Origin: Candidatus Hermodarchaeota archaeon
GTDB lineage: Archaea > Asgardarchaeota > Hermodarchaeia > Hermodarchaeales > Hermodarchaeaceae
Direction of reading: 5' to 3'
Length of the DNA: 11,238 nucleotides
NCBI GenBank assembly: GCA_016840065.1
Contig: JAEOTB010000016.1
Span: forward strand, 1-11,238
Numbering within the stretch: the stretch's first letter is position 1; every line of letters begins with the position of its first letter. The translations under genes were made by a program, and so were the position numbers. The notes beneath the pieces are model-generated. The model saw only the letters and a list, made by a program, of their open reading frames with translations. It had not been told where the DNA came from and did not search any database. This document shows positions 1 to 11,238 of this stretch, one piece after another.

Positions 1-38
1 GAGATTTGCAGTTATCCTATCTTTAGGAGAAATAAAAA

Positions 39-257
39 ATGCCCCTAACACCACCCAAAAAGCGAACGTACTGGATCTCCATCATCTTTTTCATCATTGG
101 ACTTGTCTTCTTTGTCATCGGACTCGTTGATCTCTTAGGCTACCTTGCGTTGACTGTTCTAGCAGGGCTTGGCCTCTGGTGGTTCATTTTCACCTGGCTC
201 TTCACATTCCTAGGCTGGTTCATGTTGTTTGGTGGAGTATCCTGGAAAGGCTTCTAG
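39..257 (+). CDS. Small membrane protein, 72 aa, 2 predicted TM helices, unknown function
   Basis: AGGAGA at 25-30, 8 nt before ATG39. Basic N-terminus (MPLTPPKKRT), two hydrophobic segments, ends ...GVSWKGF. Followed by a terminator-like element. Confidence 0.75.
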   Translation: MPLTPPKKRTYWISIIFFIIGLVFFVIGLVDLLGYLALTVLAGLGLWWFIFTWLFTFLGWFMLFGGVSWKGF

Positions 258-264
258 ATCGCCA

Positions 265-306
265 GGAACAGATGTTCCGGTTTCTAGAAACCCCCCTCCT
301 TTTTTT
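265..306 (+). terminator. Putative terminator: two adjacent inverted repeats followed by a T7 tract
   Basis: GGAACA-ga-TGTTCC (265-278), perfect palindrome GGTTTCTAGAAACC (279-292), then T7 at 300-306, starting 8 nt after the stop of 39..257. Confidence 0.5.
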
Positions 307-481
307 CTCCATGAGGTTGAGTGGAAATACTCTATTCATGGTTAATCTCCTTCTGGAAGCGGCTTTTAGAGGTGTCTAGCTCGGTTCTCCCTAATTGATA
401 TACACTACCGAAAGAGGATTGAACAGAAATCTAGCTTTTGTATTAGAAACGAGTACTAGGTTATATTGTAGGAGTGAACTC

Positions 482-1183
482 GTGGTGTCAGAGCAGCAGG
501 ATAAGGAGGATTTGTCGCGTAGGATTGAACGGCACATCAGTGAACTCCGTAGCCCTGACCTGGGCACTCAGAGTTCTGCTGCTTTCAATCTATGGGGCAT
601 TGGGGAGCCAGCCGTCAAGTATGTTCTAGAGCTTCTCAAGGACCCTGATGTAGAACTTAGGTTATGGGCTATATGGATTATTGACCAGATTGAAAGCCCA
701 AAGGCGGTTCTCCCCCTAATCCATATCCTCAGTCAGGACTCAGACCCGCAGGCACGAAGAGCTGCAGCTGAAACCCTAGGCCACATAGAAGACAGCCTCG
801 CTGTGCTACCCCTCATAGATGCCCTCCGACACGAGGATGCAGAAATCAGGGAAGCAGCAGCTGAAGCCTTAGGTCTGATTGGGGATGACCGAGCCGTCGA
901 ACCCCTTTGCAAACTTCTAGCAGAAGATAGAGTAGTGGGTGTCCGCCATACGGCTGCTTGTGCTCTGGGAGAATTACATGATTATCGCGCAGTTACGCCC
1001 CTAACACAAGCGCTCCAACACGACACAGGACAAACCGTGCGGAGGGACGCAGCATGGGCCCTGGGAGAAATAGGAGACCTACGGGCAAAGGAGGCCCTCC
1101 GCATGACACTCCAACAAGAGAAAGACAGAGAGGTCAAAGAAGTCATCACGGCAGCAATCGAGAAGCTCGAAGGAATCGAGTGA
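482..1183 (+). CDS. HEAT-repeat protein (PBS lyase HEAT-like/HEAT_2), paralogue 1, ~6 repeats, acidic
   Basis: Repeats of AVxPLxxxL..DxxVRxxAAxALGxIGD. Start moved from TTG395 to in-frame GTG482 (or GTG485) because AGGAGTGA lies at 470-477 and the first 29 residues do not resemble the other paralogues. Confidence 0.9.
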   Translation: MVSEQQDKEDLSRRIERHISELRSPDLGTQSSAAFNLWGIGEPAVKYVLELLKDPDVELRLWAIWIIDQIESPKAVLPLIHILSQDSDPQARRAAAETLGHIEDSLAVLPLIDALRHEDAEIREAAAEALGLIGDDRAVEPLCKLLAEDRVVGVRHTAACALGELHDYRAVTPLTQALQHDTGQTVRRDAAWALGEIGDLRAKEALRMTLQQEKDREVKEVITAAIEKLEGIE

Positions 1184-1222
1184 TGGCATCCTTTTTAGGA
1201 GAGATTGCCAAGAGGAGAGTTG

Positions 1223-1954
1223 ATGGACTCAGAACGCTCCGAGAAAGAGGATCAAGCTCAACAGGTTGACCAGCTCCTCCAAGACCTTAAGGATCCAGAC
1301 CCCAGAGTGAGGGGAAGAGCTGCCACCGCCCTTGGAATGAAACGAGACCCTCGAGCCGTCAAATCCCTCATCCCACTCATCAAGGATGAAGAAAGAAGTG
1401 TTCGTAGAAGAGCAGGGTACGCACTCCACGTCATATGCACCGAGATAGGTACAGGCTTTGACTCCACAGTCCCACTCCTTCTCCCTTACTTGGAGGATGA
1501 AGATCCGAATGTGCGTTTATGGGCTACCTTTGTCATTGAACAAAACACTTCTGGAGCTCGGAAAGCAAAAGATATCCTCTTACGCCTTCTAGATGACAAT
1601 GAGCCAGAAGTACGTGCAATGGCTGTTCGAGCCCTGACGAGTATCGATCCCCCGACTGTAGATATTGTAGACGCGTTCGTTCGACGCCTCCAAGATGAAT
1701 CCTCATTAGTCCGTGGACGGGCAGTCAGAGCCTTTGAGAAAATTGGCGAAGCATCAGTTGAGGTTGTAGACACAATCATTACCCTCCTCAAAGACTCAGA
1801 TGCTGTTGTTCGCTGGGCAGCGGCAGACGCGCTAGGTGAGCTAGGGAACCCACAGACCATTAAGTTCCTAAAAGAGGCCCTGCAAACCGAACATGAAGAA
1901 GAGGTATGGACCAGCATTCGCTGGGCTGTTGAGAAGCTAGAAGGCAAGGACTAA
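1223..1954 (+). CDS. HEAT-repeat protein, paralogue 2, 243 aa
   Basis: Repeats LKDPDPRVRGRAATALG, LDDNEPEVRAMAVRAL, LKDSDAVVRWAAADALGELG. ATG1223 has GAGGAG at 1212-1217; the ORF track start TTG1205 is in the same frame. Confidence 0.9.
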   Translation: MDSERSEKEDQAQQVDQLLQDLKDPDPRVRGRAATALGMKRDPRAVKSLIPLIKDEERSVRRRAGYALHVICTEIGTGFDSTVPLLLPYLEDEDPNVRLWATFVIEQNTSGARKAKDILLRLLDDNEPEVRAMAVRALTSIDPPTVDIVDAFVRRLQDESSLVRGRAVRAFEKIGEASVEVVDTIITLLKDSDAVVRWAAADALGELGNPQTIKFLKEALQTEHEEEVWTSIRWAVEKLEGKD

Positions 1955-2115
1955 TATCCATTCCGAGAGAAAGTCTGAACAGAAGGGATTATTTAGGTGA
2001 AAGGAAGGATATTCGATGGACCAGCTACTTATCCCTTCCTCTTAATGCTGGGTATCCTTTTAGAGGTACAACCTGCTTCTATTTTTATCATCAATAAGGG
2101 CGATGCGGAAACCAA

Positions 2116-2793
2116 ATGGAGTCCAATAATGAGGAACTGGCACAGGAGATAACTGATCAGATTCGGGCTCTCAAGGATCCGAGAACCCGTGGGTTAGCGG
2201 TCTATGAGCTAGAGCGTAGAGGGAAACCCGCAGTAAAAGCTCTCCTGAAGGCACTCCAACATGAAAAACATGGTTTAAGAATGGGCGCAGCTGAAGCCCT
2301 TGGGAAAATTGGAGATAGACGTGCTGTAACGCCACTCATCAGGTGTCTCCAAGAAGATGAGAATGACTTTGTGCGAGCAAAAGCTGCTGAAGCCCTCGGA
2401 CGGATAGGAAACCAGAGAGCAATCAACCCCCTCATACGAGCCCTAAAGGATAAGGCGGTTCGAAGAATAGCAGCCAGAGCACTGATTCGCATAGCACCCC
2501 GACGAGCGGTTAAACCTCTCCTAAAGGAGTTTAGAGGTAGAAGTCCTGAAAAGAGTCAGGCAGCAGCCGAAGCTCTAGAACTGTTAGAACTATGGGTCGT
2601 ATTAGACCTCATAAAAGCCCTCCCAAAAGAGTCTATGAGAGTGAGGTTGTGGATAACCGAATTTGTAGGGAAATTTGGGGACTGGCGAGCAATAGAACCC
2701 TTACAAAAGGCGATAGTGAAAGAAAGTGACGCTACTGTTCGAGCTGCCTTGAGGAAGGCACGTGCAAAGCTCGAAGCAGATCAAAAATGGTGA
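2116..2793 (+). CDS. HEAT-repeat protein, paralogue 3, 225 aa, strongly basic
   Basis: Repeats LRMGAAEALGKIGDRRAVTPLI and FVRAKAAEALGRIGNQRAINPLI. N- and C-terminal caps resemble those of paralogues 1 and 2. Confidence 0.9.
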   Translation: MESNNEELAQEITDQIRALKDPRTRGLAVYELERRGKPAVKALLKALQHEKHGLRMGAAEALGKIGDRRAVTPLIRCLQEDENDFVRAKAAEALGRIGNQRAINPLIRALKDKAVRRIAARALIRIAPRRAVKPLLKEFRGRSPEKSQAAAEALELLELWVVLDLIKALPKESMRVRLWITEFVGKFGDWRAIEPLQKAIVKESDATVRAALRKARAKLEADQKW

Positions 2794-2831
2794 CCCTTCT
2801 CCAGGAAGGGGCTTGCATAAACCCCCCTGGA
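2794..2831. terminator. Hairpin between convergent HEAT-3 and LRR genes (possible bidirectional terminator)
   Basis: TCCAGG-aa-GGGG (2800-2811) pairs with CCCC-CCTGGA (2822-2831). An alternative stem is CCCTTC (2794-2799)/GAAGGG (2805-2810). No T-tract. Confidence 0.35.
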
Positions 2832-3881
2832 CTAGCTTATCTGCCACAGAACTTTGCCAAGCTCCTTCAGCCAGGATAACTCCAAGGAAGCTTTCTGAAA
2901 ATCCGGGTGCGCTGTCACCACCACTCCTTTATCCAAAGAGAGATGTTTGAATTGGGGGCAGGCAAAGAGCGGAGATACATCCACCTGCTTCAACAGATTC
3001 TCTTTGAGCCAGAGGGTTTGGAGGTTGGTGCAGTGTTGGAGGGGTGACAGGTCGATCGATGTTAATTGGTTTGAGTAGAGCATGAGGGTTTGGAGGTTGG
3101 TGCAGTGTTGGAGGGGTGCTAGGTCCACCGCTGTTAACTGATTCAAATCGAGGTTGAGGTCTTTTAGGCGGGAACAGTATCTGAGGGGGGCAAGATCTAT
3201 TGAAGCTAACGGATTCCCCGCAACCCAAAGGGTTTGTAGGTTGGTGCAGTGTTGGAGGGGTGCTAGGTCCACATCTGTCAATTGGTTTACTGAGATCTCA
3301 AGTATTTGTAGGTTGGTGCAGTGTTGGAGGGCTGTGAGATCCAGGGATGTCAACTGATTCCCACCGAGCCAGAGACCCTGGAGGCTCGTACAGTGTTGAA
3401 GAGGCGATAAGTCCAGAGCCTTCAACTGATTCTCATCAAACTGCAGGGTTTTAATCCTGGTGCCCTGGAGTGGGCTGAGGTCCACCTGTGACAACAAATT
3501 CCTCTGAAGATTAAGCGTATGGAAGTCAGGACATTGTTGAAGGGGTGCAAGGTCTACTGCCGTCAACTGATTCAACCACAGCTGAATGGTGTGAAGGCGC
3601 GAGCAATGGCGGAGGGGTGACAGGTCTATGGACACAAGCTCGTTCACCTCGAGTCCAAGGTATTGGAGGTCGGGGCAGTGGCGAAGGGGAGCTAGGTCAA
3701 CCGAATTCAGGGGATTATCTGAGAGTTGAAGCTTTTGGAGACGAGGAAAGTGGCGGAGCGGAGACAAATCGATGTCCACAATCCCCATTGCTCTCAGGTA
3801 GATTTCAGTCGAGGAGGTATCAAATCCACTGCTTAGAGCTTTGCCTTGAGCCACCTGATAATGGATGTCAACGGTGGGCAC
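2832..3881 (-). CDS. Leucine-rich repeat protein, 349 aa, ~12 repeats of 24 aa, no signal peptide or TM
   Basis: Consensus LxxLxLxxNQLTxVDLxPLQHCTN. GTG start at 3881 with AGGAGGA SD (complement of 3891-3897). Confidence 0.93.
   Translation of the reverse strand: MPTVDIHYQVAQGKALSSGFDTSSTEIYLRAMGIVDIDLSPLRHFPRLQKLQLSDNPLNSVDLAPLRHCPDLQYLGLEVNELVSIDLSPLRHCSRLHTIQLWLNQLTAVDLAPLQQCPDFHTLNLQRNLLSQVDLSPLQGTRIKTLQFDENQLKALDLSPLQHCTSLQGLWLGGNQLTSLDLTALQHCTNLQILEISVNQLTDVDLAPLQHCTNLQTLWVAGNPLASIDLAPLRYCSRLKDLNLDLNQLTAVDLAPLQHCTNLQTLMLYSNQLTSIDLSPLQHCTNLQTLWLKENLLKQVDVSPLFACPQFKHLSLDKGVVVTAHPDFQKASLELSWLKELGKVLWQIS
3012..3331. repeat. 72-bp-period coding tandem repeat inside the LRR gene
   Basis: 35-bp identity between 3012-3046 and 3084-3118; 35-bp identity between 3094-3128 and 3238-3272; 27-bp identity between 3233-3259 and 3305-3331. 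Offsets are 72 or 144 bp. Confidence 0.9.
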
Positions 3882-3888
3882 GTCTTGT

Positions 3889-3915
3889 TATCCTCCTACA
3901 AGGAGGGTTAGGATA
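3889..3915 (-). promoter_or_regulatory. SD/anti-SD hairpin over the LRR gene ribosome-binding site
   Basis: Minus strand reads TATCCTAAC-CCTCCT-tgt-AGGAGG-ATAACAAGAC-GTG, giving a perfect 6-bp stem that includes the SD. Confidence 0.45.
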
Positions 3916-4028
3916 CTGGAGTATTTAGTATTTCTCATCGAGTCGAGGAAAATGAGAGAAAAGTCGAATGAAGGACAAGTTTAACTCGGTGTCTCCTTTG
4001 ACTCTGATTTCTGTCTAGGTGTGTTCCT

Positions 4029-4997
4029 TTGAAAGAAACCTTGCGGTCCTTGATTATCGCGTCCCGATCCGAGTTTCTCCCAGCCAATCTGACCCAGTTC
4101 TTCATCGGAGTCGCATGGGGCATCAACCCTGCCTTGGGAATATCTTGGGATTTGTTGGTACTGCTGCTATTTCCTTTCCTAATAATCACGCTCGCCGCAG
4201 CGTGGGGTGCTCAGGCAAACAGTTTATTCGATTATGAGCTAGATTCCAGAGACAAAAGGAAGGCAGTCCTAGTTAAAGCAATGGACCACCTAGGCCCCAG
4301 CAAAGTAAAGGGATTTATGATTTTCGAGTTCCTTCTTAGCCTGCCCCTGGTCTACCTTCTGGTAACCTACAGGGCTAATTTGACGCTTCTCCTCATATGG
4401 GGCGTAGGTTCGTTTCTCACCTTCTTCTACTCCGCGCCACCCATCCAGCTCAAGTCTCGGTCCTGGCTCCAAGTACTCGCGATTATGCTGGTGCTCTCGA
4501 TTTTTCCGCTTCTCTTCATGTTCTACACCCTCACTGCAACGTTTGATTTCATCTTCCTGTGGTTCCTCCTAGGGCACACCATGATTATCTGGAGTATCAT
4601 CGTTCCGGCTGAGATCCGTGACTACTTCGGCGACAAAGCTCTCGACGTAGAGACCGCAACCGTTCGCCTTGGTCTGGAGAAGGCCTCTCGTGCCAGCGCG
4701 GTCCTCCTAGCCGTGGGGACCCTCATCGCCGGAGAAGCCCTGTTCATTCACCTCGTCATGGAAACCCACATACTGCTCACTGTGTCCCTCCTAGCCATGG
4801 CAGCGGCTACCATCGTGATTCTACGCCATATCATTCGGCTCAACACCCTCTCGACCGAGTACGAGGCAACCAAGGACCAGAAACTCACCGAAGCGATTGT
4901 TAACCTTTCATCCAATAATCCAAAATGGATTACCCTAGTCACCCAAGCGAGTGTCCTTGTATCCATAGTACTTTTAGTTGGTAAATTCCTCTTCTAG
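4029..4997 (+). CDS. UbiA-superfamily intramembrane prenyltransferase, 322 aa (substrate uncertain; MenA-like motifs)
   Basis: First Asp-rich motif NSLFDYELD, YSAPP motif, second motif EIRDYFGD..(T)VRLG, about 8-9 hydrophobic helices. TTG start with AGGTG at 4017-4021. Confidence 0.88.
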   Translation: MKETLRSLIIASRSEFLPANLTQFFIGVAWGINPALGISWDLLVLLLFPFLIITLAAAWGAQANSLFDYELDSRDKRKAVLVKAMDHLGPSKVKGFMIFEFLLSLPLVYLLVTYRANLTLLLIWGVGSFLTFFYSAPPIQLKSRSWLQVLAIMLVLSIFPLLFMFYTLTATFDFIFLWFLLGHTMIIWSIIVPAEIRDYFGDKALDVETATVRLGLEKASRASAVLLAVGTLIAGEALFIHLVMETHILLTVSLLAMAAATIVILRHIIRLNTLSTEYEATKDQKLTEAIVNLSSNNPKWITLVTQASVLVSIVLLVGKFLF

Positions 4998-5143
4998 AAA
5001 TGCAAAGAGGCGACTCTGTTGAATCCTAAAAGAGATTCGTTACCTAAGGGTTCTCTACATGCTGGCGTCAGGCGAAGCAGTTAGACCCAAGACTACTGCA
5101 GCCAACAAGTAGAGGGACTCTCTAATCCCTCAGAGTAGGATTT

Positions 5144-5635
5144 CTACTTTGAGTGGGATTTAGCCCGCCACAACAAGAAAAGAATAACACAGAAGACAAT
5201 CACGATTATGGCAATGATACATAACCAGATGAAATCTATTGGTATCATCCAGCCTCCTTGAGTTTGGCTATCATACCAGTAGTAGCCCAGAGAGGTGCCG
5301 CTGCTATAGAGGGTGATTTCGAACCCCGCGCTGAGGAATTCTTGAGTTGTGTTCTCACCGCTTTCCAAATATATAATCAAAGGGTCTTGGAACTCTCTTG
5401 TGAGGTTCACTTGAAGATAGTCTGTAGTTTCATTACAAGCGACGAAGAGGGTGAAATTAATGGAAGTATCCAGGATATAGAAATAATCTATAATGGTCAG
5501 CGTCTCATCGGAGAGTGTGTAGGGTGCTCTGTAGGACCATCCATTGGGGAATGGTTGTTCTAGATTTGTATACCCGGCTGCCCCAGTACCTACTATTCCA
5601 CTTAGAATAAGTGAACCAATAAAGAGCAAGCCCAA
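5144..5635 (-). CDS. Small type-I membrane/surface protein (signal peptide, ~100-aa beta-rich ectodomain, C-terminal TM and basic tail); true start may be ATT5656
   Basis: Hydrophobic N-terminus ending GTGAA, sequons NFT/NET/NLT/NTT, TM IWLCIIAIIVIVFCVILFLL followed by WRAKSHSK. Confidence 0.8.
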   Translation of the reverse strand: MGLLFIGSLILSGIVGTGAAGYTNLEQPFPNGWSYRAPYTLSDETLTIIDYFYILDTSINFTLFVACNETTDYLQVNLTREFQDPLIIYLESGENTTQEFLSAGFEITLYSSGTSLGYYWYDSQTQGGWMIPIDFIWLCIIAIIVIVFCVILFLLWRAKSHSK

Positions 5636-5694
5636 CAGTGATAATCTTTTATGAATTTCTTCCGCCCCCGAAGACTCAAATGGTAACTTGGGAG

Positions 5695-5718
5695 AATATT
5701 GGTGTCTCCATCAATATT
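5695..5718. promoter_or_regulatory. Inverted repeat, candidate operator upstream of 5144..5635
   Basis: AATATTGGTG-tctc-CATCAATATT: 10-bp arms with 9/10 complementarity and a 4-bp spacer. Confidence 0.4.
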
Positions 5719-5811
5719 AGCTGAAGAACGCAGCCCTAAAAACATTAGTTACCGAGTGCGTCAGCGTTCAGCAGGCTTCCAAACTACGCTGTCACGCTGG
5801 ACGAAGCTGGT

Positions 5812-7536
5812 CTAATAGAACGGATGTCGCCACACTTCTAGTTGTAACTCGTACGCACTCCCATGGGAATCACAAGTACTCATTAGCCACTCGGTGAAAT
5901 ACCCTTCTTGATTATAAGACTTTGATCCTTGTTGTGTTGTGGAGATACCTAAGCCATAGGCGGTTCTGGTACCATACCAATGGGGACTTTCCTCGATGTC
6001 ATAGAATGGAGCTGGTGTTGCTGTAAGCCAATAGAGCTCTTTTTCCGTGAAGGATAACATGTAATCAACAATGATATCCTCACTATCGAACATATCTCGG
6101 ATGTCATTAATGGCACCCATAACTGCAGATGCCAGACCCAGAACACCTCCCGCGACTCCACCAGTGACGATGTAGGATAGTGCGGTAAGCACTATCTCCA
6201 ATACATCTAGGAGGGTATCTAGCCAACCAGGTAACTCATCGACTTCAAGTCCAACGTAATAAAGAACTACTTCACCAGTAGGGTCAATCCATAATGGCGG
6301 ATGAAGGCGTGGAGACCCTGTGCTGCGAACAACACCTTCTTGAAAAGGCGCACCATCAAAGTGCTGATTCCTCGCCACTACTAACTCCGTTAAATCAGAT
6401 GAATCCTTAGAAGCATAGGTAAAGGTGGAGTAGAGTGAAACTTCATCATACTCTTCGTCCGTGGCCCGATCACACCCCATAAAGGAGAGTCTGAATTGAT
6501 ACAGCTGATTTTTCCATGTTGAAGCCGGAATGATAACTCGAAAGACTGGACATAACCAGGTTTCTCGTTGACCAATATCTGGGTGTTCGCTAGGCGGGTT
6601 ATTTCTTATCGAAAAAGCATATTGACCAGGTTCTAGGTACGGTAGTGAAAACGTCGCGTTGTCACGTTGTTGATTCCATTCGAGGTCCTCTCTTTGATGC
6701 CCAAAAATGAACGCCTCGGTTCGATGAACCTGCGTCCAAGTGCGTCCCTCAATCTTGTATATTATTACATCAGCAAAGATGTCATAGAAATTCATTCCAG
6801 TAAGTTTGATGACCTCATTTGCACTGAAAGTGGGTAGCGGAATGAAACGAGGGACTTCTAGACCACCCCTTACTTGAAATATCGAAAAAGGTGAGGGGTC
6901 TCTCTGAGGGGTTGTAACGTTGAATATAAACGGTGTATACACGTATGGATTAACAACTACTGGTCGGGACGACGGTTCAGGAATACCATTTATTTCGGGT
7001 GGTGGTGTTGGCGTAAATTCCTCAGTGAGGTTAAAGGCTAGACCTGGACGTTCAAGTTTAAAGTCACTGAACGCGATGTTGTTCTGGTATAGTTGTACTC
7101 GTTTTGCTACCAAGTACGCAGCAAAGTCATTAGTGATATTATCTAAATCAATTATACTCGAGAGCGGCAAATCGAAATAGTCCGGATGGAAGAGTGGTTC
7201 GGCATCATCCATGTATTGGTGGTACCGTTGGAGTAACCCCTGAATTTCTCCAATTACTGCAGGCGTAGCATTGGTCATCGCCTCCCCAACAAGCTCGTCG
7301 AAATAATCTTCATCGTATCCGTTGAGATAGCGTTCAATATAGTGGAGGATAAAAGGGGTCACAGGATCAGGTATTGGGTCATTATCCACTCTACGGGCTA
7401 TCTTTTCTTCGAAGCTGCGTGGTATCTCCTGCCTGAAAAGTGGAAAGAGAAATGGAAGTACAAAGAACCAGATGAGTATAATGCAAATTAAAATTATCGC
7501 GATAATCCCAATGACTGTTTTCCGTTTCAAAATCAT
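5812..7536 (-). CDS. N-terminally membrane-anchored multidomain protein, ~574 aa, unknown function (helical region, Pro linker, IPT/Ig-like domain, acidic beta domain with inserted hydrophobic hairpin)
   Basis: Long ORF. ATG7536 is preceded by AGGAG, which overlaps the upstream TAA (7547-7541); the ORF track start 7566 lies inside the upstream gene. N-terminus is MILKRK followed by a ~25-residue hydrophobic anchor. Domain calls are by eye. Confidence 0.85.
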   Translation of the reverse strand: MILKRKTVIGIIAIILICIILIWFFVLPFLFPLFRQEIPRSFEEKIARRVDNDPIPDPVTPFILHYIERYLNGYDEDYFDELVGEAMTNATPAVIGEIQGLLQRYHQYMDDAEPLFHPDYFDLPLSSIIDLDNITNDFAAYLVAKRVQLYQNNIAFSDFKLERPGLAFNLTEEFTPTPPPEINGIPEPSSRPVVVNPYVYTPFIFNVTTPQRDPSPFSIFQVRGGLEVPRFIPLPTFSANEVIKLTGMNFYDIFADVIIYKIEGRTWTQVHRTEAFIFGHQREDLEWNQQRDNATFSLPYLEPGQYAFSIRNNPPSEHPDIGQRETWLCPVFRVIIPASTWKNQLYQFRLSFMGCDRATDEEYDEVSLYSTFTYASKDSSDLTELVVARNQHFDGAPFQEGVVRSTGSPRLHPPLWIDPTGEVVLYYVGLEVDELPGWLDTLLDVLEIVLTALSYIVTGGVAGGVLGLASAVMGAINDIRDMFDSEDIIVDYMLSFTEKELYWLTATPAPFYDIEESPHWYGTRTAYGLGISTTQQGSKSYNQEGYFTEWLMSTCDSHGSAYELQLEVWRHPFY

Positions 7537-7544
7537 GCATCTCC

Positions 7545-10004
7545 TTATTTCCTTCTGCGTTTCCATATCAGAATAAGCACAATCGCTACGACGATTATGA
7601 TAGCTACTACAACTATTATCAAAATCAATGTGAGATCTGGAGGTACAATGAACTCTGTGTAAGTGATGGTGACGCCGGTAATGACAGCTGTGTTGTAGTC
7701 ATTTACGCTAGACAGAACGACGCACCAACGTAGGTCGCTTCCGGTGTGGTTGATGGTGAGGGGTGTTCCGGGGGTTATCGGTTCCCAGTTGAGTCCTCCG
7801 TCTCCAGAAATATACCAGGTTAGGGCAGTGCCAGATGGTGTTTGCCCTGTGTAGGTGAGTGTAGCAGTGTCAATCGGGTTGGTGGTGGTATCCACAGCTA
7901 GTGATTGGGCTACACAGGTAGTGATGAATGTATCCGCGGCACTACGCAGGAATCGAAAGATGAGAAGTGAGTCGCGGTTCGCGACATAAGCGTAATCACC
8001 GTGGATGGAAAGGCGAAGAGCGGCCATCCCTGCGTCAGTATAATTGGCTAGTTGTTGAATATGGGTGGGGTATTCAGCTGATAGGAGGTAGATTCCGCCT
8101 TGACGTTCAGTCGCTAGTATGTAGTCTCCAAAGATGGCTACATCATAAGTTCTGTTGTTTCCTGGCGGGTCATAGGAATCTAGCCAGGTGGAGATGCTCC
8201 ATGGATCAGTAACGTTTACTAAGTAGGTGCCAAAGCTACCATCAGCGAGGGCACAAAAGTCCCCCTTAACGTCAACGCCCTCTAAATACGTTAATTCCAG
8301 ATGGCTTGTGAGTTTTAGGTTGCTAAGGTCAGTAGCGTCGTAGACGTATAGGCCCCGGTCAGTGAATGTGGAAAAATCATTCGCAGTACAATATATGGAG
8401 TGTCCTTGTTTGTGAACTGCTGTGTAGTTATACCCGTGACCGACTATATCAATGTCGACGTTGATGTTAAAGGGGTTTGAGATGTTAACGAGGATTAATC
8501 CGTAGGTTCCATCAGCCACGCAGGCGACATCCCCGTCTACGCAGAGCCCATAGCCTTCCGAGAAGTGGCGGCGGGAGCGAAAGATGGGATTAGCAGGGTC
8601 TGAGACATCGACAGCCCAAAGTCCTCGACTCGCACTCACCGAGGAGGTGTCTAGTACAAAACAATAGGGGCCCTGTGCATCGATGGCGATGTAATTCACG
8701 GTTGTGGCGTGGCTATATTGGGTGATAAGTGTAGGATTCGCGGGATCGTTCACGTCGAGTGCTAGTAATCCATCAGCACCCGCTGCGACGAAAGCCGTAT
8801 CGCCTTGGACAACAACGTCCCATGCCTCATAGGTGCTGTAACTTCCAACCAAAGGCAAATCGGTGGCGACCATTCCAACTCTGTAGATTTGAATGTCGTC
8901 AGCTGTTCCGATGACGATGTGTTCACCAAAGAGCGCCGCATCATACGCAGTAATCCCGCTAATGGCATCCACATAGATTACATTTGTAGGATTTGAGACA
9001 TCGAGAATTTGGATTCCACCGGTGAGGTCTGCGACGAAAAGGGTATGCCCCTGTAGCGCAAGCCGTTGCGCATTACCTGGTGTGTTATAACTGCCGAGAA
9101 TAGTGGGCGTTGCGGTATCACTGACATCGACTATCTGGACACCACTCGGACCATCCGCGACGTAGGCGATGGTTCCATCGACGAGGACATCAGTAGCGTT
9201 CCCTGGAGTATTGACACTGCCCAGAGATGTAACCGACGAGGGGTTCGATACATTATAGATTGAAAGCCCATTCGTCCCTTCAGCGAGGAAAGCGAGTTGA
9301 CCCTGCACCTCCAATCCAAGGAATTCAGAGAGTGCCACTCCGCCAACCCCAGCAAGTTGGCTTGGGTCTTCAATATCGATGATAGCTAAATCATTAGTGG
9401 TGCTGCCGAAGACGGAGACATAGAGGAAATGTCCCTGTATTTCAAAATCTGTGATTTTACCGTTACCTCCAGGTAGTATTACATCGAGACCAGTAATTTG
9501 ATACGGATTGCTTATATTGTATGCTCCAATCCAGGGTGTTCCGTCAGAATCACCTACGAACCCCACATCGCCCTCCACTTCTACTGATAACAGATAATCT
9601 GCAGGAGATATCGTATCGAGTGGATCTATAATATTGACGTCGGAGATGTTAAAAATCCGAAAGGAATCTAGACCGACCGTTGGGTCATAGAGCACGGCGT
9701 ATGCTTTCCGACCTTGGACATCTAGGGATCGGACAGGGTAAGGTGTTGTATAGTTGGCGGTTTTCGTTATGTAGTAGTATCGGGGGTTACTGATTGCACC
9801 ATTGCCCCATCCTTCGGTTGTGGTTGCTAAGCTGTCTTGAAAAGTAGAAGTTGTGAAGTCCTCAGTGTAGGTTCCAGTGGCGCGGAACGGGGAGCCAGAG
9901 GCTAGTCCAGAAGAAGATGGCAACACGGTGATGAATAGAATCCACAACAGGAGTGAAATAGTAAGAAGTTGGAGCCGACGGTACTTTGGATGAGTAGAAC
10001 TCAT
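7545..10004 (-). CDS. LVIVD-repeat beta-propeller cell-surface protein, ~819 aa, with signal peptide and C-terminal TM anchor
   Basis: 14 repeats of ~41-49 aa such as DVLVDGTIAYVADGPSGVQIVDVSD. Ends PPD-LTLILIIVVVAIIIVVAIVLILIW-KRRRK. GGAGG (10018-10014) abuts ATG10013, so ATG10004 (9-nt spacer) is the preferred start. Confidence 0.92.
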   Translation of the reverse strand: MSSTHPKYRRLQLLTISLLLWILFITVLPSSSGLASGSPFRATGTYTEDFTTSTFQDSLATTTEGWGNGAISNPRYYYITKTANYTTPYPVRSLDVQGRKAYAVLYDPTVGLDSFRIFNISDVNIIDPLDTISPADYLLSVEVEGDVGFVGDSDGTPWIGAYNISNPYQITGLDVILPGGNGKITDFEIQGHFLYVSVFGSTTNDLAIIDIEDPSQLAGVGGVALSEFLGLEVQGQLAFLAEGTNGLSIYNVSNPSSVTSLGSVNTPGNATDVLVDGTIAYVADGPSGVQIVDVSDTATPTILGSYNTPGNAQRLALQGHTLFVADLTGGIQILDVSNPTNVIYVDAISGITAYDAALFGEHIVIGTADDIQIYRVGMVATDLPLVGSYSTYEAWDVVVQGDTAFVAAGADGLLALDVNDPANPTLITQYSHATTVNYIAIDAQGPYCFVLDTSSVSASRGLWAVDVSDPANPIFRSRRHFSEGYGLCVDGDVACVADGTYGLILVNISNPFNINVDIDIVGHGYNYTAVHKQGHSIYCTANDFSTFTDRGLYVYDATDLSNLKLTSHLELTYLEGVDVKGDFCALADGSFGTYLVNVTDPWSISTWLDSYDPPGNNRTYDVAIFGDYILATERQGGIYLLSAEYPTHIQQLANYTDAGMAALRLSIHGDYAYVANRDSLLIFRFLRSAADTFITTCVAQSLAVDTTTNPIDTATLTYTGQTPSGTALTWYISGDGGLNWEPITPGTPLTINHTGSDLRWCVVLSSVNDYNTAVITGVTITYTEFIVPPDLTLILIIVVVAIIIVVAIVLILIWKRRRK

Positions 10005-10097
10005 GATATCCATCCTCCGAAATAGATACCAGAAAGGTGATGTCGCAGCGACTAACCTATTCTAGTAGAATCTGCCAGCAAGGATGTGTCGAGGTGG

Positions 10098-10205
10098 TTT
10101 TTTAAATTGTGTAACCTAAATCGTCACCAAAACGACAAAAAACGAGGAACATTCCGTCGTTTTACTAACAACTAAAAGTTTCGGGGCGTTCCTAGATACT
10201 TATAA
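10098..10205. promoter_or_regulatory. Divergent promoter region with two candidate TATA boxes and a central inverted repeat
   Basis: Minus-strand TTTAAAAAA at 10106-10098 (for the LVIVD gene), plus-strand TTATAA at 10200-10205 (for HEAT-4), and AAAACGAC...GTCGTTTT (10129-10136/10156-10163) between them. Confidence 0.4.
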
Positions 10206-10250
10206 CCTATGGATGCTAATCTTCCATTTAGGTGTGAGGAGCGAAGCCCC

Positions 10251-10847
10251 GTGTTATCAAGTCAGTTCGATGAAGAAACTGGGCAGGCGATTGAGCAGCA
10301 CCTCAAGGATATTGAATCCTCGAAGGAGCGAGTCCGGAAAGCAGCAATATCTGCGCTAAGACGGATAGGGGAGCCCGCCATAAAGCCCCTGATAGCCCTA
10401 CTGAAGCACGAGAGGGCAGATGTCCGTAAAAGGGCTGTAAAGGCTCTGGGGCGTATACGTGACACACAGGCACTGGAACCCTTGCTGGATATCCTCCAGA
10501 AGGATGAAGAAGAAATCGTACGCTCAAGGGCAGCTTGGGCGTTGGGCGAACTCAGGGACAGGGAGGCAGTTGAAGCCCTGATATCCGCCTTGGAAGGAGA
10601 CGAATACATTGTCCGGGTAAAGGCTGCTGAAGCCCTGGGCGCACTTCGAGACCCAAGGGGAGTGGATGTCCTCCTAGAGGAGCTCAAGAGCACGGACTGG
10701 AGCCTGCGCCTTATGTCCGCTTGGTCCCTTGGAATGATTGGTGACCCCCGAGCGCTGAAGCCCTTGAAGAAGGCGCTTAAGGACGAGGAAAACGAAGCTG
10801 TCCTGGAAGCCCTGGAAGAAGCCCTAGCCGAACTAAAGAGCAAGTAG
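10251..10847 (+). CDS. HEAT-repeat protein, paralogue 4, ~198 aa
   Basis: Repeats VRKRAVKALGRIRD, VRSRAAWALGELRD, VRVKAAEALGALRD. GTG10251 has GAGGAG at 10236-10241; in-frame ATG10209 is only 3 nt from the candidate TATA box. Confidence 0.9.
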   Translation: MLSSQFDEETGQAIEQHLKDIESSKERVRKAAISALRRIGEPAIKPLIALLKHERADVRKRAVKALGRIRDTQALEPLLDILQKDEEEIVRSRAAWALGELRDREAVEALISALEGDEYIVRVKAAEALGALRDPRGVDVLLEELKSTDWSLRLMSAWSLGMIGDPRALKPLKKALKDEENEAVLEALEEALAELKSK

Positions 10848-10946
10848 TGGAATTGTATTTCCTCTTGTAAGAATCAGTGAATCCATTCCTGATTATACAC
10901 TTTTAAGGAATTAGATAGGATGGGCTGCTGAAAGGAGAGAATATTC

Positions 10947-11238
10947 ATGAGGAAAGTTAATCTTATTTTAGCTGGTATTGTTTTCATAGGATTGATTTCT
11001 GTAATTCCATGTATTCTTGTCCAGTCCTCGTCCCTATCTTCTGCTGGACATGTCGAAAACGGATCGCGTAATCTCGCTCAGCCCTTATCAGATTTCACCG
11101 TTGTGCGGTTCTATTTGTCACCAGACGCTCTCGATGTCGATGCCAATCTCGTGCCCATCACGCTTGAGGTCTTCTTTTCCTTCGATTACAATGCCTCTTT
11201 TGACCAACTGGAGATAGATGTGTTCTTCTGCGAAGATA
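10947..11238 (+). CDS. 5' part of a secreted or membrane-anchored protein (runs off the window)
   Basis: AGGAG at 10933-10937, ATG10947, open for 97 codons to the window end: MRKVNLILAGIVFIGLISVIPCILVQSSSLSSAGHVENGSRNLAQPLSDFTVVRFYLSPDALDVDANLVPITLEVFFSFDYNASFDQLEIDVFFCED. Signal-peptide-like N-terminus. Not in the supplied ORF track. Confidence 0.8.
   Translation, partial: MRKVNLILAGIVFIGLISVIPCILVQSSSLSSAGHVENGSRNLAQPLSDFTVVRFYLSPDALDVDANLVPITLEVFFSFDYNASFDQLEIDVFFCED

What the first reader, a model, noticed from the sequence alone, without database searches (positions are those of the whole stretch)
5812..7536. Membrane-tethered protein with a C2-like acidic beta domain carrying a Gly-rich hydrophobic helical hairpin: candidate pore-former, fusogen or membrane-bridging protein
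Seen, N to C: TM anchor; helical acidic region; Pro linker PTPPPEINGIPEPSSRP (~7012-6960); IPT/TIG-like pattern VIKLTGMNF...FSLPYLEPGQYAFSIRN (~6825-6600); beta strand plus acidic loop QFRLSFMGCDRATDEEYDEVSLY (~6498-6430); GLEVDE; hairpin WLDTLLDVLEIVLTALSYIVTGGVAGGVLGLASAVMGAINDIRD (~6225-6100); SEDII; terminal strand GSAYELQLEVW. Established: C2 domains dock on membranes through Asp-rich Ca2+ loops, and hydrophobic helical hairpins are the inserting elements of alpha pore-forming toxins. Inference: a stalk-displayed, possibly Ca2+-dependent module that inserts into a second membrane. This is the strongest novelty candidate in the window.
Basis: inference. Interest (0 to 1): 0.7.

Follow-up and report, generated by a model that had tools for sequence, protein, structure and literature searches.

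The report
Rare Asgard surface protein, hydrophobic hairpin
This is a real gene for a membrane-tethered surface protein of an Asgard archaeon, one of about six known relatives, whose last domain carries a conserved greasy two-helix hairpin that probably dips into a membrane; whether it attacks or fuses another cell's membrane is untested.

Summary
ORF 5812-7536(-) (574 aa; 584 from an upstream ATG) encodes an N-terminal membrane anchor, a helical domain, a Pro-rich linker, a beta-sandwich, and a C-terminal beta domain interrupted by a ~45-residue Gly-rich helix-turn-helix.

It has no Pfam, NCBIfam, PHROG or PDB sequence match. An exhaustive search of 1.84 billion cluster representatives found six relatives (24-33% identity). 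One is named Candidatus Thorarchaeota. Profiles matched no other genome among 400 of the same phylum.

The hairpin sits at the same place in every member, between the most conserved motifs (ESDxG ... GDDxIxFTEDELYYLT). Its sequence is as free as the membrane anchor's, and its hydrophobicity runs from transmembrane-like to merely amphipathic.

In three of five loci with context the gene abuts a large exported repeat protein (LVIVD propeller or NosD beta-helix).

Best reading: a lipid-embedded wedge on a surface module, probably in the cell's own membrane. Pore-forming or fusion activity is neither supported nor excluded. The scan had noted this gene only on this same window.

The parts
5812..7536 (-). 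Gene of the family founder (574 aa; 584 aa if read from the ATG at 7566, numbering used below)
   Evidence: ORF list and translation; GGAG 4 nt before the ATG at 7536; homologues P0004-P0009
7432..7518 (-). N-terminal signal-anchor helix, residues 17-45, preceded by KRK (N-in, rest outside)
   Evidence: Kyte-Doolittle up to 3.4; Hessa-type dG about -7; present in all full-length members
7072..7419 (-). Conserved helical domain, residues 50-165 (motifs EKxxxxVxNxPIPNP, HYxxRY, NYK...RPIIPxxYxDL)
   Evidence: Alignments A1/A4; helices in the model, pLDDT 50-76; no PDB sequence match
6832..7071 (-). Pro-rich, poorly conserved linker, residues 166-245
   Evidence: Translation; pLDDT 22-50 and no secondary structure; 23.6% pairwise identity
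6532..6831 (-). IPT/TIG-type (E-set) beta-sandwich, residues 246-345 (PGxxxxLxGxNFYD ... LPxLExGxYA)
5815..6519 (-). C-terminal beta domain, residues 350-584, with invariant Y356 C365 D374 E375 D443 G470 E508 H529 R580; possibly C2-like
6088..6225 (-). Gly-rich hydrophobic helix-turn-helix, residues 448-493, inserted between motifs ESDxG and GDDxIxFTEDELYYLT
7545..10013 (-). Upstream gene, 8 nt away on the same strand: LVIVD beta-propeller surface protein with signal peptide and C-terminal membrane anchor
   Evidence: Pfam LVIVD 4.1e-44; translation; the same pairing in L007
5144..5635 (-). Downstream gene, 176 nt away on the same strand: 163-aa orphan with N-terminal hydrophobic segment, NxS/T sequons and C-terminal membrane anchor
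   Evidence: Translation; no family match

Best explanation
The gene encodes a type-II-anchored (N-in, C-out) cell-surface protein of an Asgard archaeon.

A helical domain and a Pro-rich linker carry an IPT/TIG sandwich and a C-terminal beta-sandwich. One loop of that sandwich is expanded into a ~45-residue Gly/Ala-rich helical hairpin, framed by invariant acidic motifs.

I read the hairpin as a lipid-embedded wedge that pins the C-terminal sandwich onto a bilayer. The bilayer is most probably the cell's own membrane, entered from outside or laterally from the Sec channel. The protein would then be a membrane-proximal partner of the large exported repeat proteins (LVIVD propeller, NosD beta-helix) encoded next to it.

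Shown: the gene, the family, the architecture, the IPT/TIG fold, the conserved position and hydrophobic character of the hairpin, and the neighbourhood. Inferred: membrane insertion, which membrane, and partnership with the neighbours.
For: - **Real conserved family.** Six relatives in 1.84 billion representatives share the architecture.
- **Hairpin conserved in place and length, not in sequence.** Pairwise identity is 20.6%, like the anchor helix at 21.4%. The post-hairpin part is at 37.1%. That is the pattern of a lipid-facing segment.
- **An invariant Gly sits at the turn.** There are no charges in the turn, and acidic residues lie at both bases.
- **Some members are hydrophobic enough for translocon integration.** Hessa-type dG is about -2.6 in P0005 and about 0 in P0004 and P0006.
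- **Neighbours.** The gene lies on the same strand, 0-12 nt from an exported, C-terminally anchored repeat protein in three of five loci with context: window, L007 and L011.
- **No competing fold.** No enzyme, toxin or fusogen fold was found.
Against: - The hairpin of this very protein is only marginally hydrophobic (+1.65). Those of P0007 and P0008 are amphipathic, with no window below +3.5. A constitutive bilayer-spanning hairpin therefore cannot hold for the whole family.
- The hydrophobic core ranges from about 15 to 42 residues.
- The other LVIVD paralogues in this genome have no such neighbour, and two family loci have no repeat-protein neighbour. Partnership is therefore not obligate.
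- The structural model is weak: pLDDT 50 overall and 35-44 in the hairpin.
- No experiment exists.
Confidence: 0.4

Rival explanations
1. The hairpin is kept shielded on the stalk-displayed C2-like sandwich and inserts into a second membrane (partner cell, prey or vesicle), acting as pore-former, fusogen or membrane bridge, possibly triggered by Ca2+.
For: - The hairpin of this protein and of P0007/P0008 is too weakly hydrophobic for routine translocon integration.
- Helix 1 carries an acidic stripe (D450, D454, E457) with hydrophobic moment 0.38-0.54 across members.
- From my own knowledge: helix 2 is Gly/Ala-rich, like viral fusion peptides and the colicin or diphtheria-toxin hairpins.
- The ~80-residue linker gives reach.
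- Invariant acidic motifs flank the insertion, and there are weak C2 fold matches.
Against: - No fold or sequence likeness to any pore-former or fusogen in PDB or BFVD.
- No heptad-repeat or all-alpha shielding bundle, and the anchor is N-terminal.
- The most hydrophobic members (P0005) would probably integrate into their own membrane.
- The family is far too rare to be a general Asgard function.
Confidence: 0.2
2. The hairpin never enters lipid. It is a hydrophobic protein-protein surface, for example the core of a homo-oligomeric helical bundle or the contact with the neighbouring repeat protein in a surface assembly.
For: - Amphipathic character in P0007/P0008.
- Small-xxx-small (GxxxG-like) faces in helix 2 of several members, read from the alignment.
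- Frequent adjacency to large surface proteins.
Against: - Protein interfaces are usually better conserved than the 20.6% identity seen here.
- P0005's 42 near-uncharged residues look like a membrane segment.
Confidence: 0.2
3. The C-terminal domain is a metal-binding or catalytic module that uses the invariant Cys365, His529 and acidic residues, and the hairpin merely holds it at the membrane.
For: A lone invariant Cys and His, plus D374, E375, D443 and E508, among only 15 invariant positions.
Against: No match to any enzyme family or fold. Only seven sequences are available, so invariance is weak evidence.
Confidence: 0.07

Closest known systems
C2 domains (Pfam PF00168; e.g. OsGAP1 C2, PDB 4rj9)
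   Same: - Predicted beta-sandwich of about eight strands.
- Conserved acidic loop motifs.
- By my own reading (inference), 'xIxCxDETNPE..DEIF' and 'IESDxG...GDDxI' resemble C2 loop 1 and loop 3. That would put the hairpin in the membrane-docking loop.
   Different: - No HMM match.
- It has a 45-residue helical insertion unknown in C2 domains.
- It is extracellular in an archaeon.
- The Pfam C2 model gave no credible match in 400 genomes of the phylum.
- Ca2+ binding is untested.
IPT/TIG (E-set) domains of plexins, Met, EBF, NFAT and CGTase domain D
   Different: No Pfam TIG match; 10-16% identity only.
Hydrophobic helical hairpins of alpha pore-formers (colicin pore domain, diphtheria toxin T domain, Bcl-2 family)
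   Same: A ~40-residue Gly/Ala-rich helix-turn-helix with an uncharged turn and acidic bases. The comparison rests on my own knowledge.
   Different: Those hairpins are buried in all-alpha bundles of soluble proteins. Here the host is a beta-sandwich on a membrane-tethered protein. No sequence or fold match.
Viral class I fusion peptides and archaeal fusexin Fsx1 (PMC9259645)
   Same: A Gly/Ala-rich hydrophobic element on the ectodomain of a membrane-anchored protein, in an archaeal setting.
   Different: - No class I, II or III fold match in PDB or BFVD.
- No heptad repeats.
- The anchor is N-terminal rather than C-terminal.
- The element is internal and 45 residues long.
Archaeal LVIVD and NosD-type surface repeat proteins (neighbours, not relatives)
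   Same: Same envelope compartment and the same operon-like units.
   Different: Unrelated in sequence. They are anchored by a C-terminal helix, while this family is anchored by an N-terminal one.

Membership tests
C2 domain (PF00168) | Match to the family HMM above its cut-off | tested here: not met
   No C2 hit for any of 7 members even at E<=1. The PDB profile search at E<=10 gives only MICU2 noise.
C2 domain (PF00168) | Eight-stranded antiparallel beta-sandwich of C2 topology | tested here: inconclusive
C2 domain (PF00168) | Cluster of Asp/Glu in loops 1 and 3 binding Ca2+ | not testable with these tools
   Invariant D374, E375, D443 and E508 exist. Their geometry could not be read, and no coordinates are available.
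IPT/TIG (PF01833) | E-set immunoglobulin-like fold | tested here: met
IPT/TIG (PF01833) | Match to the family HMM | tested here: not met
   No Pfam hit.
Alpha-helical pore-forming toxins (colicin/ClyA/diphtheria T type) | Hydrophobic helical hairpin | tested here: met
   H449-468/H475-493; hydropathy.
Alpha-helical pore-forming toxins (colicin/ClyA/diphtheria T type) | Hairpin shielded in an all-alpha bundle of a soluble, secreted protein | tested here: not met
   The host domain is predicted all-beta, and the protein has an uncleaved-looking 29-residue N-terminal anchor.
Viral-type fusogens / fusexins | Class I, II or III ectodomain fold with C-terminal anchor | tested here: inconclusive
   No such match in PDB or BFVD, but the model is weak. 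The anchor is N-terminal.
Constitutive polytopic membrane protein (three transmembrane helices) | Each hairpin arm hydrophobic and long enough to span the bilayer in all members | tested here: not met
   P0001 best window +1.65; P0007 and P0008 have none below +3.5. The hydrophobic core ranges from 15 to 42 residues.

The most novel reading that the evidence does not exclude
An Asgard archaeon displays, on a flexible stalk, a C2-like sandwich whose membrane-docking loop has grown into a fusion-peptide-like Gly-rich helical hairpin. The hairpin inserts into the membrane of another cell (a syntrophic partner or competitor), bridging, permeabilising or fusing membranes. This would be a new structural class of membrane-active surface protein.
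Probability: 0.15. Interest if true: 0.85.

Novelty: new variant of a known kind. Interest (0 to 1): 0.42.

Why it matters
Asgard archaea live in close contact with partner cells, and proteins that act on a neighbour's membrane bear on models of how the eukaryotic cell arose. This gene gives a concrete, small and testable candidate: a 235-residue domain with a 45-residue hairpin.

The family is extremely rare. It has about six members and was found with these profiles in only one of 400 sampled genomes of the phylum. It is therefore a lineage-specific envelope invention, not a general Asgard trait.

Tried and rejected
**Searches that found no relative or family**
- The word-indexed homologue search found only the protein itself, with the single sequence and with the alignment. 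The candidate cap was probably swamped by hydrophobic words.
- Scans of genome contigs and viral contigs found no relative.
- The metagenome scan returned only a second copy of P0004.
- Profile searches of 400 same-phylum genomes found only the own genome. There was one chance-level hit at E 0.008.
- NCBIfam and PHROGs gave nothing.
- PDB profile searches with the C-terminal and N-terminal alignments gave only scattered chance hits.

**Structure and fold searches**
- The single-sequence AlphaFold2 model was useless, at pLDDT 35.
- Foldseek against PDB and BFVD gave nothing at E<=0.001.
- The homo-oligomer test with three copies of residues 340-584 returned no answer (ipSAE 0.00, controls not run). 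This counts neither for nor against oligomerisation.

**C2 comparison left out**
- A profile-profile comparison with C2 domains was planned but not run, because no C2 sequences could be obtained by reference.
- The Pfam C2 model hit nothing real in the phylum. Its one hit lies antisense inside a histidine-kinase gene.

**Readings rejected**
- Horizontal-transfer signal: GC is 0.443 against 0.469 for the genome, the 16th percentile, which is unremarkable.
- Archaeal type IV pilin signal: the Pfam hints are E 0.14-0.32, and there is no consistent cleavage motif across members.

Full report
**The gene**

The minus-strand ORF 5812..7566 translates without stops to 584 residues. The ATG at 7536 is the more likely start. 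It lies 8 nt after the TAA of the upstream gene and has GGAG 4 nt upstream. It also gives the 574-residue form held in the protein collection. I number from the longer form.

Hydropathy finds only two hydrophobic stretches:
- Residues 17-45, Kyte-Doolittle up to 3.4, preceded by KRK.
- Residues 448-489, Kyte-Doolittle up to 1.9.

**Organism**

The assembly is 2.59 Mb in 131 contigs and 84% complete. It carries an ESCRT-II EAP30 gene (89.7 bits) and an actin-family gene (113 bits). One homologue of the target is named Candidatus Thorarchaeota by NCBI. Another sits near a Ras-family GTPase. Earlier notes of this scan call the genome Hermodarchaeia; I checked only the Asgard assignment.

**Family**

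No sequence library recognises the protein:
- Pfam, NCBIfam and PHROGs give nothing for it or its relatives.
- Neither the single sequence nor the profiles match any PDB sequence.

The exhaustive phmmer search of 1.84 billion representatives found six relatives besides itself, at E 2.5e-38 to 2e-4 and 29-33% identity over the matched stretches. Four are full-length (566-644 aa). Two are pieces of one gene broken in low-coverage assemblies.

Profiles of the family matched no other genome among 400 of the phylum, including three congeners and fifteen confamilial genomes, most of them 72-91% complete. The family was not found with these queries in genome contigs or viral contigs either.

**Architecture**

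Alignments A1-A4 show shared blocks in a fixed order:
- A signal anchor.
- A helical domain with EKxxxxVxNxPIPNP, HYxxRY and NYK..RPIIPxxYxDL.
- A variable Pro-rich linker.
- PGxxxxLxGxNFYD ... LPxLExGxYA.
- YxxxxxxIxCxDETNPE..DEIF.
- IESDxG.
- The hydrophobic segment.
- GDDxIxFTEDELYYLT.
- SPH.
- GFxEWRxY.
- ExSxY.

Fifteen positions of the C-terminal domain are invariant, among them C365, D374, E375, D443, G470 (the hairpin turn), E508 and H529.

**Structure**

- Without an alignment AlphaFold2 failed, at pLDDT 35.
- With eight rows it gave pLDDT 50 and pTM 0.48.
- That model has helices over 52-161, a sandwich over 252-321, and about eight strands over 354-582. The strands are interrupted by helices 449-468 and 475-493.
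- Foldseek found nothing at E<=0.001 in PDB or BFVD.

So 'IPT/TIG' is supported and 'C2-like' is a lead only. My reading that the two conserved acidic motifs mirror C2 loops 1 and 3 is inference. A profile comparison with C2 could not be run for lack of referenced C2 sequences.

**The hairpin**

It is present in all members at the same alignment position and with similar length. It is also the least conserved segment:

| Segment | Mean pairwise identity |
|---|---|
| Hairpin | 20.6% |
| Anchor helix | 21.4% |
| Post-hairpin part | 37.1% |

The turn is Gly-rich and uncharged in every member, and both bases are acidic.

Hydrophobicity varies widely.

| Member | Best 19-residue Kyte-Doolittle | Hessa-type dG of the best window |
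|---|---|---|
| P0005 | 2.78 | about -2.6 |
| P0004 | 2.19 | about 0 |
| P0006 | 2.00 | about 0 |
| P0001 | 1.88 | +1.65 |
| P0007 | 1.26 | none below +3.5 |
| P0008 | 1.86 | none below +3.5 |

In P0007 and P0008 the hydrophobic moment is 0.4-0.5. The N-terminal half of helix 1 is amphipathic throughout the family; in this protein D450, D454 and E457 lie on one face.

This pattern fits an element selected for hydrophobic character, not for a specific contact. It does not fit a uniform bilayer-spanning pair of helices.

**Neighbourhood**

- In the window the gene follows an 822-residue LVIVD propeller protein by 8 nt. That protein has a signal peptide and a C-terminal anchor.
- A 163-residue orphan with a C-terminal anchor follows after 176 nt.
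- In the Thorarchaeota contig L007 the homologue is followed after 12 nt by an LVIVD+PKD protein, and a NosD-type beta-helix gene lies divergently upstream.
- In L011 the homologue abuts a NosD beta-helix protein with a signal peptide and a C-terminal anchor.
- L008 and L013 show no such neighbour.
- The own genome has at least four further LVIVD paralogues that lack a family member nearby.

The association is therefore recurrent but not obligate.

**Interpretation**

The most economical reading is a tethered surface module whose C-terminal sandwich is fixed to a bilayer by a hydrophobic helical wedge. I place about 0.4 on the cell's own membrane. There the protein would act with the co-encoded envelope proteins.

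The rival readings are:
- About 0.2 on a protein-protein role for the hairpin.
- A small share on a metal or catalytic site built from the invariant Cys and His.

The oligomer test gave no answer. Composition gives no sign of recent transfer. I searched the literature for Asgard fusogens, for C2 domains in Asgard archaea, and for Thorarchaeota together with LVIVD. No listed title or abstract concerned such a family.

**Verdict**

The domain calls are partly supported. The mechanism remains open. This is a genuine orphan family of moderate interest.

Noticed in passing
window 5144-5635 (-): A 163-aa orphan downstream of the target. It has an N-terminal hydrophobic segment, four NxS/T sequons and a C-terminal membrane anchor with a basic tail. 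No family match. It may belong to the same surface unit.
   Followed up: partly
G000 contigs C77 681-3230, C110 390-2828 and 3065-5560, C25 31963-33351, C101 1-2654: At least five further LVIVD propeller genes in the genome. Four share the signal peptide and the '...LLYFLW[FY][RK]K' C-terminal anchor of the window's copy. None is next to a relative of the target.
   Followed up: partly
P0001 residues C365 and H529 (window ~6472-6474 and ~5980-5982): A lone invariant Cys and an invariant His in an extracellular domain, together with invariant D374, E375, D443 and E508. This could be a metal site rather than a Ca2+/lipid site.
   Followed up: no
L012 1702-2765, L009 26-1336, L013 202-1272: One more family member is split into pieces by a frameshift or stop in low-coverage (2-3x) ENA assemblies. 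Gene callers therefore list it as 151-, 331- and 356-aa fragments.
   Followed up: yes
L011 4557-5081: A Ras-family small GTPase gene three genes downstream of the P0004 homologue, with TPR proteins on both sides. TPR or HEAT repeat genes also flank the family gene in the window, L002 and L013.
   Followed up: no
L016 1501-1665 (G108 C49): The only Pfam C2 hit above cut-off in 400 genomes of the phylum lies antisense inside a histidine-kinase ORF and contains stops. It is a false positive.
   Followed up: yes
No signal peptides were looked for.
   Followed up: no
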